Made by a program: the position numbers and the translations under genes
Notes under the pieces: model-generated
What the model was told of the DNA's origin: nothing
Seen by the model: the letters and a program-made list of their open reading frames with translations, nothing else
Databases searched by the model: none
Source of the DNA: Candidatus Nanohaloarchaea archaeon
GTDB lineage: Archaea; Nanohalarchaeota; Nanosalinia; Nanosalinales; Nanosalinaceae
NCBI GenBank assembly: GCA_042218325.1
Contig: JBDGRE010000001.1
Coordinates: forward strand, 68,356 to 132,355
DNA length: 64,000 bases
Reading direction: 5' to 3'
Shown here: piece by piece, positions 1 through 64,000 of the stretch
Position numbering within the stretch: the first letter of the stretch is position 1
How the letters are laid out: every line of letters begins with the position of its first letter

Positions 1-438
1 GCACTGCTCATCGCGGGCTCATACGTTTCCTACACCGCAGGAGCCTCGGCCGTCGGTCTCGCTGTCGGGCCGATGACCGGTATCATAACCTCGGGCGAGG
101 CCCTGCTCGTGATGGGAGGCCTGTCGATGACCATCGGAGCCTGGCTCTATTCCCCGCGCATCATCCGTGCCATCTCGTTCGACTACTCCAGCATAGGGCC
201 GAGGCGTTCTTTCGCGGCCCTCGCGACCGCGGGTATCCTTGCCCAGATAGGTATCTTCTACGGCATCCCGATATCGTTCAACGAGGCCATCGTCGCCGCC
301 GTGATAGGCTCTGGTCTGGTGGAGGGTCGCTCCAACACCGACAGCGGCAAGATACTGAAGACAGCCGCGGCCTGGACCGGGGCGTTCCTACTCGCCGGGA
401 CACTCACATTCTTGATTGTTCTGCTACTGAATCTGTAG
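1..438 (+). CDS. Inorganic phosphate transporter (PiT/PHO4 family), C-terminal part, 5' truncated by window
   Basis: Hydrophobic ORF with GIPISFNEAIVAAVIGSG, resembling the PiT GxPvSxth...GxG signature. Confidence 0.75.
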   Translation, partial: ALLIAGSYVSYTAGASAVGLAVGPMTGIITSGEALLVMGGLSMTIGAWLYSPRIIRAISFDYSSIGPRRSFAALATAGILAQIGIFYGIPISFNEAIVAAVIGSGLVEGRSNTDSGKILKTAAAWTGAFLLAGTLTFLIVLLLNL

Positions 439-479
439 GAGCAGATGAAGGAGGGTGTCAGGGATAGGTAACCGAAAAA

Positions 480-552
480 TGCCAGGGCCGCGATTTGAAC
501 GCGGGTCCACACACCCCCAGTGTGCGATGATGGTCCACTACACTACCCCGGC
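480..552 (-). tRNA. tRNA-Pro(GGG)
   Basis: Reverse complement folds as cloverleaf GCCGGGG...CCCTGGCA; anticodon arm GCACA-CTGGGGG-TGTGT; T loop GTTCAAATC. Confidence 0.92.
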
Positions 553-749
553 AACTGGTTACGCTCAGTCACGAAATCCGGAGATTTCGTTCGAGTCGAG
601 TGAAATCTCTGATTTCACGACTGTTGACACGCAAGAAGCCGCGTTTCGATTTCGAAGAAATCTCCAGCGGCTCTCGGAATTTCCATTAACCTCGCATTCT
701 GTGGTTCATCTGCTAAAATTTTAAACCTGATCGCTGCGTTCTCTGGGAT

Positions 750-1142
750 ATGCGCGTGCTTTACGTCTGCACCGGCAACAGTTTCCGGAGCCCGGTGGCC
801 GAGGCGCTGACCAGGAAGTACCACCCGGATATGGAGGTCGAGTCCGCGGGCACGGGAGCGACGGATCATATCGCGGAGGACGCCCGCGGACTTCTTGAAG
901 AGGTGGAAGCCCTGCAGTACGTCAAGCCGTCGCCGGACCAGCTCTCGCAGCGGGCAGTCGACGAGGCCGATATCATAGTCACGATGATGCCCGGCCACAG
1001 GAAGTTCCTGGAGGAGAACTTCGATACGCGAGGAAAGGATGTCAGGACATGGCGCGTGAGAGACCCGATCAATAGAGGGGTGTCGCCCGAGGGAGCATTC
1101 GGGAAAATTGAGCAGCTCGTGAAATCTTTACCGGAGCCCTGA
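750..1142 (+). CDS. Low-molecular-weight phosphatase / ArsC-type arsenate reductase family
   Basis: P-loop VLYVCTGNSFRSPVAEAL, SAGT, and W..RDP motif. Confidence 0.85.
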   Translation: MRVLYVCTGNSFRSPVAEALTRKYHPDMEVESAGTGATDHIAEDARGLLEEVEALQYVKPSPDQLSQRAVDEADIIVTMMPGHRKFLEENFDTRGKDVRTWRVRDPINRGVSPEGAFGKIEQLVKSLPEP

Positions 1143-3020
1143 CTTGCCGGGCGGCAGCGCGCGTATGATGTAGTCCAGGTCGAGCTCATATCCTTCTTCC
1201 CGCAGCTTCGACTGTATCTCCTTCGCGACCCCCGACTTCTTCCGCCTGCCAGGCTCCAGTTCTATCGATACAGGGCAGTTCTCCTCCACCGCGTCGTGGG
1301 GGCCAGCCATCGGCACCTCCACGTCGTCCAGCTCGTACGGTCCGATAGAGGCCTCGACGGAGACGTTCCGGATGTATTCGCGGTCGCCGCGGATGACGAA
1401 TGCACCCTTTTTCAGGTACTCCCCGCTCTCCGGCTCCTTCGTGACCTGCTCCGGTTCGACGTAGTAGGCAGTTCCCGAGGTTATCCCTGCCTTCCAGTTG
1501 CGGGAGAAGGTGACCGCGGCCTTCGCTGCCTCCTCGCGTGTTTCTTCTCCCGAGTCCTGGCCGTCCTTCACGACCACGGAAGGCCCGCCCTCGAAGTCTG
1601 CATGGAAGTACAAGTCGTTCTCGTCCATGTGCTTCTTGACCAGCATCTCGTTGGTCTGTGCGTCGCGGCCGACGCAGACAAGGAATTCTTCCGAGGAGTA
1701 GAACCAGCGGTACTTCTCGAACCACTTTTTCGACCTTTTCCCGGTCTTGTCCTCCATGGTTTCCTGGAACTCCACGGTCTCTTCCTCCAGTTCTTCAAGC
1801 TTCTGTTCCGTCTCCTCCAGTGCCTCCCGCGCCGACTCCATCTTCTCCTCCGACTCCTTGGCCCTGTCGTAGTACCGCGACGCCGTCGCCTCAAGGTCCT
1901 CGAACGGCTCCAACCTTATCGACATTTCTTCGACCTCGACCGTCACGAAGCCCTCCTGCTCATTGAAGCCCCGCACCCGCGAGGAAAGTTCGCTCTCCGA
2001 CTCCTCTATCTTTTCCTTGGTCGCGTCCCATCCGTGCTCCTCGATACCTTTCTCCATTTGGGACTTGACCTCTTTCAGCAGCTGGTAGTTCTCGTATATC
2101 TTCTCCGCCTTCTCACGGTTCTGCTCCGCAGATTTTTCAAGACCCTCTATCTTGCGTTCCTGCTGCTGCCGCTGCTTTTCCAGGCCCTGCTTCTTCTGCT
2201 CGTACGCCTCCCTCTGCTTCTCCTGCTTCTCCGACTGCTCGCGCCGGTAGAAGAGCTCGTCCAGCGCCCGCGAGAAACTGTCGAACTCCTCGCTTTCGTG
2301 CTCACTGTAGGTCTCCAGCGGGAAAGGGGCGGCCCTCTCATGTTCGCCGTCGGTGTAGAGGACTGGATCTGGTTCATGCCCGAGTATCTCGTCGATGGCA
2401 TCTTTCACCGCTTGCTTCTCGTCGCTTTCAAGTTCTTCCACTTCTTTCGATTTGTCGACCCCGGCCCGCATACACACCTCCTCGGCGTAAGTCCCGCCGA
2501 GGCTGAGCTCTGAGGCCAGCTCCCGAACGATTTCGCCTTCTCCTATCTTTTCAAAGTAGTCTTCTACATCTCTCGGGTCAGTGGTACGGTCGGGTGGCTG
2601 GTACTCTTCTCCGACGACGACCGCACGTTCGGCGTACTCTTCCTGTCTTATGGCCCCGATGACCCTGTCTCCCGAGAGCAGCACTGCGTTCCCCTTGCCG
2701 AACATCTCCACCACCAGCGTGTGTTCCCCGCTTTCTATCTCGAGTATACGGTCGAATCCACGCTGCTCTATGGAGTCGACACGGCCGAGATGCTTCCTGA
2801 GCTCCATGCAGAACCCAGGCGGCCGTTCAGGATTTTCGCGTTTGTAGTTCGAGATGAATGCGTAGGAAGGACCCAGTATGAGTCTTTCCTTCTCCTCGCC
2901 AGGTACGTATATCTCGAGCGTCAGCTCGTGCTCGCGCTGGTAGACCTTCTGGACGAAGCCCTCTTCCAGCTTCTTCAGCTCCTGCATAAGGAATGACAGG
3001 TCGAGCCCGGTAAGTTCCAT
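1128..3020 (-). CDS. rqcH: Ribosome rescue protein RqcH (NFACT/Rqc2 family)
   Basis: FDRILEI, EMFGKGN, coiled coil, KWFEKYRWF, GRDAQTNE, FHAD..GGP, ESGEYLKKGAFVIRG. Confidence 0.92.
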   Translation of the reverse strand: MELTGLDLSFLMQELKKLEEGFVQKVYQREHELTLEIYVPGEEKERLILGPSYAFISNYKRENPERPPGFCMELRKHLGRVDSIEQRGFDRILEIESGEHTLVVEMFGKGNAVLLSGDRVIGAIRQEEYAERAVVVGEEYQPPDRTTDPRDVEDYFEKIGEGEIVRELASELSLGGTYAEEVCMRAGVDKSKEVEELESDEKQAVKDAIDEILGHEPDPVLYTDGEHERAAPFPLETYSEHESEEFDSFSRALDELFYRREQSEKQEKQREAYEQKKQGLEKQRQQQERKIEGLEKSAEQNREKAEKIYENYQLLKEVKSQMEKGIEEHGWDATKEKIEESESELSSRVRGFNEQEGFVTVEVEEMSIRLEPFEDLEATASRYYDRAKESEEKMESAREALEETEQKLEELEEETVEFQETMEDKTGKRSKKWFEKYRWFYSSEEFLVCVGRDAQTNEMLVKKHMDENDLYFHADFEGGPSVVVKDGQDSGEETREEAAKAAVTFSRNWKAGITSGTAYYVEPEQVTKEPESGEYLKKGAFVIRGDREYIRNVSVEASIGPYELDDVEVPMAGPHDAVEENCPVSIELEPGRRKKSGVAKEIQSKLREEGYELDLDYIIRALPPGKSGLR

Positions 3021-3056
3021 ACCGGTGATTTGGACGTGAGCTACAAAAACTCCGGG

Positions 3057-3593
3057 TCAGTCGTACATCTCGATTCCTTCCTGGTGTGAATCCCGGCCCT
3101 TCGACTCGTTCTCGTACTGCCGCTTGAACTCATCCACGCTCTCGAGATTGAAATAGTCCAGGAAATGGTCCGTGACGTCGAGTATGGCGGTCCGGCCGTC
3201 CTTCTCCTTGTCCACGAAGCCGCGGGACACGAGCTCTTTGACGTGCTGGTAGGCCCTGTTACCACGTATCTCGACGATGTCGGCCTGCTCCACGGGAGAG
3301 TTGTACGCTATCAGCGACAGCGTGCGTAGCTGTCCCTCGTTCAGGTCCTGGTGAGGGGCGAGGTGGGAGACATGGTCCAGATGCTCGTTCTTCACCTTCA
3401 GCTCGTAGCCCTCTGGTGTCTCCACCAGTTCCAGGCCGCGGTGCTCCTCCTCCAGGTCCTCTTGGTACTCCTCTATGAGCATGTCGACGTAACCCATCGA
3501 GCCGAGGTCGAGTATGTCCGCGATTTCCTCTTTATCTATAGGCTCGTCGGAGAGGAACAGCGCGGATTCAAGTCTTGCCTTTTTTGGGTCCAT
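3057..3593 (-). CDS. scpB: SMC-Scp complex subunit ScpB
   Basis: LESALF, LRTLSLIAYNSPVEQADIVEIRG, TDHFLDYFNL; next to scpA/smc; start taken at ATG 3593. Confidence 0.9.
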   Translation of the reverse strand: MDPKKARLESALFLSDEPIDKEEIADILDLGSMGYVDMLIEEYQEDLEEEHRGLELVETPEGYELKVKNEHLDHVSHLAPHQDLNEGQLRTLSLIAYNSPVEQADIVEIRGNRAYQHVKELVSRGFVDKEKDGRTAILDVTDHFLDYFNLESVDEFKRQYENESKGRDSHQEGIEMYD

Positions 3594-3594
3594 C

Positions 3595-3723
3595 TTAAGC
3601 GGCACCCCTAAGCTTGAAGCTCATTGCATCACAGCTTTCGTCGAAAGCTGTTCGAACCTGCTTCTTGAGAAGCAGGTGAGTTCCACTTTCGCTGCCGCTC
3701 AAGTGCGGAAATCCCTTACTCAT
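3595..3723 (-). CDS. Putative 42-aa hairpin-rich bridge ORF between scpA and scpB
   Basis: GAGGA-TAATC-ATG start, open for 42 codons, TAA one nt before scpB ATG. Confidence 0.4.
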   Translation of the reverse strand: MSKGFPHLSGSESGTHLLLKKQVRTAFDESCDAMSFKLRGAA

Positions 3724-3757
3724 GATTATCCTCTATAGTGCGCGGTTGAAAAAGCTG

Positions 3758-4462
3758 TCAGTTCGCGACCTCTTCCTCGGGTTTCACGTGGAGGTCGCCG
3801 AGGAACTCCTCCTGTATGCACCGCACCTTCTTGTCGTTCTCGAGATGGAGGACGTGCATGAATTTCTCTATCTTCTCCTCGTTGCTCTTCTCCTCGAGCA
3901 GCCGAGAGAACTCTACCTTCTCCTCCGTCGAGACAAGGTCCTTGACCCTTGAGAACAGCGAGTTGATCCGGTCGTTCAGGGTTTCCTCCTGCATCTCGAA
4001 CTGCTGGTCGAGCTCCTGTCGCTCCTCCTGACGTTCTTCCCTCCGCTCCTTCACCTCTATAGCGTCCTCGAGCGCGTCCTTCAGCTCGTCGAACTCCATC
4101 CTGCGCCTCGGTTTCGGCTTGACAGGCATCTCCAGTTCAGGCCCTTCCTCCAGGTCCGGGCCGGGGTCCTCCTCGATTTCCTCCATCTCCCCGTCGAAAT
4201 CCATCGGGTTCTCCTCCGGCTCCTCCTGCAGCGGGTCCTCGCCGTCGATAGCCATCGCCTTGATATTCAGAAGCGCCGCGCAGATACGGACGGCCCGTGC
4301 GGAAACGGAGAGGTCGAGCTCCTGCAGCTCGTTTATGTACTCTCTGTATCGGCCGGCGAGAACTTCTATATCTATCTCCGTGGGGTCCATATCCGCTGTA
4401 AGTATATCCAGCGTCTCCTCCCACGGCTGCTCCGCCAGCATTCTGGTATCGTGTTCTTCCAT
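3758..4462 (-). CDS. scpA: Kleisin ScpA
   Basis: MDPTEIDIEVLAGRY, AALLNIKA, C-terminal FMHVLHLE...QEEFLGDL winged helix. Confidence 0.88.
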   Translation of the reverse strand: MEEHDTRMLAEQPWEETLDILTADMDPTEIDIEVLAGRYREYINELQELDLSVSARAVRICAALLNIKAMAIDGEDPLQEEPEENPMDFDGEMEEIEEDPGPDLEEGPELEMPVKPKPRRRMEFDELKDALEDAIEVKERREERQEERQELDQQFEMQEETLNDRINSLFSRVKDLVSTEEKVEFSRLLEEKSNEEKIEKFMHVLHLENDKKVRCIQEEFLGDLHVKPEEEVAN

Positions 4463-4532
4463 AACAGGGCCTCGTCAAGACCCCTTGCCCCCGTGCTCAA
4501 ATGTTCCGGGCCGATGTTATTAAAACCATCTG

Positions 4533-4925
4533 TTATACGTATTCGTCGGGATTATCGGCCATCCGGACACCGTACCTCGGTCCCAGCCTCTCTTCAAGCA
4601 GGGCGGAGATACAATCGTCCGCCTCCCGGAGACCTCCCTGGCCGTCATCCATGCCGAGTACCTCGTAGGCGAGAGCCGCCGAATCAGAAAAGCTGCCGTT
4701 GGTCACACGGATGGCGTCGACCTCGTATAGCTCGTCTTCATCCTGTACCTCGAGACGCATGACCTCGGCATATACCTCGATGTCTTCAGGGTTTATGTCC
4801 CGGCTCGATTCTTCCGAAAGCCGCTTGCTGAATTCATCTTCGATACTGTGTTCGCGCGGTGTAACATGCATGAGGTTGGCGTTACAGGCGAGGTGGACTT
4901 TTTTCCCGACACCTTCTCCGGACAT
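4533..4925 (-). CDS. Hypothetical acidic protein
   Basis: Acidic composition typical of this genome; co-oriented between smc and scpA. Confidence 0.55.
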   Translation of the reverse strand: MSGEGVGKKVHLACNANLMHVTPREHSIEDEFSKRLSEESSRDINPEDIEVYAEVMRLEVQDEDELYEVDAIRVTNGSFSDSAALAYEVLGMDDGQGGLREADDCISALLEERLGPRYGVRMADNPDEYV

Positions 4926-4964
4926 CGAATCTTAAGTGGTCGTCAAAATTTATAGTTCCGTTCC

Positions 4965-7493
4965 TTAAGCGTCCAGTTCGATGCTCCGGACCTTCGAGAC
5001 CCCGTCACGCATCGAGACGCCGTAGGCCCTCTCCGCGTGTCTTACCGTGATGTCGTTGTGGGAGATGACGATGAACTGGTTATCATCCGCGTAATCCTTC
5101 AGCAGCTCGCTGAGCTTCTTGGAGTTGGTCTTGTCTAGCGCCGCATCGATCTCGTCCATCAGGTAGAACGGCGACTCCTCGTACTCCAGGATGGAGAACA
5201 CGAACGCTATCGCGGTAAGGGTTTTCTCGCCGCCTGAAAGCGCCTGGATGATGTGCGGCTCCTTGCCCGGCGGCTGCGCCCTTATCTTCAGCCCTTTCTC
5301 GATGTCGTCGTCCTCAAGCACAAGTTCCCCCGATCCGCCGCCGAAAAGCCGCTCGAATATGTCGCTGAAGGAGTCCTTCAGCTCGGAGAACGTCTCCATG
5401 AAGCATTCCCGCTTGTCTCGCTCTATCTCCTCTATCATGTCCTCTATCTCCAGTTTCTCCTGCCGGACTTCTGACACTTTCTCCTTGAACTCGTCGTACT
5501 CGTCCTTCTTCTCCTTGTACTCGTCGATGGCCCTCATGTTCACCGGCTGCAGGTCGTTCATCTTCCGGACCACCTTCTTCTTTTTCCGCTTCAGCTCCTC
5601 CGGGGAGGAGTCGAGGCCTATCAGGTCGTCCTCGTCGAAGTCGTACTCTTCCTCGTCGCTCTTCACGTTTTCGAGTTCGGCCTTCAGGTTCGCTTTCTTG
5701 GAGCCGGTGCCCTCTATCTTGGTCTTCAGTTTCTCCTTCTCGGAGTACTTCTCCTGCCGCTCCTCTCTCAGCTCGTCCAGCTCGTCCCGCAGCTCCTGCT
5801 TTTCCTGCCGCAGCTCATCGTCGCTACTTTCGTCTTCCTGCTTTCTCTCCTTCATCTTCTTGAGTTCGGCGACATCTTTCTGCAGGTCTTCGATCTCATC
5901 CTCGAGTTCCTCTATCTCCTCCTTCTTTTTCTGGGGGTCGAGGTTGGATGACAGCGACTTGTTCTTCCGCTTCTTTTTCTTCTTCCCGCCGCTCATGGCG
6001 CCGCCCCGGGACATGACGTCGCCGTCGAGGGTCACGACGCGGACTCCATCGATATCCTTGACCGAGTCCAGGTCCTCCGCGATAAGGGTGTCGGAGAAGA
6101 CGTGGCTGATGACCTTATCGTACCTGTCGTCGTAGTTGACCAGTTCCGCGGCGTAATCGATGACGCCCTTTTTCTTCTTCGCCATCTTCGACTTCGCGGA
6201 GCGAGACCGGTCCTTTATCTTGTCCAGCGGCAGCATGCGGGCCCGTCCGATGTTCTCCCGTTTGAGGTAGTTGATGGCGTCCATAGCGGTATCGCGATCC
6301 TCGACCACTACGTCGTTCATGTGGCCGCCCGCAGCCGTATCCAGCGCGACCGCGAACCTGTCTTCCGCCGATATCAGGTCCTCGAACGTGCCGTGTATGT
6401 CGTCGTTGTCGAGCTGGAGCACCGCGTTGACCGCCTTTGAACCTCTCGATTTCCGGGACTGCATCTTCTCCAGCTCCTCGATGGTCTCCTCCAGGTCGTC
6501 TATCTTGTCTCGCTTGTTCTCTATCTGGCCCTTCTTCTTCTCTATCTTGTTGTCCAGGTGCTCGATATCCTTGTCGCCGCCCATCTGTTCCTCTATCTCC
6601 TCTACACGGTCCTGCTTCTCGTCGATTTCACTATCTATCTCCTCCAGTTCCTCCTTCAGTTCCTCTATGCGCTCCTCCTTCTCTGCCGTTTCAGTATTGA
6701 TATTGGCGAGCTGGTTGCTGAGCGCGCGTTTCCTGACCTCGAGTATCGACGCCTCCAGCTTCTTCTTCCGGTCTTCAAGCTCCCGGTACTTCAGCGCCAG
6801 CTCTTTCTCGTCCTTCAGCTTCTTGAGATGCTCCTTCTTCTCGTTCAGCAGTATCTCCTGCTCCTGGAGACGCTGCTCCACCTCTTCCAGTTCTTCCTCC
6901 GCCTCCTCTTTTTTCTCGTCGAACTCCGCGACCCCGCTTAGCTCGTCCACGACCTTGCGGCGCTCGACGTCGCTCTGCTCAACTATCTCGGTCACCTTGC
7001 CCTGCCGCACGAAGTGGTAGCCGTCAGGGTCGATGTTCGCTTTCCTGGATATCTCGTCTATCAGGCTCTTCTTGCAGTTCGAGCCCTGGAACTTGTATAT
7101 CGAGCTGCCGGCCCGGGTGACCTTCCGCGCCACTTTTATCTCGTCTGCCTCCTCCTCTGGCTCAAGGAACTCGTCGAATATGCCGGAGGAGTTATCCAGG
7201 CGGATGGTGACCTTGGCCATGTCCGCGGGCTTCCGGTTCTCGCCGCCGTTGAATATGAGTTGCTCCAGTTTTTCGGCGCGCAACTGTGAGGAGCGTTTGC
7301 CGAAGACGAAGCTGGCGGCGTCGATTATGTTCGACTTGCCGGACCCGTTCTCCCCGACGATGGCGGTCAGGCCCTGGTAGAAAGGGACCGCGGTCTTCTG
7401 CTGGAACGACTTGAAGCCCTTGCAGGTTATCTTGTTGATCTGCGTGTCCAGGTTCTTCTCTTCCTTTTTTTCCACGGCTTCAGCCTCCGCCAT
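4965..7493 (-). CDS. smc: Chromosome segregation ATPase SMC (short-armed, 842 aa)
   Basis: GFKSF, Walker A GENGSGKSN, hinge RVVTLDGDV...GAMSGG, LSGGEK, YLMDEIDAALD, ISH. Confidence 0.95.
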   Translation of the reverse strand: MAEAEAVEKKEEKNLDTQINKITCKGFKSFQQKTAVPFYQGLTAIVGENGSGKSNIIDAASFVFGKRSSQLRAEKLEQLIFNGGENRKPADMAKVTIRLDNSSGIFDEFLEPEEEADEIKVARKVTRAGSSIYKFQGSNCKKSLIDEISRKANIDPDGYHFVRQGKVTEIVEQSDVERRKVVDELSGVAEFDEKKEEAEEELEEVEQRLQEQEILLNEKKEHLKKLKDEKELALKYRELEDRKKKLEASILEVRKRALSNQLANINTETAEKEERIEELKEELEEIDSEIDEKQDRVEEIEEQMGGDKDIEHLDNKIEKKKGQIENKRDKIDDLEETIEELEKMQSRKSRGSKAVNAVLQLDNDDIHGTFEDLISAEDRFAVALDTAAGGHMNDVVVEDRDTAMDAINYLKRENIGRARMLPLDKIKDRSRSAKSKMAKKKKGVIDYAAELVNYDDRYDKVISHVFSDTLIAEDLDSVKDIDGVRVVTLDGDVMSRGGAMSGGKKKKKRKNKSLSSNLDPQKKKEEIEELEDEIEDLQKDVAELKKMKERKQEDESSDDELRQEKQELRDELDELREERQEKYSEKEKLKTKIEGTGSKKANLKAELENVKSDEEEYDFDEDDLIGLDSSPEELKRKKKKVVRKMNDLQPVNMRAIDEYKEKKDEYDEFKEKVSEVRQEKLEIEDMIEEIERDKRECFMETFSELKDSFSDIFERLFGGGSGELVLEDDDIEKGLKIRAQPPGKEPHIIQALSGGEKTLTAIAFVFSILEYEESPFYLMDEIDAALDKTNSKKLSELLKDYADDNQFIVISHNDITVRHAERAYGVSMRDGVSKVRSIELDA

Positions 7494-7597
7494 CGTGGAT
7501 AAAGATTGGCCTCCGCGGCATAAAAATACTCTGCCTGCACGCTATGTAATACAAAAACAGATTTATGGGTAAATGGTGTGTTTTTTGTATTACAAAA

Positions 7598-7903
7598 CTA
7601 TATTTTCTCGACTGTTTCCTTGCCGAGCGCGTACTTCACGAAGAGGAAGACCAGCAATGCGATTGTAGTGAAGTCGATGAGCGCGCCGAGGAAATGACCT
7701 ACCTGGAACTGTATGCCTGCGAATCCCGCGCTATAGGCCTGCCAGTCGCCTGCAGGCAGGAAGACCTCGACGATCGGCATCACGATGTCGTTCACAGTGG
7801 CCTTGACGAGGTCGCTGACCGCCTGGCCGATGATAAACGCTATCGCCAGGCCGAGCACGCCGTACTCCTCGAGGAACTTCGTGAACTCGTCGACCAGAGC
7901 CAT
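7598..7903 (-). CDS. mscL: Large-conductance mechanosensitive channel MscL family
   Basis: EFTKFLEEYGVLGLAIAFIIG...NDIVMP...GHFLGALIDF. Confidence 0.88.
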   Translation of the reverse strand: MALVDEFTKFLEEYGVLGLAIAFIIGQAVSDLVKATVNDIVMPIVEVFLPAGDWQAYSAGFAGIQFQVGHFLGALIDFTTIALLVFLFVKYALGKETVEKI

Positions 7904-7970
7904 GTTTCCACAATTGTCCGGGACACTGATAATTCTGTCGACAGTTTTATATTAACAACAGTACATTACT

Positions 7971-8588
7971 ATGAACTGGTGGCAAAAATTGTCTACTGGT
8001 CCGTCTGACGGCGAAGCTGTCTCGCAGGTGGAAGTCCCTGTGGACACCGGCCTTGGGAGAAGCGAGCTTATGGACTACTTCCCAGGGCTTTACGCTATAT
8101 ACGGCGGATGTGAAAGCCTGGAGGAGCTCGCTAACACCATAATACAGAGCGACCCGGAGATCAAGAGGGTATAAGGCGACGGCCCTTTCCCGTGGAGCGG
8201 AGGTGAGGAAGTGGCGCAGAAGATAGAAGACCTGGCGGAGCCCGGTTTAGAAACTCTCGACATGGACGCGGATGTCCCCGGCAGCGTGGAGCTTGACTAC
8301 GATACCTCCGAGATAGATGGCCTTTCCGGGGCGTACGAGCTCCGGAGATGGAGGGAGGCGCAGGCCGGTGTAGTGGAGGAAGCACTAACCGTGTACACGC
8401 GCGAGGAGGATCGCCCTGAGCTCGAGCAGGGTGTATCCGCGGTCATAGACGTCTCACGGGAGTTAGTCGATGAAGTCAAGGTCGATGCAGCCAGCCCGGA
8501 GGAGCTTAAGGAGGATATGCTCGAGACAGGAAAGGAAAGAGAGGTGCCGAAGAACTCGAAACTGCGCAGGTCTACGCCGAATATATAA
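7971..8588 (+). pseudogene. Hypothetical gene split by an in-frame TAA (ORFs 7971-8174 and 8211-8588 share a frame)
   Basis: The 36 nt between the ORFs read open in frame (GDGPFPWSGGEE); both halves are acidic. Confidence 0.45.
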
Positions 8589-8657
8589 GAGAGGTCAGTG
8601 AGGAGTTCCCGGATATGGTGCCGGAAACCCCTGCCAAAAGGCTGCTTGTGCCCTGAA

Positions 8658-9968
8658 TCAAGGTGTAAGCCTTTCCGGTGTCCTCGGGAAAAGGATGCTC
8701 TCCTGCACGTTGTCGAGTCCTGCGACCTGCTTCACCAGCCTGTCGATGCCAAGACCGTAGCCTCCATGCGGAGGCATGCCGAACTTGAATGCCTCAAGAT
8801 AGAACGAGAAGTTCTCCGGGTCCGCTCCCTGTCTATCCATGTATTCCTCCAGCGTCTCGAGGTCGTGCTGCCTCTGGCCGCCCGAGGAAAGCTCGAGGCC
8901 CCTGTAGATCAGGTCGAACTTGCGTGAGGCGGTCTCATCTTCGGGAACGTCCTGCATGTAGTAGAACTTCTCGTCCGGGTAGCCTACGACGAAGAACGCC
9001 GGGTGGCCCTTTTCCTCGAAGTGTTCGCCGAGCAGCTTCTCGCCTTTTGTGTCGAGGTCGTTGTCGTCCTTCGGCACGTGGTCGTACTCCTCTTTCAGTA
9101 TCTCCCGGGCCTTTTCGAAGGTGATGCGCGGGAAGTCTTCCTCGGGAACTTCCAGTTCCACGCCCAGCACATCCAGGTCGTCCGCCGCGCGCTTCTTGGC
9201 CTCCTTGAGGGCGTAGCGAAGTGATTCCTCCTGGACGTCCATGACATCGTGATGATCGTCGATGAACGCCAGCTCGACGTCGAACATTTGGATCTCCGAG
9301 ACGTGGCGCGAGGTCGCGAAGTCCTCCGCCCGGAACGCGACGCCGGTCTCGTAAACCTTGTCGAAGCCAGCGGCCATCAGCATCTGCTTGTACAGCTGCG
9401 GGCTCTGGGAGAGGAAGGCCTCGTCGTCGTAGTATATTATCGGGAACAGCTCCGCACCTCCTTCAGCGCCTTCCTTCGATATCAGCGGTGTCTGGATGCG
9501 GATGTACTCGTTCTGGTCGAACCATTCCTCCATGGCCTCGACGAGGTGGGACTTGAGCGAGAATATAGCGTGTTTTTCCGGTCTCCTCAGGTCCATGAAA
9601 CGGTTGTCGAGTCTGGTGGCGAGGTCGGAGTCTATGTTCTTCGATACGTCCATCGGCAGTGGTGATTCTGCCTCGCCGAGTATCTCGAGTCCGGTCGGCT
9701 TCAGCTCCCTGTCGCCGGGCGCCTGGTCGGTCTCCTCGACTATCCCGGTCACTTGGACGACATCTTCCCTCCCTATGTCCTGCGCCTTTTCGAAAAGTTC
9801 CTCGTCGTCATCCTCCTTGAAGGTCGCCTGTATCTTTCCCTCGCGGTCCCTGATTATGACGAAGGTGAGGCCTCCGAGGTCTCTTATCTCGTGTGCCCAT
9901 CCTGCAACGGTGACCTGTTCACCGTCCATCCCGGGCGTTACGTCGTGGGTGTAGGTTCTTTCTGCCAT
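8658..9968 (-). CDS. aspS: Aspartyl-tRNA synthetase, archaeal type (likely non-discriminating Asp/Asn)
   Basis: OB fold [51 protein letters not shown]. Confidence 0.95.
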
Positions 9969-10014
9969 CTGTATTCACAGGGCTATAACGGTTCCGGACT
10001 TTTTTATTGGCTTC

Positions 10015-10602
10015 CTACACCAGCAGGAAAGCCACAGTTACGGATGCAGCGGCGATGAGCGCACCTGCGATCACGTCCTGGGCCGTGTGCTGTTCGAGCC
10101 TGATCCTTGACCAGCCGACCGCCGCGAGCAGCAGGAAAACTACTGCGGCTGCGAAGGTCGAGTAGAACGCGGCAGTGGCTGCGACCCCGGACAGCACGCC
10201 TGCATGTATGCTGGGCTTTACGTATTCGTTCCCGGCTGCGCCTGCAGCTATAGCGGCTATCCCGGCGTATGCCAGTTTCTGGAAAACCACTGGTGCGTTC
10301 AGAATCGCCGCAAGCAACAGGAAGACAGTTGAGAAAAGCATCGCGAGGACGTAGAAAAGTGTTCTCTCCTCGCGGATGTAGAGGTCGTAGCCGTAGAACC
10401 GCTCGGCCGATTTCACGGCTATATAGGTCGGCAGGACTACGACCGCGATCCCTAAAACCACGAACTCCAGGAAAGGCTTGGCAGGGAGACCGGTTAACTC
10501 CACCAGGAGCAGGCCGCCGCCGATACTGGTGGCGAAGGGGTTGAAAACCAGTGAAACTGCGCCCGCCAGAATGTCTACCCCGCTCCGGGAGATTTTTCTC
10601 AC
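10015..10602 (-). CDS. PAP2-like membrane protein
   Basis: Multiple TM segments, KPSIH and WSRIRLEQHT..DVIAG motifs. Confidence 0.65.
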   Translation of the reverse strand: MRKISRSGVDILAGAVSLVFNPFATSIGGGLLLVELTGLPAKPFLEFVVLGIAVVVLPTYIAVKSAERFYGYDLYIREERTLFYVLAMLFSTVFLLLAAILNAPVVFQKLAYAGIAAIAAGAAGNEYVKPSIHAGVLSGVAATAAFYSTFAAAVVFLLLAAVGWSRIRLEQHTAQDVIAGALIAAASVTVAFLLV

Positions 10603-12773
10603 CTGACGATTACTGTCCCGGTGTCTCCAGCTGCCCTGTGGTTGTGGTAGCCGAATTCACCCGTTTTCTCGAACTCGAAGCTGAACCTTCCGCCTGAGGA
10701 GCACTGGTCGAACGTGTCGCTTTCGCCATCGCTGCAGTGCTGGCTCGTCGAGGTGCCGTCGTACTGCGTGTGAGTCGGGTGCCGGTCGGATGCGACCCAC
10801 ATCGAGCTGCCGGCCTCGTTGACCCATGTGACCTCCTCGCCCCGCTGGATGGTTATGGTCTGGGGCTGGAAGCCCGAATCCGTGTAAGTGACCACGTTGT
10901 CCGGGCTGGAGGTCTCGTCTTCAGTCTCGGATCCGTCTTCGGCTGACTCGTTTTCGGACTTCCCTGTTTCGCTCTCGTGCTCCGTGAAACCGGGGACTGA
11001 AACGTCGCGAGAAAGGCTGTTGACTTGCTGTCCGTCGACGACGAGGGTGACGCTGGCGCTGTAGCTGCCGTCCTCCAGCTTGACACTCTTCTCGGCCTTG
11101 TAGTCGGTGACTGCCTGTCCCGCAGCGCCGGTGGGCGGTGATAGACTGAAAGTGAACTTCACGCTGCCGCTTCCCCTGTTCATTTTTTTGCTCCAGGTGT
11201 ATCCGAGTGAGGGCGCGGTGTACTCTGTCTCGGCCTTCAGCTCGGAGCCTTCCAGTTCAAGCTTGACCTCCGAGCTTCCGACCTCCGCACGGTCTCCATC
11301 TTTCCGGCGTTCACGGGCTTCCTCGCGTGCCTCTTTCCTGAGCTCCCTGCGTTCGTCGCGGAACTCCTGGATTATCTCGAGCCGTTCTTCCTGGCTCTCT
11401 GCCTCCCTGAGTTCCTGGGCCATCTCCCGGCTGAACTCCTTCATCTTCCTGACTGCTTCCTGCGTGTCCTCGCGTTCGTCCTCTATTTCCTCTCGGACTT
11501 CTTCATGAGTCATGCGCTGGTAGCGCTCCGAGTTGACGATCGAGAGCGCGCGGATCGCGCTCTTCCGGGCCTCGAAGTAGTCGCCTTCTTCGAAGGCTTC
11601 CTGGGCCTCTATAAGGTGTTCCTGCGCCTCCCCCGAGGAGTTGGAGTCGACCGCGGCCTCCGCCTTCCTGAGCGTCCGGTTCGCCTGTCGCTGGAGTTCT
11701 TCAGAGTTCATAACCTGCTGCCTCCACCTCCCGAACCTCTTCTGCTGGAGGCGGTTCCATTCGCGGCGGTTGTCGGCCGTGATACTGGACGTGACCTGTT
11801 CGGGTGGCCCGGATACACGGTCCACGCTCCTGTTGGTCTCCGACTCGATGCGGTCCGCTATCTGCCGGGCGAACTCCGGCTTGCCGGTTACCTTGATACT
11901 CTCCGCCTCTGTATCCCGCACGAGTTCGACAGCATCCGAGACCTGTTCCTGGCTGCCTACGACGAAGGATGCGGAGTTCGGAGCCACCGGCACAGAGATG
12001 GCGTGCCGGAAGTTGGCGGCCGCCACTATGACAAGCGTCGAGCGGTTGCGTGAGCTCTGCGCGACCCTTGACTGCACCTGGTCCGAGAGGCTTTCGATTT
12101 CTTCTGTTTCGTTCTCGCTCTCCTGCTCCGGTTCCTCTACCTCTACGTCCGTGACACCGATGTTCCTGAGGTCCTGTGTGACGTTGACGGCGTCTGTCGA
12201 GTAAACGTCGACCTCGGTCGCCCCGAGCCTGTCGATCTCCGAGAGAACCGCGGCCGACAGCGTACCTGTCTTCGAGATGAGTATAGGTTCGTCCTCGTCC
12301 TGGACCTCGTTCTTTACAGCGGAGAGCAGCTTGTAGCCGTTTTCCGCGTCCTGCGGGTACTGCACTATGGTCGCGGAGTCGCTGCCCTCACCCCAGAAGT
12401 AGCTTGAGACCTCGATGGAGGTCCCTACCTGCGTCGTTCCGAACAGCCGGGTCGTGGAGTTGACCATCGATTCGACCTCGGTCTGGACGGAGTCGGATAC
12501 GACCGCGGGCCCTCCTACTATTATCACCTCTTCTGCGCCCAGCTCCTGGATGGACTGTCTCGTGGAACTGGTCAGCTGGTTCTTATCTGTTAGAAGTACC
12601 GGTATGCCGAGCTTCTCCGACGGCGCAGAGGCGATGAACGCGTCCGGGAAGTTGGCGGTGGACGCAAGTATCACCTTGTCGACGTTAGAATCATCATTAG
12701 AGGGGCTTTCTTGGGCTGCCGAGAAAGATACTACCGCCATAAGGGCTGCAAGCAAAACTAAGGATTGTTTCAT
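10599..12773 (-). CDS. Secreted protein with cell-wall-binding repeat 2, coiled coil and C-terminal cupredoxin-like domain
   Basis: Signal peptide; ILASTANFPDA...PVLLT...IIVGGPAVVSDSV; GFQPQTITIQRGEEVTWVN...FEKTGEFGYHNH. Confidence 0.75.
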   Translation of the reverse strand: MKQSLVLLAALMAVVSFSAAQESPSNDDSNVDKVILASTANFPDAFIASAPSEKLGIPVLLTDKNQLTSSTRQSIQELGAEEVIIVGGPAVVSDSVQTEVESMVNSTTRLFGTTQVGTSIEVSSYFWGEGSDSATIVQYPQDAENGYKLLSAVKNEVQDEDEPILISKTGTLSAAVLSEIDRLGATEVDVYSTDAVNVTQDLRNIGVTDVEVEEPEQESENETEEIESLSDQVQSRVAQSSRNRSTLVIVAAANFRHAISVPVAPNSASFVVGSQEQVSDAVELVRDTEAESIKVTGKPEFARQIADRIESETNRSVDRVSGPPEQVTSSITADNRREWNRLQQKRFGRWRQQVMNSEELQRQANRTLRKAEAAVDSNSSGEAQEHLIEAQEAFEEGDYFEARKSAIRALSIVNSERYQRMTHEEVREEIEDEREDTQEAVRKMKEFSREMAQELREAESQEERLEIIQEFRDERRELRKEAREEARERRKDGDRAEVGSSEVKLELEGSELKAETEYTAPSLGYTWSKKMNRGSGSVKFTFSLSPPTGAAGQAVTDYKAEKSVKLEDGSYSASVTLVVDGQQVNSLSRDVSVPGFTEHESETGKSENESAEDGSETEDETSSPDNVVTYTDSGFQPQTITIQRGEEVTWVNEAGSSMWVASDRHPTHTQYDGTSTSQHCSDGESDTFDQCSSGGRFSFEFEKTGEFGYHNHRAAGDTGTVIVR

Positions 12774-12855
12774 GTTCTCGAATTGGTGCTCGCTGTTTAA
12801 ATTGTTGTGTGGCGGTCTACTACAGTTTTTTATCCCTCATAAACAATCGACTGGT

Positions 12856-13374
12856 ATGGCACTGAACCGTGAAGAACTCCGCGAGCTGATAGAGGAGAAA
12901 AACCTTGTATCGGGTTACCCGCACCTCGAGACCCAGCTCGGGTCGAACGGCTTCGATGTGACCGTCGATGAGATACATCGCTACCCCGGGCCGGGGAAAC
13001 TGGATTTCTCGAACGACGAGCGCGAGATACCGGAAACCGTTCCCATCGAGCCGGAGAAGAAGAGCGAGGAGGACGAGTACTGCTGGTGGTCGCTGGAGCC
13101 CGGAGCCTACAAGATAGTCATGAACGAGCGCGTCGATATACCGAACGATCTCGTGGGCCTCGCCTTTCCCCGCTCATCGCTACTCCGGATGGGCGCCACC
13201 ATCAACAACGGCGTCTGGGACTCCGGTTACACAGGGAGAGGAGAGTTCATGCTGACTGTCGAGAACCCTGAAGGCATCGAGATAAAGGAGAACGCTCGGG
13301 TGAACCAGATAGTCTTCTTCCACATGGACGAGGTAGAACAGGGTTACGACGGCAGGTACCACGAAGGGGAATAA
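12856..13374 (+). CDS. dUTPase / dCTP deaminase family protein
   Basis: NGFDVT, PRSSLLRMG, VWDSGYTGRG, ARVNQIVF, YDGRY; start at ATG 12856. Confidence 0.88.
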   Translation: MALNREELRELIEEKNLVSGYPHLETQLGSNGFDVTVDEIHRYPGPGKLDFSNDEREIPETVPIEPEKKSEEDEYCWWSLEPGAYKIVMNERVDIPNDLVGLAFPRSSLLRMGATINNGVWDSGYTGRGEFMLTVENPEGIEIKENARVNQIVFFHMDEVEQGYDGRYHEGE

Positions 13375-13397
13375 AAAGCTGTAGCTCCCGGGGAACA

Positions 13398-13468
13398 ATA
13401 GATGATGACGACTCAAGGCTGATTCCCGATAGAAAGGGAGATGATGAGAACGAACACCTCTGAGTCAC
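13398..13468 (+). ncRNA. Box C/D guide sRNA
   Basis: C ATGATGA 13402-13408, D' CTGA 13419-13422, C' ATGATGA 13441-13447, D CTGA 13460-13463; 10- and 12-nt guides; hairpin between D' and C'. Confidence 0.8.
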
Positions 13469-13507
13469 TTTTAATAACGCGCGAGGGAAACATTCTCGTG
13501 AAGTATA

Positions 13508-13882
13508 ATGGTGGATGAAGAAGACCAGCTGTATGTCAGGGTCGACGGCTACAAGGTGCTTCTACAGGATCTTGAAGCGGTAAGACAGATAGTGCAGAAC
13601 GTGAACGAGGCGGCCCAGGTCCTGAGGCAGGTCCGGGACGTCAAGGAGAAGACCATCGATACGATATACGAGAACCTTGACAGAATGAACGAGAAGCTGG
13701 AGGACGTTCACATGGAGATGCCGGACGTCGACAACGTGCCCGCTGGCCAGTCTGTTCCTTCGCAGGTAGAGGTCGAGGCCACGGCCAACCAGGAGGTCAA
13801 CGAGATAGACGAATCCGTCGAGCAGCTTCACTCCGAGCTGGAGAACCTGCAGGACGAGCTCTCCGACCTCGGAGAAAAATAG
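13508..13882 (+). CDS. Hypothetical coiled-coil protein
   Basis: Acidic heptad-rich ORF with N-terminal LYVRVDGYK. Confidence 0.7.
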   Translation: MVDEEDQLYVRVDGYKVLLQDLEAVRQIVQNVNEAAQVLRQVRDVKEKTIDTIYENLDRMNEKLEDVHMEMPDVDNVPAGQSVPSQVEVEATANQEVNEIDESVEQLHSELENLQDELSDLGEK

Positions 13883-13943
13883 ATTCCAAGTACACCGCAT
13901 AGGATATAGTTCTACCGTTCATCAGATCGCGCTGGAAGTTGTT

Positions 13944-14008
13944 ACCGGGGACCGGATTTGAACCGCTCGAAACCTCGGTAGAGGTTTCTTTGAGGAGGTT
14001 AAATCTCA
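13944..14008 (-). repeat. tRNA-3'-end-like copy with GAAA...TTTC hairpin downstream of tRNA-Leu
   Basis: Minus strand GAGATTTAACC-TCCTC-AAA-GAAACCTC-TACC-GAGGTTTC-GAGC-GGTTCAAATCCGGTCCCCGGT. Confidence 0.6.
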
Positions 14009-14160
14009 TGCCGGGGCGGAGATTTGAACTCCGGAACCCTCTACGGGACAGGATATCTTATCACAGCGCCCCTCCACGGGAAGCTGTTCGGGCCTCCATC
14101 TCCTTGCGGAGAAAGAGGTGTCCTTAAGTCCTGCGCCTTTAGCCACTCGGCCACCCCGGC
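14009..14160 (-). tRNA. tRNA-Leu(TAA) with 68-nt intron (14055-14122) at 37/38
   Basis: GCCGGGGTGGCCGAGTGGCTAAAGGCGCAGGACTTAAG|intron|ATCCTG, long variable arm, T arm; BHB helix CTTA/TAAG. Confidence 0.92.
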
Positions 14161-14236
14161 ATTGCGTGTATCGTGGAGGTGTATTTACAACGTAGTTCTC
14201 TCTGATTTTTTAAACAGCCCTTACGAAGTCCCAGTT

Positions 14237-14647
14237 ATGACTGGTGTCGAAGCCGTGTTCGGTACCGCGTACGGTGACCTCGGCCTTGCGGTCCTGAGGA
14301 TAATCGTCGGAGGTGTTTTCGTGTCCCACGCTGTACCGAAGATCGAGGACCCGCATTCGACGAGGAGTTTCTTTTCGTCGGTGGGTCTTCCTGATTCGAT
14401 GTACCTCGTGTATCTCGCGATAGGGATAGAGGTCGTCGCCGGAACGATGCTTGCCCTCGGCCTTTATACCCAGCTCGCGGGCCTGGCACTCACGGCCTTC
14501 ATGCTTGTGGCGACCTACGTCGCCGTCGAAAAGATGGATAAGGATTTCGAGGGAGGTTACGAGGTCGACCTGCTGCTTCTCACTGCCTCTTTCATGTACT
14601 ACCTGAACGGCCCGGGCATGTATGCGCTCGATGCGGTCATCAGGTGA
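14237..14647 (+). CDS. DoxX family membrane protein
   Basis: LRIIVGGVFVSHAVPK, EVVAG.MLALGLYT, GGYE.DL, GPG.YALD. Confidence 0.85.
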   Translation: MTGVEAVFGTAYGDLGLAVLRIIVGGVFVSHAVPKIEDPHSTRSFFSSVGLPDSMYLVYLAIGIEVVAGTMLALGLYTQLAGLALTAFMLVATYVAVEKMDKDFEGGYEVDLLLLTASFMYYLNGPGMYALDAVIR

Positions 14648-14675
14648 TTTATTCTCCCGGGGATAAGATGTTCTT

Positions 14676-15098
14676 ATGTTACAGGAAGGAGACGAGATTC
14701 CGGAGTTTGAGGTCGAAAACCAGGATGGTATGACAGTGCGCGCGGCCGATATCGAGGGCGCTATAGTTTATTTCTACCCGAAGGCCGGCACACCGGGTTG
14801 TACGAAGGAGGCCTGCAGTTTCAGGGACAGCATCCAGGAGTTCGAAGACGCAGGTATAGCGGTCTACGGTGTCAGTGTCGACTCTGTAGGGGGCCAGAAA
14901 GCTTTCCACGACAAGTATGATATCGGGTTCGACCTGCTCGCGGATGAGGAAGGAAAGGTCGCGGAGAAGTTCGGCGTACTGCACGGCGATGTGGCGGAAA
15001 GAACGACTTTCCTCGTGAGAGAGGGAAAGGTGGAGAAAGTTTTCCGGGACGTAGACCCGGAAGAACACGTGGGAGAGGTTATCGAGTATCTGGATTAA
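14676..15098 (+). CDS. bcp: Peroxiredoxin BCP/PrxQ
   Basis: YFYPKAGTPGCTKEACSFRD. Confidence 0.92.
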   Translation: MLQEGDEIPEFEVENQDGMTVRAADIEGAIVYFYPKAGTPGCTKEACSFRDSIQEFEDAGIAVYGVSVDSVGGQKAFHDKYDIGFDLLADEEGKVAEKFGVLHGDVAERTTFLVREGKVEKVFRDVDPEEHVGEVIEYLD

Positions 15099-15649
15099 TC
15101 CAGTAGCTCTGTCTTCCTGATCTCAAGGTCGCGGAACGGATAGATATCGTTCGCAACGTCCCTAAGCTCTTCCTGGAGCTCATCCCTGAAAACAGCTTCC
15201 ATGAACTCGTGGTAATCCATACTGGAAGCGTTTTCGTCTATAACGTCCTTGAGTTCCTGTCTGGCAGCCTTCAGCGTCTTGCTGGAAGTGTTGCTGACCG
15301 TGGCTCCTACTATCTTGACACGGACCTCCCTGCTATCATCGGTCAGGGTGTCATACACCAGGTCCATCCTGTCGCTTCTCTTCCTTATCATCCGGGAGAC
15401 GAACTCCTTCGAGCACTCCATCCCTGTGACCTCTGTGAAGGCCTTATTGCCCTCGACCTCGGTCACTTTCAGTTCGACATCCACGTAGTACTTGCTGGTT
15501 CCTTCCAGCAGGTCTGTCAGGTCCTCTCTTATCGTCCTGCCGATCACCTGTGAGTCCTTCTCCGCCGGCGTCTCGCCGACCTCGTCCTTCGAGAAGAACT
15601 CTGGTGCTGTTATCTCGTACCAGTTTTTCTGGATAACTGCCTTGGTCAT
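15095..15649 (-). CDS. rps3ae: 30S ribosomal protein S3Ae (eS1)
   Basis: KNWYEITAPEFF...GETPA...GRT; IYPFRDLEIRKTE. Confidence 0.92.
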   Translation of the reverse strand: MTKAVIQKNWYEITAPEFFSKDEVGETPAEKDSQVIGRTIREDLTDLLEGTSKYYVDVELKVTEVEGNKAFTEVTGMECSKEFVSRMIRKRSDRMDLVYDTLTDDSREVRVKIVGATVSNTSSKTLKAARQELKDVIDENASSMDYHEFMEAVFRDELQEELRDVANDIYPFRDLEIRKTELLD

Positions 15650-15703
15650 ACGACTGGTGGCGGGTCAAAACTTTATAAACAGTTGGCCGGGGTTCTGGAA
15701 GGT

Positions 15704-16471
15704 ATGGAGTTCGAAAAATACGTCCCTGGTAAGCATGGAAACCTCTTTCCCGACTCCTTCTCTGTGAATGTGGTGAAACCTTCCGACATCGAAGACTACC
15801 GTGGAGCGGTGAAGCAAGCTCTCGAAGATATCGAGGGTATTTTCGGAAGTATGGCGGCGGATTTCTCCGTAGTGATCGGGGAGATAGACGCCGGTCTACT
15901 GGAGGAAGAGTTCGACGGAGATATACTGCACTACGCCTATTTCCAGGCATACTCTCTCGGGAAGAAGGCACACAGTCAGGGCGACCGCAACATCATCTTC
16001 CTGGCCACTTCACAGGGGTACGAGTACTGGAGACCTGGCCTGAAATACTACACGGTGCACGAGGAGGCTCACCAGGAGTTCTACGTCGAGAAACCGGACA
16101 TGATGCACGAGATTTGGGAGTCGATTATCTTCGAGGGCCACGCGATCCACCGCTCTGAAAAGGTGCGGGAGCAGAAGGACTACCGCTGGGAGGGGCACCG
16201 GGGCAGCTTCCCCGGCTCCGCAGCAGAACTGAAACAGGAGCTGGACAAGAACAGGGAGTGGGAGGGCGACCTGCATGAGAGGGAGGACTCCAGCCCGCTG
16301 TTCAGCATGGGCGGAGAGCGCTGGCAGCAGGCGGAAGGATATATAGCTGCGTTCGAAATCTACCGCGATATCGTCGAACGCAACGGCATGGACGTAGACG
16401 GGCCCGTAAGGAGAAGCGAGGCGTGGCAAAAGGAGGAGAAAAGGAAGTCCATAGACCGGCTCTACAGCTAG
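15704..16471 (+). CDS. Putative Zn-dependent peptidase (HExxH)
   Basis: VHEEAH followed by IIFEGHA and a later GY motif; start at ATG 15704. Confidence 0.55.
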   Translation: MEFEKYVPGKHGNLFPDSFSVNVVKPSDIEDYRGAVKQALEDIEGIFGSMAADFSVVIGEIDAGLLEEEFDGDILHYAYFQAYSLGKKAHSQGDRNIIFLATSQGYEYWRPGLKYYTVHEEAHQEFYVEKPDMMHEIWESIIFEGHAIHRSEKVREQKDYRWEGHRGSFPGSAAELKQELDKNREWEGDLHEREDSSPLFSMGGERWQQAEGYIAAFEIYRDIVERNGMDVDGPVRRSEAWQKEEKRKSIDRLYS

Positions 16472-17838
16472 TATTCCGCGACCTGCTGCTCCACGGTTTC
16501 CAGGAACTCTTTCTTCCTGTCTCTCGGTATCTTGGCTCCGGCCGCGACGTTATGGCCCCCGCCTTCGCCGTCTACGTCTTCCGCGGCTTCTCCTATGACG
16601 TCGCCGAGGTTGAGGCCTTCCTCGACCGCGTCCTTCTTGGCCCGGGAGGAGACCTTGATCTTGTCTTTCTCGGCGTGGGCCATGCCCATGGCGACCGGTG
16701 AAGAGAAGTATCCGTCTCCCATGGTGATGGTCGTGACGGTGCCGATGAAGTTCTCGTCTATGTTGCTTCCGGCGTCTATTATACCCATCCTGTCGTCGTA
16801 GACGACCTCGCTGTTGTCGCGGTTGTCCTCGACGTACCGTAACGCCTTCGAGATGCGGCGGCCGTACTTCCTTGACATCTTCTCCGCCAGCTCCATGTCG
16901 TTCTCGAGCAGTATCTTCACGCCTTTCCTTGGTTCGCCGAGCCGTCCGCAGGCGTTGATTATCGTGGAGAACTCGTCGATGCCGTGGCCGTTCTCCAGCA
17001 CGTAGACGTTGCGGAGCAGAGGTTCGACGTCGTGGCCCTGCTTGATGAGGCCGTGTATGATGCGTTTCTCTTCCTCCGCGTCGAGATCTTCAAGCGTCTT
17101 GAAGCCGTCCCCGTCACGTATATCCAGGTCGATGGATTTCAGGAACTGGATCGCACCCGACTCGCTGTTGCTGATACCCTCCAGCACAGGGTCCGTGGTG
17201 TACATGAGCGACTTGTGCAGCGGCTTCGTCGAACGGCCGTAGAGGTCGAGGCCCTTCCTTTTGTCTATAAGGTCGTGCTCCTCGGCCCTTCCAAGCAGCT
17301 GCTTGTTTAGTCCGAGGAATTCTCCTTCCTGCTTCTGGACGTCGCCCGTCGCCCCTATCAGGGCGTATGGCACAAGGTCGATGTTCTCGCTGTTCGCGGC
17401 CTCCGCGAGCAGGTAGGTCATGCCGGCGGCACTGATCGCCTCTCCGCCGTCGTGGCCGAGAAAATGCGGGTTGAGGTGGACGAACCTGTCGCTATCCGGT
17501 GTTTCCTCCATCTGCGGCGAGTGGTGGTCTGATATTATGACCTGCTTGCCGGTATCTTCGATTATGTGTTCCTGGATCAGGCGGGACTGTCCCGAGCCTA
17601 TGTCCACGAAGAACAGGAGTTCCTCGTCTTCCCCGGCGAGCCTCTCGATGTCTTCCTCGTAGAGCTGCTCGAGTATCTCGTACTCGAACTTCTTTCCCAT
17701 GCGATCTAGAAGTTCGTGGGCTATGGCGCTAGAGCATATTCCGTCGGCGTCGAACTGGCCGATAAGTCTTATCTTGCCGTCGTGCTGTCTGAGTTTCTCC
17801 ACCGCCGGTTCCGCCGCCTGCAGGATATCTTCTACCAT
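16468..17838 (-). CDS. RecJ/GAN-like DHH phosphoesterase
   Basis: DADG, DIGSG, SDHH, LNPH, GDVQ, GGGHNVAAGA; usual rps15-recJ-rps3ae neighbourhood. Confidence 0.9.
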   Translation of the reverse strand: MVEDILQAAEPAVEKLRQHDGKIRLIGQFDADGICSSAIAHELLDRMGKKFEYEILEQLYEEDIERLAGEDEELLFFVDIGSGQSRLIQEHIIEDTGKQVIISDHHSPQMEETPDSDRFVHLNPHFLGHDGGEAISAAGMTYLLAEAANSENIDLVPYALIGATGDVQKQEGEFLGLNKQLLGRAEEHDLIDKRKGLDLYGRSTKPLHKSLMYTTDPVLEGISNSESGAIQFLKSIDLDIRDGDGFKTLEDLDAEEEKRIIHGLIKQGHDVEPLLRNVYVLENGHGIDEFSTIINACGRLGEPRKGVKILLENDMELAEKMSRKYGRRISKALRYVEDNRDNSEVVYDDRMGIIDAGSNIDENFIGTVTTITMGDGYFSSPVAMGMAHAEKDKIKVSSRAKKDAVEEGLNLGDVIGEAAEDVDGEGGGHNVAAGAKIPRDRKKEFLETVEQQVAEY

Positions 17839-17873
17839 CCCTGTGAAACACAGGTGGCGGGACTTATTTCAAG

Positions 17874-18308
17874 TTACTCTCGGACGTACTTCCAGTCTCC
17901 CGGGATGTTGCCTTCTTCCCTGTGGTAGTTCGCGAGCCTGCGGATCTTCGCCTCTGTAAGCTCCAGCTCGCGCTCGGCGTCTTGGTCGTTCGGGTTCTCG
18001 GCGATGTGGTCCTGGATGGACTCCGCCTTCTCCACGAGACTTGAGAGGTCCTCGGGGATCTCAGGTGCGACATCTTCCTCCTCGAGTATCTCTGTCAGCT
18101 TCTTCCCGGTTATCTCCCGGACCGACGGGATTCCGTACTCGTCTCGCAGCTTCATGCCTATCTGTGACGGCTCGAGACCCTTCTCGCGGAGCTTGACAAC
18201 GAGGTCGATGACCTCCTGCTCGTCGTAGTCGACCCAGCGGGGAACCTTCTTGTCCACCGGCTTGTCGCTGCCGGAGCTTCCGCGGTCGCCTGAATGCATC
18301 CGGGACAT
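17874..18308 (-). CDS. rps15: 30S ribosomal protein S15 (uS15)
   Basis: MSRMHSGDRGSSGS, IGMKLRDEYGIP, PEDL, EAKIRRLANY, WKY. Confidence 0.95.
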   Translation of the reverse strand: MSRMHSGDRGSSGSDKPVDKKVPRWVDYDEQEVIDLVVKLREKGLEPSQIGMKLRDEYGIPSVREITGKKLTEILEEEDVAPEIPEDLSSLVEKAESIQDHIAENPNDQDAERELELTEAKIRRLANYHREEGNIPGDWKYVRE

Positions 18309-18452
18309 CAGCTGAACCTCCGGTAGAAAGTAGCTGTTACCATGTTTTTGACGTACTGCAGCAGTTCGAGGTAGATGTAAGCTTTCATGTTATCACTTGC
18401 CGATCCGGTCACGCGCCAGCGTTTACGGTCTATGAACCGAAGGATCGACAAA
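18308..18452 (-). promoter_or_regulatory. Structured rps15 5' leader plus 26-aa uORF (18308-18388) whose stop overlaps the rps15 start
   Basis: Stem TTGTCGATCC/GGATCGGCAA enclosing inner hairpins; uORF MKAYIYLELLQYVKNMVTATFYRRFS ending in TGATG. Confidence 0.55.
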
Positions 18453-18506
18453 TCTTTTTAAAGGCAGCCCGGAGGGCTTAAGTGCCAGCGTCCACGTTTT
18501 TCTTTC

Positions 18507-19289
18507 ATGGACATCGAGTTCGATGGCGGCTACGTACTTTACGCTCTGGGCGTACTGCTCGGAATCTTCTCGGTGTTCTACTTTGGGTTCGAGATATTAC
18601 TGGGCCTGTCGCCAGTGACGAAGGCACTGCTGTTGCTGGCGGTCACTTCCTGCTTCCTTCTCGCCGGAGCGCGTTTCTACAGGCGTTTCCTGTCGATCCC
18701 GTTCTACCTGCTCGGGGCGTTCTCGTATGTCGTTTTCATCGTCTACACGCTGGCACGGTTCGGTTTTTCACGTGAGGTGGATTTCCTGCTGCTCGCAGTT
18801 TCCTCCGCGGCGTTCCTCGGCCTGGGCTACCTCCTGAGGAATTCCGGGACAAGGCTTGGGACAAAGAGATTCAGGGCCGCCATATCCGGGATTCTGCTAG
18901 CAGCTATCGTTCTTTCGGCAGTCGACGCCGCAGGACCTCAGCCGGAGTACAGCCTCGAGCTGAAGGATGAGGTGCGCATATCATCAGATGAAACAGTTTT
19001 CGGCACTCTGCAGGTCGAGAATAGTTTCTTCCTTTATCGCGGCACTGACATACCGCGGTATGAGGCATGCACCTCTGGGAGAGAAAGCCTGTTCGTCGAT
19101 ATGAAAGAGCCCGGTCTGATGCCCGGCCATTCCTCTACCACTGTGAACCTGACAGTCCAGGTCCCGCGCGCGAGCGATGGCGGCTTCGCTCTCGAGGGGG
19201 TGTACAGTATCGAGAAGGCCGAGAGCTGTCCGGAAAACCCTGCCGAGGACACTATTTACGTCTTTGAAGAAGAGAGGAGGTATGACTAG
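18507..19289 (+). CDS. Hypothetical membrane protein
   Basis: Five hydrophobic segments plus a soluble C-terminal domain. Confidence 0.7.
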   Translation: MDIEFDGGYVLYALGVLLGIFSVFYFGFEILLGLSPVTKALLLLAVTSCFLLAGARFYRRFLSIPFYLLGAFSYVVFIVYTLARFGFSREVDFLLLAVSSAAFLGLGYLLRNSGTRLGTKRFRAAISGILLAAIVLSAVDAAGPQPEYSLELKDEVRISSDETVFGTLQVENSFFLYRGTDIPRYEACTSGRESLFVDMKEPGLMPGHSSTTVNLTVQVPRASDGGFALEGVYSIEKAESCPENPAEDTIYVFEEERRYD

Positions 19290-19767
19290 TTTCCGTACAA
19301 AACGGGGCCGATGCATAATCGACGGAGACGACCTGTATCTCTCCTCCAGCATGGCTGGTCTCTTCCGGCGTTTCTGGGAAGGTGGGAGACTAGGAAGGCT
19401 TTTAGCCGTCTCCTACCTGGTATTCTTCGCATGGTTCTTCTATAAGTTGCTCTTTGACCTGGGAACCCCGTTCAAGGTGGGAATCGCGCTTGGGGCGGCT
19501 TTACTTGCTCTGAGTTACGTCACGAACAGTTTGAGGGGTTTCTCCAGGCAGAGGGTTATACCTCTGGACTCGGTAAAGGAAGTCTCCTTCACAGAGGGGC
19601 GACCGGGCCTGACACGTCCTCGTTTTATCGTGGAGTTCGAGAAAGAGGGTGGTGAGCAAAAGAAGAGGTACATAATGATGCCGTCACTGTGGCTAGACTA
19701 CAGTGAGGAGGAGGTCGGTAAGGCAAAAATGATGTTTGAGGATAAAGGTCTCCGGGCCGAGTACTGA
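19282..19767 (+). CDS. Hypothetical membrane protein
   Basis: GGAGGT SD before ATG 19282; two TM helices; GLTRPRFIV. Confidence 0.7.
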   Translation: MTSFRTKRGRCIIDGDDLYLSSSMAGLFRRFWEGGRLGRLLAVSYLVFFAWFFYKLLFDLGTPFKVGIALGAALLALSYVTNSLRGFSRQRVIPLDSVKEVSFTEGRPGLTRPRFIVEFEKEGGEQKKRYIMMPSLWLDYSEEEVGKAKMMFEDKGLRAEY

Positions 19768-20144
19768 TGTACGGCCGAAAGCTCCTGATCGCGGTCGCTG
19801 GCGCACTCATGGTTTTCTTGGCTGTCCAGGTTTCAATAGGTTTAGCGGCTTTCGTATACCTCTTCTTCACACAGCTATGTCTTCATAACGTGACGGTTTC
19901 GGGGATTAATGCGACCTATGAAAGAGTCGGATGGGAAACCGCTCACCCGGCGACGGGGTCAGTTGAGAAATTTGTGCAGGTAGAGATAGGTCACTGGAAG
20001 GGTTTTGAAAGTGTTGGGTCGGGCAACATGTCTCGGGAACAGTCCGTGGTAACTGACCTTCACAGTGTGAGCCGCCTCAGACACATGAACGAGACGATAG
20101 CTCCCGGGAATATCACCGGTTACAGGGTAAGCGTCTATGCCTAA
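19767..20144 (+). CDS. Hypothetical protein with N-terminal TM segment
   Basis: TGATG overlap with upstream gene; lower GC. Confidence 0.5.
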   Translation: MYGRKLLIAVAGALMVFLAVQVSIGLAAFVYLFFTQLCLHNVTVSGINATYERVGWETAHPATGSVEKFVQVEIGHWKGFESVGSGNMSREQSVVTDLHSVSRLRHMNETIAPGNITGYRVSVYA

Positions 20145-20238
20145 AGAAAAGGAGAACTCGAGGCAGAGGACGTACTAGAAGTTAACAGGGCCGAAGAACT
20201 GGGCTTCTCCGGCTCGGGCTTGGAAGTCCAGAGATAAA

Positions 20239-20823
20239 TCATTTGTAGCGGCCGCGCTGTTCTACCTCTTCCAGTCTCTCCAGCACTTCCTCGCTATCTT
20301 CGTGGCTGCGGTAGCCGTCGAGGAAATCCTGCCAGGCCTCATCCGCAATTCCCGGATGTGAGGGTTCCAGCACCTGCTTCAGCAGGTGTATGTCGACCGC
20401 CCGGTCCTCTGCCCTGTTGGAGCGGAACGCGAGCCCGAAGTCGATCAGGAACACCTCGCCGGATACGGAGAGAATGGCGTTCCGCGTGGTAAGGTCGCCG
20501 TGGATTATGCCCGCGTCGTGGAGCTTGGCGGCGTTTTCCCCGAGCAGCTCCATTGCGTCGCTGTCCCGGTCCAGCGCGTCCTTCAGCTGCTCGCCGTCTA
20601 TCTCCTCGATTTCAAGTGTGTCGTCGCCCGTTTTCTCGACGCCGGGAACGTTTACGCCGTTCTTCCGGGCCTCCCGCATCAGGCGCGCTTCCCGCTCTGT
20701 CCGCTCCTCCCGTATCTTCTCGTCGAGCTCCGGGTGCCGGTAGTTCTTGCTGTGGCGTTTCTTCACCACGCTGTCATCCCTGAACTTGAGCGTGGCTTCT
20801 GCGCCCTCGATAGTTTCTGTCAT
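20239..20823 (-). CDS. bud32: KEOPS kinase Bud32
   Basis: GAEA, YRHPELD, EARLM, IIHGDLTTRN, IDFGLA, AVDIHLL, RGRY. Confidence 0.93.
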   Translation of the reverse strand: MTETIEGAEATLKFRDDSVVKKRHSKNYRHPELDEKIREERTEREARLMREARKNGVNVPGVEKTGDDTLEIEEIDGEQLKDALDRDSDAMELLGENAAKLHDAGIIHGDLTTRNAILSVSGEVFLIDFGLAFRSNRAEDRAVDIHLLKQVLEPSHPGIADEAWQDFLDGYRSHEDSEEVLERLEEVEQRGRYK

Positions 20824-20825
20824 CT

Positions 20826-22478
20826 TTATCCTTCCTCCTGTTGCATGTACTGCCTAAGCTCTAAAAGGTTCCTCCTTCTCAGCTCCTCGCGGTAGTCCGG
20901 GTTCTCCATCATGCCGTTGAGATGCTCGATAAGCTGCTCGGAGGCGACTATGTCTGGTACCTCGACGTAGAGCGCTCCGGCGTCGAGGAGTTCCGAGGCC
21001 ACCTCCACGTCCTCCGCCCTCAGTATCTTTTCAGGTCCTTCCCGCTCCAGTATCCTGAGAGATATCTTCCTCTGCGGTATCGTGGAGGCCACGAGCTGCG
21101 CATCTGGCGCCTTCGCCCGCTCCCAGGTGTTCTCGTCCATGATGTCGCCGAAGACGTAGTAGTCCTCGTTCTGCCGGGCCTCGATTATCTTCTCCGGGTC
21201 GTTCTCCACAACGACGAATTCCGCGTCTTCTTCCTTCAGGTCTTCGGCCAGCCGCTTCCCCTGTGTGTCGTATCCCACTACGACTATGTGGTCTTCCATA
21301 TCCTCCCTCACATCCGTCCATTCCTCGAGCTTGGCCTCTGTCGTCTCGATGCTGCTGTACCGGGAGGCTGCCCTGTATATCTCTTCCTCGTGCCGGCTTG
21401 TGTAGGCCGAGTACACCATGGTGAAAGTGGCGCTTATTATCACGGCGTTGAAAAGCTCCGGTGCGATGGTGCCGGCTATGAACGCCTGTATCGCCACTAT
21501 GAGCGAGAACTCGCTTACCTGGTCGAGCGTCAGCGCGGTCAGGTAGGATGTCCGGCGGTCGTACCCGTTTATCAGCAGCGTGACAACGGTTATGCCCGGT
21601 TTCAGAACGACTGTCGCCAGAAAAAGGGCGAAAGATATCAGTATGGCTTCAGGCCCTGGCAGCGTCAGCAGGGCGCCGAGCGAGACGAAGAAGAGCACGG
21701 AGAAGAAGTCCTTCAGCGATCCCATCGTCTCCAGCATCTCGAGGTTGTGCGGGAAGCGGGCGACCGAGATCCCTGCGGCGAACGCGCCGACGACTATCGA
21801 GACACCGGAGAACTCGGCGAGACCGATGAAACCCGTCAGGGCCGCCAGGCCGACCAGCATCATGAGTTCGGTGGAGCCCTCCGTCCTGTCCGCGAGGAAC
21901 GGGAAGATCCACTGCCTGACGCCCAACGCAAGCAGTACGAGCGCGAGACCCCTGGCCACGTGCAGTCCCGCGGCCTCAAGTGTCAGCGCCGGCGAGCTGA
22001 CAATCAGGACCCCGAGGACGGCGAAAAGATCCTGCACGAGGTGTATGGACTCGGAAAGCCTGCCGTGCAGCAGGTCTATACGTATCTCGTTCTCGATGAG
22101 TTCGAGCCCCACGAGCGACGAGCTCACGGAAGCGGCTATGACGAGGTAGAGCGAGTTGAGAAGGTCGAGGCCGAGCCCTTGGGCGAACAGGTAGGCAGCT
22201 ATGCCCACGACCGTTACCTGCACTATCGTGGTGGCGAGACTCTCTTTCGCGACAGATCTTATCCTTCCCGGTTCCGTCTTCAGGCCGAATATGAAGACCA
22301 GGAAAGCGATACCGAGCTGGGAGAGCTCCAGTATCTGCGCCTGCCCGAAGAACATCCCCACTCCTACACCTGCAAGGATGTAGGCGGGTATCGAGGGATG
22401 GTCGAACCGGTGCAGCAGCAGGAGCAGGGCAGAGGAGAAGACGAACGCCGCGGTTAGCAGCGGTACGAGTTCACTCAT
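20826..22478 (-). CDS. Kef-type cation:proton antiporter (CPA2) with TrkA-N/RCK domain
   Basis: Many TM helices, QVSEFSLIV, HIVVVGYDTQG. Confidence 0.88.
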   Translation of the reverse strand: MSELVPLLTAAFVFSSALLLLLHRFDHPSIPAYILAGVGVGMFFGQAQILELSQLGIAFLVFIFGLKTEPGRIRSVAKESLATTIVQVTVVGIAAYLFAQGLGLDLLNSLYLVIAASVSSSLVGLELIENEIRIDLLHGRLSESIHLVQDLFAVLGVLIVSSPALTLEAAGLHVARGLALVLLALGVRQWIFPFLADRTEGSTELMMLVGLAALTGFIGLAEFSGVSIVVGAFAAGISVARFPHNLEMLETMGSLKDFFSVLFFVSLGALLTLPGPEAILISFALFLATVVLKPGITVVTLLINGYDRRTSYLTALTLDQVSEFSLIVAIQAFIAGTIAPELFNAVIISATFTMVYSAYTSRHEEEIYRAASRYSSIETTEAKLEEWTDVREDMEDHIVVVGYDTQGKRLAEDLKEEDAEFVVVENDPEKIIEARQNEDYYVFGDIMDENTWERAKAPDAQLVASTIPQRKISLRILEREGPEKILRAEDVEVASELLDAGALYVEVPDIVASEQLIEHLNGMMENPDYREELRRRNLLELRQYMQQEEG

Positions 22479-24150
22479 CTTTTCCACCCCATCTCATGCT
22501 TTCCAGCTCCTCATTTACTTCTTCGAGGAACAGCTCGCGGTCTTCGAGGTAAAGTTTCAGGTACTCGCCGAGCTTCTCCGACGAAAGCAGGTTCTTGACC
22601 GTGACGTAATGCGCTCCCTGCTCGTACAGCTCGGCTGCTTCCTCGATACCATCTGACTTGACCACGATGGTCGCGTCCCGCGGCGCTTCCTCAACGGTGT
22701 TCCGGTTCACAAGGTTATCCGGCGCGAAGCAGACTACCATCCCGGCATCTCCGAGTCCCGCTGCGTTCCGTATCTTGGGGTGACGGAAGTCGCCGTAGAT
22801 GTACTCGTAACGTGACTCGGATAGCTCGCGTATGTTCAGGGGATTCCGGTCCACGACCACCACGTCATCGAAGTATTCCTCGAGTTCTTCCAGCGCTCTC
22901 CTCGCGAGTTCATCGTAGCCGACAACGACGAGATGGCCACTGAGTTCACGGACCTCGATGTCTTCTTTCTCCTCGGTCTCCAGTTTCTCGAGCATGTGCT
23001 CGAACGCGGTATATATGCGTGAGTTGTAGCTTATGAAGTACGACGAGACGCCCATCGTGGTTATGGCGACCATGCTCAGGAAACCGAGCAGGCCGGGGGA
23101 GGCAAGCCCCTGCGCGACAGCAAGAGACCCAAGTATAAGGGAGAACTCGCTGGTCTGGGCCTTGTTGATAGCTGCCTTGAACGATGTCTCCGGGGTGAAA
23201 CGGGCACGGTCCACGAGAGCAAACATTACAGTAAACTTTACCGACATGAGAACTGTGGAGGCGATAACTGCCTCGACCCAGTAGCTTTCCAGCATCCCGG
23301 GCGATAGCTGCAGGCCCACCTGTATGAAGAAGACAGCCATAAAGAAGTTCGTCAGGGGCCTGACCCTCTCCTGCAGCTCCTGGCTGTAAGGTATCTGGGC
23401 CAGTGCGAGGCCCGCGAAGAAAGCTCCTATCTCGGCGGATATTCCGAGTTGTGATGCCACTGTCACCATGACGAAGAGCCAGGCCACGCCGTGTATGAAG
23501 AACGCGTGCCGGTTCTCGGAGATCTTCTGGAACACTCTCGGCAGCAGGTACCGCGAGGAGAGGTACGACAGTGAGCCTATCGCTGCGACCATGAACGCGA
23601 CCTTGAGCAGGCTGATCCCGAGCCGGAGAGGTGTCGAGGCACCGGTCTCCATCACCGCCAGGATAAGTACGACGGCGAGGTCCTCGACCAGCAGTATCCC
23701 TACATCTATCTTTCCTGGCAGTGTGGTGACTTCATCCTTGTCCGCGAGAAGCTTCACAACGACGGCGGTCGATGAAAACATCACTGCGGCCGCTACGATC
23801 ACCGATTCCAGGAACGGGAAACCGAGCGCCTGCGCTGTTATGTATCCTGCAATTCCGACGAGCGCCATCTGCGAGACCGCTATCGCGACGGTGGGCCGGA
23901 GTATCTCCTTGACATCCTCTATCCGTATCTCCAGTCCGATCAGGAAGAGGAGGAAGGCAAGGCCGAGCTCGGAGAGCAGCTCTGTCGACGGGGTCGTCGA
24001 AACAAGACCGAGGCCGGCCGACCCGAGCAGTAGCCCGGTGGCGATGTAAGCGATGACGGTCGGCTGCTTCAGTTTCCGGGATAGCAGCCCGAGCAAAGCT
24101 GCCACTACGACTATGAGTGCAAGTGAGCTGAAGGCCGCCGACTGTACCAT
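22471..24150 (-). CDS. Kef-type cation:proton antiporter (CPA2) with TrkA-N/RCK domain
   Basis: LKQPTVIAYIATG, FSSTAVVVKLL, GILLVED, QTSEFSLIL, HLVVVGY. Confidence 0.9.
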   Translation of the reverse strand: MVQSAAFSSLALIVVVAALLGLLSRKLKQPTVIAYIATGLLLGSAGLGLVSTTPSTELLSELGLAFLLFLIGLEIRIEDVKEILRPTVAIAVSQMALVGIAGYITAQALGFPFLESVIVAAAVMFSSTAVVVKLLADKDEVTTLPGKIDVGILLVEDLAVVLILAVMETGASTPLRLGISLLKVAFMVAAIGSLSYLSSRYLLPRVFQKISENRHAFFIHGVAWLFVMVTVASQLGISAEIGAFFAGLALAQIPYSQELQERVRPLTNFFMAVFFIQVGLQLSPGMLESYWVEAVIASTVLMSVKFTVMFALVDRARFTPETSFKAAINKAQTSEFSLILGSLAVAQGLASPGLLGFLSMVAITTMGVSSYFISYNSRIYTAFEHMLEKLETEEKEDIEVRELSGHLVVVGYDELARRALEELEEYFDDVVVVDRNPLNIRELSESRYEYIYGDFRHPKIRNAAGLGDAGMVVCFAPDNLVNRNTVEEAPRDATIVVKSDGIEEAAELYEQGAHYVTVKNLLSSEKLGEYLKLYLEDRELFLEEVNEELESMRWGGKDE

Positions 24151-24738
24151 CTATAGCACTTCCTCGATTTCCTCCCGTGTTACCGGGCCCTTACGATGGA
24201 TAACCACCTCTCCGTTATTAACTTCTGCGATAGTCGACGTCGGGCCCTGCTCAAGCTTGCCCGCGTCGATGATGTAGTCTACTTCTTCTCTCAGTTCCGG
24301 GTCGATATCCTCGACACGGTAAGAGGTCTCCTGCCCGGATATGTTGGCGCTGGTAGCGGTCATAGGTCCGTTTGCCGCGAGTTCCCGGGCGACCTCGCTG
24401 TCCGGTACCCGGAACACGAACCTGTCGTTGAGCACGTCAGGCACAGCCGGTTTCCTGTCGGCGACGAGCGTCAGCGGCCCCGGCATAAGCGTCTCCACGA
24501 TCCTTCTCTCTTCACCGGTCAGCTCCGCGTACCTTTCCGCGCTCTCAAGGCTGTCAACTATGACCGTCAGTTTCTTCTCGCGCGGCCTCTGCTTCACCTC
24601 GTAGACTTTCTCTACTGCCTCCGGGTCCAGTGCGTCCGCCGCGATACCGTACGCGGTTTCAGTCGGGTATATAACGGTGCCTCCTTCCTGCAGGACCTCC
24701 TTCGCTTCCTCGACCTGCCTCTTTATCTCATCTTTCAC
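24151..24738 (-). CDS. sua5: Threonylcarbamoyl-AMP synthase (TsaC/Sua5, short form)
   Basis: YPTETAYGI, KQRP..K, PGPLTLV, RVP, TSANISG, STI. Confidence 0.92.
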   Translation of the reverse strand: MKDEIKRQVEEAKEVLQEGGTVIYPTETAYGIAADALDPEAVEKVYEVKQRPREKKLTVIVDSLESAERYAELTGEERRIVETLMPGPLTLVADRKPAVPDVLNDRFVFRVPDSEVARELAANGPMTATSANISGQETSYRVEDIDPELREEVDYIIDAGKLEQGPTSTIAEVNNGEVVIHRKGPVTREEIEEVL

Positions 24739-25351
24739 CTTTTACCTCCTCCTTCATCTGAGCCACGAAATCCTCCACGAACCTGTGGCGCTCCTCCGCC
24801 ATCTCCTTGCCTGTTCCTGTATACATCCTTTCCTTCAGCGACAGTATCTTGTTCGTCAGGTGTTTCAGTCCCGTCTCGCGACCCAGATCCTCCCCGTGCA
24901 TCCTCTCGATGTCGGCCAGCGCCCTGCCGTGTTCCCCGCTGTAGCAGAAAGTCCTCGCTACACCGGTCGCGCCGAGCGCGTCGAGGTTGTCCGCGTCTGA
25001 AAGAACTTCGGCTTCGACTGTCTCCGGCTCGACATCTCCGGAGTAACGGTGCGCCAGTATGCAGTGCATGACCTCCTCCACGACCTCTTCGCTGTACCCG
25101 TTGCTCCCGAGTATATCCGTTGCTTCCCGGGCTCCCCATCTTGCGTGGTCTTCTATCTCTCCACGGTCCTCTTTCCCTCTTCCTATATCGTGAAGCAGTA
25201 CTGCGAGCTTCACCACCTTCCAGTCGGCGTCTTCCTCTTCCGCGATTCTCTCGGCCAGTATCTCCACACGTTTCACGTGGTGCCAGTCGTGGGAGGAATC
25301 CACGCCGTCGAAGTACTTTCTCGCCTCCCGCCGTACCTGGTCTACTTCCAC
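24728..25351 (-). CDS. HD-domain hydrolase
   Basis: HDWHHVKRV, LLHDIG, DADNLDALGATG. Confidence 0.88.
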   Translation of the reverse strand: MEVDQVRREARKYFDGVDSSHDWHHVKRVEILAERIAEEEDADWKVVKLAVLLHDIGRGKEDRGEIEDHARWGAREATDILGSNGYSEEVVEEVMHCILAHRYSGDVEPETVEAEVLSDADNLDALGATGVARTFCYSGEHGRALADIERMHGEDLGRETGLKHLTNKILSLKERMYTGTGKEMAEERHRFVEDFVAQMKEEVKGER

Positions 25352-26316
25352 TCTATATCTACCTCGTCAGGCCTCCAGTTCGGTTTCTTCCCCGATTCCT
25401 CGACGGAGGTTTTCCGGCCCGCTTCGAGTTCGAGCATGCCCTGGTGCGCTATCATCGCGCCGTTGTCCATGCAGTAATCGGGCGGCGGGAAGTACGCCTC
25501 GCAACCTCTTTGCTCGCACATCGCCTCCACCATCTCGCGCAGCCTGGAGTTCATCGCGACGCCGCCCGTTAAAAGCGCCTCCCGGGAGCCTTCCTGCGCC
25601 ATCGCCCTCTCCAGGGCCTCGACCACCGCGGCGTAAGCGTGCTCCTGGAACGAGTTGGCTATCAAAGCGTCATCGATTTCGTCGACCTTGCGCTCGCCTT
25701 CTGTTACCAGCCCGGAGAAAGAGAAGTCCATCCCCTTGATAGGGTAGCTGAGTTCGACTATCCCGTCCGTCTTCTCGGCGAGTCTCTCGATTTCGGGGCC
25801 TCCCGGATGCGGGTAGCCGAGCTTCCGCGCCAGCTTGTCGAGCGCGTTACCCAGCGCGATATCCAGGGTCTCCCCGATTATGCGGTAACGACCGGAGCGC
25901 AGCTCAAGTATCTGCGAGTTGCCGCCGGACAGGTACAGTGTGGTCGGTTCCTCCGCACCGGTGGTCCTCGTCCCGATCGAGATGTGTGCAAGGCAGTGGT
26001 TCATACCGATGAGCTCCAGGTCGTACCGTTCGGAAAGCGCACGGGCGATAACCGCCCCGATATCGAGGCACTGCGGTATACCCGGGCCCTGCGCAAAGGC
26101 CACCGCGTCGAGCTCCTCTTCATCTAGGTCTGCCTCCTGCAGTGCGTTGTTCAGGACCTCGAGAGCATGTTGATAGTGGTGCTCCGCCGCCTTCCTCGGG
26201 TGTATCCCGCCCTCCTCCGGCTCGAACATCGACTTCTGGTTTGCAAGTATATCATCTTCGTCGACTATACCGATGCCAAGCGTGTGCGCTGTCGACTCGA
26301 TGCCGAGCACTTTCAT
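25342..26316 (-). CDS. kae1: t6A synthase Kae1 (KEOPS)
   Basis: GIESTAHT, GGIHP, NHCLAH, SGGN, GETLDIALGN, GGVAMN, DNGAMIA. Confidence 0.95.
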   Translation of the reverse strand: MKVLGIESTAHTLGIGIVDEDDILANQKSMFEPEEGGIHPRKAAEHHYQHALEVLNNALQEADLDEEELDAVAFAQGPGIPQCLDIGAVIARALSERYDLELIGMNHCLAHISIGTRTTGAEEPTTLYLSGGNSQILELRSGRYRIIGETLDIALGNALDKLARKLGYPHPGGPEIERLAEKTDGIVELSYPIKGMDFSFSGLVTEGERKVDEIDDALIANSFQEHAYAAVVEALERAMAQEGSREALLTGGVAMNSRLREMVEAMCEQRGCEAYFPPPDYCMDNGAMIAHQGMLELEAGRKTSVEESGKKPNWRPDEVDIEWK

Positions 26317-26352
26317 GCGTGGAGTTAGCTGCTGAAGAATTAAAAGAGAATT

Positions 26353-26502
26353 CTATCCGTGCTTGGTGTAGCCGCACTTGCCGCACGACTTGCGTTCGTC
26401 GTGCTCCGCCAGGAAGCTTCCGCAGCGGGGGCATTTCTCGCCGTCGTATTCTCCTGACTCGTCGTACTTCTCCCAGATCTGTACCTTGTCGTGCTTACTC
26501 AC
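26353..26502 (-). CDS. rps27ae: 30S ribosomal protein S27ae (eS31), 49 aa, absent from ORF track
   Basis: GTG start; [23 protein letters not shown] zinc ribbon. Confidence 0.92.
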
Positions 26503-26554
26503 GGCTACCACCTGTGGTTGGCGTGTCAAGAAGATCTCTGATCTTTGCCATCAT
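26495..26554 (-). CDS. Putative 19-aa bridge ORF between rps3 and rps27ae
   Basis: ATGA overlap with rps3 stop, GTGAGTAA overlap with rps27ae start; [19 protein letters not shown]. Confidence 0.45.
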
Positions 26555-27657
26555 TCTTCAACCCTCGTTTCCAGCCAGTCGATGAACGTCGTCCGGCTCT
26601 TGTTGTCCTTTTCAGCTTTGAGGGCTTTCTCCCAGTCAGGGTTTTCGAGGTCTTCCAGCTCGTCCTTCGCATCGGCGATAGTGCCGGAGACTATCTCTTC
26701 GTAGTCCGCTTCAGTTCCGCCTTCTGATCCCTCGGCGTCGTCCTCCACTGCTTCCTCGTCGATTCCCGACTCGGACTCGGTGGATTCCTTTTCTACGTCT
26801 TCGGGGACTTCTTCATCCTCCTCGTTTTCTTCAGCTTCCTGTTCTTCCTTGGCCTCTTCTTCTGCGGCTTCCTTTATCTCTTCGCCGCGCTCCTCGAACA
26901 CGTCGCGGATCTCCTGCTTGGTGATATCTTCTGTTTCGACCTCGAGCTCTTCCATTGCCTCGTCGATGGCGGAGGAGGTCATGCTTTCGGCCTCCGCGAC
27001 CACCATCTCGAGTCTCTCGTCTCTTGGAAGTGAGTCCTCGTGCTCGACTGTCTTGTGGAGTATCTCTTCCTCTACGTCGACGTCGCGGTGCTTGAATTCG
27101 GGCAAGGATTCCATGATGCGGACCTTGACACCGATAGCGCCCGGCTTGGTTCTCGCAAGTTCGTAGGCCTCCTTGACGTTTTCCTTCGATGTGTTGCCGT
27201 TTCGCTTGACGTACCCGTACGAGAACTTCTCCGTCCTTCCACGGTTTCCTGAGAGCTTGCCGGCTACCTCTATCTCGGCGCCGATGACTCCGGCTTCCTT
27301 CACCCTTCGCAGGTAGGTGTAACCGACACGTTTCGGCTGTCCTCCCTTCTCGAGCCAGTCAGCCATCGACTTCGCGACGACTTCCGCGTCTGCGTCGGCG
27401 TTCTCTATCTCGTTTACCTCTATCTGCGGGTTCTCGAATCCGAACTCTGCCTCCATGTCCTCTGTGAGTTCACGGATGCGTGAGCCGCCTCGACCGATTA
27501 CAAGTCCTGGTCTCTGTGCGTATACAACTATCTTCGTCGAGGTCGGTGTCCTTACAAGCTCGCACCGCGAGTAGCCTGCTCCCTCGAGCTCTTCCTCGAA
27601 GAACTCGTGCAGCCTTACCTTCCGGGCTCCTTTCTCGACGAACTGTTTCTCCTGCAT
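26551..27657 (-). CDS. rps3: 30S ribosomal protein S3 (uS3) with long acidic C-terminal extension
   Basis: KH domain RPGLVIGRGGSRIREL, GAEIEVAGKL, GAIGVKVRI. Confidence 0.95.
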   Translation of the reverse strand: MQEKQFVEKGARKVRLHEFFEEELEGAGYSRCELVRTPTSTKIVVYAQRPGLVIGRGGSRIRELTEDMEAEFGFENPQIEVNEIENADADAEVVAKSMADWLEKGGQPKRVGYTYLRRVKEAGVIGAEIEVAGKLSGNRGRTEKFSYGYVKRNGNTSKENVKEAYELARTKPGAIGVKVRIMESLPEFKHRDVDVEEEILHKTVEHEDSLPRDERLEMVVAEAESMTSSAIDEAMEELEVETEDITKQEIRDVFEERGEEIKEAAEEEAKEEQEAEENEEDEEVPEDVEKESTESESGIDEEAVEDDAEGSEGGTEADYEEIVSGTIADAKDELEDLENPDWEKALKAEKDNKSRTTFIDWLETRVEE

Positions 27658-27746
27658 GAAACTTCTGGAAGTTTCATCACCATAGCACGTCCAGCCTGAC
27701 GGCTGAACGCACTCCGGTTTTAAGTTGGTTTTTATTTCCTGCCATA

Positions 27747-28160
27747 TTATCTCTCTCCCACGACAATCTTTACATGTGCTGCTTTGATGGTTTCTCCCCT
27801 GTGTCTTCCTGGGGTCCTGAACTCTTGGCCCTGGTTGGTTATGAACTTCTGGATTTCCAGCGCGTCAGTATTGAGTCCCTGGTCCTCTGCGTTGGACGCA
27901 GCGCTCCTGATTACTTTCAGTACTTCTTCCGCGGCTTTGACCGGGTAGCGGCCCTCCTGTCCGCCGCTCCTGTGTCCGGCTCCGGAGAACGTCGTGTATG
28001 GTACGGGAAGTTCTTTTTCAATCACTCTTTCCAGCTTGTTCTCCGCCTTCTCGACGGAGTCGCCCTTGACGAAGCGGCCTATCTCGGTCACGTCCTTCCA
28101 CGAAACGCGGAGGTCGTTGCCTATGGCTTTGGCCTGGTGTGGCTCCGTCTCGATAGGCAC
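27747..28160 (-). CDS. rpl22: 50S ribosomal protein L22
   Basis: LRVSWK, GRYPVKAA, SNAEDQGL. Confidence 0.92.
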   Translation of the reverse strand: MPIETEPHQAKAIGNDLRVSWKDVTEIGRFVKGDSVEKAENKLERVIEKELPVPYTTFSGAGHRSGGQEGRYPVKAAEEVLKVIRSAASNAEDQGLNTDALEIQKFITNQGQEFRTPGRHRGETIKAAHVKIVVGER

Positions 28161-28166
28161 GCTAAA

Positions 28167-28547
28167 TCACTTGAGCGGCACGTGCTGCGAGGACCGGGTA
28201 GCTCCGAGCCCTGGTGCACTGTGCGATACTTCCTTTCTGGTTTTTGCTAGTTCGCCGAGGTAGTGTCCGAGCATCTCTTTCTCGATATCTACCGGGACGA
28301 AATCCTTGCCGTTGTATACCTGGACGGTCTTGCCGACCATCTTCGGCACTACGATCATCGACCTCATGTGGGTCTTGACCTGGTCTTTCTCCTCGAGGTC
28401 TTCCAGTATCTTTTTCTCCTTTCTTCTCAGTCCGCGCTGTATCTTTCTCCTGCCTCTTGAGTTGAGCAGCTCCGAGAACTCTTCCAGACTCATCTCTTTC
28501 AGCTCTTCAAGGCTGTGTCCGCGGAAGCTCCAGTCGTCGTCACTCAC
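28167..28547 (-). CDS. rps19: 30S ribosomal protein S19
   Basis: FRGHSLEEL, KTHMRSMIVVP, YNGK, MLGHYLGE, GATRSS. Confidence 0.95.
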   Translation of the reverse strand: MSDDDWSFRGHSLEELKEMSLEEFSELLNSRGRRKIQRGLRRKEKKILEDLEEKDQVKTHMRSMIVVPKMVGKTVQVYNGKDFVPVDIEKEMLGHYLGELAKTRKEVSHSAPGLGATRSSQHVPLK

Positions 28548-28603
28548 TCGAAAACACCTCTGGCGTTTTCTGCGAGATTAGAAAATCTTCGATTTTCACT
28601 CAT
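28544..28603 (-). repeat. 60-nt two-hairpin element / 19-aa mini-ORF, copy 1 (rpl2-rps19 junction)
   Basis: ATGAGTGAAAATCGAAGATTTTCTAATCTCGCAGAAAACGCCAGAGGTGTTTTCGAGTGA = MSENRRFSNLAENARGVFE*. Confidence 0.75.
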
Positions 28604-29312
28604 TGTCTGCTGTTCCCTCCTTGTTTCCTGATTTTCGTGCCGCGATGGAGCCTACCTTGCTACCAGGCGAGGCATGCCTCGAGACAGTTTTCGGCTGACC
28701 TGGTTTTGCGGAACCACCGAACGGGTGGTCGACCGCGTTCATGGCGACCGCACGGACGTTCGGGTATTTGTGGCCCTTCGCCTTCATGGCCTTGTGCTTG
28801 TTGCCGGCCTTCACGAACGGCTTGTCCTTTCTTCCGCCGCCCGCGACCTTTCCTACAGTGGCGCGGCATCCTGTATCCAGTTTTTTGAACTCTCCGCTCG
28901 GAAGCTTGATTCTCACGCCGTCCTGCTCGTGGGTCACGACGAAAGCGTAGGTGCCGGATGAACGGACGAGCTGCCCGCCGCTGCTTGGCTGGGTCTCGAT
29001 GTTATGAATCGGGACACCCTCCGGGATCTCTCCTACAGGAAGAACGTTGCCCTCCTCGATTTCCGCGGAGACACCTACCTCTATGGTGTCGCCGACCTGG
29101 AGGTTCTCCGGCGCCAGAACGTTACGTACCTCTTCATCGTCGAAATCGACGACCGCTACCGGTGCGCTTCTCGCAGGGTCGTGTACTATATCTATCACTT
29201 CGCCCGTCGTCTCTGCGTTCCTGTGCTCTACGTCTCCTTTCCCGTGGTGGGAGTTAGCTGTCCACGTGGAGCTTGCTTTTCCTCTTCTCTGCTGTCTCAG
29301 TGGGCTTCCCAT
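28596..29312 (-). CDS. rpl2: 50S ribosomal protein L2
   Basis: QRRGK, HDPARSAPVA, VRAVAMNAVDHPFGG. Confidence 0.96.
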   Translation of the reverse strand: MGSPLRQQRRGKASSTWTANSHHGKGDVEHRNAETTGEVIDIVHDPARSAPVAVVDFDDEEVRNVLAPENLQVGDTIEVGVSAEIEEGNVLPVGEIPEGVPIHNIETQPSSGGQLVRSSGTYAFVVTHEQDGVRIKLPSGEFKKLDTGCRATVGKVAGGGRKDKPFVKAGNKHKAMKAKGHKYPNVRAVAMNAVDHPFGGSAKPGQPKTVSRHASPGSKVGSIAARKSGNKEGTADNE

Positions 29313-29321
29313 CTTATCACT

Positions 29322-29594
29322 TTAAATCATTCCGAGCTTGGTCGCGACATCCATCGCGTCGTCAGCTTCGGATAGACTAACGAAGGCCTTTTTCTTGGCC
29401 TGTGGTGTTACCATGGTGTTTACTTTTTTAACCTCTACATCGAACAGCGTCTCCACCGCGTCCTGCACCTGGTTCTTGTTCGCGTCGATGTCGACCATCA
29501 GCACGAGCTGGTTGTGCTCGTCGACCTTGTCCATCGACTTCTCCGTCAGGTGCGGGTTCTCGATTATCTCCCAGGCTCTTTCTTCTTCCATCAT
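29322..29594 (-). CDS. rpl23: 50S ribosomal protein L23
   Basis: PHLTEKSM, VETLFDVEVKKVNT, KKAFV; start at ATG 29594 after GAGGTG. Confidence 0.93.
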   Translation of the reverse strand: MMEEERAWEIIENPHLTEKSMDKVDEHNQLVLMVDIDANKNQVQDAVETLFDVEVKKVNTMVTPQAKKKAFVSLSEADDAMDVATKLGMI

Positions 29595-29601
29595 CGCCAC
29601 C

Positions 29602-30360
29602 TCAGTCGAGGAAGAGCTCCTCTTCCTCAAGTCTTTCCAGTGCGTCCTCGCTCCAGACCACAAGCCGTCCTGGCTGTGCACCTGGTGCGAGAAGCTCTGC
29701 GTTAAGGTTTTCGACTCTTGCAACTTCTACACCAGCGAGGTTGCTGGCTGCGTCGACCGCGTTGCTTTCGCCGGAGACGACCAGTAGCGGCCCTACCTTC
29801 CGGCGGTACTTCCGGCCGCGGTTCGCTCCTCTTCCGGCACGAATCTTCTTCTCCTTTACTCTCTCGAGCTCGTCTTCGAGGCCGAGCTCCTCGAGCCTAT
29901 CTTTCAGCTCCGTGGTCTTCTCTATCTCCTCGAGGTCGTCGACGAGCGGTAGCTCGCCGTCGTAATCGTGATTTTCGCTGACGAACTTTTCGTGGTTCGA
30001 GGCCGCGATGCCCGACCTGATGGCCTTGCGTCGCTCCTTGTCGTTTATCTCTTCTGTCCAGTCCTTGTCGCTGTCAGGGCCGTGCGCCCTTCTACCGCCC
30101 CGCGTATTCGGGGCCTCTGCGCCCTCCCCGAGCAGTTGCGAGCCGCGGCCCATCATGATCTTCCTCGGGGTCCGGGACTGTCCGCGGCCTTTCTGCGAGC
30201 GGTACGCGTTGTTCCGCTTCTTCCAGCGGGTGACATGCTTCAGGCCCGCTTCTTTGTCGTTCCCGTACGCCTGCCTGTTCTTGGATTGAATCGACAGGAC
30301 GGCGCGCTTCATGATGTCGGGGCGGACACGTTCGTCGAACTGTACCGGTAGGTCTGTCAC
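29602..30360 (-). CDS. rpl4: 50S ribosomal protein L4
   Basis: RPDIMKRAV, GGRRAH, INDKERRKAIRS, LAPGAQPGRL. Confidence 0.95.
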   Translation of the reverse strand: MTDLPVQFDERVRPDIMKRAVLSIQSKNRQAYGNDKEAGLKHVTRWKKRNNAYRSQKGRGQSRTPRKIMMGRGSQLLGEGAEAPNTRGGRRAHGPDSDKDWTEEINDKERRKAIRSGIAASNHEKFVSENHDYDGELPLVDDLEEIEKTTELKDRLEELGLEDELERVKEKKIRAGRGANRGRKYRRKVGPLLVVSGESNAVDAASNLAGVEVARVENLNAELLAPGAQPGRLVVWSEDALERLEEEELFLD

Positions 30361-30416
30361 TCGAAAACACCTCGGGTGTTTTCTACGTGTGCTGAAAATC
30401 TTGTATTTTCGCTCAT
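30357..30416 (-). repeat. 60-nt two-hairpin element / 19-aa mini-ORF, copy 2 (rpl3-rpl4 junction)
   Basis: ATGAGCGAAAATACAAGATTTTCAGCACACGTAGAAAACACCCGAGGTGTTTTCGAGTGA = MSENTRFSAHVENTRGVFE*. Confidence 0.75.
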
Positions 30417-30423
30417 TTGTTAA

Positions 30424-31392
30424 TCACTTCTCGATGTGTGTTATCTCTGGTTCTCCTGGTTTTTCGTCCTTTCTCAGTGCGGTTCGCAGCCGGACGAGTC
30501 TCTCCGCCGGCCCGGGAACCGAGCCCTTGACGAGTATGTAGTTGGACTTGACTTCGCCGTAGTTCTTGAAGCCTCCCTCGCGCTGGACTTGCTCCGCGTC
30601 TCCGTGGTCAAGTATGCGCTTGTTCAGCTCCGTACGGTTGTTATAACCCTGCTGGCCTGGAAGAGGAACCTTCCACGAGAGCTTGTCAGGGTGCCACGGG
30701 CCGACGTTTCCGGCCTTTCTCCGCTTCTTCTGCGTCTTGTGGCCCAGCTTCCTGATACCGTAGCGCTTTACCGGGCCCTCCACGCCTTTACCTTTCGAGA
30801 CAGCGACTACGTCGCTGTACTCTCCGGGCTCGAAGACGTCGTTGAACTCGATTTCCTTTCCGATCATCTCTTCAGCGTACTCAAGCTGCTCCTCGACTTC
30901 GCCGCCCATCGCCACCTCGAAGTTGGCGGGTTTCTTCTTGCTGAGCCCCGCGCGCTGTGGCTGGGTGTGGACGAGAAGCCGGACTTCCGAAAGCTCGTCG
31001 CTTATCTCTTTGGCGTCCTCGAAGTTATCCATGTTGCCCTCCTTCGGAACGTCGGTGGCTCTTTGAAGTTCCTTCGAGGGCGAATCGGTCCACGCCTCGG
31101 TGAAGACCTGCTTGCCTGAGTTGAGGTCCTCAGTGTAGAAACGCGCGCCGTAAACTCGTAGCGGCGGCGCTTCGAGTATCGTTACCGGTGTCGCCTTCTC
31201 CCGGCCCTCGGTCGCGCCCTCGGTGTCGTCTATCATCAGGACACGGGTCATGCCGACCTTATATCCCCCGAAACCAAGAGGTTTCAACTCGTCGGTCTCC
31301 TCCCATGTATCTATCTCTGGGTAGATCTTCTGCGCTCTTACCTTGGGCTTGAACCCGAGCGAACCGCTTCTTGGTCTGTTAACGTCTGACAT
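30424..31392 (-). CDS. rpl3: 50S ribosomal protein L3
   Basis: PRSGSLGF, GYKVGMT, KGKG..GPVKRYG, GPWHP, KGSVPGP; start at ATG 31392 after GGAGGAG. Confidence 0.96.
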   Translation of the reverse strand: MSDVNRPRSGSLGFKPKVRAQKIYPEIDTWEETDELKPLGFGGYKVGMTRVLMIDDTEGATEGREKATPVTILEAPPLRVYGARFYTEDLNSGKQVFTEAWTDSPSKELQRATDVPKEGNMDNFEDAKEISDELSEVRLLVHTQPQRAGLSKKKPANFEVAMGGEVEEQLEYAEEMIGKEIEFNDVFEPGEYSDVVAVSKGKGVEGPVKRYGIRKLGHKTQKKRRKAGNVGPWHPDKLSWKVPLPGQQGYNNRTELNKRILDHGDAEQVQREGGFKNYGEVKSNYILVKGSVPGPAERLVRLRTALRKDEKPGEPEITHIEK

Positions 31393-31606
31393 ACTGTTAT
31401 CTCCTCCTTTACCTGTTCCAGAGGCCTCGACTGAGGCTTGTCCACCTGACAAATTCGAAACTCCCTTCAGGAGTTTCTGCGAACCCGCAGCTTGATGTTC
31501 CGGGTAGGGTGGTAACTCATCGGTCACAGACAAATCTTATAAATGGGTCGAAGACGCTGTTCCCGTTCCTTCCCTCGGCGCTCTTTTATTCGTCAGGTCC
31601 ACAGGT

Positions 31607-32467
31607 ATGCGTATGCTAAAGGCGGAAAACCTGTCGAAGAGCTACGGTGAAACCCGGGCGGTACAAGACCTCAGTTTCCAGGTCGAGAAGGGAGAGATAG
31701 TCGGTCTTATCGGCCCGAACGGTGCAGGCAAGTCGACCACGATGGAGATGTGTGCCGGGCTGCTGCAGCCGGACTCCGGCCGGGTAAAGGCGGAAAGCAG
31801 CCTGAAACAGTGCGTCGGGATCGTATTTCAGTCGCTCGAGATGCGGCCCAAGATAACCGTCGAGGAGTTCCTAGGGCTGATGAAAACGCTGAACAGCTCC
31901 GGCGCCGATATACAGGAAGCGTTGCGGGACGTAGCCCTTGATGAGAGCGATGCATGGGTCGAGGAGCTTTCCGGCGGCCAGAAAAAGAAGCTGAACATCG
32001 CGTCCGCTCTCGTCAAACAGCCCGACTACCTGCTGCTTGACGAGTCTGCCGCGGGCCTGGACGTCCAGAGCCGGACCGCTCTCGAGGCCGTTATCGAAGA
32101 GCTCGGTGAGGAACACGGCGTTCTCCTGAGCACGCACTCGATGGAGATAGCGGAAAGACTGTGCGACCGCGTAGTTATACTCCGCGACGGCAAGAAGATC
32201 GTCGAGGGCGGGATGGACGAACTGCTGGATGGTATAGACGCGCAGTATGTGGTAAGCGGAGAAGGCGAGGTACCTCAAAGTTACATAGAAAACGCGCGCG
32301 TGAGTGGAGACTACTTCGAGATATTTTGCGACAGGCCGCACGAGGTGCTGAAACACATGGTCGAAACGGGGAAAATCGAGGGAATCGACGATATAGCGGT
32401 CGACAGGCCGGGCCTTGAGGAGGTCTATCTCGACGCGACGGGTGAGCGTTATGAGGAAAGTAGCTGA
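31607..32467 (+). CDS. ABC transporter ATP-binding protein (multidrug/ABC-2 type)
   Basis: GPNGAGKST, LSGGQ, LLLDE, STH. Confidence 0.9.
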   Translation: MRMLKAENLSKSYGETRAVQDLSFQVEKGEIVGLIGPNGAGKSTTMEMCAGLLQPDSGRVKAESSLKQCVGIVFQSLEMRPKITVEEFLGLMKTLNSSGADIQEALRDVALDESDAWVEELSGGQKKKLNIASALVKQPDYLLLDESAAGLDVQSRTALEAVIEELGEEHGVLLSTHSMEIAERLCDRVVILRDGKKIVEGGMDELLDGIDAQYVVSGEGEVPQSYIENARVSGDYFEIFCDRPHEVLKHMVETGKIEGIDDIAVDRPGLEEVYLDATGERYEESS

Positions 32468-33185
32468 GCTTCTGAAGATTTACTTCATGAACAAGCTGCG
32501 CCGACCTTTAACCGTGGCTATGTCGCTTCTCTGGGCGCTGGCGTTCTTCGTTTTCCTTTACTTCGTCTTCGAGACAGGCGGCCTCAGCTTCGGGAAAGAA
32601 GGCTTCTCGAACTCTTTCGTCGCCTCATACCTCGTCTTCGTACCCGCGTACATAGGCGTATTCGGGGTCCTCCATGGTGTGCTTGAGGACAGCGATTCGG
32701 GGCTGCTCAAGGCGTACCGGGGCACACGGATGGAGAAGTACGAGTACTTCACCGCCAAGATCGCCGCTTCCTCAGTCTCCGGCCTCGCGGTCGCGGCGCT
32801 CATACTCGGCCTGGCATCGTACCTCTCCCCGGTAACGGTCAGCCTTCCACTCGCCTTCATGGCTGTGCTCGCCACGGTTGTCGCTCATTCCGGCATCGCT
32901 CTCGTAACCGCGTCACTGTCGAAGGATACGCAGGAATCCCGGATGGTGGTGCAGACATTCGTGATAGTACTCATCGCCGGCACACCTGTTTTCTACCCGG
33001 AGACTCTTCTTCCCGGGTCTGTGAGGATATTGCAGCAGCTGATACCACTGACGCACAGCATAGAGCTTTCAAGGGCGCTGGTGCAGCAGCAGGCGACAGC
33101 AGGATTCATAATCGAGAAAACAGCGGTGCTCGTAGGCTTCTCAGCGGTCCTGATAGGCGCCGCCTATCGAAGGTTCGATTTCTAG
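32451..33185 (+). CDS. ABC-2 type permease
   Basis: Six TM helices, PVFYP..LP...IPLTH. Confidence 0.85.
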   Translation: MRKVAELLKIYFMNKLRRPLTVAMSLLWALAFFVFLYFVFETGGLSFGKEGFSNSFVASYLVFVPAYIGVFGVLHGVLEDSDSGLLKAYRGTRMEKYEYFTAKIAASSVSGLAVAALILGLASYLSPVTVSLPLAFMAVLATVVAHSGIALVTASLSKDTQESRMVVQTFVIVLIAGTPVFYPETLLPGSVRILQQLIPLTHSIELSRALVQQQATAGFIIEKTAVLVGFSAVLIGAAYRRFDF

Positions 33186-36028
33186 CCCTTGATGTTCGCG
33201 ACCGGCTTCATCCTCGCGACCTTCTTCCCGATACCCAGTTCGTCGCTTACACGGATGACCTCGTCCACGTCCTTGTAGGCGCCGGGCGCCTCCTCCGCGA
33301 CGGTCTCTCCCGAGGCCGCTCGGACGTAGACACCGTCACGCTCCAGCTCTTTCTGCAGCCGCTCGCCGCGGTAATCCTTCTTGGCCTGTGTCCGCGACTT
33401 GAGTCTTCCCGCGCCGTGGGCGGTCGACCCGAACGATAGCTCCAGTGATTTCTCGCCACCGGAAAGTATGTAGGATGAGGTGCCCATCGTTCCCGGCAGC
33501 AGAACCGGCTGTCCCACGCTGCTGTACGCCTCGGGAACCTCCTCGCGGCCGGCCGGCATCGCCCGGGTCGCTCCCTTCCGGTGCACGAGAACTTCTTTCT
33601 TCTCTCCATCGACAGTATGGGTCTCCTGCTTGGCGATGTTGTGGCAGACATCGTAGACGAGGTCGACCTGCGTATCGTCGAACAGCAGGCCCAGCGCCTC
33701 GCGAATGGCCTCGGTCATGGCCTGCCTGTTGGCCCAGGCGAAGTTGGCGGCGGCGTTCATCGCGTCCCAGTAGTCCTGCGCCAGCTCGTCTCCTATAGGC
33801 GCGTATATCAGCTCCTTGTCCGGTATCTCCTCGACTATCTCCGGGTACTCCTTCTCGAACTTTCTCAGGTACTCCGTGCATGTTTGATGTCCGAGCCCGC
33901 GGGAGCCCGAGTGTATCATTATGACGACCTGGTCTTCCTGCAGGCCGTAAGCTTCGGCCCTGTCCTCGTCGTACAGCTCCGCGACCCTCTGCACCTCGAG
34001 GAAGTGGTTGCCGCTTCCCAGCGAGCCGACCTGGTTTACGCCGCGCTTGATGGCATCCTGCGGCACCTTTTCCGGGTCCCCGGGAAGTTTCCCGTTCTCC
34101 TCGCAGTGCTCCAGATCAGCTTTTCGGGCGTGACCGTTCTCCAGCATCCACTCCATGCCTTTCTCAAGTATCTCTCGCAGGTCTTCCTCGTCGGTATCGA
34201 TGTAGCCTCCGCCGCCGAGACCGCAGGGGACTTTATCGTACAGCAGGTTCGCCAGCTGCTTCTCCCGGCCCTTCACGTCGCTGTACTCGAGATTCGTTCT
34301 CAGTACGCGGACGCCGCAGTTGGAGACGACAAACTGGTCAGCGATGAAGTTGTGTTTTTCATGTCTTACACCTATGTCGTATACAGTCTCGGTTCCTTTC
34401 TCATCGATGGATTTTATAGTCGATTTTACTGTGAGATTGTCCTTGACTTCCAGGTCTCTTCTGTATTCCTCATAACTCGGAAAGCTCTTCGGAGGTCGAG
34501 AAATGGTTTTCCTTCCGCTGTAGATCCTTCTCTCGATGAACCTTTCGTTTATTTCGAACTTCTGCTTGATTTCCTGAGGTTGGGTTCCATTTTTGTAGAG
34601 CTGGACGCATTTTTCGGCTATCCTTTCTCTCTGTTCGATTGCTTTCTGCTTGGTCTTTAGGTACTGGATGGCCTTGACGGCTTTCTTTCTTTTTTCGAGG
34701 TTGTATCTGTAGCCGACTTCGGAGAGGAATTTGATTAGATTCTCGCTGTTGTTCTTTATACCGAGCCGGAACCTGGTTACCTCTCCGTCTTCGTTTTCCT
34801 CGGTCTTCATGCTTTCTATCTGGTTGGTATCGATCTCCAGTCTTCCGAGGTAATCCCTGATTTCCTGCATGAACTTTCTGCCTGATTCTCTCTTCTCGCT
34901 TGCCTTGTTCTGTGATATCTTCGGACAGTAGAAGTTTTTGTCGTGCTGTGCTTTCGGCGAACTCATCTCTGCGCCGAAGAAGGCGGAAAGGTACAGGGCC
35001 AGCTGCCAGTCCTCAACTCTCGACAGATATCTGGGTGTAGTGAACTCTTCCTGAGTCTTCTTGCCCTCAGGTGTTCCGAGCTTCATGAGCAGTTTCTTGA
35101 ACGCCCTGGAGGTTGACTTTACGCTGTGTTCAGTTCTCTCAAACTGACTTCCTTTGTGGTTATGCTCCCTTTCTCTTGAGTAGATTTTTGACGGTTTGAA
35201 GCCTAGTTCCTTGATATCATCTCTGATTTTTTCCAGATCTTCTGGTTCTGCATAGAACCACGTGTCGCCTGAGTTATTGACGGATCCATCGCCGGTATGG
35301 AACCCTGCAAGTTTCAGGAGGATGTTGAACTCTCTGTCGGTTGATTTCAGGGGTAGAAGGTCTCTTTCCTTTAGAGCTTGTACCAGTAGCTTGTTTTCTT
35401 CTATGAAATCCTCCTCCGACAGAACTGTGAACTCTTCTGGTTCCGAGTTCTCGATTCCTCTGAAAGGTCTGAGATAAATCTGTGATCCTTCTGAAAGACT
35501 GTCGAGTTCTACCATTCCTTCGTCCGTCAGGAAAGGATGGTCTCTCGTCGCGGTTATTTTCTCGCCTGTCTCGGTTTCCACCTCAAGGACCTTTCGGCCT
35601 TCTTTCTCTGTAAGAATTTGTATATCCGATTTTGCTGTTTTGCTCCCCGCTACAACTGCGCGATAGTCGTTGAAATCGTCCTTCAGCTCCCCTATTTCTT
35701 TTCTCCTTCCGAACTCCACAAGAACTTCGGAATCTCCGGATAAGCAGTTGATGTCGTAGCCGATACCGCCCGGGCTGATGACGCCGTTCTCCATGTCGAC
35801 CGCCGCCACGCCGCCTATCGGGAACCCGTAGCCCTGGTGACCGTCAGGCATCACGATGGAGTGCTCCTGTATGCCAGGCAGGGTCGCGACGTTCTTCACC
35901 TGTTCAAGGGTCTTGTCCTGTTTTATCTCCTCAAGAAGCGACTCCGAGGCGTATATCCTCGCCGGGACATTCATGTCCCCCTCTTTTTCTATCTCGTATA
36001 CGTTCTCGGAAACTTTCTGTGGTTCCAT
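33182..36028 (-). CDS. rtcB: RNA ligase RtcB containing an intein
   Basis: MPDGHQGYGFPIGGV, GYDIN|CGVR, GSLGSGNHFLE, HSGSRG, HRKGATRA, HGAGR, EEAPGAYK. Confidence 0.95.
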   Translation of the reverse strand: MEPQKVSENVYEIEKEGDMNVPARIYASESLLEEIKQDKTLEQVKNVATLPGIQEHSIVMPDGHQGYGFPIGGVAAVDMENGVISPGGIGYDINCLSGDSEVLVEFGRRKEIGELKDDFNDYRAVVAGSKTAKSDIQILTEKEGRKVLEVETETGEKITATRDHPFLTDEGMVELDSLSEGSQIYLRPFRGIENSEPEEFTVLSEEDFIEENKLLVQALKERDLLPLKSTDREFNILLKLAGFHTGDGSVNNSGDTWFYAEPEDLEKIRDDIKELGFKPSKIYSREREHNHKGSQFERTEHSVKSTSRAFKKLLMKLGTPEGKKTQEEFTTPRYLSRVEDWQLALYLSAFFGAEMSSPKAQHDKNFYCPKISQNKASEKRESGRKFMQEIRDYLGRLEIDTNQIESMKTEENEDGEVTRFRLGIKNNSENLIKFLSEVGYRYNLEKRKKAVKAIQYLKTKQKAIEQRERIAEKCVQLYKNGTQPQEIKQKFEINERFIERRIYSGRKTISRPPKSFPSYEEYRRDLEVKDNLTVKSTIKSIDEKGTETVYDIGVRHEKHNFIADQFVVSNCGVRVLRTNLEYSDVKGREKQLANLLYDKVPCGLGGGGYIDTDEEDLREILEKGMEWMLENGHARKADLEHCEENGKLPGDPEKVPQDAIKRGVNQVGSLGSGNHFLEVQRVAELYDEDRAEAYGLQEDQVVIMIHSGSRGLGHQTCTEYLRKFEKEYPEIVEEIPDKELIYAPIGDELAQDYWDAMNAAANFAWANRQAMTEAIREALGLLFDDTQVDLVYDVCHNIAKQETHTVDGEKKEVLVHRKGATRAMPAGREEVPEAYSSVGQPVLLPGTMGTSSYILSGGEKSLELSFGSTAHGAGRLKSRTQAKKDYRGERLQKELERDGVYVRAASGETVAEEAPGAYKDVDEVIRVSDELGIGKKVARMKPVANIKG
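34319..35746 (-). mobile_element. Intein (476 aa) with LAGLIDADG homing endonuclease
   Basis: Starts CLSGDS, block B ATRDHPF, LAGFHTGDG and YLSAFFGAE motifs, ends VYDIGV..HNFIADQFVVSN before Cys+1; visibly AT-richer than flanks. Confidence 0.92.
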
Positions 36029-36119
36029 GGATACAAATACCTGGCTTAACTTTTTACAATCTGCAATGCTGTATTACAGAACTGGTGTTCAGGCTTTTTT
36101 ATGGAAGATTTGTATTACA

Positions 36120-36533
36120 TCAGATGTCGAGCACGGCCTCGATGACCCATTCTCCATCGCCTTGCTCGACCTTCATCTCGTTATAGGTCGGGCCCTTGAC
36201 GTCGAGGTAGGAGCCGCCGGGATCGAGCTTGTCGGTCATGATGTCTGCGGTCAGCGCGTAGCCGTGCTTCTTCTCCTCGATTTCCAGGTTCTCGGCCTCA
36301 CGTACGGTCACTCCCTCCGTGTCCTGTAGAAGGATCAGCCGGTCCATGAAGTCGAACAGCAGTGCCTCGAGGTTCTCCGACTCGACCTCGATTTCGTGGC
36401 GTACTTGGCCTCTCTCGCCGTCTCCTACTATCTCGGCGAAACCCATCACTGTTTCTGAAAACGCCTCTTCGAGTGTTTCGCCCGTTGCGCGGAACTTGGC
36501 GTCGGCAGTGTGTTCGAGTATCTCGTATCCCAT
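36120..36533 (-). CDS. Archease
   Basis: YEILEHTAD, VKGPTY, VLDI; adjacent to rtcB. Confidence 0.92.
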   Translation of the reverse strand: MGYEILEHTADAKFRATGETLEEAFSETVMGFAEIVGDGERGQVRHEIEVESENLEALLFDFMDRLILLQDTEGVTVREAENLEIEEKKHGYALTADIMTDKLDPGGSYLDVKGPTYNEMKVEQGDGEWVIEAVLDI

Positions 36534-36537
36534 CTGT

Positions 36538-37122
36538 TTACCAGGCCTCCCCGGGGAACCGTTCCTGGAGCACGCGGTCCACGAGTTCTTCTTGCTCCTC
36601 GATACTTAATTCAGTGTTGTCCACGACCACGTCGTAGATATCGGGTCGTGGTACCTCTATACCGTAGTACTCTCTGTAACGTTCGTTGTTGTCCTCGTCT
36701 CTTTTCTTGACTTTTGCCTCCGCTTCTTCCTGCTCTATGTTTTCCATCTCCGCAAGCCGCCTCGCCCTTTCCTCGAGGTCGGCGGTCACATATATCGTCA
36801 GGTCCGCGTAGTCGCCCAGCACCCAGGCCGCGAGCCGTCCGTCTATCATGCAGTCCTTTTCCAGGCCTGCCTCCAGTGTTCGGCGATCCACCTCTATATC
36901 GGTTTCCCGGTCTGCCTTTTCGGAAAGCTCTTCCACGGTCATGCCTCGCTCCGCCGCGATTTCCCTGAAGAAATCCCCTGCCGAGACGTGCTCCACGCCT
37001 ATTTCCTGTGCTATATGTTCTGCGAGCGTGCTCTTCCCTGATTTCGACGGGCCTCCTATCGCGATGACGATCTCTGACTCTCTCTGCCTGCCATCCTTGA
37101 ACTCCTCTATCCTGCTTCCCAT
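36538..37122 (-). CDS. cmk: Cytidylate kinase, archaeal type
   Basis: IAIGGPSKSGKST, SAGDFFRE, DGRLAAW, RYREYYGI, YDVVVD. Confidence 0.88.
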   Translation of the reverse strand: MGSRIEEFKDGRQRESEIVIAIGGPSKSGKSTLAEHIAQEIGVEHVSAGDFFREIAAERGMTVEELSEKADRETDIEVDRRTLEAGLEKDCMIDGRLAAWVLGDYADLTIYVTADLEERARRLAEMENIEQEEAEAKVKKRDEDNNERYREYYGIEVPRPDIYDVVVDNTELSIEEQEELVDRVLQERFPGEAW

Positions 37123-37147
37123 GTGAGATGCTTCCTGGGAAGCCGTT

Positions 37148-37477
37148 TTATTCGTTTTCCAGCAGTGAGACTACTTCTGATGCGAACCTGCGCGCCTCTC
37201 TCCTGCTATGGAGCTGCGGTGCCATGACGGAGAGTGCACGCCAGTTGCCTTCCTGCGTCTTGCCGAGCCTGAGCTCTCCCGTGACAACGGGACTGGAGCT
37301 TTTATCGGATTCTTCGCCTGTTAAAGCTGCACTCAATGAGTTCGAGGACACGATTTCGGGAGTCTTGGGGCTCGAGGGGTTACCGGAATGCTGCTCCACT
37401 GCGGCGGGGCTGGACGGGTTGGCGCTTACGCTGTATCTCCGCGTCTCCTCGAACTCGGTCTCGTCGCGGAATACCAC
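37148..37477 (-). CDS. Hypothetical protein
   Basis: Open ORF with GTG start; no recognisable motif. Confidence 0.35.
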   Translation of the reverse strand: MVFRDETEFEETRRYSVSANPSSPAAVEQHSGNPSSPKTPEIVSSNSLSAALTGEESDKSSSPVVTGELRLGKTQEGNWRALSVMAPQLHSRREARRFASEVVSLLENE

Positions 37478-37585
37478 GTTTTAGCGGCCTTCTTCCTCCT
37501 CTATCCATTCGGGTTCCGGCAGCGGCATATGCATCAGAGCGGTGTGGAAAGTGTTAAGCAGAACTGTAAGCGACCGCAAGGAAAG

Positions 37586-37748
37586 CGCCGGGGCTGGGAT
37601 TTGAACCCAGGAGGGCCGGTATGGCCCACCAGCTGGCTGGGTCGAAGCCGGCCTCGGGGATGAGGCGTCTTCTCCAACCTCCAACCCTCCGAGTTCGGGT
37701 AGAAGGTTTTCCAGGCTGGCACGTTCGTCCAGACTCCGTCACCCCGGC
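37586..37748 (-). tRNA. tRNA-Ser(GGA) with 74-nt intron (37635-37708) at 37/38
   Basis: CCAGC-CT-GGA-A|intron|A-GCTGG, long variable arm, G discriminator; BHB helix CTGG/CCAG with AAA and CCA bulges. Confidence 0.9.
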
Positions 37749-37826
37749 ACAGGAATGACGATTATTAGTTGAAGGCAGGGCGGAGATTTTTAACTCAACT
37801 GCTATAGAGCATGCTCGACTCTTGTC

Positions 37827-38183
37827 CTAGAACCGGATGCTTTTGCGTATACCTGCCTTGTTCGGGTTCGGTTCGACGAGTTCGTACGCGCTGTCTTTTA
37901 TCTCGGCGAACCGTCCGCAGGAAGGACATTTCTCGTAGCCGGAGTGTTCGCCCTTTACCGTCCGGGAGTGGCCGCATCCTCCGCACTCCATCTTCGTATC
38001 CATGGTCTCGACGTCGAGGTCTATACGCTCGAGTATGGTGCCTCGTGAGAAGTGTTCGAATATCGTCTCGAAAGCCTCCGGCTCGCACAGGTTACGGTTG
38101 ACCCTGATCCTCGCTGAACCGTTTGTCGATATCCGGGAAAGGTCCTGCATCGCTTTTATGACTGCGTTTCCGACTTTGTCCAT
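37827..38183 (-). CDS. HypA-like zinc-ribbon protein
   Basis: EPEAFETIFEHFSRGTILE, CxxC...CPxCG; lacks the N-terminal MHE. Confidence 0.6.
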   Translation of the reverse strand: MDKVGNAVIKAMQDLSRISTNGSARIRVNRNLCEPEAFETIFEHFSRGTILERIDLDVETMDTKMECGGCGHSRTVKGEHSGYEKCPSCGRFAEIKDSAYELVEPNPNKAGIRKSIRF

Positions 38184-38217
38184 TCCTTGAGACCTCTCAT
38201 ACTCCTTCCCCCTAAAG

Positions 38218-38709
38218 CTACCCTTTTCTACAACCTTTATTTAACTTAATGGACAGGGCCTGAATAGCCGGGAAAGTTTTTGAACGCGTTTTAACTTTTT
38301 TGAACAGTTGTGTACTCTTTTTGACGTACATAGCGGTTAAAGAGGCGGCTATTATGGCTGAATTCGCCTTAAGACTGTAGGCTGATGTCAGGCTGAGCGC
38401 AAAATCGGACATGAACGGGAAAAAGAGCGGAACGCCGGAGGTAGTGAGGAGGTCGAGGAACAGGTGTGAGTTGTAGGCCAGCATGCAGCTCTCGGCCGAG
38501 ATCCTGTCCTCGGTGTAGACGTAGACGAGCCCGGAGAAGACTGCTGCCGCGAGGAAGGTGTGCATTATGCCGCGGTGGGTGAACGGGTAAAGGAAGTCAA
38601 GGGTTATGTCGAAATCAGGGGCTATAGCGAAAGCAGACGAAGTTACGAGCCTTCTTTCGAGTATGTAGGCCACAGCAAGCCCGAAAGCGAAGTGGGCGAC
38701 CGTAATCAT
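38218..38709 (-). CDS. Membrane-bound metal-dependent hydrolase (YdjM-like)
   Basis: H...PDFD, HRGIMHT, SHLFLDLLT.SGVPLFFP. Confidence 0.8.
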   Translation of the reverse strand: MITVAHFAFGLAVAYILERRLVTSSAFAIAPDFDITLDFLYPFTHRGIMHTFLAAAVFSGLVYVYTEDRISAESCMLAYNSHLFLDLLTTSGVPLFFPFMSDFALSLTSAYSLKANSAIIAASLTAMYVKKSTQLFKKVKTRSKTFPAIQALSIKLNKGCRKG

Positions 38710-38792
38710 GTTTCTGGGTTATGAAGAGTCGGATTTAAACTTCAGCGAGAAACTTTTCCAGCTCACGGCGGAGGGTGAGATATTATCGAGAA

Positions 38793-38815
38793 TAGCGGGG
38801 CGTGGATTTGAACCA
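38793..38815 (-). repeat. Exact 23-bp duplicate of the tRNA-iMet 3' end
   Basis: TAGCGGGGCGTGGATTTGAACCA at both 38793 and 38862. Confidence 0.85.
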
Positions 38816-38861
38816 TCCGAAAATCGGAGATTTTCTTGGAGTTTCAAATCCGGATAGAGCT

Positions 38862-38936
38862 TAGCGGGGCGTGGATTTGAACCACGGACCTCCGGGTTAT
38901 GAGCCCGACGAGCACTCCTGGCTGCTCTACCCCGCT
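38862..38936 (-). tRNA. Initiator tRNA-Met(CAT)
   Basis: AGCGGGG...CCCCGCTA with A1-U72 pair and three G-C pairs in the anticodon stem. Confidence 0.95.
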
Positions 38937-39023
38937 GTAAAACCTATACCATTCACTGGCCTGCCAGTTTTTTAAACCATCCATCGGCCTGCTCCCGGAA
39001 AATTGATATAGGTCGGAGGACAT

Positions 39024-39893
39024 ATGTTAGTCTTGATGAGTACTGACACGGGAAGTAAGGAGGCGCCAGCGGACGAAGAGGAACTGGTCGATTTTATGAG
39101 ACGGCTTGATATAGAGCAGGAACCTGTTACAGGGGGCGCCCTGGTCGGCAGTTCTGGCGGTGATAGACCTGCGCGCACCATCGAGGCTGATTCCACGGAT
39201 TTCAGGGCAGTCGTTGACAACCTCGACCGCATAGACAGCGGAACGGTAGAGAAGATGCTCTACCACTTCAGGGGTTACTCTGGTGGCACTGATTACGCTG
39301 TTTTCCTGCCCGATGAGGTATCGGACAGGGTGTTAGGAGATGATGAGTTCGATCTACCGTTCATCTCGGCTGTAGAGGGGAGAGGTGTCTTGCTCGGTCG
39401 TGCGCGTGACCCGGCCCAGCTGCAGGGCTTACTTGCAGGGAACAATTTTGATGAGGTCTACGACTACATAGAGTCGGAGGTCTTCGATGAAGGCATGCTT
39501 TTGTTCGTCCCGGGCGGGCAGAAGGGCTTGGAGGAGGCTCCTTGGGCTGGCAGGCGGGCCTACATGTTGAACCATCCGTATTCGGTTATGTCCTCGATGG
39601 AGAACGTAAAACAGGACGCGGGAGAAGCCCGTGGCGCAGAATGGCTTGGTCCGGAGGCCCGGGAATCCGAGTTCGAGGCCGACGGTTCAAGGATAGTGAA
39701 GACGGTCGAGTTCTACCCTGGTGCGGACTACGACAGGGTAAAGGCCCGCGACCGCACCAGCGGGGTGAAAGTCTACGGTGACGGCGAGCATATCGCCATG
39801 TACGACGGTTTCGATCTCATAGGGAGCCGGCGCGAGAGGGAAAGAATCGGGGATGAACCGGTGTTCTTCGAGATGGAGAAGGAACAGGAATAA
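39024..39893 (+). CDS. Hypothetical protein
   Basis: Long acidic ORF. Confidence 0.65.
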   Translation: MLVLMSTDTGSKEAPADEEELVDFMRRLDIEQEPVTGGALVGSSGGDRPARTIEADSTDFRAVVDNLDRIDSGTVEKMLYHFRGYSGGTDYAVFLPDEVSDRVLGDDEFDLPFISAVEGRGVLLGRARDPAQLQGLLAGNNFDEVYDYIESEVFDEGMLLFVPGGQKGLEEAPWAGRRAYMLNHPYSVMSSMENVKQDAGEARGAEWLGPEARESEFEADGSRIVKTVEFYPGADYDRVKARDRTSGVKVYGDGEHIAMYDGFDLIGSRRERERIGDEPVFFEMEKEQE

Positions 39894-39920
39894 TAACTGT
39901 TGGCGGCCCACGATACTCCT

Positions 39921-40583
39921 ATGACAAAGATTCTCGGTATCGATGAGGCGGGAAGAGGGCCGGTCATAGGTTCGATGTTCGTCGGCGGCTTCCTTTTCGA
40001 GGAGGACAGGACCGGGGAACTCGAGGATCTCGGTGTCAAGGACTCGAAGAAACTGTCGGACAGGCGCCGGGACATGATGGATGAGAAGCTGGAGAGCATA
40101 GGCGAGACCTTTCTTAAGGAGGCGACCGCGAGCACCATCGACGAGCTACGGGAGGTCATGACGCTGAACGAGATCGAGGTCCAGGCGTTTTCCGAGGTCA
40201 TAGCGATGTCGGACGCTGACCGGGTCATAGTCGACCTGCCCGAGCCGAACGCGGAGCGCTTCATACGCAAGCTAAAGGACCAGCTGCCGCCACGGTTTGA
40301 GGACGTGGAGTTCGTCGCGGAGCACGGGGCTGACGACGAGTACCCTGTTGTGTCCGCGGCCTCCATACTCGCGAAGAGCGCCCGTGAGCGCCACGTCAGA
40401 GAGCTGAAGGAGAAGTACGGCTTCGACTTCAAGTCAGGTTACCCGCACGACGAAGAGGTCATCGATTTCATGGACCACTACCTCGACGAATACGGCGAGC
40501 TGCCGGACGAGATCAGGCGGTCTTGGAGCACGGCCCAGCGTGTCCTGAAAGAGCATGGCCAGGAAGGCCTCGACGACTTCTGA
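39921..40583 (+). CDS. rnhB: Ribonuclease HII
   Basis: GIDEAGRGPVIG, DSKKL, VSAASILAK, SGYP.D, RRSW. Confidence 0.95.
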   Translation: MTKILGIDEAGRGPVIGSMFVGGFLFEEDRTGELEDLGVKDSKKLSDRRRDMMDEKLESIGETFLKEATASTIDELREVMTLNEIEVQAFSEVIAMSDADRVIVDLPEPNAERFIRKLKDQLPPRFEDVEFVAEHGADDEYPVVSAASILAKSARERHVRELKEKYGFDFKSGYPHDEEVIDFMDHYLDEYGELPDEIRRSWSTAQRVLKEHGQEGLDDF

Positions 40584-40664
40584 ACTACTGTTTTATCTGG
40601 CAAGAGCCTATATGCCTCCGGGCTCTGAATCGGTTTTAAAAGGTTCTTCCGTTACCTCCAAGGT

Positions 40665-41213
40665 ATGATTGCAGCAAAGCTGGCCGAGTCCCGCGTCCGT
40701 ATCACGGATGAGGATGGCGCGAAGGAAGTCTACAGCGACTACTACTACGGCAAGTTCCAGTGCGACGAGGAAGAGGTGCTGGAGCTGTCGCTGTCCGAGG
40801 CCATGCATCTTGTCGACCGCGACGTGATAGAGGTCGAGGGCGCCTCGGGAGAAACCTTCTCGCGGGAAGAGCTTCACGACCGGTTCGTGGAGCTGGACGA
40901 CGAGTTCTCGCACAAGTACAAGGTTTACAGGGACCTGCGAGAGCGGGGCTACATCGTGAAGAGCGGGTTCAAGTTTGGCTCACATTTCCGCGTCTACGAG
41001 GAGGGCGTCAACCCGTACAGCGAGGGACCGAAGCGGCAGAAGCAGCACACCAAGTGGGTGGTGCACGCTGTTCCCGAGAACCACACACTCAGCTTCCAGG
41101 AGATGTCCCGCGCCGTAAGGCTGGCCCACAACATCCGCGCTACGATGCTCTGGGGCGTCGTCGACTCGGAGGGTGGCGTGACCTACTACGAGGTCGAACG
41201 GGCGAAGCCCTGA
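40665..41213 (+). CDS. endA: tRNA-intron endonuclease, single catalytic unit
   Basis: LSLSEAMHL, YKVYRDLRERGYIVKSGFKFGSHFRVY, catalytic His, RLAHNIR. Confidence 0.9.
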   Translation: MIAAKLAESRVRITDEDGAKEVYSDYYYGKFQCDEEEVLELSLSEAMHLVDRDVIEVEGASGETFSREELHDRFVELDDEFSHKYKVYRDLRERGYIVKSGFKFGSHFRVYEEGVNPYSEGPKRQKQHTKWVVHAVPENHTLSFQEMSRAVRLAHNIRATMLWGVVDSEGGVTYYEVERAKP

Positions 41214-41214
41214 A

Positions 41215-41577
41215 TCATCTCAGAGGATTTCTTCCAACTCTGCTAGGATCCATGTAATCGGGAAGGACTGAGATAGACAGCATGTATCTACCTGGTCCTT
41301 CGCGCGGTTCTTCTGACCGTGTTTGTAGTTCTGCCTCACCGCCTTCTGGGTTGCCGAACTGTAGATAGCCTGTCCCCGAATAACCGGTTTCAGGTATTCG
41401 GAATGAGGCTGGAGCTCTGGACAGCATATTTACTCCTTCGGTCTCTGTACGGCCTTCCAGAATTTCAAATGCCCGGTCTTCGTCAAGTATCACCTCTTCC
41501 GGACCTTCGTTCTTTCTTTCCACGCTGTAGAAACGGGTTGAAAGGTTTCTCTCAGAGAGTTCGATTACCATCACCAC
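41215..41577 (-). CDS. Hypothetical protein
   Basis: Acidic ORF behind an AT-rich promoter-like stretch. Confidence 0.5.
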   Translation of the reverse strand: MVMVIELSERNLSTRFYSVERKNEGPEEVILDEDRAFEILEGRTETEGVNMLSRAPASFRIPETGYSGTGYLQFGNPEGGEAELQTRSEEPREGPGRYMLSISVLPDYMDPSRVGRNPLR

Positions 41578-41604
41578 AGTTTTCCTGTTTTATATATAAA
41601 TATC

Positions 41605-42525
41605 TCAGTACCCGAGGAGGTCAAGTACTCCTGTCGACGGTGAGTGTCTCTCCCGCAGCTTCCTCCCGTACCAGACACCTACCACGAGGCCGGTGAGGTG
41701 GGCTGATGGGGCCGAGATCCCGATGAGGGGTATCGAGTAGCCGAGCAGCTTGGTCAGCAGGTTGATGCCTTCCATAACCGCGAACAGCCTGAGTGCGGTC
41801 TGTATCTTCATCGGGATGAAGAAGTACAGCAGGACCTCCGCGTCCGGGTAGAACATGGCGACAGCGGCGAAGACCGCCACGACTGCACCGGAGGCTCCTA
41901 CAGCCGGGCTCAGGACTGTGAGGGCGCCGGGACTGCAGCCTGAGGTGAGGCAGGCTAGGCCCGAGGGATTAAGAAATGCTATAAGGTTCTGGAGTACGAT
42001 GAAACCGATGCTCGCGACGACGCCGGAGCCGACATATAACTTGAATAGGCCCTGCGTGCCAATTATCCTCTCGAGCGGGGTGCCGAAGAAGTAGAAGGTC
42101 ACCATGTTGGCGAAGATGTGGAAAAGCCCGCCGTGGACCAGCATCACGGTGATTATCGACCAGGGCCGCTGCACCAGCTCGCCGACGGCAGGGTCGAGGA
42201 GCATCATCTCCGTGAAGCCGGGAACCATCTGCAGGAGGAACGCGAATACTGTAACTGTTATTATCGATAGCGTGGCGCTGTTCGTGAAGGTCGAGATTAT
42301 GTCCCGTGCCATCGATGGTTTCCGGGGTTCGGAGGGCTTCACCTCGTTCCTGACTTCTTTCTCCTGGAACCATTTGCCCTGCTGTTCTCTCTTCTTCTCC
42401 ACTTCCTCGTCGAGTTTCTCGCAGTCGTGGTTCTCGGGCAGCCGGTGCTCGGCGCAGTATTTCTTGCCGCAGTACCTGCATGTGAAGGACATCGAGTCCT
42501 TGCCGCACTCGGAGCACTCGGCCAT
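41605..42525 (-). CDS. Rhomboid protease with N-terminal AN1 zinc finger
   Basis: CRYCGKKYCAEHRLPENHDC; HIFANM, GASG, AHLTG. Confidence 0.92.
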   Translation of the reverse strand: MAECSECGKDSMSFTCRYCGKKYCAEHRLPENHDCEKLDEEVEKKREQQGKWFQEKEVRNEVKPSEPRKPSMARDIISTFTNSATLSIITVTVFAFLLQMVPGFTEMMLLDPAVGELVQRPWSIITVMLVHGGLFHIFANMVTFYFFGTPLERIIGTQGLFKLYVGSGVVASIGFIVLQNLIAFLNPSGLACLTSGCSPGALTVLSPAVGASGAVVAVFAAVAMFYPDAEVLLYFFIPMKIQTALRLFAVMEGINLLTKLLGYSIPLIGISAPSAHLTGLVVGVWYGRKLRERHSPSTGVLDLLGY

Positions 42526-42623
42526 AGGTTAAGTTGCGGACCGGTTTTTATCAAGCTGCGACCGGCCACAACGTCAACCTGTTTAAACCTGTAGCCGGAA
42601 AACCGTCACAGGTGATTAACTCT

Positions 42624-43037
42624 ATGACATCTGAACTCGCATTACTTGTCGGCCGCGTCCTTTTCGGTGGCTACTTCGCCCTGATGGGCGTCAACCACTT
42701 CCTGAGAACCGGACAGCTGGCCGGCTGGGCCGAATCCAAGGGTGCGCCCGCCGCGGAAGCGCTGGTGTACCTTTCAGGACTGATGCTTCTCGCGGGAGGC
42801 ATGGGCATCGCAGCCGCAGCCTACCCGGCGGTCAGTCTCGGCCTTGTAGGGGTCTTCCTCGCCGTCGTTACGCCGTGGTTCCACGACTTCTGGAGCCACG
42901 AGGGCGAGGAGAAACAGCAGCAGATGACCCACTTCCTTAAGAACCTCGCGCTCTTCGGCGCGGTTTTGGTCCTTTACGGGGCCGGGGCAGCGGTCTTCGG
43001 GCCGTACTCCGCCGGTGTGGGTCTCGGCCTGCTGTAG
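42624..43037 (+). CDS. DoxX family membrane protein
   Basis: GRVLFGGYF..GVNHF, HDFW, FLKNLALFG. Confidence 0.85.
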   Translation: MTSELALLVGRVLFGGYFALMGVNHFLRTGQLAGWAESKGAPAAEALVYLSGLMLLAGGMGIAAAAYPAVSLGLVGVFLAVVTPWFHDFWSHEGEEKQQQMTHFLKNLALFGAVLVLYGAGAAVFGPYSAGVGLGLL

Positions 43038-43141
43038 GAATCGCTCCTCCATCTTTTCTTCTTTTTTCTCGTACGCTTACGCGCGGCGTGCCGGTCTCCG
43101 GCGGATAAAGGGTCTAAGATGCCGTCTGCAAGCTTTTCTTT

Positions 43142-43621
43142 ATGAGAGGATTCCCCCACGGTGTTTTACTGTCGGGCATCGTACTCTCTTTCATAGCTGG
43201 CTCCGCGGGGCTCTTCGCGGCAGGTGCTTTCGACCCGGCGGAAAACGCGAACGAATCCGATCTGGTCGTGCACGGCGAGGTTGTTTACATCGGCCAGGCG
43301 GGGTACATCCCGTTGCGGGGTACCGAGATATCGCATCCCGTGACAGTCAGGGTGAACGAGACCTTCAAGGGTGAGGCCCGCGGCTCGGTCACTTTCCGGG
43401 TGGCTGGTGGCACGATACCCGGCGTCCGCGGAGTCCACGTCTCCACGGCACCGGATTTCGAGAGAGGCGAGGAGGTCGTGGTCATGCTCCAGCGTTCGGA
43501 GACCGGCTACATGGTCACGAGAGGAGAGCCCGGCAAGTACGAAGTGGTGAACGGTCGTAACTGTCCCGGGCCCGGAAGAAAGGAACCTGGCGGTCTACCG
43601 GCTGGAGTCGATAGTGCGTAA
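43142..43621 (+). CDS. Hypothetical exported protein
   Basis: N-terminal hydrophobic segment; SDLVVHGEV...GGT...PDFERGEEVVVML. Confidence 0.6.
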   Translation: MRGFPHGVLLSGIVLSFIAGSAGLFAAGAFDPAENANESDLVVHGEVVYIGQAGYIPLRGTEISHPVTVRVNETFKGEARGSVTFRVAGGTIPGVRGVHVSTAPDFERGEEVVVMLQRSETGYMVTRGEPGKYEVVNGRNCPGPGRKEPGGLPAGVDSA

Positions 43622-43734
43622 CACGAGTTCCGGTGACACCAATCGGCCGACACAGAAAGAAGGGGTGTCGGGTGGAAGGACCATCCTGGCGCCGCTTTCG
43701 GGGCTTTTCGACTGGTTGACAGGTCTCCTCTAGA

Positions 43735-45471
43735 TTACAGCTCTCCGAGTCCCGCGCCCTGCATGAACCCCTGTATCTTCTGCTCCAGCTCCTCAACGGG
43801 CACTCTTACCTGCTCCGTCGAGTCCCTGTCCCTCAGCGTGACGGTGCCATCCTCTAGGGTCTCGTGGTCCACGGTGACGCAGAGCGGGGTCCCGATCTCG
43901 TCCTGTCTCCGGTACCTCCGGCCTATCGCGCCCGAGTCATCGTAGTCGACCGAGAAGCCTGCGGCCCTCAGCGACTCCGCTACTTCTTCCGCTTTCTCCC
44001 CCATACCGTCCTTATCCATAAGCGGGAAAACCGCGACCTCTACCGGTGCGACATCCGGTTCGAGCCTGAGAACTGTTCGTTGCTCGCCGTCGACCTCGTC
44101 TTCTTCGAGGCTGTGGTCGAGGACAGTGTAGAACAGCCGCCCGATACCGAACGACGGCTCGACCACTGCGGCCATGATGTTCTCGCCGTTGATGGTTTTC
44201 TCCACCTCCTCTCTTTCTATCCAGTCTGTGTCGACATCGAAGACCTCGCCGTTCAAGTCTACCTCCAGCGTGTCCTGGTCCAGCAGGCTGGGATGGTCCT
44301 TGACGCTTTCTTCCACGGCCTCCGCGACATCGCCTGCGTCGGAGCCGAACTCCGGCCCGAGTTCGCCCATGTCGACCGAGACATCGACTACCTCTTCTTC
44401 CCGCGGCTCGTCGTACTCGCGGAAGACGGTGAAGTCCTCGCCCGAGTGCTCTTGGTGGTTCTTGAGGTCGTAGCAGCCGCGGTACGCGAAACCGGCGAGT
44501 TCCACCCATGTTCCCGCGGTGTAGGCCTCGGCGTCCCAGCAGTCGCTGGCGTAGTGCGAGAGCTCGTCCTCCTGGTGCTGCCGGAACCTGAACTTGTCCA
44601 TGTTGACGCCGACCTTCTCGTACCACCGCTTCGAGATGCCGACGTAGTAGGCGACCCAGTCGCTCGCGATTATATCCTTCTCGACGGCCTCGCCGACGGT
44701 CGTGACTATCTCTTCGCCGCCTCCTCTGTCCTGCTCGCTGCGCGGGTAGAGCGTGACCTTTACGTCCTCGACTTTCTCGAGTCCGGGTTCGTCTCTCTCC
44801 GGGTCGATGAAATGCTCGAGCTCGGCCTGTGTGAACTCCCGGACCCTGACCAGTGATTTACGCGGCGATATCTCGTTCCTGTACGCCTTGCCTACCTGGG
44901 TTATGCCGAACGGCAGCTGGTTGCGGGCGTACTCCTTCAGCTGCGGGAACTCCACGAAGATGCCCTGCGCCGTCTCCGGCCGGAGGTAGCCGGGCGAGGA
45001 GTCACCGGGGCCGATGTTGGTCGAGAACATCAGGTTGAAGTCGTCGACTTCTTCTCCCGCCAGTGCTTCACCGCAGTCCGGGCACTGTATGTCCTCGTCG
45101 GAGATGATTTCCATTATCCTCTCCGTGGAGAATGCCTCCGCCTCCTCCACTTCTGTATTATCCTCTACGAGGTGATCGGCGCGGTGCGACTTCCCGCATC
45201 CCGGGCATTCGATTATCATGTCGTCGAACGTCTCGAGGTGGCCGGATGCCTCGAAAACCGCCTCGGGCATCACTGTAGGCGCATCGATTTCCCGGTGGCC
45301 TTCCCTGTACGTGAACCTCTCGCGCCACTCGTCCTCGATATTACTCTTCATCGGGGCTCCGCGCGGGCCGTACGTGTAGAACCCGGCGGTACCGCCATAT
45401 ATCTCGTTCGAGGGCAAAAAGAATCCGCGCCTCTTCGCGAGTTCCGTGACTTCTCCCGTGTCGTCTGTCAT
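43735..45471 (-). CDS. glyS: Glycyl-tRNA synthetase (alpha2 type)
   Basis: LRPETAQG, RNEISPR, REFTQAE, EPSFGIGR, IGRRYRRQDEIG. Confidence 0.96.
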   Translation of the reverse strand: MTDDTGEVTELAKRRGFFLPSNEIYGGTAGFYTYGPRGAPMKSNIEDEWRERFTYREGHREIDAPTVMPEAVFEASGHLETFDDMIIECPGCGKSHRADHLVEDNTEVEEAEAFSTERIMEIISDEDIQCPDCGEALAGEEVDDFNLMFSTNIGPGDSSPGYLRPETAQGIFVEFPQLKEYARNQLPFGITQVGKAYRNEISPRKSLVRVREFTQAELEHFIDPERDEPGLEKVEDVKVTLYPRSEQDRGGGEEIVTTVGEAVEKDIIASDWVAYYVGISKRWYEKVGVNMDKFRFRQHQEDELSHYASDCWDAEAYTAGTWVELAGFAYRGCYDLKNHQEHSGEDFTVFREYDEPREEEVVDVSVDMGELGPEFGSDAGDVAEAVEESVKDHPSLLDQDTLEVDLNGEVFDVDTDWIEREEVEKTINGENIMAAVVEPSFGIGRLFYTVLDHSLEEDEVDGEQRTVLRLEPDVAPVEVAVFPLMDKDGMGEKAEEVAESLRAAGFSVDYDDSGAIGRRYRRQDEIGTPLCVTVDHETLEDGTVTLRDRDSTEQVRVPVEELEQKIQGFMQGAGLGEL

Positions 45472-45585
45472 GGGAGACAGTTCGGAGAGTATCTTTTAGA
45501 AAGAACGGTTTTGAGGCTCGAGAAAGTTTCAGTAACGGCTGTGGGAGGCTCCAAAATGTCCACCTTTGGTTGGTTCACAGCACAT
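45468..45585 (-). promoter_or_regulatory. glyS leader: uORF 45529-45585 with putative +1 shift site TTT-GGA; +1 frame ends on glyS ATGA
   Basis: MCCEPTKGGHFG...; AAA GGT GGA CAT TTT GGA at 45567-45550; +1 frame open 27 codons to TGA 45470-45468. Confidence 0.75.
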
Positions 45586-45640
45586 GCCTGTAACCGGGCC
45601 TCGAAGTTTTTTATGAGTTCGTGGGCTCGGCGGGATAATC

Positions 45641-46201
45641 ATGGCGGAAGACGTAGTCCTCGTGGGCGGCGACGGTGTCGACGAGAACTTCCCCGCGGTC
45701 CTGGAACCGCGTCGGGCTCTCGAGGAAGAAGGCTACAGCGTGGATGTGATCGAGCTCTACAGGGGTTTCGAGCAGGCAGTGGAGGAAGACGGCTCGGTAC
45801 CGGAGATCGAGAGCCGTATAGAGGCCGGGACCCACCTCGTGGGTTACTGTGCAGGAGGCGTTCTCGCGTACCAGTACATAGATCACCCGGACGTGCTCTC
45901 CTTCACAGGCTACGATGTTCCGTCGGGTCTAAGGGTCGAAGACAGGGAGCTCCGGGTCGACGAGCCCGTTGACAGGGAGGACATCTTCTTGATATACGCC
46001 GGCGAGATAGGGGGGCGGCTCGAGGGCAGTTTCGCCGGGGCCGAGGTGAAAGATACCGGTCACGGATTCGACGGCAGGGAGCAGGAACTGGCGAGGGCCG
46101 TGCTGCACGGTCTTGAACACCATTCCGGTATAGGTCTTGAAGATCTGTCGGAAAGGGCGCTTGAACAGGGAGTATCTATCTTCCGGGGGCTCCGGAGATA
46201 A
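45641..46201 (+). CDS. Alpha/beta-hydrolase-like protein
   Basis: LVGYCAGG nucleophile elbow and GHGF, dienelactone-hydrolase-like. Confidence 0.55.
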   Translation: MAEDVVLVGGDGVDENFPAVLEPRRALEEEGYSVDVIELYRGFEQAVEEDGSVPEIESRIEAGTHLVGYCAGGVLAYQYIDHPDVLSFTGYDVPSGLRVEDRELRVDEPVDREDIFLIYAGEIGGRLEGSFAGAEVKDTGHGFDGREQELARAVLHGLEHHSGIGLEDLSERALEQGVSIFRGLRR

Positions 46202-46291
46202 AACCGGCTGCGCGCCTGTTGAGACCTATGGCCGCGGTCTGGAAACCTTAAAAACCTGCCAGGATAATACTTCGTAATATGAGGGATTTCT

Positions 46292-47461
46292 ATGAGAGGG
46301 CTTGAAGAAGCAGAGCTGGAGGGAAAGAAAGTCATCCTTAGAACCGATCTCAACCTGCCGGTGGAGGACGGAGAGCCGCAGAAGACCGTCAGGTTCGAGC
46401 GCTACATGGAGACTGTCAGAAAGTTAAGCTATAAAGGGGCGAGAACGATGATAATAGCACACCAGGGCCGCCCCGCCAGGAAAGACTTCCTATCCCTGGA
46501 AAGACACGCCGAACATGTCTCCGGCGCGCTAGAGAAGGACGTCAACTTCGTCCAGAGCTTCTTCGGGCCCGAGCTCGGGGACGCGGTGGCTTCGATGGAA
46601 GACGGTGACGTCTGCCTCCTGGAGAACGTCCGTTTCCTCTCGGAAGAGCTGCAGAACGTCTCGCCCGAGAGACACGCTGAAGACTACTTCGTGAGCAACA
46701 TGGCCTGTTACTTTGATGTTTTCGTTGACGACGCTTTCTCCGCCGCCCACCGCTCGCACGCATCCATTGTCGGCTTCGCGCCGCTGCTCGATTCCTACGC
46801 GGGCCCGGTGATGCAGCGCGAGCTGGAGAACGGCAGGAGGGTGAGGGATGAGCTCGAAGATCCGCTTCTCGTGCTCGGCGGGGAAAAACCGGCCGACCTG
46901 ATAGGTATGATGGAACAGATGATAGACCGTGCGGACAAGGTGCTTCTCGCCGGCATCCCTGGAGAACTGGCATTGACACTGCGAGGTGAAGAGCTAGGAG
47001 AGAAGAACGACTGGATAGAGGAACAGGGCTTCGATTCAAGGGCTGGCGAACTAAAGGAGCTGCTGGACGAACACTCTGACAAGATCGTACTGCCGCAGGA
47101 CCTGAGGACAGGGTCCGGCAGCCACAGGGTCGGCGATGTACCTACGGATGAGATGACCTGGGACATAGGACAGGAAACACAGGAAAGATTCGTAGAGGAG
47201 ATAGAGGAGGCGGACTCGGTGCTGATGAAGGGTCCGATGGGTGCGTTCGACGAGGGCCACGAGGAAGGGACTCGTGCTATCGTCGACGCCATAGCCTCGA
47301 GCGATGGCTTCACGGTGCTCGGCGGAGGCCACACCTCATCGCTGGTTCACAGGTTCGACCACGCGCTGGAAGATTTCTCCCACGTCTCTATCGCCGGAGG
47401 AGCCTTCGTAAGGTACATGTCGGGCGAGGACCTCCCTGCGGTGGAGGCACTCAAGGACTGA
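46292..47461 (+). CDS. pgk: Phosphoglycerate kinase
   Basis: RTDLNLP, AHQGRP, LLENVRF, AFSAAHRSHAS, GPMG.F, GGGH, IAGGA. Confidence 0.93.
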   Translation: MRGLEEAELEGKKVILRTDLNLPVEDGEPQKTVRFERYMETVRKLSYKGARTMIIAHQGRPARKDFLSLERHAEHVSGALEKDVNFVQSFFGPELGDAVASMEDGDVCLLENVRFLSEELQNVSPERHAEDYFVSNMACYFDVFVDDAFSAAHRSHASIVGFAPLLDSYAGPVMQRELENGRRVRDELEDPLLVLGGEKPADLIGMMEQMIDRADKVLLAGIPGELALTLRGEELGEKNDWIEEQGFDSRAGELKELLDEHSDKIVLPQDLRTGSGSHRVGDVPTDEMTWDIGQETQERFVEEIEEADSVLMKGPMGAFDEGHEEGTRAIVDAIASSDGFTVLGGGHTSSLVHRFDHALEDFSHVSIAGGAFVRYMSGEDLPAVEALKD

Positions 47462-47497
47462 CATGGATATTTCAATCCGGCGGGAGAGTTATCTTGT

Positions 47498-48271
47498 ATG
47501 AAGGTAGAGAAGATAGGAGAAGGAGAACCAGAGTACACGGTCGTAGGGAGCCTCCACGGCGACGAGCCGTGCGGGAAAAAGGCTATCGAAAAGTTCCTGT
47601 CCGGGGACTGGGAACTCAAGAAACCCGTACAGTTCATCATAGCGAACGAGGAAGCTCACGAACAGGAAGTACGGTACCTCGATACGGATCTCAACAGGTC
47701 TTTCCCAGGCGACCCGGTAAGCGACAGCCACGAGGAGAGGCTGGCCGCGAGACTGCTGGAGCTGGTCAAGGGCACGAAGCTCATCGATTTCCACTCGACC
47801 CGGTCACAGGATGAGCCTTTCGCCACCACCTCCATCATGACGGAAGAGGTCCTGGAGCTCGCCCGGTCTTCTGGCGTCCGGGACGTGGCCTACTTCGGCG
47901 CGGAGTCCGGTGTGCTCAACGAAAGGGTGCCGGCGGTAACGGTAGAGGCCGGCAGGCAGGGAACAGAGCAAGCGGCGGAGAACGCCTACGGGATACTCGT
48001 CAATTTCCTGGCCGCGGAAGGTGTCATCGACGCGGATTACGAGCGCTCGGATATAGAGCTCTACATCTACTACGATACCGTCGAGGGCGGCGACCTTGAG
48101 TTCGTCGCAGAGAACTTCACCCTCGTCGAGGAGGGCGAGGTGTACGCCCGGAAGGATGGGGAAGAAATCAGGGCCGACGAGTACTTCTTCCCGATCCTGA
48201 TGTCGACCCATGGGTACGAGGACATCCTCGGCTACAAGGCCCAGAAGATAGATAAAGATGTCTACCTCTAG
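47498..48271 (+). CDS. Succinylglutamate desuccinylase/aspartoacylase family (M14)
   Basis: HGDEPCG, DLNRSFPG, IDFHST, VEAG. Confidence 0.85.
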   Translation: MKVEKIGEGEPEYTVVGSLHGDEPCGKKAIEKFLSGDWELKKPVQFIIANEEAHEQEVRYLDTDLNRSFPGDPVSDSHEERLAARLLELVKGTKLIDFHSTRSQDEPFATTSIMTEEVLELARSSGVRDVAYFGAESGVLNERVPAVTVEAGRQGTEQAAENAYGILVNFLAAEGVIDADYERSDIELYIYYDTVEGGDLEFVAENFTLVEEGEVYARKDGEEIRADEYFFPILMSTHGYEDILGYKAQKIDKDVYL

Positions 48272-48278
48272 GTAATTC

Positions 48279-48459
48279 ATGCGGCAGGGTGGACGTTTTT
48301 GGACCGCGCGCATCTCCCGATGACGTAGACAGCCGCTTTACGGTCCAGGGTGGATGTTCGGGCTCTTCTCGCACGCACGGCAGTTTATCTTTGACTGGTT
48401 CATACCTGCAGATCTGCGCTGTGCTGGAGGCTTCTTGGCGCAGAACATGGTATAGGTAA
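48279..48459 (+). promoter_or_regulatory. Extra Trp-type frameshift cassette (uORF 48279-48323; +1 frame to 48459)
   Basis: ATG CGG CAG GGT GGA CGT TTT TGG (MRQGGRFW). Confidence 0.5.
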
Positions 48460-48576
48460 TACAGGTACTTTCCGCCGATAAATATCGTAAAGAGCTGCTG
48501 GTATGCATTTTCAGGGCTTTTAGAGGCTTGAAAGCTACTTAAATCTTTTCTTACAACAGAAAAATACGTGAGTAAC

Positions 48577-48961
48577 ATGGCACACACCACTACGGACGAA
48601 GAAAATGCAGAAGCCCGCAAGGGTGGACGTTTTTGGAAAACCTAGCATAGAAGTGGTCGCAGACCTGGCGGACCCGACCCCAGTTTACGTTTCCGGCCAG
48701 CAGGACACCGGTTTCTACCGCGAGATAACCTGTGATGCCGACCTCGTGATCCTGAGGAACAAAGAGGAATTCTCGCAGGAACCCGGAGATATCCTCGACG
48801 GGGATTACAGGGAGCTGCTACAGAGGTCAGACCAGGATATCTACGTTCACGAGGACGCGCCCAGAGACTTCCCTGGGATGAACCCGTACGTGGTCGAAGG
48901 GCTGGCCGCCAGCGGCGTGGAAGAACTGGCGGAAGCCTACTTGGAGCAGGGCCATGAATAA
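48577..48961 (+). CDS. Hypothetical protein probably made by +1 frameshift at TTT-TGG (48631-48636); leader of trpS
   Basis: 0 frame MAHTTTDEENAEARKGGRFWKT* (48577-48645); +1 frame is the acidic ORF 48605-48961. Confidence 0.65.
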
Positions 48962-48986
48962 AATACCTGCCCGTGGAAGTGATTGA
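48954..48986 (+). CDS. 10-aa relay ORF into trpS
   Basis: ATGAATAA overlap with upstream stop; MNKIPARGSD; TGA-C-ATG into trpS. Confidence 0.45.
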   Translation: MNKIPARGSD

Positions 48987-48987
48987 C

Positions 48988-50097
48988 ATGCCAGACATAG
49001 ACCCGTGGGGAGACGTCGAGGTGGGAGACTACCGCGAAAAGATGGAGAAGTTCGGCATCGAACCAGTCGGCGAGATAGAGGACAGGATGCCGGACCACAG
49101 GTACGTCCGCCGCGGGATAATATTCGGTCACCGCGGCATGGACGAGTTCCTCGACGCCCGGGAAAACGGCGATAACGTGGCGATGATGACGGGTATCATG
49201 CCGTCCGGCGTCTTCCACATGGGCCACAAGTGCGTGGTCGACCAGGTCACGATGTACCAGGAGATGGGGGCCGACATCACCCTCGCGGCCGCGGATATAG
49301 AGGCTTACAACACCAGGGAGATGCCCATAGGGAAGGCCCGCGAACTTGTCATCGAGGAGTATCTGGCCAACTACGTGGCGCTCGGCCTCGACCTCGAGCA
49401 GACTGATTTCTACTTCCAGAGCCAGGCCGGCAACGACCACCACGCCCGGGCCAAGATGTTCGCTCGATACCTCACACAGAACGAGGTCGAATCCACGTAC
49501 GGCAGCGCCGCACCGGGGAAGATTACCTCCGCGCTGACGCAGTACGCCGACATACTGAGGCCCCAGTTCCCGGAGAACGGGGGCCCGAAGCCCACAGTCG
49601 TTCCTGTAGGCGTGGACCAGGATCCTCATATACGGCTGACAAGGGAGGTCGCACGCAAGTACCGCGGCCAAGGCTTTGTCAAGCCCGCCTCAACTTACAA
49701 CAAGTTCATGCGCGGGCTCCAGGGCGGCAAGATGTCGTCGAGCAAGCCCAAGAGCTACATCGCACTGACCGACGGTGTAGAAGATGCGAAGCAGAAGGTC
49801 GACGAGGCCAAGACCGGCGGCAGGGACACACTGGAGGAGCAGCGGGAGAAAGGTGCCCGGGTCAAGGAGGACATGGTCTTCGAGCTGCTTGCCTTCCACC
49901 TGATCGAGGACGACTCCGAGCTTGAACGCATCCGGGAAGAGTACAGCTCGGGAGAGATGCTCTCCGGCGAGCTGAAGCAGATAGCGAAGGAAAGACTGGA
50001 GGAGTTCCTGAGGGAGCACCAGCAGAAGCGTGAAGAGGCCCGTGCCGAGGTGGAGCAGTTCGTCCGCGAGAACGTTCCCGAGGGAGAACTGGTTTAA
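48988..50097 (+). CDS. trpS: Tryptophanyl-tRNA synthetase
   Basis: IDPWG, PSGVFHMGH (HIGH), PVGVDQDPH, KMSSS, AKTGGR. Confidence 0.95.
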   Translation: MPDIDPWGDVEVGDYREKMEKFGIEPVGEIEDRMPDHRYVRRGIIFGHRGMDEFLDARENGDNVAMMTGIMPSGVFHMGHKCVVDQVTMYQEMGADITLAAADIEAYNTREMPIGKARELVIEEYLANYVALGLDLEQTDFYFQSQAGNDHHARAKMFARYLTQNEVESTYGSAAPGKITSALTQYADILRPQFPENGGPKPTVVPVGVDQDPHIRLTREVARKYRGQGFVKPASTYNKFMRGLQGGKMSSSKPKSYIALTDGVEDAKQKVDEAKTGGRDTLEEQREKGARVKEDMVFELLAFHLIEDDSELERIREEYSSGEMLSGELKQIAKERLEEFLREHQQKREEARAEVEQFVRENVPEGELV

Positions 50098-50121
50098 GTC
50101 CGCACCGACTGTTTTTGAGGT

Positions 50122-50817
50122 ATGCTGCCCGAGCTTATACTGCGCGAGGAGGAGCACGAGAACCTCCCTCTGCTGGCACTGCTCGGTATCTTATCCGGGC
50201 TGCTCGGTTTCGCGGCCGCGAAGATGCTGTTCCCGTCGCAGGCCGACCTTCTCGGCGTGATATTCGCGTCGATACCGCTGATATTCCCACTCACGAGCTA
50301 TTTCCTTGAGCGTGAAAACGAGACAGCGCCGCACCTGCCCGAGGTCGAGGTCTACGGCTCGGTGTTCTTCGGCGAGGTCGTCGCGTTCTTCCTGCTCGGC
50401 ATGTACTTCCAGGACGCGTTCTCGCTCCAGAACCAGATAATAGGTGCGACCGGCAACGCGGTCAACGCTGTCTCGTTTATGTCTATACTTTCCAACAACC
50501 TGATGGTTTTCCTCGGTATCCTGGTCGTCGCCTCGGTGATTGGCTCCGCGGGTGCGTTCGTCCTGACCTGGAACGCATCGGTGCTCGGAGTCTTCTTCGC
50601 CGACCTTTTCAGGGAGTCCGCCATCAAACCGCTGGCTTACGTCCCCCACGCCACGTTCGAGATGGGAGGCTTCATAATCGCCGGCATCTCCGGTTCCATG
50701 ATATCCGCCGCGCTGTACCGCGAGCATTTCGAGAGGGATACCTGGATCGATATAGCGCAACTCGTCGCCGCGGGCCTTCTGCTTATACTGTTCGGGGCGT
50801 TCCTGGAGACGGCTTAA
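50122..50817 (+). CDS. Stage II sporulation protein M (SpoIIM)-like membrane protein
   Basis: ILSNNL, WNASVLG, PHATFE, GAFLE. Confidence 0.75.
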   Translation: MLPELILREEEHENLPLLALLGILSGLLGFAAAKMLFPSQADLLGVIFASIPLIFPLTSYFLERENETAPHLPEVEVYGSVFFGEVVAFFLLGMYFQDAFSLQNQIIGATGNAVNAVSFMSILSNNLMVFLGILVVASVIGSAGAFVLTWNASVLGVFFADLFRESAIKPLAYVPHATFEMGGFIIAGISGSMISAALYREHFERDTWIDIAQLVAAGLLLILFGAFLETA

Positions 50818-50847
50818 CGACTTAAAGCTCCGCATCCATCAAGCCTT

Positions 50848-50974
50848 ATGACCGCAGGAACACGTTTACCAACTGGTCCCACCGACTACAAGGGTGGATG
50901 TTTTTTCCGGGGATAGACCCTGCCACGGCTGCGCTGAAATATTAAAGGTTAATCGGCGAGGTGTATCGCTGTGA
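50848..50974 (+). promoter_or_regulatory. pheS leader: uORF 50848-50916 with putative +1 shift site TTT-TTC; +1 frame ends on pheS GTGA
   Basis: MTAGTRLPTGPTDYKGGCFFRG*; AAG GGT GGA TGT TTT TTC at 50890-50907; +1 frame open 22 codons to TGA 50972-50974. Confidence 0.78.
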
Positions 50975-52377
50975 GACTCTCGAGCCAGGCAGCACAGATA
51001 CTCGAAGAGCTACGCGGCCGTGGAGAGGCCACGGTCGAGGCGCTGGAGAAAGAGGGCTACGACCAGTCGATGGTTCACAGGGCGGCGCTGGAGCTTCAGG
51101 AGAAAGGCCTCGTGGAGTACGAGGAAGAGGAGGAGATAGTGCACCAGATGACGGATAAAGGCCGTGAGGTCATCGAGAACGGCTCACCGGAGCACCGCCT
51201 CGTCCAGAGACTGGAGGACTCCGGGAAACAGATGTCGGAGCTCCAGGACCTGGACCTCGACGTCGCTCTTGGAAAGGCCCGGGAGAAGGGATGGGTCGAA
51301 ATCGAGAACGGCGAGGTCGAGCTCACCGGCGACGGCGAGGCGAACCTCGACACGGATCCTGCCCAGAGGAGGCTGGAGAGCCGCGAGTTCGACGAAGACC
51401 TGCGGGAACGCGGGCTGGTAGAGGCCGTGAACCAGACGGAACGCGTGGTAAGACTCACGCAGGAGGGCCGGTCGCTGGCGGAATCCGAGATAGAGGAAGA
51501 GTTCAACCTTGAGGCCCGTGTGAAGACGCCGAGGACAGGAAAGAAGCACTTCTACAAACAGATAATCGACTACGCCCGGAGGAAGTGGGTAGAGATGGGG
51601 TTCGAGGAGATGAGCGGCGACTTCGTAGTCCCGAGCTTTCTCAACTTCGACGCGCTCTACACGCCGCAGGATCACCCGGCCCGGGAGATGCAGGACACCT
51701 TCTTCATGGAAACGCCTGCTGTATCAGACATAACCGGCTACGATGTGAAGGTGGAGAACGTGAAGAACACCCACGAGAACGGGTGGATCACGGGCAGCGA
51801 CGGCTGGGGCTACGAGTGGTCGCGTGAAGAGGCGGAGAGAAACGTGCTGAGAACACATACTACCGCGGTTTCTATCCGCAGGATACACGAGATAGAGGTG
51901 AACGAGGAGGAGCTGCCGAGAAAATTCTTCACGGTCTCAAGAAACTTCAGGAACGAGACGGTCGACAGGTTCCACCTAGCAGAGTTCTACCAGACCGACG
52001 GCATAGTGGTCGGCGAAGACCTCAGCTTCCGCGACCTGAAGGGATACATAAGCGAGTTCTTCGAGAAGATGGGCTACGACGACTTCCGCCTGGTACCGTC
52101 CTACTTCCCTTACACCGAGATGAGTGTGGAGGTCCACGTCTGGGACGAGAAAGACGGAGAGTGGGTCGCTCTCGGAGGCGCAGGAATGTTCAGGCCTGAG
52201 GTCGTGAATTCGATGCTCGGCTTCGAGGCAACAGTGCTCGCCTGGGGTCTCGGCATCCCGAGGATAGCCATGGGTGCCGCGGAACTGGAAGATATACGTG
52301 AGCTGTACAGGAACGACGTAGAGATACTCGAGAACACGCCGGCCTGGAGGCCGCAGAACATGGAGGGTGAAGGATAG
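50971..52377 (+). CDS. pheS: Phenylalanyl-tRNA synthetase alpha subunit
   Basis: NFDALYTPQDHPAREMQDTF, LRTHTT, FRNE, YFPYTE, GMFRPE, AWGLG. Confidence 0.96.
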   Translation: MRLSSQAAQILEELRGRGEATVEALEKEGYDQSMVHRAALELQEKGLVEYEEEEEIVHQMTDKGREVIENGSPEHRLVQRLEDSGKQMSELQDLDLDVALGKAREKGWVEIENGEVELTGDGEANLDTDPAQRRLESREFDEDLRERGLVEAVNQTERVVRLTQEGRSLAESEIEEEFNLEARVKTPRTGKKHFYKQIIDYARRKWVEMGFEEMSGDFVVPSFLNFDALYTPQDHPAREMQDTFFMETPAVSDITGYDVKVENVKNTHENGWITGSDGWGYEWSREEAERNVLRTHTTAVSIRRIHEIEVNEEELPRKFFTVSRNFRNETVDRFHLAEFYQTDGIVVGEDLSFRDLKGYISEFFEKMGYDDFRLVPSYFPYTEMSVEVHVWDEKDGEWVALGGAGMFRPEVVNSMLGFEATVLAWGLGIPRIAMGAAELEDIRELYRNDVEILENTPAWRPQNMEGEG

Positions 52378-52378
52378 G

Positions 52379-54043
52379 ATGGCGCACATCGAGGTGGACA
52401 AGAGAGAGTTCGACGAGCTTGTAGGCGCCGAGATCGATGAACAGAGGCTTCACGAGGACGCATCGATGCTCGGCGTCCACTGGAACCACGTAGAAGGGCC
52501 GAAATGGGATGTCGAGGTGTACCCGAACAGGCCTGACCTCCTATCGGTAGAAGGCCTCGCCCGGGCGTACAGGGGATTCTTCGACATCGATACCGGAAGA
52601 GAGGTATACGACGTGGAGGATGGAGATATACAGGTCGAGGTCGACCCTTCTGTCAAGGAGGTGCGCCCGTTCATCGGTATCGCGGTAGTGAGAGGCCTCG
52701 AGCTCACGGAGAAGAAGATAAACGGCCTGATACAGCTGCAGGAAAAGCTTCACCAGACTCTGGGGAGGAGGAGAGACAAGCTCGCCATCGGCCTCCACGA
52801 CCTGGAAACCGTCGAGGCGCCTTTCACGTACCGGGCGGTGGAACCCGAGAAGGTATCTTTCACGCCGCTGGAGTACGAGCGCGACATGCAGCTCGGCGAG
52901 ATACTGGACGAGCACGAGAAGGGCCAGGAGTACGCATGGATACTGGAGGACGAGGACCGCTACCCTCTGATCGAGGATTCAGAAGGTCGTGTACTTTCCT
53001 TCCCGCCGATAATCAACAACCAGCTGACGGAGGTCGAAACGGGAACAAGGGATATACTCGTGGACGTGACCGGCAAAGAGCTCGAAACAGTGAAGAAGGC
53101 GCTGAACATAATAGCGACTGCGCTCGCGGAACGCGGTGGCGACATAGAGACGGTCGAGGTAGACGGCGACAGGATGCCGGAAATCGAGCCAGGGAAAAGG
53201 GAACTCGACTTGGATTACTTCCGCGGTATCTCGGGCCTGGGACTGGATGCGGGACAGGTCATCGAAAGGCTCGAGAGGATGAAGATGGGCGCGGCCAGGA
53301 AACAGGATACTATAGAAGTGGAAGTACCTGCTTACCGGACTGACGTGATGCACCAGTATGATTTGATAGAGGACGTGGTGATAGCGCACGGCTACGGGAA
53401 CGTGGGCCCGGAGCTTCCGGAGGTAGACCAGTTAGCCCGGGAACGACCGGTCGAGGACTACACCCGCTTGCTGAGAGATACCCTGCAGGGAACCGGCGCG
53501 CTTGAGGCCCACACATACATACTTTCGAACCGGGAGAAACTGTTCCACAGGATGGATATCCCGGAAGAAGATATCGCCGAGATGTCGAATGCCCTTACCG
53601 AGGATTATACTGCGGTAAGGAACTGGCTGCTCCCCTCGCTCATGGAGGTCCTGCAGAGGAACAGGCACCGCTCCTACCCGCAGAAGTTCTACGAAGTGGC
53701 GGACGTATCGGTGCTTGACGACAGCGATACCGGCGCCTCCAACCGGAGGAAGCTGGCCTACGTCCACTCCTCGAACGATGTGGATTACAACGATGTCCGC
53801 CAGGTACTGCAGGTGCTTGAACGCGACCTCGGCGTCGAGTTCGAGGTAAGATCGCCGGGTATCGACTGTTACGAGGACGGCCGGGCCGCGACCGTGTACC
53901 TCGACGGTGAAGAGGTGGGCGCTATCGGGGAGTTTTCTCGCGAAGTCCTTGGTAACTGGCAGCTGGAGATGCCGGCTGCCGGATTCGAGCTGGACGTCGA
54001 GAAGCTGTTGCGGCTTTCATCCAAGGCCGAACATGACGGGTAG
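52379..54043 (+). CDS. pheT: Phenylalanyl-tRNA synthetase beta subunit
   Basis: PNRPDLLSVEG, QEKLH, SFPPIIN, PAYRTDVMH..DLIED. Confidence 0.95.
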   Translation: MAHIEVDKREFDELVGAEIDEQRLHEDASMLGVHWNHVEGPKWDVEVYPNRPDLLSVEGLARAYRGFFDIDTGREVYDVEDGDIQVEVDPSVKEVRPFIGIAVVRGLELTEKKINGLIQLQEKLHQTLGRRRDKLAIGLHDLETVEAPFTYRAVEPEKVSFTPLEYERDMQLGEILDEHEKGQEYAWILEDEDRYPLIEDSEGRVLSFPPIINNQLTEVETGTRDILVDVTGKELETVKKALNIIATALAERGGDIETVEVDGDRMPEIEPGKRELDLDYFRGISGLGLDAGQVIERLERMKMGAARKQDTIEVEVPAYRTDVMHQYDLIEDVVIAHGYGNVGPELPEVDQLARERPVEDYTRLLRDTLQGTGALEAHTYILSNREKLFHRMDIPEEDIAEMSNALTEDYTAVRNWLLPSLMEVLQRNRHRSYPQKFYEVADVSVLDDSDTGASNRRKLAYVHSSNDVDYNDVRQVLQVLERDLGVEFEVRSPGIDCYEDGRAATVYLDGEEVGAIGEFSREVLGNWQLEMPAAGFELDVEKLLRLSSKAEHDG

Positions 54044-54148
54044 GTACAGCAGGAAACCGGTTACCAGCGCAAGCAGCGAGGCTGCGGCGAATCCTATACC
54101 GAACCCGAAACCGAGCTTCACCGCCTTCTTCAGGCTGATATCTTCCAT
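54017..54148 (-). CDS. Small membrane protein (43 aa), absent from ORF track
   Basis: MEDISLKKAVKLGFGFGIGF... single long hydrophobic helix; GGAG just upstream. Confidence 0.55.
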   Translation of the reverse strand: MEDISLKKAVKLGFGFGIGFAAASLLALVTGFLLYLPVMFGLG

Positions 54149-54156
54149 GACGGGTT

Positions 54157-54378
54157 CTACTCCTCCTCGCTTTTACCTTTATCCTTTATCTCGCTCTCGC
54201 CGGGGATGATAAGCCATGCGAAAAGGTAGATGAGCAGGCCCGCCCCCGTGCCGAGCACGAGGAACAGCGCCAGTATCCTGACCAGTGAAGGGTCCATGTC
54301 GTATACCTCTGCTATTCCTCCACAGACGCCGCCCAGGATACGGTCGGACTCCGAGCGGTAAAGCCTTTTCTCCGCCAT
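54157..54378 (-). CDS. pspC: PspC domain protein
   Basis: KRLYRS..DRILGGVCGGIAE...LVR...YLFAWLIIP. Confidence 0.9.
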   Translation of the reverse strand: MAEKRLYRSESDRILGGVCGGIAEVYDMDPSLVRILALFLVLGTGAGLLIYLFAWLIIPGESEIKDKGKSEEE

Positions 54379-54379
54379 G

Positions 54380-54871
54380 TCACATCACTTCTTCTTCGTG
54401 CGCCGTGCGGTAGTCGTGGAGCTCTTCGTCCTCGAACCAGATGTCCAGCTCCTTCTCCGCTTCTTCCGGGGTGGCGGATGCGTGGATGAGGTTCTTGTAG
54501 TTCTTGCCCGCGGCGTCGGCATGCTCCATCGACATGTGACCGAAACGCCCGCGGATGGTCGAAGGGTGCGCCTCCCTGGCGCTGGTGTCGCCGACGATCT
54601 TCCTCAGATTTTCTACTGCGTGCACTCCTTCGACCGCGAGCGCGACTATGGGGCCCTCCTTCATGTACTCCGCGAGGCCCTCGTAGAACGGTTTGTCGAC
54701 ATGCTCCTCGTAATGCTGCTCGAGAAGCTGGTCCGTGGCCCGGACCATCTTCATGCCGGATATCTTGAATCCCGCGTCCTCTACGACCGAGATTATCTCT
54801 CCTACAAGTCCTCTTTTTACGGCGTCCGGCTTGAGTGCTACGAATGTCGTTTCGACGTAATTATCTGTCAT
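54380..54871 (-). CDS. ndk: Nucleoside diphosphate kinase
   Basis: TFVALKPDAVKRGLVGEI, HY.EH..KPFY, TIRG, NLIHAS. Confidence 0.95.
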   Translation of the reverse strand: MTDNYVETTFVALKPDAVKRGLVGEIISVVEDAGFKISGMKMVRATDQLLEQHYEEHVDKPFYEGLAEYMKEGPIVALAVEGVHAVENLRKIVGDTSAREAHPSTIRGRFGHMSMEHADAAGKNYKNLIHASATPEEAEKELDIWFEDEELHDYRTAHEEEVM

Positions 54872-54922
54872 CGTGGCCACTTGAGAAAGCCTTTCAGGGC
54901 AACACTTTTAACCGGTTAAGCC

Positions 54923-55375
54923 TTAGCCCTCGGTCATGTTGCGGAACGTGGTCTGCTCGCACCCGAGCAGTTCTACCTGCTCCATCTGTCTCCACTCGTC
55001 TCCCGTTCTGTTCAGGTATGATGCCCTGGATGTCCACTCCATACCCTTCATGTCCGCGGTGCATATGTTGTAGGCCTGGGCCATAAGCTCTGCCTCGACC
55101 CTGCGGTAGAAGTTCTCGGTTCCTCGCTGGACCTTCGAGTAGTCGTCGTAGTTGTAGGTGGTGTGGGTGCGGCGCTGGACCCCGATACATGCACCGGCGT
55201 CTATACCAGCGCACCGTGTCTCGACCTCGACGAAGCCCACCCTTACGGGTTCGTCAGGCGTCACGAGGTTGTGGCCAGCCACCGCCACGAGGAGAACTGC
55301 TATGCTGACACCGAGGAACTTCAGGTCGCGCTGGAATCCCTCGCCTAAATCATCTATTTTTTCCGGCAGCTCCAT
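54923..55375 (-). CDS. Hypothetical membrane-anchored protein with four Cys
   Basis: One TM helix then a Cys-containing extracellular domain. Confidence 0.6.
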   Translation of the reverse strand: MELPEKIDDLGEGFQRDLKFLGVSIAVLLVAVAGHNLVTPDEPVRVGFVEVETRCAGIDAGACIGVQRRTHTTYNYDDYSKVQRGTENFYRRVEAELMAQAYNICTADMKGMEWTSRASYLNRTGDEWRQMEQVELLGCEQTTFRNMTEG

Positions 55376-55465
55376 GTCTCTGTTCGGTGGGAGGAGATTC
55401 ATAAATCAACGGCCCGAGCCGGAGGTTGGAATTTATGAATCTCCCCGCCGCCCTGTTTTCTATAG

Positions 55466-57328
55466 ATGCAACTCGGCACGATACAGGGCGAGGTCGATAC
55501 TTCCTCTTTCACCTTCCGCGCCACCGAAGAGGTCAGGAAGTTCGACTTCGTCTCGGTGAAGAGCAACGATAAGTGGATACTTGCCCAGGTCGACGAAGTG
55601 ACCAAGCACCCGGACGGCGAGACTGTCGCGGAGGCCAACATCATCGGCTACCGCGACAAGGGGCTCACCAAGGCTCCGCGCCGCGTCATAGAGCCGGATT
55701 CCATAGTCTACTCCGCAGACCAGGAGCTGATATCCGACACTCTCGGCCTTGAGGACGCTGGCCTGGGGATCGGGAACCTCGAGACCAACCCGGATATCGA
55801 CATCCACGTGGACGGTGAGGAGTTCTACAAGCACTTCGCGGTGCTCGCCCAGACAGGCGCGGGCAAGTCATACCTGACAGGCGTTCTCATCGAGGAGCTG
55901 CTTGAGGCGGATTTCCCGCTTGTGATAATAGATCCTCACGGCGAGTACTCCTCTCTTGGAACCCCCAACCCGGAAAGAGAGGAGGGGAGCAGGGCGTATG
56001 ACATCAAGGAGTTCTCGCCGAACACCGATATCAACTCAAGTGCGTTACCGCTCTCGTTTTCCTCCGTCAACCTCGAGAAGAACGAGCTGTTGGAGATAAT
56101 ACCTGACTCATTGACGAACTCACAGATGGGTGTACTGTACAACGCGCTGAAGCGGCTGAGGGAGAAGGAAGAGGACTACAACCTTACGGACATAATGGAC
56201 GCGGTATCCCAGGAGGAGTCGACCGCCAAGTGGAACCTGCTGAACTCCCTGGAGCAGGTCGAGCAGAGCGGGCTGTTCTCGGAGAGCCCGGTCGACCTCG
56301 AGAACCTCGTAGAGCCCGGCAGGGCCACGGTCGTCAACATGAAGGCGGTTGAGCCTGAAGAGGCGGAGATAACGATGTACATGCTGGCGCAGAAACTTTT
56401 CGACCTCCGTAAACGCGATAGGGTTCCGCCGTTCCTGATGGTCATCGAGGAGGCGCATAATTTCGCGCCGGAGAAGGGCTTCTCCCAAGCCCAGTCCAAC
56501 GATATACTGCGGAAGATAGCCTCCGAGGGACGCAAGTTCGGGCTCGGTATCGGGGTCATCTCCCAGAGGCCGGCACGTATCGACAAGAACGTGCTTTCCC
56601 AGTGTAACACGCAGTTCATACTGAGGGTGACGAATCCCAACGACCTGAAGGCTATCTCGAAATCGTTCGAGGGTGTGACCTCCGAGGTGGAGGACATGAT
56701 AAAGTCGCTGCCGCCCGGTGTCGCGTTCGTGCTCGGCAAGGACTACCCTGTCATGACTGATGTCCGCACCCGTAGATCAAAGCACGGCGGTGAGACGGAG
56801 ACAGGTTCGAGCTACGAGAAACGTGAGTCGATAGAGGTGTTGCCGCCGAAGAAGAGCCAGCAGGAGCTGGAGGCCGAGAAAGGCGAGAAGTACTCGGCCG
56901 CTTACTACCCGCTTTACCTTCTCGAAAACGACGAGAAGCAGTTGCTGGTGGACGGCACATCCGGGGAGGTCAAGTCGGAACGCGCCCGGCTGTCGGGCAA
57001 GGAGAGAGAGGTTTTTGAGCTCGCCTCGCAGGGGATGTCCAAGGGCGAGATAGTGGAGGAGCTCGATGAGGGAGTGGCCAAGGTCTCCAGCCTGATGGAG
57101 AGGTTGCGCGAAAAGGGCAGACTCGGCGAGGAGGGAACAGAGGAGTCTGTTCTGGATATCGAGCCCGAGGAAGAACGGGTGCCGGAAGACGCTCTTATAG
57201 AGTACGAAGTCCCGGAGGGGGAGGCTCGCGGCATGCTGGAAGATTCCTCGCTGCGCAGGATTTACTACCCGTACTATTCGAGAGAAGAAGAGGTGTACGA
57301 CCCGATACTCCTGTCAGCACTCGACTGA
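55466..57328 (+). CDS. HerA/FtsK-like ATPase
   Basis: N-terminal HAS barrel, HFAVLAQTGAGKS, IDPHGEY, IEEAHNF, EGRKFG, SQRPA, SQCNT. Confidence 0.88.
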   Translation: MQLGTIQGEVDTSSFTFRATEEVRKFDFVSVKSNDKWILAQVDEVTKHPDGETVAEANIIGYRDKGLTKAPRRVIEPDSIVYSADQELISDTLGLEDAGLGIGNLETNPDIDIHVDGEEFYKHFAVLAQTGAGKSYLTGVLIEELLEADFPLVIIDPHGEYSSLGTPNPEREEGSRAYDIKEFSPNTDINSSALPLSFSSVNLEKNELLEIIPDSLTNSQMGVLYNALKRLREKEEDYNLTDIMDAVSQEESTAKWNLLNSLEQVEQSGLFSESPVDLENLVEPGRATVVNMKAVEPEEAEITMYMLAQKLFDLRKRDRVPPFLMVIEEAHNFAPEKGFSQAQSNDILRKIASEGRKFGLGIGVISQRPARIDKNVLSQCNTQFILRVTNPNDLKAISKSFEGVTSEVEDMIKSLPPGVAFVLGKDYPVMTDVRTRRSKHGGETETGSSYEKRESIEVLPPKKSQQELEAEKGEKYSAAYYPLYLLENDEKQLLVDGTSGEVKSERARLSGKEREVFELASQGMSKGEIVEELDEGVAKVSSLMERLREKGRLGEEGTEESVLDIEPEEERVPEDALIEYEVPEGEARGMLEDSSLRRIYYPYYSREEEVYDPILLSALD

Positions 57329-57369
57329 TGCGAATGTTTAAAGAAAATTGCCCCCGACTTTTATCCCGC

Positions 57370-57501
57370 GGGTCCGTGGTCTAGTTGGTTATGACGTCGC
57401 CCTTACAGCTGGCGCACCGCGTGCGGAGCAGCGTTACTTTGACTCACACGCGAGGCGAGTGAGTCAGGCGAAGATCCCCAGTTCGAATCTGGGCGGACCC
57501 A
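57370..57501 (+). tRNA. tRNA-Val(TAC) with 58-nt intron (57408-57465) at 37/38
   Basis: TCGCC-CT-TAC-A|intron|A-GGCGA; BHB helix CTTA/TGAG; T arm CCCAG-TTCGAAT-CTGGG. Confidence 0.9.
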
Positions 57502-57638
57502 TCTCCCAGCAGGGAGGCTGGTCGAAGCAGGAGAACCGACCTCTTGACCGCACCTGGACTTGTTGTCACCAGTAAGTACTTAAATATCGAGAGGTAAATC
57601 TGTACCATAAATTAAAACCCTGCCGAGGAAAGTCATCT

Positions 57639-57986
57639 ATGCCCGAGCTCAAACAGGCCCTGATAGTGAGAGAGGATCTTGAGATGTCGACAGGAAAGAT
57701 GATAGCCCAGGCCTGCCACGCGTCGCTCGGGGCCTACAGGAAGGCCGACGAGGGAGAAAGAGATAGGTGGGAGGAGCAGGGTATGAAGAAGATAGTGCTT
57801 TCGCCCGGCGACCGGGAACTGAAAGAGATACTTGAGCAGGCGAAGAGGAACGGTTTGCCCGCGTACATGGTGAAGGACGCGGGCCTGACCGAGCTCAAAC
57901 CAGGTACCGCTACGGCCGTGGGCATCGGGCCGGCAGGGGAAGACAAAATCGATGCCGTTACAGGGGAGCTGGAGCTGATAGGGTAG
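57639..57986 (+). CDS. pth2: Peptidyl-tRNA hydrolase Pth2
   Basis: KQALIVREDLEM..GKMIAQACHA, DAGLTE..PGT.TAVGIGP. Confidence 0.95.
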   Translation: MPELKQALIVREDLEMSTGKMIAQACHASLGAYRKADEGERDRWEEQGMKKIVLSPGDRELKEILEQAKRNGLPAYMVKDAGLTELKPGTATAVGIGPAGEDKIDAVTGELELIG

Positions 57987-57992
57987 ATAATC

Positions 57993-59150
57993 ATGAACAT
58001 CGAAGAGATACCAGAGTGGAACTACTACTCGGACGCGCCCGGGATAAAGGGCGAGATAAAGGAGCAGGTAAGCGACTTCATAGTGACAGAACTCGCCTCT
58101 CACGACACTGGTGAAGGCGACCATCTCGTGGTCAAGCTCAGGAAGCAGAACATGACTACCATGGAGGCCATAGACACGCTCTCCAACATCCTACACATAT
58201 CGAAGGACCGCGTCGGCTACGCGGGTAACAAGGATAAGAGAGCGGTTACCGAGCAGTACATCTCCATCGAGGGTGTGACCGAGGAGGATATCAACCAGGT
58301 GTTCACGGATGAATTCGACCTTGAAGTGGTCGGCAGAAACGGGCACATAGGACTCGGGGACCTGGACGCGAACAGGTTCGAGATAGCGGTCAGGAACCTG
58401 AATCTGCCGATAGAGGACACCAGGAACCGCACGCTGAAGATAGTCGACGAGCTGGATAGCAAGTTCTCGAACTACTTCGGCCAGCAGCGGTTCGGCTCGG
58501 CCCGTCCCATAACCCACCAGGTCGGCCGCCATATCCTGAAAGGCAATTTCGAGGAGGCGGTCTGGACCTATATCGCCAAGCCCTACGACGAGGAGTACAA
58601 GTCCATCCGGAAGGTACGGGAGGAACTGTGGGAGACCCGCCAGGTCGAGGACATGGCGGAGAAGTTCCCGAAACATTACCGCTACGAGAAGGCACTGTTG
58701 TACCACCTGACCAAGAACGAGGGCGACTACAAGGGCGCGATCAAGCGGCTGCCCGAAGATCTCCAGAGACTTTTCGTCCACGCCTACCAGTCATGGATAT
58801 TCAACCGCGTCCTCTCAGAGCTGATAGAGGACGGCTGGTACGACGAGGAATACGAGATCCCGCTGGTGGGCTACAAGACCGAGCTCAGGGACAACAGGCC
58901 TGACAACATGGTCGAGGAGATACTTGAGGAAGAAGGAGTTTCGCAGGAGGATTTCCGGCTGCAGGACTTCCCGGAGCTGCGGAGCGAGGGCTCCTACAGG
59001 CGGGCGTTCGCAGATTTCAGGAACTTCGAGATACTGGAGATAGAGGACGACGACCTCAATATGGCGAAGAACATGATGAAAGTCAAGTTCGACCTGCCGA
59101 AGGGTGCCTACGCGACGGTGCTCCTCAGGGAAATCATGAAGAGCGGCTGA
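57993..59150 (+). CDS. truD: tRNA pseudouridine(13) synthase TruD
   Basis: DFIVTE, GYAGNKDKRAVTEQ, NYFGQQRFG, AYQSWIFN, LPKGAYATVLLREI. Confidence 0.95.
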   Translation: MNIEEIPEWNYYSDAPGIKGEIKEQVSDFIVTELASHDTGEGDHLVVKLRKQNMTTMEAIDTLSNILHISKDRVGYAGNKDKRAVTEQYISIEGVTEEDINQVFTDEFDLEVVGRNGHIGLGDLDANRFEIAVRNLNLPIEDTRNRTLKIVDELDSKFSNYFGQQRFGSARPITHQVGRHILKGNFEEAVWTYIAKPYDEEYKSIRKVREELWETRQVEDMAEKFPKHYRYEKALLYHLTKNEGDYKGAIKRLPEDLQRLFVHAYQSWIFNRVLSELIEDGWYDEEYEIPLVGYKTELRDNRPDNMVEEILEEEGVSQEDFRLQDFPELRSEGSYRRAFADFRNFEILEIEDDDLNMAKNMMKVKFDLPKGAYATVLLREIMKSG

Positions 59151-59196
59151 TGATTCTTAAAGTTCCGGCAGGAGAAGGTTTCCCAAGGGCCGAAAA

Positions 59197-60462
59197 ATGA
59201 TAGAGTTAGTTATTCTCGCCGTCTACGGGCTCGTGCTTTACACGTCGGCCTTCCTTTTCCTGACACTTATCGAGTCGGACACGGTGAAATCCGAGGTCGA
59301 AGAGCCGGATGAGTGGCCCTCTCTTACCGTCGCGATACCGGCCTACAACGAGGAGGACACTCTTGCCAAGACCATCGACTCTGTTCTTGCGGCTGACTAC
59401 CCCCGGGAAGAACTCCAGGTCATAGTGGTTGACGACGGCAGCTCCGACAGCACGCGGGAGATCGGGGAAAGGTACCAGGAAGAGGGCAAGATAAACTTCA
59501 TACACCAGGAGAACCGCGGTAAAGGCGGCGCGCTCAACACTGCGCTTGAGGCCTGCGACACGGAGCTGTTCGCGTGTGTGGACGCTGATTCCAGCCTCCG
59601 GGAGCACAGCCTCAAGAACGTGGTATCGCGCATGGACGGGGAGACCGCCGCAGTCGCCTCCGCGATGAAAGTGGAGGAGCCGGAGAGCATGCTGCAGAAG
59701 ATACAGATGGTCGAGTACATAGTCAACGTCTTCTCGAGGAAGCTGTTCCAGATGATAGACTCCATCCACGTCACCCCTGGACCCCTGAGCGTATACCGCA
59801 GGGAGGCCATAGAGAGTATCGGCGGTTTCGACGAGGACTCCCGCGTGGAAGACCAGGAGATATGCTTCAGGCTCCAGAAGCAGCACGAGAAGCTCAAGAC
59901 CGCCCGGGACGGCGAGGTCTATACTGTTTCGCCGGATAACTTCCGCGATTACTACCGGCAGAGACGCAGGTGGTACGCCGGCACGTTCGAGACGCTGATA
60001 AAACACCGCGACATGGTGTTCAACCGTGAGTACGGCGACTTCGGGATGTTCGTGATGCCCTCGAAGGTCGTCCACCCGCTGGTCTCCATCTTCGGCCTTT
60101 TCCTGATAACCTACACGATGCTAAGACCTGTCGCCAGCCTACTAATAGATGTCGCGAAACTCGGGACCGACGCGCTTGCGCTCGGCTTCGCGCTGACGCC
60201 CTCGGCTATAGCGAACGTCCTCAAGTGGCAGTTGCTGAGCGTGGACTACACCATGCTAACCGCGTTGACCGGCCTCGCGATATTCTCGGTGTCCATGGTG
60301 TACCTTGCCACGGTCCACGTAGAGGAGTCACTGAGAGACCTCGGCATCATACCGGCAATAATCTACGTCTTCTGGTTCTTCATCATAGTCGGCTTCATGT
60401 CCCTCGTATCTATAATAGTGGTCGCGAGGAATTACCTGACGGGCAGTGAGCTCACATGGTAA
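59197..60462 (+). CDS. Processive GT2 glycosyltransferase (cellulose synthase/PgaC-like)
   Basis: IPAYNEE, DDGS, GKGGALN, DAD, VED, QRRRW, C-terminal TM helices. Confidence 0.88.
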   Translation: MIELVILAVYGLVLYTSAFLFLTLIESDTVKSEVEEPDEWPSLTVAIPAYNEEDTLAKTIDSVLAADYPREELQVIVVDDGSSDSTREIGERYQEEGKINFIHQENRGKGGALNTALEACDTELFACVDADSSLREHSLKNVVSRMDGETAAVASAMKVEEPESMLQKIQMVEYIVNVFSRKLFQMIDSIHVTPGPLSVYRREAIESIGGFDEDSRVEDQEICFRLQKQHEKLKTARDGEVYTVSPDNFRDYYRQRRRWYAGTFETLIKHRDMVFNREYGDFGMFVMPSKVVHPLVSIFGLFLITYTMLRPVASLLIDVAKLGTDALALGFALTPSAIANVLKWQLLSVDYTMLTALTGLAIFSVSMVYLATVHVEESLRDLGIIPAIIYVFWFFIIVGFMSLVSIIVVARNYLTGSELTW

Positions 60463-61847
60463 GCCTTGAAGATACAGGACTCGTTGACCGGCTCGCGGTC
60501 ACGCTTATAGCGGTTTTCGCCGTGGGACAGCTCGCAGTCCTTACGGAGGCGTGGAGCAAACCGTTGCTCTGGGACTCTTCCGTCTACCTGGCGATGGGCA
60601 AGTGGCTGTTCTCGCTCGGCGATTACGGCTTCTGGGAGAACTTCCGCCCCCCCGTACTGCCCCTATTGACCGGGCTCTGGTGGAAGGCAGGCCTGCCGTT
60701 CGAGAGCCTGAGACTGCTCTCGACAGGTATCGCCACCGCAGGACTTGCAGCCGTCTACCGGATGTCGGGAAGGCTGTTCGGGAAGACAGAGGCCCTGTTC
60801 GCAACAGGTATACTGGCGGCAAGCCACACGTACTTTTTCTTCTCTCTCAATCCCCTGACAGGTATCCTCGCCTCTATACTCGTGTTCGCCGGCCTGTACC
60901 TCGTCGAGGCACAGCGTTACACCTTCGCCGGGGTCGTCCTCTCGGTGGCGTTCCTGACCCGTTTCCCGGCCGCCATAGCCGGGCCTGCGGCAGTGCTCTA
61001 CATCGTCCTGGAAGGTTATTCCGAGGGCGAACTCCGGGAAGCCGTCGAGAACTCGGCCCGGCTGACCGCTGGCTTCTTTACGGTCGACGCGGCCTACCTC
61101 GCGGTGCAGTACTGGTTCTTCGGCAGCATGCTGTCCCCGTTCCTCAGGAGCGCCTCTATAACTGCTGGCGCCGGCAGCAAATACCTCTACGGCCTTGCTT
61201 ACTTCGTGAAGATGGTGAAGGCCGGGCCACTGATGGCCCTCATACCTCTCGGGATATACGCCGTTTTGAGAGGCAGGAAGTGGAAGTACGGCGGTTTTCT
61301 CGTGTCCCTGCTGCTTTTCTACGGTTTCTTCACTCTGTTCCCGCTGAAGATAGCGAGGTACACCCTCCTTTTCCTCCCTCTTGCGTCGCTTTTCGCGGGA
61401 CACGCCGCAGCCAGTATGATGGATAGAGTGGAGCTGGACCGTTCGCTCGCGTTCAGGGCAGCTGTACTGTTGCTGGCAGGTCTCGTGGCATGGAACGCCT
61501 TGAACGGCTACAAGGCGTACAACTGGGACGCGGTGGAACAGCAGCAGTTCTTCTCCTCGGTCTCTGGACTCGACGGCGACGTTGTGGCCTCCAACGAACC
61601 GCGTGTCAACCTGTACGGTGACTTCCGGTACCACCCGACGCCGCCCTCTGAGCTATCTGAACTTATACAGCAGCACGGCAGCGAGATAGACCACTGGGCC
61701 ATCAACGGCCGCTACTGGGACTGCCGCGGGTACCCCGACTGCGAGGAGAACATAGCGGAACTGGAGTCTTACCTCGAAAGGAACTACGTGGTGTCTTCAA
61801 AAATCTTGGCCGGTAGCCACAACTATACCATATACTCAAGGAGATGA
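60456..61847 (+). CDS. GT-C fold glycosyltransferase (ArnT/PMT-like)
   Basis: WDSSVY, RPPVLP, AFLTRF, RYTLLFLP; many TM helices. Confidence 0.8.
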   Translation: MVSLEDTGLVDRLAVTLIAVFAVGQLAVLTEAWSKPLLWDSSVYLAMGKWLFSLGDYGFWENFRPPVLPLLTGLWWKAGLPFESLRLLSTGIATAGLAAVYRMSGRLFGKTEALFATGILAASHTYFFFSLNPLTGILASILVFAGLYLVEAQRYTFAGVVLSVAFLTRFPAAIAGPAAVLYIVLEGYSEGELREAVENSARLTAGFFTVDAAYLAVQYWFFGSMLSPFLRSASITAGAGSKYLYGLAYFVKMVKAGPLMALIPLGIYAVLRGRKWKYGGFLVSLLLFYGFFTLFPLKIARYTLLFLPLASLFAGHAAASMMDRVELDRSLAFRAAVLLLAGLVAWNALNGYKAYNWDAVEQQQFFSSVSGLDGDVVASNEPRVNLYGDFRYHPTPPSELSELIQQHGSEIDHWAINGRYWDCRGYPDCEENIAELESYLERNYVVSSKILAGSHNYTIYSRR

Positions 61848-61851
61848 GCAG

Positions 61852-62523
61852 ATGAGAGAGATACAGAGATACCGGTACCTCGTCGCGGCGCTCCTGACTG
61901 TCATAATGTTCACGATGGGCGTTCTCGTGAGCAACTTCGTCGACGACGCACGAACCAGCTCGTTGCATAGCGAGATACAGCAGGACCTCGTGGAGATAGA
62001 GAGCAAGCAGCTGCAGCTGACCTACCTGAAGTCGGGAGAGGTACAGTCGTGCGACGTGCTGAAGGCCGGGCTGAACAACATAGTAAGCGGCTACAACAGG
62101 AGGCTGGGCAACCTGCAGCAGTACAAAGAGGAGAGCGTCCTGCAGGAGCAAAGGTTCAAGACCATAAGGGACAGGTACATCCTCTCGGGTATCCGTTACT
62201 GGATGTTCGCCCAGGATCTCCGGCAGCGCTGCGACTACAGCCCCGATACGGTGCTATTCTTCGCCAACAGTCTCGACCAGAACGACAGCGAACAGAACCA
62301 GAGGCAGGCCCGGCAGCTGACACTCCTGAAAAAAGAGAGGAGGTCCCAGATCCTGATATTCACCATCCCCCGCAACATGGAGGACGGCATGGTCAAGATC
62401 CTTGAGAGACAGTACAACGTCACAGAATCTCCCACCCTGGTGCTGAATGGCGAGGAGAAGCTGGTCGGCTACCACTCCAGGAGCGAAATCCGCGAGCACC
62501 TTGACAACAGGACGGGCGGATGA
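61852..62523 (+). CDS. Hypothetical membrane-anchored protein, thioredoxin-like C-terminus
   Basis: TM helix, coiled coil, YNVTESPTLVLNG. Confidence 0.6.
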   Translation: MREIQRYRYLVAALLTVIMFTMGVLVSNFVDDARTSSLHSEIQQDLVEIESKQLQLTYLKSGEVQSCDVLKAGLNNIVSGYNRRLGNLQQYKEESVLQEQRFKTIRDRYILSGIRYWMFAQDLRQRCDYSPDTVLFFANSLDQNDSEQNQRQARQLTLLKKERRSQILIFTIPRNMEDGMVKILERQYNVTESPTLVLNGEEKLVGYHSRSEIREHLDNRTGG

Positions 62524-62795
62524 ACGACATCCACTTACTCCTTATAGTGGCTGTGGCGGGCTTATCAGTTGGGTTCGCGGCCTTCTACCTCTCGCAGCAG
62601 AAAGGCTACTGCCAGCAGGTCGAGGAAGAGATAAGGGCGAACCAGTCGTTCAACGGCACCATCGCATGCTATCCGCCCGGCAAGGTCGATGTCAACGTCA
62701 GCGACGCTATCGAGAACCGGACGGAACTGAGATGCGTCTGCGAGAAGAGCTACATGGGCCGGACCCAGATATTTACAATAAACGTCGCCCGCTAG
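62520..62795 (+). CDS. Hypothetical membrane-anchored Cys-containing protein
   Basis: ATGA overlap with upstream gene; TM helix; four Cys. Confidence 0.6.
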   Translation: MNDIHLLLIVAVAGLSVGFAAFYLSQQKGYCQQVEEEIRANQSFNGTIACYPPGKVDVNVSDAIENRTELRCVCEKSYMGRTQIFTINVAR

Positions 62796-63679
62796 GCACG
62801 GTAGTTCCTTGATATCGAGAGCCTGTTGCTCCGACCCTCTTTCTCCTTCTTGACGACTTCTTTTTCCACCAGCCCCGACACTATACCCGATATCTTGGCC
62901 TTCGAGTAATCCATGGACGCCACGACATCCTTCTGGAGCATGCTGCCCTCGTTCTCCCGGAGAAGATCGAGGACCTGCTTCTCGTCCCTGTCGAGCTCGT
63001 CGTAGACGTTCTCTATATCCTCCATCTGCAGCCTGCGGTAACCGTAGTAGGCCGCGAGCGCGAGTAAAGCCGCCAGAACAGCCATGGCTGCTATCTGTGC
63101 AGGGGAGATACTGGAGGAGTAGTCCTGGTACAGTACCTGGAAGTTCAGGGTCTCACCGAGCTCCGGCTGTTTCTCCCACTCCACGAATATCCTCCTGCCG
63201 TTGCTTCCGGTTTCGGCTCCTGGCGGTGATATTACCGGGCTGGAGACGTTCCTGTCCTCCAGCAGGCCCGCGCCTTTCGGGAGCACTACGCGCAGTCTGT
63301 ACTCCTCCGTCGGCCTGTAAAAATTCTGGCTGTACCTGAAAATCGTTGTGCGCTGCCGTGTGCTCAGGAGCTCGCTGGCCTGGAATTCGAGGTCGACGGT
63401 GAAGTTCGCTCTTCTCTGCGGGTCACACTGTATCTCCGAGCCGACCTGCAGTGGCGTGACATCGCAGGGTATGCTGGTACCGTTCACCTCGGCCTCGACG
63501 TCTCTGACAGGATAGTTGGTCAGGTAGCTTAGTCTCTCCGAGGTGAGCTCTCCTACCTGCAGCTCTACCTCTACCTCGCTGGTGGCGAGATCTATCCGCA
63601 CTTCCTCGCTCTCTATAGTCGTCGCGGCGGCCGACGCTACGAAGAAAATGGTGAAACACGCCGCTATGAACTTTCTCAT
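62792..63679 (-). CDS. Membrane-anchored protein with C-terminal winged HTH
   Basis: Signal peptide, extracellular domain, TM helix, LDRDEKQVL...QKDVV...SKAKIS...GRSN. Confidence 0.8.
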   Translation of the reverse strand: MRKFIAACFTIFFVASAAATTIESEEVRIDLATSEVEVELQVGELTSERLSYLTNYPVRDVEAEVNGTSIPCDVTPLQVGSEIQCDPQRRANFTVDLEFQASELLSTRQRTTIFRYSQNFYRPTEEYRLRVVLPKGAGLLEDRNVSSPVISPPGAETGSNGRRIFVEWEKQPELGETLNFQVLYQDYSSSISPAQIAAMAVLAALLALAAYYGYRRLQMEDIENVYDELDRDEKQVLDLLRENEGSMLQKDVVASMDYSKAKISGIVSGLVEKEVVKKEKEGRSNRLSISRNYRA

Positions 63680-63711
63680 GTGTGTATTCCCGTCTCGGAG
63701 TGTTAAATACA

Positions 63712-64000
63712 TTATTCGCCGGACTTCGATATCAGCACTCCACCGGGCCCCATCTGGGCGTACTGGTGCATCGTGTTGGCGACGTTCTGGAGAGAGTCCT
63801 GCATCTCGCGCATCGACATCTCGTATTTCTCGGGGCCCTCTATCTGGACGTAGGTCGGGCCGTAGTTGATGACCGTCTCGACAGTGCGGTCGAACCCTTC
63901 CACCTCTACCCTTATCTCTGCCACCTGGGAGAAACCCTTGTCGAGGCCTGGATGGGGGTCCTTGACCTCCGAGACATCGTCTATCTCGGATTCGACTATA
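63712..64000 (-). CDS. Hypothetical protein, 5' truncated by window
   Basis: Acidic frame open to the window edge. Confidence 0.55.
   Translation of the reverse strand, partial: IVESEIDDVSEVKDPHPGLDKGFSQVAEIRVEVEGFDRTVETVINYGPTYVQIEGPEKYEMSMREMQDSLQNVANTMHQYAQMGPGGVLISKSGE

What the first reader, a model, noticed from the sequence alone, without database searches (positions are those of the whole stretch)
48577..48990. trpS leader: the frameshift yields a full protein, then a 10-codon relay into trpS
Seen: 0 frame MAHTTTDEENAEARKGGRFWKT*. A perfect TTT-to-TTT +1 slip at 48631 joins it to an acidic, Trp-free 108-codon frame ending at 48961. That stop overlaps ATGAATAA of MNKIPARGSD*, whose TGA lies one nt before the trpS ATG. 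Inference: a Trp-starvation-induced protein of unknown function, followed by two reinitiation steps.
Basis: partly seen in the sequence, partly recalled or inferred. Interest (0 to 1): 0.85.

Follow-up and report, generated by a model that had tools for sequence, protein, structure and literature searches.

The report
Cognate-codon frameshift switch before tRNA synthetases
The run of T's in the trpS leader belongs to a conserved short signal that nanohaloarchaea place before tRNA-synthetase and tryptophan genes, always followed by the matching amino-acid codon, and it most likely makes hungry ribosomes slip forward one base to switch these genes on.

Summary
The T-run lies in an 18-nt exact repeat, AGGGTGGACGTTTTTGGA, at 48286 and 48620, with a related copy before pheS at 50891.

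Read in a short ATG leader ORF, the motif is GGT GGA YGY TTT X. I pooled 110 instances from the 70 genomes of the phylum. X matched the first recognised downstream gene:
- TyrRS: 14 of 14
- CysRS: 5 of 5
- SerRS: 21 of 28
- PheRS alpha: 3 of 6
- TGG precedes TrpRS, TrpB, TrpD, TrpE and other genes.

No synthetase was paired with a foreign codon. The first base of X must be T: 84 hits against 6 for the reversed control with T, but 15 against 26 with A, C or G.

In 43 of 43 leaders directly before Cys/Tyr/Ser/PheRS, the +1 frame stays open to within 20 nt of the start codon. The +2 frame does so in 2 of 43 and the 0 frame in 0 of 43. Some enzymes are fused to the +1 frame with no start codon of their own.

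Best reading (0.7): a hungry-codon +1 frameshift sensor. The 10-codon relay is not conserved. ORF118 is a weak, lineage-restricted protein at best. There is no experimental evidence.

The parts
48251..48257 (+). TATA-like GATAAAG about 25 nt upstream of the leader A ATG (inferred promoter)
   Evidence: Sequence. By analogy, where 62 of 78 leaders have a TATA-like pentamer 26-40 nt upstream of the leader ATG, against 7 of 112 random ATGs. Not tested.
48279..48323 (+). Leader A, 0 frame: MRQGGRFWTARISR*. This is the first Trp sensor.
   Evidence: Holds motif copy 1 (48286-48303).
48301..48459 (+). +1 ORF of leader A (52 codons plus TAA). It holds a decayed second sensor (48346-48358, T-run lost) and the conserved peptide SYLQICAVLEASW (48400-48438).
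   Evidence: The peptide (S/N)YLxI..(V/I)..xSW recurs, with synonymous codon changes, at the end of first-in-series +1 ORFs in 16 of the 23 short ORFs listed (my count by eye). G001 keeps the second sensor intact and needs a +1 shift there to reach the same peptide.
48538..48544 (+). TATA-like CTTAAAT 33-38 nt upstream of the leader B ATG (inferred promoter)
   Evidence: This block and the ATG are conserved in G001. Sequence.
48577..48645 (+). Leader B, 0 frame: MAHTTTDEENAEARKGGRFWKT*
   Evidence: G001 has MTNDTQDETQAEARQGGCFWRTKS*.
48620..48637 (+). Motif copy 2. It consists of the SD-like GGGTGG (48621-48626), CGT (48628-48630), the slippery TTT (48631-48633) and the sensor codon TGG (48634-36).
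   Evidence: GGGUGG can pair over 6 bp (2 of them G-U) with UCACCU in the 3' end of the 16S rRNA read from G001 and G018.
48635..48961 (+). +1 ORF of leader B: 108 codons plus TAA, acidic and Trp-free. It is the ORF118 body.
   Evidence: No Pfam match. One close homologue, P0001. Weak family A3. AlphaFold2 pLDDT 35.5.
48954..48986 (+). 10-codon ORF MNKIPARGSD*. Not conserved. Its first bases overlap an AATAAAATA element (48957-48965) that could be a TATA box for trpS.
48975..48983 (+). SD of trpS, GGAAGTGAT
   Evidence: Conserved as GGAAGTGATT in G012 and G050. Complementary to the 16S 3' end.
48988..50097 (+). trpS (tryptophanyl-tRNA synthetase)
   Evidence: Pfam tRNA-synt_1b at E 6.8e-39. 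76-81% identical over the full-length matches in family relatives, which start MPEIDPWG.
50848..50916 (+). pheS leader, 0 frame: MTAGTRLPTGPTDYKGGCFFRG*. Motif at 50891-50908 with sensor codon TTC (50905-50907).
50906..50974 (+). +1 ORF of the pheS leader (22 codons). Its TGA overlaps the pheS GTG start as GTGA.
50971..52377 (+). pheS (PheRS alpha chain). The name is my reading, made by eye from the translation; no family search was run on it.
   Evidence: ORF. Its relatives also follow F-type leaders, in L005 and L092.

Best explanation
The trpS leader is one copy of an amino-acid-specific +1 ribosomal frameshift sensor used across the Nanohaloarchaeota.

Proposed mechanism:
1. A transcript starts a few bases before a short leader ORF.
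2. The ribosome reads ...GGU GGA YGY UUU and then meets one sensor codon for the amino acid that the downstream gene handles. In this window that is UGG before trpS and UUC before pheS.
3. If the charged tRNA is plentiful, the codon is read and the leader ends 2-20 codons later, far from the gene.
4. If the charged tRNA is scarce, the A site stays empty. Peptidyl-tRNA-Phe (anticodon GAA) slips from UUU to the overlapping UUU one base downstream, and translation goes on in the +1 frame. The upstream SD-like GGGUGG possibly helps this slip.
5. The +1 frame either is the regulated enzyme itself, or ends on or next to the synthetase start codon, so that terminating ribosomes reinitiate there.

At trpS in this window the +1 frame is a 108-codon acidic, Trp-free ORF. 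It ends 26 nt before the trpS ATG and just upstream of the trpS SD.

Shown: the anatomy, its conservation, the match between codon and gene, the obligatory T, and the selectively open +1 frame.
Inferred: the slip itself, its dependence on tRNA charging, and the reinitiation.
For: 1. The motif is real. GGTGGAYGTTTTT gave 84 hits in 43 of 70 genomes, against 6 for the reversed control. The variant GGTGGAYGCTTTT gave 26 against 3. A 19-nt form scanned over 185,579 species gave 40 hits. Of these, 21 carry nanohaloarchaeal or 'uncultured archaeon' titles, and one more has the same leader type under another title.

2. Codon and gene match. Pooled over 110 instances:
- Y to TyrRS, 14 of 14
- C to CysRS, 5 of 5
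- S to SerRS, 21 of 28
- F to PheRS alpha, 3 of 6
- W (55 instances) to TrpRS 13, TrpB 6, TrpE 2, TrpD 1 and others.
No synthetase was paired with a foreign codon. The YGC set was collected after the hypothesis was formed, and it agreed: Y 2 of 2 and S 6 of 6.

3. The T that makes the +1 slip possible is obligatory. With A, C or G in that place there were 15 hits against 26 for the control.

4. Only the +1 frame is kept open. In 43 of 43 leaders directly before Cys/Tyr/Ser/PheRS, its stop lies within 20 nt of the start codon. The figure is 2 of 43 for the +2 frame and 0 of 43 for the 0 frame. All 5 CysRS leaders have an ATGA overlap, with spacers of 72-330 nt.

5. Some enzymes are fused to the +1 frame and have no start of their own. 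TrpD (L059) and an aminotransferase (L091) have no ATG, GTG or TTG in the first 90 codons. The first 70 codons of the GNAT-like ORF show pN/pS 0.16 in the +1 frame; the other two frames give above 1.7 and contain stops.

6. In G001 copy 2 the +1-frame GTG is GGG, so no start codon exists there.

7. The leader usually begins a transcript. An in-frame ATG is present in 78 of 83 leaders. A TATA-like element lies 26-40 nt upstream in 62 of those 78, against 7 of 112 random ATGs.

8. No conserved RNA structure could serve another mechanism.

9. There is a single tRNA-Phe, with anticodon GAA.

10. Tyr codons are absent from the Y-type +1 ORFs: 0 of 377, against 4.0% in the other classes.
Against: - There is no expression or protein evidence of any kind.
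- Gene callers start the +1 ORFs at the GTG inside the motif (P0001, P0002 and P0008 begin MDVFG). Initiation there is not excluded.
- In this window ORF118 has its own in-frame ATG at 48605. trpS has a good SD and perhaps its own TATA-like element (48957-48965).
- S- and Y-type leaders also carry a conserved promoter-like block before the synthetase start. Independent expression is therefore likely, and the sensor may only add to it.
- In G001 the +1 frame closes after 17 codons, and the homologous ORF lies in another frame behind a G6 run. This is either decay or an assembly error.
- The SD-like element pairs in a register that gives a near-normal SD-to-P-site distance. No one has shown that internal SD sequences act on elongating archaeal ribosomes.
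- Ser codons are only mildly depleted in S-type +1 ORFs (6.1% against 9.6%).
- The first-in-series W-type +1 ORFs carry a conserved Trp near their end.
- 9 of the 110 instances look like background: TauE, HerA, two L-type and three with no recognised gene.
- Related genomes are not independent samples.
Confidence: 0.7

Rival explanations
1. Stalling leader without a frameshift. The leader ORF senses the cognate charged tRNA by stalling at codon X. The read-out is something other than a slip, for example the stalled ribosome changes transcription termination or polarity, or mRNA stability. Under this reading the +1 ORFs start at the GTG inside the motif.
For: The match between codon and gene needs decoding of X, but not a slip. 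Gene callers use the GTG. T5 runs are archaeal termination signals (established knowledge, recalled), which could explain the T-run. First-in-series W leaders lead into a conserved peptide ending in Trp, which looks like a second stalling site.
Against: A ribosome stalled at X would cover the GTG 11 nt upstream and block it under starvation. That is the wrong direction for TrpD, TrpE, TrpB and the synthetases. In G001 copy 2 and in L068 position 2205 the GTG is GGG. Minimal leaders put the GTG 7 nt from the leader ATG, with no SD upstream of it. This rival does not explain why only the +1 frame is open up to the start codon in 43 of 43 leaders. It also does not explain why the base needed for the +1 slip is fixed while the T upstream of TTT can be C. 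No conserved structure was found.
Confidence: 0.15
2. Local independence. In this window the sensor is vestigial. ORF118 is made from ATG 48605 (or GTG 48623), and trpS from its own SD or promoter, whatever happens in the leader.
For: ATG 48605 exists in frame. trpS has the SD GGAAGTGAT and an AATAAAATA element 23-31 nt upstream of its ATG. Copy 1b in the window has decayed. ORF118 is poorly conserved.
Against: Both W copies in the window match the motif exactly over 18 nt and keep their ATG, TGG and early 0-frame stop. G001 keeps the leader but not ATG 48605. G012 and G050 share the same layout of +1 stop, 26-nt gap and SD.
Confidence: 0.1
3. A DNA-level or protein-free RNA element. The motif would be a transcription-factor site, an oligo-T terminator or a T-box-like tRNA-binding RNA, and the ORFs would be incidental.
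For: The motif is conserved at the nucleotide level. It lies in intergenic DNA after co-directional genes. It resembles the conserved core of the T-box (recalled).
Against: The three bases after TTT track the downstream gene in frame with a leader ATG. No Rfam family, T-box included, matched 47500-50500 at E up to 1. There is no conserved structure and no covariation. The position before TTT can encode R, C or Y through codons ending in T or C, while the reading frame is kept.
Confidence: 0.04

Closest known systems
Autoregulatory +1 frameshift of bacterial release factor 2 (prfB)
   Same: A slow-to-decode 0-frame codon reports the activity of the regulated product. The P-site tRNA slips +1 on an NUU U sequence. 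An SD-like element sits a few bases upstream. The 0 frame ends at once and the +1 frame gives the product. (The prfB anatomy is recalled from established knowledge. Passages of PMC5009743 were read.)
   Different: Here the sensor codon is a sense codon for an amino acid, not a stop. The sensor sits in a separate leader ORF and is re-aimed at five different amino acids by changing one codon. The output is often reinitiation at a downstream gene rather than a fused protein. The host is an archaeon. The register of the SD-like element differs.
Leader-peptide attenuation of amino-acid operons and pheST (trpL, pheL, hisL type)
   Same: A short leader ORF holds codons for the regulated amino acid, and the ribosome measures the supply of charged tRNA. 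The regulon includes trp biosynthesis genes and synthetases.
   Different: Attenuation reads out through alternative terminator and antiterminator hairpins and uses runs of cognate codons. Here there is one codon and a slippery run, no conserved hairpin was found, and the +1 frame is conserved.
T-box riboswitches of Gram-positive bacteria
   Same: One modular element stands before many synthetase and amino-acid genes and is re-aimed by a single 'specifier' codon that matches the gene.
   Different: A T-box binds uncharged tRNA directly, without a ribosome, through a large structured RNA. There is no Rfam match here and no structure. Here the codon is read by a translating ribosome.
Hungry-codon frameshifting (Gallant) and the yeast Ty1 +1 site
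   Same: The P-site tRNA slips +1 while the A site waits for a scarce aminoacyl-tRNA (passages of PMC5009743).
   Different: Those cases are laboratory starvation artefacts or a retrotransposon tuned to a rare tRNA. In the passage read, the review says that no natural use for starvation-specific trans-frame products is known.
Antizyme (OAZ) +1 frameshift
   Same: A regulatory +1 frameshift works as a sensor of a small-molecule pool in a feedback loop (named in PMC5009743).
   Different: It senses polyamines rather than a charged tRNA. It is eukaryotic. The shift occurs at a stop codon.

Membership tests
Programmed +1 ribosomal frameshift sensor (prfB type) | A P-site codon that can re-pair in the +1 frame (slippery N UUU U) | tested here: met
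   TTT followed by T in all 110 instances, by construction of the patterns. The control with A, C or G after TTT gave 15 hits against 26 for the reversed control, compared with 84 against 6 with T.
Programmed +1 ribosomal frameshift sensor (prfB type) | A 0-frame A-site codon whose decoding rate reports the regulated function | tested here: met
   At sequence level only. The codon after TTT is cognate to the downstream synthetase in 14 of 14 (Tyr), 5 of 5 (Cys), 21 of 28 (Ser) and 3 of 6 (Phe) instances, and TGG precedes TrpRS and trp genes. No foreign pairing was seen. Decoding kinetics cannot be tested here.
Programmed +1 ribosomal frameshift sensor (prfB type) | The 0 frame ends soon after the site and the +1 frame carries on to the product | tested here: met
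   The 0-frame stop lies 21-84 nt after the GGT of the motif in the aaRS-linked leaders listed. The +1 stop lies within 20 nt of the start codon in 43 of 43 leaders, against 0 of 43 for the 0 frame and 2 of 43 for the +2 frame. Fused enzymes are shown.
Programmed +1 ribosomal frameshift sensor (prfB type) | An SD-like stimulator shortly upstream of the shift site | tested here: inconclusive
   GGGUGG can pair over 6 bp (2 of them G-U) with UCACCU in the 16S 3' end of G001 and G018, 4 nt before UUU. G000 has no assembled 16S. Its function on elongating archaeal ribosomes is unknown.
Programmed +1 ribosomal frameshift sensor (prfB type) | A trans-frame product or +1 footprints observed | not testable with these tools
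   No RNA run was listed. No proteomics tool was available.
Leader-peptide transcription attenuator | A short leader ORF with cognate codon(s) | tested here: met
Leader-peptide transcription attenuator | Alternative terminator and antiterminator hairpins after the leader | tested here: not met
   RNAalifold on 14 serS leaders gave -2.25 kcal/mol, 4 pairs and 0 covarying pairs. Four window stretches gave z-scores of 0.52, 0.08, -0.67 and -0.17.
T-box riboswitch | A match to the Rfam T-box model with Stem I and an antiterminator | tested here: not met
   No Rfam family matched 47500-50500 at E up to 1. No conserved structure was found.
Translational coupling by termination-reinitiation | The stop of the upstream ORF overlaps or abuts the start of the downstream gene | tested here: met
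   pheS in the window has GTGA. CysRS has ATGA in 5 of 5 leaders. SerRS mostly has ATGCTTGA. For trpS in the window the gap is 26 nt and holds an SD, so this case is inconclusive.
Class I tryptophanyl-tRNA synthetase | The Pfam tRNA-synt_1b domain | tested here: met
   E 6.8e-39 over residues 62-341.

The most novel reading that the evidence does not exclude
Nanohaloarchaeota carry a modular, ribosome-based counterpart of the T-box. It is a leader ORF in which a single 'specifier' codon, placed after an SD-like element and a slippery UUU, converts a shortage of one charged tRNA into a +1 frameshift. The shift switches on the matching synthetase or biosynthetic enzyme. If true, this would be three things:
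- the first natural use of hungry-codon frameshifting for gene control;
- the first cellular +1 programmed frameshift in archaea;
- a mechanistic explanation of why only amino acids whose codons start with U (Trp, Phe, Ser, Tyr, Cys) are covered.
Probability: 0.65. Interest if true: 0.95.

Novelty: categorically new. Interest (0 to 1): 0.92.

Why it matters
How archaea match synthetase levels and amino-acid supply to demand is largely unknown. T-boxes and classical attenuators are bacterial.

This element would give a whole phylum of tiny, host-dependent archaea a simple feedback device. It can be read from sequence alone and re-aimed by changing one codon.

It bears on a standing remark in the frameshifting literature. 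In the passage of PMC5009743 read, the review says that starvation-specific trans-frame products could exist but that no examples are known. The 2021 review of archaeal recoding (PMC8211752, passages read) lists only one cellular frameshift, a -1 case, and a +1 case only in a virus.

It also matters for annotation. Gene callers now start these ORFs at a GTG inside the motif. Enzymes such as TrpD would then be predicted with wrong N-termini, or called start-less.

The design is small enough to serve as a synthetic amino-acid sensor.

Tried and rejected
Rfam. A scan of 47500-50500 at E up to 1 found nothing. A T-box or any other known leader RNA is rejected.

RNA structure. There was no consensus structure in 14 serS leaders and no unusual stability in four window stretches. 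Hairpin-based attenuation and a downstream stimulatory structure are rejected.

Direct repeat as a mobile-element footprint. The 18-nt repeat 334 bp apart first suggested a target-site duplication. I rejected this once the motif was found before unrelated genes with a matching codon.

Transcription-factor site upstream of a second promoter. I considered this because AT-rich, TATA-like blocks lie between the motif and serS, tyrS, pheS and trpS. I keep it only as a possible second, basal promoter. It does not explain the codon match.

Transcriptional slippage. Rejected by inference: T4-T6 runs are short for it, and it could not read the next codon.

Homology of ORF118:
- Nothing in 40 relatives at E up to 0.01, apart from one chance-level hit.
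- No Pfam match.
- One 91% homologue among 5.8 billion clusters.
- None in metagenome contigs.
- No ESM Atlas hit at 0.9 or above.
- No profile link to the GNAT-like 242-aa family (hhalign probability 0.2).
- AlphaFold2 mean pLDDT 35.5, so no fold search was made.

Expression. No RNA holder was listed for 48200-50100.

G000 content. No 16S rRNA was found. No TrpB, TrpD, TrpE, GCS2 or GNAT-like gene was found with the relatives' proteins as queries. tyrS and cysS in G000 carry no such leader.

A GGAGGCGTTTTTTGAC site on contig C13 looked like a stop-codon version of the sensor. I read it as lying antisense to a gene and dropped it.

Not tested:
- the TTC (non-slippery Phe) variant of the pattern;
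- analogous sensors on A-, C- or G-runs for the other 14 amino acids;
- the upstream regions of the other synthetases of G000.

Literature. Searches found no paper describing this element. I saw only listings and abstracts, plus passages of PMC5009743 and PMC8211752. Supplements were not looked at.

Full report
WHAT IS THERE

The window comes from a 1.07-Mb, 55% G+C genome (G000). Its nearest named protein relatives, and the records that share the motif, are titled Candidatus Nanohaloarchaea.
- The leader ORF MAHTTTDEENAEARKGGRFWKT* runs 48577-48645.
- The T5 run is 48630-48634.
- The +1 frame runs from 48635 for 108 codons (25 D/E, 7 K/R, no Trp) to TAA at 48959-48961.
- ATGAATAA is 48954-48961.
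- MNKIPARGSD* runs 48954-48986, with its TGA one base before the trpS ATG at 48988.
- trpS matches Pfam tRNA-synt_1b at E 6.8e-39.

THE SLIP SITE IS PART OF A REPEATED MOTIF

The slippery run lies inside an exact 18-nt direct repeat, AGGGTGGACGTTTTTGGA, at 48286 and 48620. A decayed copy sits at 48346 and a related copy at 50891 before pheS. In the whole genome a looser form of the motif, GGTGGAYGYKT, has only seven hits. Four are good copies: the two before trpS, the one before pheS, and one before serS on the minus strand 3.7 kb upstream of the window.

Read in the frame of a short ATG ORF, every copy is AAG/CAG GGT GGA YGT TTT X. X is TGG before trpS (both copies), TTC before pheS and TCC before serS. 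In each case the 0 frame stops a few codons later. The +1 frame runs on to a TGA that overlaps the synthetase start: GTGA at pheS and ATGCTTGA at serS.

TEST ACROSS THE PHYLUM

The order and the phylum hold the same 70 genomes.
- GGTGGAYGTTTTT occurs 84 times in 43 of them, against 6 for the reversed control.
- I fetched every site. That gave 83 distinct instances.
- After forming the hypothesis I searched the synonymous variant GGTGGAYGCTTTT. It gave 26 hits against 3 for the control, and I scored it the same way.
- Downstream genes were named by Pfam on representatives and by tblastn to those representatives.

Pooled over 110 instances, the first recognised downstream gene was:

| Sensor codon X | n | First recognised downstream gene |
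|---|---|---|
| Tyr | 14 | TyrRS 14 |
| Cys | 5 | CysRS 5 |
| Ser | 28 | SerRS 21; no recognised gene 3; HerA-like 2; TauE 2 (the last four look like chance matches inside or at the start of ORFs) |
| Phe | 6 | PheRS alpha 3; GCS2-like 1; unknown 365-aa protein 1; AstE-like 1 |
| Leu | 2 | none (no leader features) |
| Trp | 55 | TrpRS 13; GNAT-like 242-aa family 11; TrpB 6; M20 peptidase 4; IMPase-like 3; aminotransferase 3; TrpE 2; GCS2-like 2; TrpD 1; ORF118 2; PPDK_N-like 1; unknown 358-aa protein 1; unknown 205-aa protein 2; no recognised gene 4 |

No synthetase follows a foreign codon. The genomes are related, so the instances are not independent. Even counted as five independent classes, the match has a chance of about 1 in 10,000 among the 13 sense codons that begin with T. 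That figure is my arithmetic, not a tool result.

WHY A +1 SLIP RATHER THAN MERE STALLING

1. The base that makes TTT-to-TTT re-pairing possible, the first base of X, is fixed. With A, C or G there the pattern is at background: 15 hits against 26 for the control. The T on the other side of TTT may be C. That fits a +1 slip and not a -1 slip. It would also explain why only Trp, Phe, Ser, Tyr and Cys are served.

2. Only the +1 frame is kept open. In 43 of 43 leaders directly before Cys/Tyr/Ser/PheRS, its stop lies within 20 nt of the start codon. The +2 frame does so in 2 of 43 and the 0 frame in 0 of 43. The spacers range from 72 to 330 nt, and all five CysRS leaders end in ATGA.

3. Several W-type targets are the +1 frame itself. 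TrpD (L059) and an aminotransferase (L091) have no ATG, GTG or TTG in their first 90 codons. The GNAT-like ORF of L077 has none before codon 72. Its first 70 codons evolve with pN/pS 0.16 in the +1 frame, while the other two frames are full of stops.

4. The only other start candidate is the GTG inside the motif.
- It is GGG in G001 copy 2 and in one G007 copy.
- In the minimal leaders (MKGGRF-X) it lies 7 nt from the leader ATG, with no SD before it.
- A ribosome stalled at X would cover it.

5. Leaders look like transcript starts. An in-frame ATG is present in 78 of 83. A TATA-like pentamer lies 26-40 nt upstream in 62 of those 78, against 7 of 112 random ATGs. Of the five leaders without an ATG, four are second-in-series copies fed by the +1 frame of an upstream copy, and one (L083) looks spurious.

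6. Hard-wiring. Where the T-run is lost, the frame has been adjusted.
- The window's decayed copy 1b is read straight into the conserved peptide. G001 reaches that peptide only by a +1 shift at its intact copy.
- L058 has gained an in-frame ATG while its run became GCGTTTGG.

7. No conserved RNA structure exists that could serve an attenuator or SD-masking mechanism, and no Rfam family matches.

8. Cofactors.
- There is a single tRNA-Phe, with anticodon GAA.
- The codon before TTT is CGT, TGT, CGC, TGC or TAT. So the amino acid there is not conserved, but the third base is a pyrimidine.
- GGGUGG can pair over 6 bp with the 16S 3' end read from G001 and G018. This recalls the SD-like stimulator of the RF2 frameshift (recalled). 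However, the pairing register gives a near-normal SD-to-P-site distance, so its role is uncertain.

THE WINDOW'S trpS LOCUS IN THIS LIGHT

There are two sensors.

Leader A (48279-48323, MRQGGRFWTARISR*) shifts into a 52-codon ORF (48301-48459) that ends in SYLQICAVLEASWRRTWYR*.
- The peptide (S/N)YLxI..(V/I)..xSW, followed by a nearby stop, recurs in first-in-series W leaders of many genera with synonymous codon changes.
- So it is selected as a peptide in the +1 frame.
- Its role is unexplained. It may be a second, arrest-type Trp check.

Leader B (48577-48645) has a promoter-like block and an ATG conserved in G001. It shifts into the 108-codon ORF.
- That ORF has one 91% homologue, annotated from the motif GTG.
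- It has weak similarity to equally placed, acidic, mostly Trp-free ORFs of 88-122 codons in other genera.
- A profile of the family found 8 hits in 1.84 billion representatives.
- pN/pS was 0.5-0.75 in two related pairs. There is no confident fold.
- It may be a fast-evolving small protein, or mainly a translated spacer.

The stop of that ORF lies 26 nt before the trpS ATG, upstream of the SD GGAAGTGAT. This layout is shared with G012 and G050. The 10-codon ORF is not shared, and G014 couples a 39-codon +1 ORF to trpS directly as TAAcATG. The relay is therefore not supported. AATAAAATA (48957-48965) could even be a TATA box for a basal trpS transcript.

G000 has no detectable trpB, trpD or trpE. 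TrpRS is thus the only clear Trp-related target here.

WHAT IS NOT SHOWN

The slip, its response to tRNA charging and the reinitiation are all inferences.
- No RNA run was listed and there are no protein data.
- In G001 the +1 frame closes after 17 codons, behind a G6 run.
- Ser codons remain in the S-type +1 ORFs.
- Promoter-like blocks before the synthetase starts suggest that the sensor adds to a basal level rather than being the sole route.

COMPARISON WITH WHAT IS KNOWN

In logic the element works like a T-box or a trpL-type leader: a specifier codon and sensing of charged tRNA. In mechanism it works like the RF2 frameshift or the Ty1 hungry-codon frameshift. It fails the defining tests of T-boxes and attenuators, since it has no structured RNA.

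The 2016 frameshifting review says, in the passage read, that no example of starvation-specific trans-frame products is known (PMC5009743). The 2021 review of archaeal recoding lists one cellular case, a -1 frameshift, and a +1 case only in a virus (PMC8211752). Five full-text searches found no description of this element.

The 19-nt form of the motif is essentially confined to nanohaloarchaeal records among 185,579 species. The other 18 of its 40 hits are scattered bacteria without the features.

VERDICT

The finding opens onto a phylum-wide regulatory device that I could not find described. I put 0.7 on the frameshift mechanism.

Noticed in passing
window 50848-50974: pheS has its own sensor of the same kind. 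The leader is MTAGTRLPTGPTDYKGGCFFRG*, with TTC after TTT. The 22-codon +1 ORF ends in a TGA that overlaps the pheS GTG (50971) as GTGA.
   Followed up: yes
G000 contig C1, about 64540-64640, minus strand (3.7 kb before the window start): serS has an S-type sensor. The leader is MKGGRFSVRHVRE*, and the +1 ORF of 24 codons ends in ATGCTTGA over the serS start. glyA follows serS.
   Followed up: yes
window 48400-48438, and first-in-series W leaders in L005, L011, L034, L041, L048, L049, L052, L056, L058, L062, L063, L066, L072, L074, L089 and L093: A conserved +1-frame peptide, (S/N)YLxI(S/A)(S/A)(V/I)KxxSW, is followed by a stop within a few codons. Its codons vary synonymously. It may be a second Trp checkpoint or an arrest peptide. 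It is unexplained.
   Followed up: partly
L066 (three W sensors before trpB), L086 (two S sensors), L091 and L156 (two W sensors before an aminotransferase), and G001 in L005: Sensors occur in series. The +1 frame of one runs into the 0 frame of the next, so two or three successive shifts would be needed. That would give a steeper response.
   Followed up: partly
L086:2107-2409 (minus strand) and alignment A3: Small acidic proteins of about 90-120 aa follow W-type sensors and, in L086, S-type sensors. The L086 member has 1 Ser in 101 residues. The W-linked members lack Trp, except G001's. Function is unknown, and the family has only 8 hits in 1.84 billion representatives.
   Followed up: partly
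L042-type serS leaders and tyrS leaders: S- and Y-type leaders share a downstream block (CAAAACCT..TTCTAG..) and a CGG(C/T)ACGT stretch after the sensor codon. This suggests that one class arose from the other by changing the sensor codon. The block may be a second promoter.
   Followed up: no
L124 (genome contigs record titled as a Colwellia MAG): This contig carries a nanohaloarchaeal-type serS leader with the same peptide and junction as L054. The contig is probably mis-binned.
   Followed up: no
L068, L082, L081, L050, L056, L067, L161 and L048: The W regulon (and once the F regulon) includes GCS2-like ligases, IMPase-like proteins, M20 peptidases, a PPDK_N-like protein and a GNAT-like 242-aa family. 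These are candidate amino-acid salvage functions in organisms that mostly lack biosynthesis.
   Followed up: partly
G000 contig C14 near 16040 (minus strand), and L015 and L018: A related motif, AGGGTGGAYGCGTT(T/C), has GTT in place of TTT. It occurs before trpS in G031 (L015) and before an unknown gene in G000. It may be a decayed or differently tuned sensor.
   Followed up: no
window 47498-48271: The gene upstream of the trpS leaders is a succinylglutamate desuccinylase/aspartoacylase-like protein (Pfam AstE_AspA_cat, E 5.4e-13). A relative of it follows an F-type sensor in L031.
   Followed up: no

What the first reader, a model, noticed from the sequence alone, without database searches (positions are those of the whole stretch)
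50848..50974. pheS leader: TTT-TTC shift site, +1 frame ends on GTGA
Seen: probable leaderless ATG at 50848 (CTTAAAG about 25 nt upstream); 0 frame ends ...YKGGCFFRG*; +1 frame SGDRPCHGCAEILKVNRRGVSL* ends at TGA 50972-50974, overlapping the pheS GTG. The pheS SD (GAGGTG) lies within a possible hairpin, GGCGA-GGTGTA-TCGCT, which a translating ribosome would open. The only Phe codons in the leader are at the shift site.
Basis: partly seen in the sequence, partly recalled or inferred. Interest (0 to 1): 0.88.

Follow-up and report, generated by a model that had tools for sequence, protein, structure and literature searches.

The report
Amino-acid-sensing frameshift leader before pheS
A tiny leader gene in front of the phenylalanyl-tRNA synthetase gene of a salt-lake nano-archaeon belongs to a widespread, apparently undescribed family of switches that seem to make the ribosome slip one base forward when one particular amino acid runs short, so switching on the matching synthetase.

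Summary

The pheS leader (50848-50916) carries a motif, AAG-GGU-GGA-YGU-UUU-XXX. That motif recurs 76 times in 31 of 50 related Nanohaloarchaeal genomes; a reversed-pattern control gave 1 match.

- **Reading frame.** The motif always sits in the same frame of a tiny, promoter-proximal ORF.
- **Sensor codon.** The codon after UUU matches the downstream synthetase: GGA-GlyRS, UCC-SerRS, ACC-ThrRS, GUA-ValRS, UGG-TrpRS, UUC-PheRS. In other families UGU precedes CysRS. I found no mismatch.
- **Frame openness.** Frame 0 stops after a median of 9 codons. The +1 frame stays open for at least 22 codons in 73 of 73 genuine sites.
- **Coupling.** The +1 frame usually ends on the synthetase start (ATGA/GTGA; here GTGA at 50971-50974) or runs straight into a protein.
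- **Stimulator.** GGGUGG can pair with the 16S 3' end, 4 nt before the rare wobble-read UUU. This is the release-factor-2 (prfB) layout.

Best reading (confidence about 0.65): a hungry-codon +1 frameshift switch coupled to reinitiation at pheS.

Caveats: a second, conserved promoter probably also gives leader-independent pheS mRNA. A GUG inside the motif could start the +1 ORF instead.

The parts
50821..50827 (+). P1: TATA-like box CTTAAAG, 20 nt before the leader ATG. It sits just after the SpoIIM-like gene's stop, where relatives have the pheS promoter.
   Evidence: Family-wide, a start codon 26-31 nt after a TATA-like pentamer and open to the motif is in frame 0 in 50 of 73 sites, in +1 in 2 and in +2 in 1. 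No transcription start data exist.
50848..50916 (+). Leader ORF, frame 0, 22 codons (MTAGTRLPTGPTDYKGGCFFRG), stop TAG 50914-50916.
   Evidence: Homologous leaders precede pheS in G001 (MSPSEAQGTLKGGRFFRL) and G063 (MSLSLKGGRFFEY).
50892..50897 (+). GGGTGG: Shine-Dalgarno-like stimulator, 4 nt before the slippery codon.
   Evidence: Invariant in every motif copy found with the patterns used; one G000 copy has AGGTGG. It can form 6 pairs (2 of them G.U) with the 16S 3' end ..GGAUCACCUCC of the same-genus genome.
50899..50907 (+). Shift cassette: TGT (E-site, YRY type), TTT (slippery P-site codon), TTC (Phe sensor codon in the A site).
   Evidence: TTT makes up only 12% of Phe codons in long ORFs of this genome.
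50906..50974 (+). +1-frame ORF entered after the shift: 22 codons (SGDRPCHGCAEILKVNRRGVSL), stop TGA 50972-50974. If started at the internal GTG instead, it begins at 50894.
50941..50947 (+). P2: TATA-like box ATTAAAG, 23 nt before the pheS GTG. This is the position of the promoter of leaderless pheS in relatives; it lies inside the +1 ORF.
50958..50963 (+). GAGGTG: Shine-Dalgarno sequence of pheS, 7 nt before the GTG.
   Evidence: An SD-like pentamer occurs in 3 of 28 distinct family-level pheS loci: both leader-bearing ones and L022. It is also present in the third leader-bearing pheS, L063.
50971..50974 (+). GTGA: overlap of the pheS start with the +1-frame stop; proposed termination-reinitiation point.
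   Evidence: The same overlap occurs at pheS of G001 (GTGA) and G063 (ATGA).
50971..52377 (+). pheS, phenylalanyl-tRNA synthetase alpha chain (468 aa, GTG start).
   Evidence: Pfam PF01409 at E 3.4e-75. GTG start in 22 of 22 family relatives.
52367..54043 (+). pheT, beta chain, overlapping pheS by 11 nt.
48568..48645 (+). Sister element: Trp leader (..EARKGGRFWKT), motif at 48621-48633. Its +1 frame runs without a stop into the 118-aa ORF that ends at 48961, just before the TrpRS-type gene (48973-50097).
48279..48323 (+). Sister element: second Trp leader (MRQGGRFWTARISR), motif at 48287-48299. Its +1 frame is open for 52 codons, to TAA 48457-48459.

Best explanation
The element is a Phe-specific member of a family of translational switches found across the phylum. 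The proposed sequence of events is as follows.

1. Promoter P1 (50821-50827) gives an mRNA that starts at or next to the leader AUG (50848).
2. Ribosomes read frame 0 until UUU (50902-50904) is in the P site and the sensor codon UUC (50905-50907) is in the A site.
3. If Phe-tRNA is plentiful, UUC is decoded. The ribosome then stops at UAG 50914-50916, 55 nt short of pheS, and nothing follows.
4. If Phe-tRNA is scarce, the A site stays empty. Two features then favour a forward slip. GGGUGG is paired with the 16S 3' end only 4 nt behind the P-site codon. The pairing of tRNA-Phe with the rare UUU codon is by weak wobble. Peptidyl-tRNA-Phe slips one base forward onto UUU.
5. Reading continues in the +1 frame for 22 codons and ends at UGA 50972-50974, on top of the pheS GUG.
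6. The ribosome reinitiates there, helped by GAGGUG at 50958-50963. This raises synthesis of PheRS alpha and, through the 11-nt overlap, of the beta chain.
7. A second promoter, P2 (50941-50947), probably supplies basal, leaderless pheS mRNA independently of the leader.

**Shown here:** the motif, its frame, the cognate-codon rule, the open +1 frame, the stop/start overlaps, the possible rRNA pairing and the codon rarity.

**Inferred:** that slippage occurs, that it responds to charged tRNA, that reinitiation follows, and both transcription starts.
For: 1. **Motif recurrence.** The motif has 76 matches in 31 of 50 family genomes against 1 control match. A looser pattern gives 105 against 13. 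It matches in 47 of 70 genomes of the phylum, in 4 of its 5 families.
2. **Only the motif is conserved.** Flanks carry about 0 bits. The exceptions are A at -1 (65 of 72) and A at -2 (55 of 72).
3. **Cognate-codon rule, 75 distinct exact-motif sites.**
   - GGA precedes the GlyRS-type cluster in 11 of 11.
   - UCC precedes SerRS in 6 of 6.
   - ACC/ACA precedes ThrRS in 5 of 5.
   - UUC precedes PheRS alpha in 3 of 5.
   - GUA precedes a class I ValRS-like gene in 4 of 8.
   - UGG has TrpRS within 750 nt in 8 of 27. Others precede a PALP enzyme, and one is fused to a PF00591 (TrpD-type) protein.
   - No non-cognate synthetase follows any site.
4. **The rule held on new data.** In other families UGU precedes CysRS (PF01406) in 3 of 3, and ACC precedes ThrRS and UCC SerRS. 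In the own genome, variant motifs precede GlyRS, ThrRS and ValRS.
5. **Frames.** After the sensor codon, frame 0 closes after a median of 9 codons (range 3-26) and the -1 frame after a median of 13. The +1 frame is open for at least 22 codons in 73 of 73 genuine sites (median 38). The 2 remaining matches (CTC, TTA) lie in long ORFs and have +1 runs of 2 and 14 codons.
6. **Where the +1 stop falls.**
   - It overlaps the start as ATGA/GTGA in ThrRS 4 of 5, GlyRS 7 of 11 and PheRS 3 of 3.
   - It forms ATGCTTGA in SerRS 5 of 6.
   - The ValRS start lies 6-12 nt after the stop in 3 of 4.
   - The +1 frame runs into a protein of 88-502 codons at 13 Trp sites.
7. **Ribosomes enter in frame 0.** The promoter-proximal start codon is in frame 0 in 50 of 73 sites, in +1 in 2 and in +2 in 1.
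8. **prfB-like anatomy.**
   - GGGUGG can form 6 pairs with the 16S 3' end.
   - The spacer to the P-site codon is 4 nt, against 7 nt between the pheS SD and its start.
   - The P-site codon is always UUU, although UUC makes up 88% of Phe codons.
   - The E-site codon is always of YRY type.
   - Passages of the review PMC5009743 describe the SD-like stimulator, the CUU_U shift site with UUU_U in a minority of species, and weak E-site pairing for release factor 2.
9. **Tandem sites.** In L079 and L160 the second motif has no start codon of its own and lies in the +1 frame of the first.
10. **SD before pheS.** Among the 28 family-level loci it occurs in the leader-bearing loci and in only one other.
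11. **Strain variant.** A variant contig has 5 substitutions in the leader region. None lies in the motif and there is no indel.
Against: - There is no RNA, ribosome-profiling or protein evidence. No RNA run was listed for the locus.
- The motif contains a GUG in the +1 frame, so the +1 ORF could start there without any slippage. The C/U variation in the motif is synonymous in that frame (GAC/GAU).
- For Gly, Val, Thr and Ile sensors, the slipped tRNA-Phe would re-pair on UUG or UUA, with a wobble mismatch.
- P2 is conserved, so pheS probably does not depend on the leader for basal expression.
- The pheS leader is rare: 2 of 37 distinct pheS loci, plus G063.
- With an SD present, ribosomes might start at pheS on the long mRNA without coupling. 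No significant masking structure was found.
- Relatives are not independent, so the raw counts overstate the support.
Confidence: 0.65

Rival explanations
1. There are two overlapping leader ORFs and no frameshift. The +1 ORF starts at the GUG inside the motif (giving MDVF..). The frame-0 ORF modulates it, for example by a ribosome stalled at the sensor codon or by ribosome traffic. Coupling to pheS at GTGA works as in the main model.
For: - A GUG is present in every motif copy, in the +1 frame.
- The +1 frame is closed just upstream of the motif in most sites, so this GUG is its first possible start.
- Ile- and Val-class +1 ORFs end in Ile- or Val-rich runs, like classical attenuator peptides.
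- The Y position of the motif is synonymous in the +1 frame.
Against: - No conserved ribosome-binding site precedes the GUG. Flanks carry about 0 bits.
- Promoter-proximal start codons feed frame 0, not +1: 50 against 2 of 73.
- A ribosome stalled with UUU in the P site would cover a GUG 8 nt upstream. Starvation would then lower, not raise, expression of the cognate synthetase.
- The +1 peptide is not conserved in variant motifs: VDV, VAT, VAA and VDI all occur.
- This model gives no reason for the rare UUU codon or for the fixed 4-nt spacing.
Confidence: 0.17
2. Frameshifting does occur at the motif, but at a fixed ratio. It does not respond to amino-acid supply and merely sets a low translation level for the downstream gene.
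For: The same anatomy as in the main model supports slippage as such. Set-ratio frameshifting is a known class (PMC8211752, section 7).
Against: A fixed-ratio device has no need for the A-site codon to match the amino acid of the downstream synthetase. The match holds in every synthetase-linked case examined, including the Cys class found afterwards.
Confidence: 0.08
3. The motif is a binding site on RNA or DNA for a protein or a tRNA (T-box-like), and the reading frames are incidental.
For: - Conservation is at the nucleotide level. GGU is never replaced by another Gly codon in the copies found. The residue before Phe varies among R, C, H and Y.
- UGG followed by one base recalls the T-box bulge that pairs with the tRNA 3' end (recalled, not tested against a model of my own).
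Against: - No Rfam family matches; the best E-value is 6.3.
- Minimal leaders start only 3 nt before the motif (MKGGRF..), which leaves no room for a tRNA-binding stem.
- The base after UGG is A or C irrespective of amino-acid class.
- Incidental frames cannot explain an open +1 frame at 73 of 73 sites or the stop/start overlaps.
Confidence: 0.05
4. The locus is ordinary. The T run is the terminator of the upstream SpoIIM-like gene, pheS is made only from leaderless mRNA from P2, and the small ORFs are meaningless.
For: - Oligo-T tracts terminate archaeal transcription (established knowledge).
- P2 lies exactly where the pheS promoter lies in 26 leader-less family relatives.
Against: - In classes whose sensor codon does not begin with U, the T run is only 3-4 long.
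- The motif, its frame, the cognate codon and the +1 architecture are conserved across at least 8 amino-acid classes.
Confidence: 0.03

Closest known systems
Bacterial release factor 2 (prfB) autoregulatory +1 frameshift
   Same: Both have a short frame-0 ORF and an internal Shine-Dalgarno-like sequence a few bases before a wobble-read slippery codon ending in U_U. Both have a slow A site that decides between termination and a +1 shift, and an E-site codon that matters. UUU_U is used as the shift site in a minority of RF2 genes (PMC5009743, passages).
   Different: - The slow A-site codon here is a sense codon that reports one charged tRNA, not a stop codon that reports a release factor.
- The organisms are archaea.
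- At pheS the product is not fused. It is reached by termination-reinitiation.
- One motif serves at least 8 specificities through the change of a single codon.
Hungry-codon frameshifting (Gallant) and yeast Ty1 CUU_AGG_C
   Same: [quoted passage not shown]
   Different: Ty1 exploits a constitutively rare tRNA to set a ratio. The review states that for starvation-induced frameshifting giving useful trans-frame products 'no examples are known'. The present family would be such a use.
Ribosome-mediated attenuation leaders of bacteria (pheST, pheA and trp leaders; recalled)
   Same: Both have a short leader ORF that senses charged tRNA through cognate codons and controls a synthetase or an amino-acid pathway gene.
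   Different: - There is a single sensor codon, not a run of codons.
- There are no alternative terminator and antiterminator hairpins.
- The output is a change of reading frame.
- The Ile- and Val-class relatives, however, add a codon run in the +1 ORF.
T-box riboswitches of bacteria
   Same: They play the same physiological role: one modular leader family whose specificity is set by one codon, placed before synthetase, transport and biosynthesis genes.
   Different: T-boxes bind tRNA directly, without a ribosome, and have a long structured leader. There is no Rfam match here, and there is no room for such a structure.
Termination-reinitiation coupling at ATGA overlaps in archaea (PMC6728339; search listing and start of abstract only)
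   Same: GTGA/ATGA overlap between the upstream ORF's stop and the downstream start.
   Different: Here the upstream ORF is reachable only after a change of frame, which makes the coupling conditional.
Leaderless polycysteine short ORFs of mycobacteria (preprint 10.1101/834739) and the C. elegans zip-2 uORF frameshift (PMC11831180); search listings and first lines only
   Same: The first are leaderless short ORFs acting as amino-acid sensors. The second uses a frameshift from an upstream ORF as a stress switch.
   Different: The organisms and signals differ. Neither combines a cognate sensor codon with an SD-stimulated +1 shift.

Membership tests
GGGUGG-UUU-X leader family of Nanohaloarchaea (defined here) | Motif [A/G]GGUGG-N-YRY-UUU in frame GGU GGN YRY UUU XXX. 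| tested here: met
   AAG GGT GGA TGT TTT TTC at 50890-50907.
GGGUGG-UUU-X leader family of Nanohaloarchaea (defined here) | The codon after UUU is cognate to the downstream synthetase. | tested here: met
   TTC (Phe) precedes pheS. The same holds at pheS of G001 and G063.
GGGUGG-UUU-X leader family of Nanohaloarchaea (defined here) | Short frame 0, with a long open +1 frame that ends on or next to the downstream start. | tested here: met
   Frame 0 stops after 3 codons. The +1 frame runs for 22 codons and ends in GTGA.
GGGUGG-UUU-X leader family of Nanohaloarchaea (defined here) | Frame-0 start codon at the distance from a TATA-like box expected for a leaderless mRNA. | tested here: inconclusive
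   TTAAA starts 26 nt before the ATG. The spacing is 2-3 nt shorter than at P2 and at the G001/G063 leaders. No transcript data exist.
prfB-type SD-stimulated +1 programmed frameshift | Internal SD-like sequence able to pair with the 16S 3' end, a few bases 5' of the shift codon. | tested here: met
   GGGUGG against ..CACCUCC of the same-genus 16S gives 6 pairs including 2 G.U, with a 4-nt spacer. The own genome's 16S is not assembled.
prfB-type SD-stimulated +1 programmed frameshift | Slippery P-site codon that can re-pair in the +1 frame. | tested here: met
   UUU_U re-pairs perfectly at pheS. UUU is the rare, wobble-read Phe codon at 12% use.
prfB-type SD-stimulated +1 programmed frameshift | The slow A-site signal is a stop codon read by the factor that the gene encodes. 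| tested here: not met
   The A-site codon is a sense codon (UUC), so this is not a member of the RF2 system. It only works like it.
prfB-type SD-stimulated +1 programmed frameshift | Frameshift product demonstrated. | not testable with these tools
   No RNA or protein data.
Ribosome-mediated transcription attenuator (pheM/pheL type) | A run of cognate codons plus mutually exclusive terminator and antiterminator hairpins. | tested here: not met
   There are two Phe codons only. Folding z-scores are -0.81, -1.71 and +0.62, and no structure is conserved.
T-box riboswitch | Match to the Rfam T-box model, and a specifier-loop stem upstream of the tRNA-end-binding bulge. | tested here: not met
   No Rfam match up to E = 10 apart from two chance-level hits to other families. 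Minimal leaders begin 3 nt before the motif.
Termination-reinitiation gene pair | Stop of the upstream ORF overlaps or abuts the start of the downstream gene. | tested here: met
   GTGA at 50971-50974. That reinitiation occurs is inferred.

The most novel reading that the evidence does not exclude
Nanohaloarchaeota carry a phylum-wide family of codon-programmable translational switches. One 13-16 nt cassette comprises an SD-like GGGUGG, a 4-nt spacer and a slippery UUU. It makes the ribosome shift +1 when the next codon is hungry. Exchanging that single codon retargets the switch to Phe, Trp, Ser, Thr, Gly, Val, Ile or Cys. This would be the first natural regulatory use of hungry-codon frameshifting, the first regulated frameshift in cellular archaea, and the archaeal functional counterpart of the bacterial T-box.
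Probability: 0.6. Interest if true: 0.95.

Novelty: new variant of a known kind. Interest (0 to 1): 0.9.

Why it matters
**A gap in archaeal regulation.** How archaea match synthetase levels to amino-acid supply is essentially unknown. My searches found no report of an archaeal synthetase leader:
- Nanohaloarchaeota + frameshifting gave 0 papers.
- Nanohaloarchae + frameshift gave 7 papers, none relevant by title or abstract.
- DPANN + ribosomal frameshift gave 1 paper, on insertion sequences.
- Archaea + synthetase genes + T-box/attenuation gave only bacterial work.

**State of the recoding field.** A 2021 review of archaeal recoding lists a single -1 frameshift in cellular archaea (PMC8211752, section 7 read). 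The 2016 frameshifting review says that no example is known of starvation-induced frameshifting put to use (PMC5009743, passage).

**What would follow if the reading is right.**
- It fills both gaps.
- It gives a minimal, retargetable amino-acid sensor.
- The sensor codon becomes a functional label for unknown genes of these host-dependent symbionts. Examples are the approximately 370-aa Ile-class ORFs, the 260-aa and 140-aa Trp-class proteins, GCS2-like ligases and an M20 peptidase.
- The question becomes directly testable with reporters and mass spectrometry.

Tried and rejected
- **Rfam.** A permissive search over 50300-51500 gave only two chance-level hits, E 6.3 and 8.6.
- **RNA evidence.** No RNA holder was listed. 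There were 5 DNA rows from 2 studies, so no transcript starts, ends or expression could be examined.
- **Contigs.** Laying contigs showed only a strain variant. X2 gave no contig, and X5 covered only 50760-50792.
It is predicted but not better than shuffles and not conserved. I did not run a family-wide test of SD masking.
- **-1 frameshift.** Rejected. The -1 frame closes after a median of 13 codons, and variant motifs have C before UUU.
- **T run as a universal terminator.** Rejected. It is 3-4 T long in most classes.
- **Repeat or mobile element.** Rejected. The flanks share nothing.
- **T-box-like tRNA binding.** Rejected; see the rival explanations.
- **16S rRNA.** Not found in the own assembly. 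I used the same-genus genome and another family genome instead.
- **Chance matches.** Two exact-motif matches (CTC in L095, TTA in L072) lie inside long ORFs and have short +1 frames. I treated them as chance and left them out of the 73.
- **His candidate.** One CAC site (L139) lacks an ATG and precedes an unrelated small ORF. It remains unverified.
- **Doubtful relaxed matches.** GAG and GGC sensor codons were not followed up.
- **Ile class.** It does not precede IleRS in the loci I held. The downstream ORFs of about 370 aa and 634 aa have no Pfam match at 1e-5.
- **ORF picking.** The crude picking was replaced by clustering.
- **Wyosine genes.** PF08608 was not found in the own genome (96% complete), and a Trm5-type gene is present. 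This is a hint only that tRNA-Phe lacks wyosine.
- **Tools and sources not available.** Supplementary files of papers were not consulted and could hold relevant proteomic or transcript data for cultured Nanohaloarchaea.
Full report
**1. The locus**

The window lies in a genome of about 1.07 Mb, 96% complete. Its PheS relatives in named records are all Candidatus Nanohaloarchaea or Nanohaloarchaeota. The stretch is held by DNA runs labelled salt lake metagenome.

The gene order on the + strand is:
- a class I W/Y synthetase (TrpRS type), 48973-50097;
- a SpoIIM-like membrane protein, 50122-50817;
- a 153-nt spacer;
- pheS, 50971-52377, with a GTG start;
- pheT, 52367-54043.

See the observation check for coordinates.

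**2. What relatives show at pheS**

All 22 family relatives start pheS with GTG. In most of them the SpoIIM-like stop is followed at once by a TATA-like box, (T)ATTAAAG, 22-23 nt before the GTG. There is no Shine-Dalgarno sequence. This is the signature of a leaderless mRNA.

Of 37 distinct pheS loci with enough upstream sequence, only the own genome and the same-genus genome G001 carry an extra 120-160 nt. A third case, G063 from another genus, turned up later.

In all three leader-bearing loci the insert has the same plan:
1. a first TATA-like box;
2. an ATG 20-22 nt after it;
3. a short ORF ending ..KGG(C/R)FF..;
4. a stop three codons later;
5. a +1 frame that stays open across a second TATA-like box, at the ancestral distance from the start;
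6. an SD (GAGGTG or GGAGGTG);
7. a stop that overlaps the pheS start (GTGA, GTGA, ATGA).

Own genome and G001 differ by a 42-nt (14-codon) indel inside the +1 ORF, so the frame is kept.

**3. The motif is a family**

The 19-mer around the shift site occurs three times in the own genome (control 0). The other two copies lie upstream of the TrpRS-type gene (window 48621) and of a seryl-tRNA synthetase gene. A fourth copy lies at window 48287.

| Pattern | Where searched | Matches | Reversed-pattern control |
|---|---|---|---|
| GGGTGGAYGTTTT | 50 family genomes | 76, in 31 genomes | 1 |
| AAGGGTGG-N4-TTT | 50 family genomes | 105 | 13 |
| AAGGGTGG-N4-TTT | 70 genomes held for the phylum | 47 genomes, in 4 of 5 families | not totalled |

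I fetched the context of all exact matches, giving 75 distinct sites.

In 73 of them the motif lies in the frame GGT GGA YGT TTT XXX of a tiny ORF, M..(K/Q)GG(R/C)F-X..stop. The remaining two (CTC, TTA) lie inside long ORFs and look like chance matches.

Outside the pattern only the two preceding bases are conserved: A in 65 of 72 and A in 55 of 72. The flanks carry no information. The copies are therefore not repeats but independently maintained elements.

**4. The codon after UUU names the downstream gene**

Sensor codons fall into few classes: TGG 27, GGA 11, GTA/GTG 11, ATT/ATC 8, TCC 6, ACC/ACA 5, TTC 5. I clustered the downstream ORFs and annotated them with Pfam. The first downstream gene by class:

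| Sensor codon | First downstream gene | Count |
|---|---|---|
| GGA | GlyRS-type | 11 of 11 |
| TCC | SerRS | 6 of 6 |
| ACC/ACA | ThrRS | 5 of 5 |
| TTC | PheRS alpha | 3 of 5 (the others: a GCS2-like ligase and an unknown 369-aa protein) |
| GTA | class I ValRS-like | 4 of 8 |
| TGG | TrpRS within 750 nt | 8 of 27 |

Other TGG sites precede a PALP enzyme, an M20 peptidase, GCS2-like ligases or unknown proteins. No site precedes a non-cognate synthetase.

The rule then held on data that did not define it.
- In the own genome, variant motifs precede GlyRS (AAA GGT GGA CAT TTT GGA), ThrRS (.. GGC TAC TTT ACC) and ValRS (.. GGC CGC TTT GTA).
- In the own genome the pattern [AG]GGTGG-N-YRY-TTT has exactly seven matches, all of this kind, against one in the reversed genome.
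- In two other families a new class appeared. TGT precedes CysRS (PF01406) in 3 of 3. Also present were ACC-ThrRS, TCC-SerRS, and a TGG site fused to a PF00591 (TrpD-type) protein.

**5. The frames**

After the sensor codon:
- frame 0 closes after a median of 9 codons (range 3-26);
- the -1 frame closes after a median of 13 codons;
- the +1 frame is open for at least 22 codons in 73 of 73 sites (median 38).

The +1 stop is placed as follows:
- it overlaps the downstream start as ATGA/GTGA in ThrRS 4 of 5, GlyRS 7 of 11 (three more have the start 10 nt before the stop, one 9 nt after), PheRS 3 of 3, one GCS2-like gene and one Ile-class gene;
- it forms ATGCTTGA in SerRS 5 of 6;
- the ValRS start lies 6-12 nt after the stop in 3 of 4;
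- at 13 Trp sites the +1 frame runs straight into a protein of 88-502 codons, including the window's ORF 48605-48961.

Ribosomes appear to enter in frame 0. A start codon 26-31 nt after a TATA-like pentamer and open to the motif is in frame 0 at 50 of 73 sites, in +1 at 2 and in +2 at 1.

Two loci (L079, L160) have tandem motifs. The second has no start codon of its own and lies in the +1 frame of the first.

**6. Why a +1 slip, and why there**

The same-genus 16S rRNA ends ..GGAUCACCUCC(A) (another family genome agrees). GGGUGG can pair with UCACCU through six pairs, two of them G.U. The one AGGUGG variant improves the pairing.

The helix ends 4 nt before the P-site codon, whereas the pheS SD ends 7 nt before its start. 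A short spacer of this kind, together with a wobble-read shift codon, a slow A site and a weakly paired E-site codon, is the anatomy of the release-factor-2 frameshift (PMC5009743, passages). That the RF2 spacer is three bases long is recalled, not read.

Other features fit the same picture.
- The P-site codon is always UUU, although UUC makes up 88% of Phe codons in this genome.
- The codon before it is always of YRY type: CGU, CGC, CGA, UGU, UGC, UAC or CAC.
- The first Gly codon is always GGU, while the second varies between GGA and GGC.

The constraint is therefore mainly on the RNA, not on a KGGRF peptide.

No Taw1-type wyosine gene was found in the own genome. This is a hint only that tRNA-Phe is shift-prone.

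**7. Mechanism proposed for pheS**

The steps are set out in the best explanation: P1 transcript, frame-0 reading, a pause at UUU/UUC when Phe-tRNA is scarce, a +1 slip onto UUU, 22 codons in the +1 frame, termination at UGA on the GUG, and reinitiation.

P2 is retained at the ancestral spacing in all three leader-bearing genomes. It probably gives basal leaderless mRNA.

The SD would be needed only on the long P1 transcript. Among the 28 family-level pheS loci it occurs in both leader-bearing loci and in only one other, L022. It is also present in L063.

A strain-variant contig has five substitutions in the region. Two change leader residues and one changes a +1 residue. None touches the motif, and there is no indel.

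**8. Weaknesses**

- All evidence is comparative, and relatives are not independent.
- The motif contains a GUG in the +1 frame, so an internal start cannot be excluded. See the first rival explanation.
- For sensor codons that begin with G or A, re-pairing leaves a wobble mismatch.
- No significant RNA structure masks the pheS SD. How uncoupled initiation on the P1 transcript is avoided is therefore open.
- The pheS leader itself is rare within the family.

**9. Novelty**

The paper searches listed under Why it matters found no description of this element. The reviews I read give one -1 frameshift in cellular archaea (PMC8211752) and state that no utilised starvation-induced frameshift is known (PMC5009743).

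The parts of the mechanism are known; their use as a retargetable amino-acid sensor is not. I therefore file it as a new variant of a known kind (regulatory +1 frameshifting) and not as a member of the RF2 system, whose defining stop-codon sensor is absent.

Noticed in passing
window 48279-48323, 48568-48645 and about 48369: There are two complete Trp-class leaders upstream of the TrpRS-type gene. The first leader's +1 frame also contains a degenerate third motif copy (GGGTGGATGTTCGGG). The second leader's +1 frame is fused to an unknown 118-aa acidic protein (48605-48961) with no Pfam match.
   Followed up: partly
L059, L085, L087, L092 and L140-L144, L148 (Ile and Val classes): These leaders look two-stage. 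A second motif follows in frame 0 (KGG(R/C/H)VLQ). The +1 ORFs end in Ile/Leu- or Val-rich runs (for example ..ILLIIILV, ..AVNVAVLH). In three Ile-class examples viewed a G+C-rich inverted repeat follows the +1 stop. Next comes an ORF of about 370 aa without a Pfam match. This looks like a frameshift gate feeding a classical codon-run attenuator.
   Followed up: partly
Trp-class +1 ORFs in L042, L046, L049, L050, L069, L073, L076: Many short Trp-class +1 ORFs end with a conserved ..(L/F)SW.. a few codons before their stop. This is a second Trp codon late in the shifted frame.
   Followed up: no
L079 and L160: Tandem double sites: the +1 frame of one motif delivers ribosomes in frame to a second motif of the same specificity. 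That would demand two successive shifts.
   Followed up: partly
L149, L152, L154 (other families of the phylum): A Cys class (UUU-UGU) lies directly before cysteinyl-tRNA synthetase with an ATGA overlap. It was not seen in the window's own family with the patterns used.
   Followed up: yes
L150; L079; L081; L083, L090, L055: Non-synthetase genes lie behind Trp or Phe sensors: a PF00591 (TrpD-type) protein fused in the +1 frame, a PALP enzyme, an M20 peptidase and GCS2-like ligases. The sensor codon may serve as a functional label for them.
   Followed up: partly
window 50971 and L002-L022: pheS starts with GTG in 22 of 22 family relatives, but with ATG in the other families and in G063. The reason for the conserved weak start codon is unknown.
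   Followed up: no
whole genome G000: No Wyosine_form (Taw1) domain and no 16S rRNA gene were found in the 96%-complete assembly. A Trm5-type methyltransferase is present.
   Followed up: partly
window 50834, 50844, 50872, 50885, 50930: A strain-variant contig from another run of the same study differs at these five positions and has no indel. The motif and both frames are intact.
   Followed up: yes
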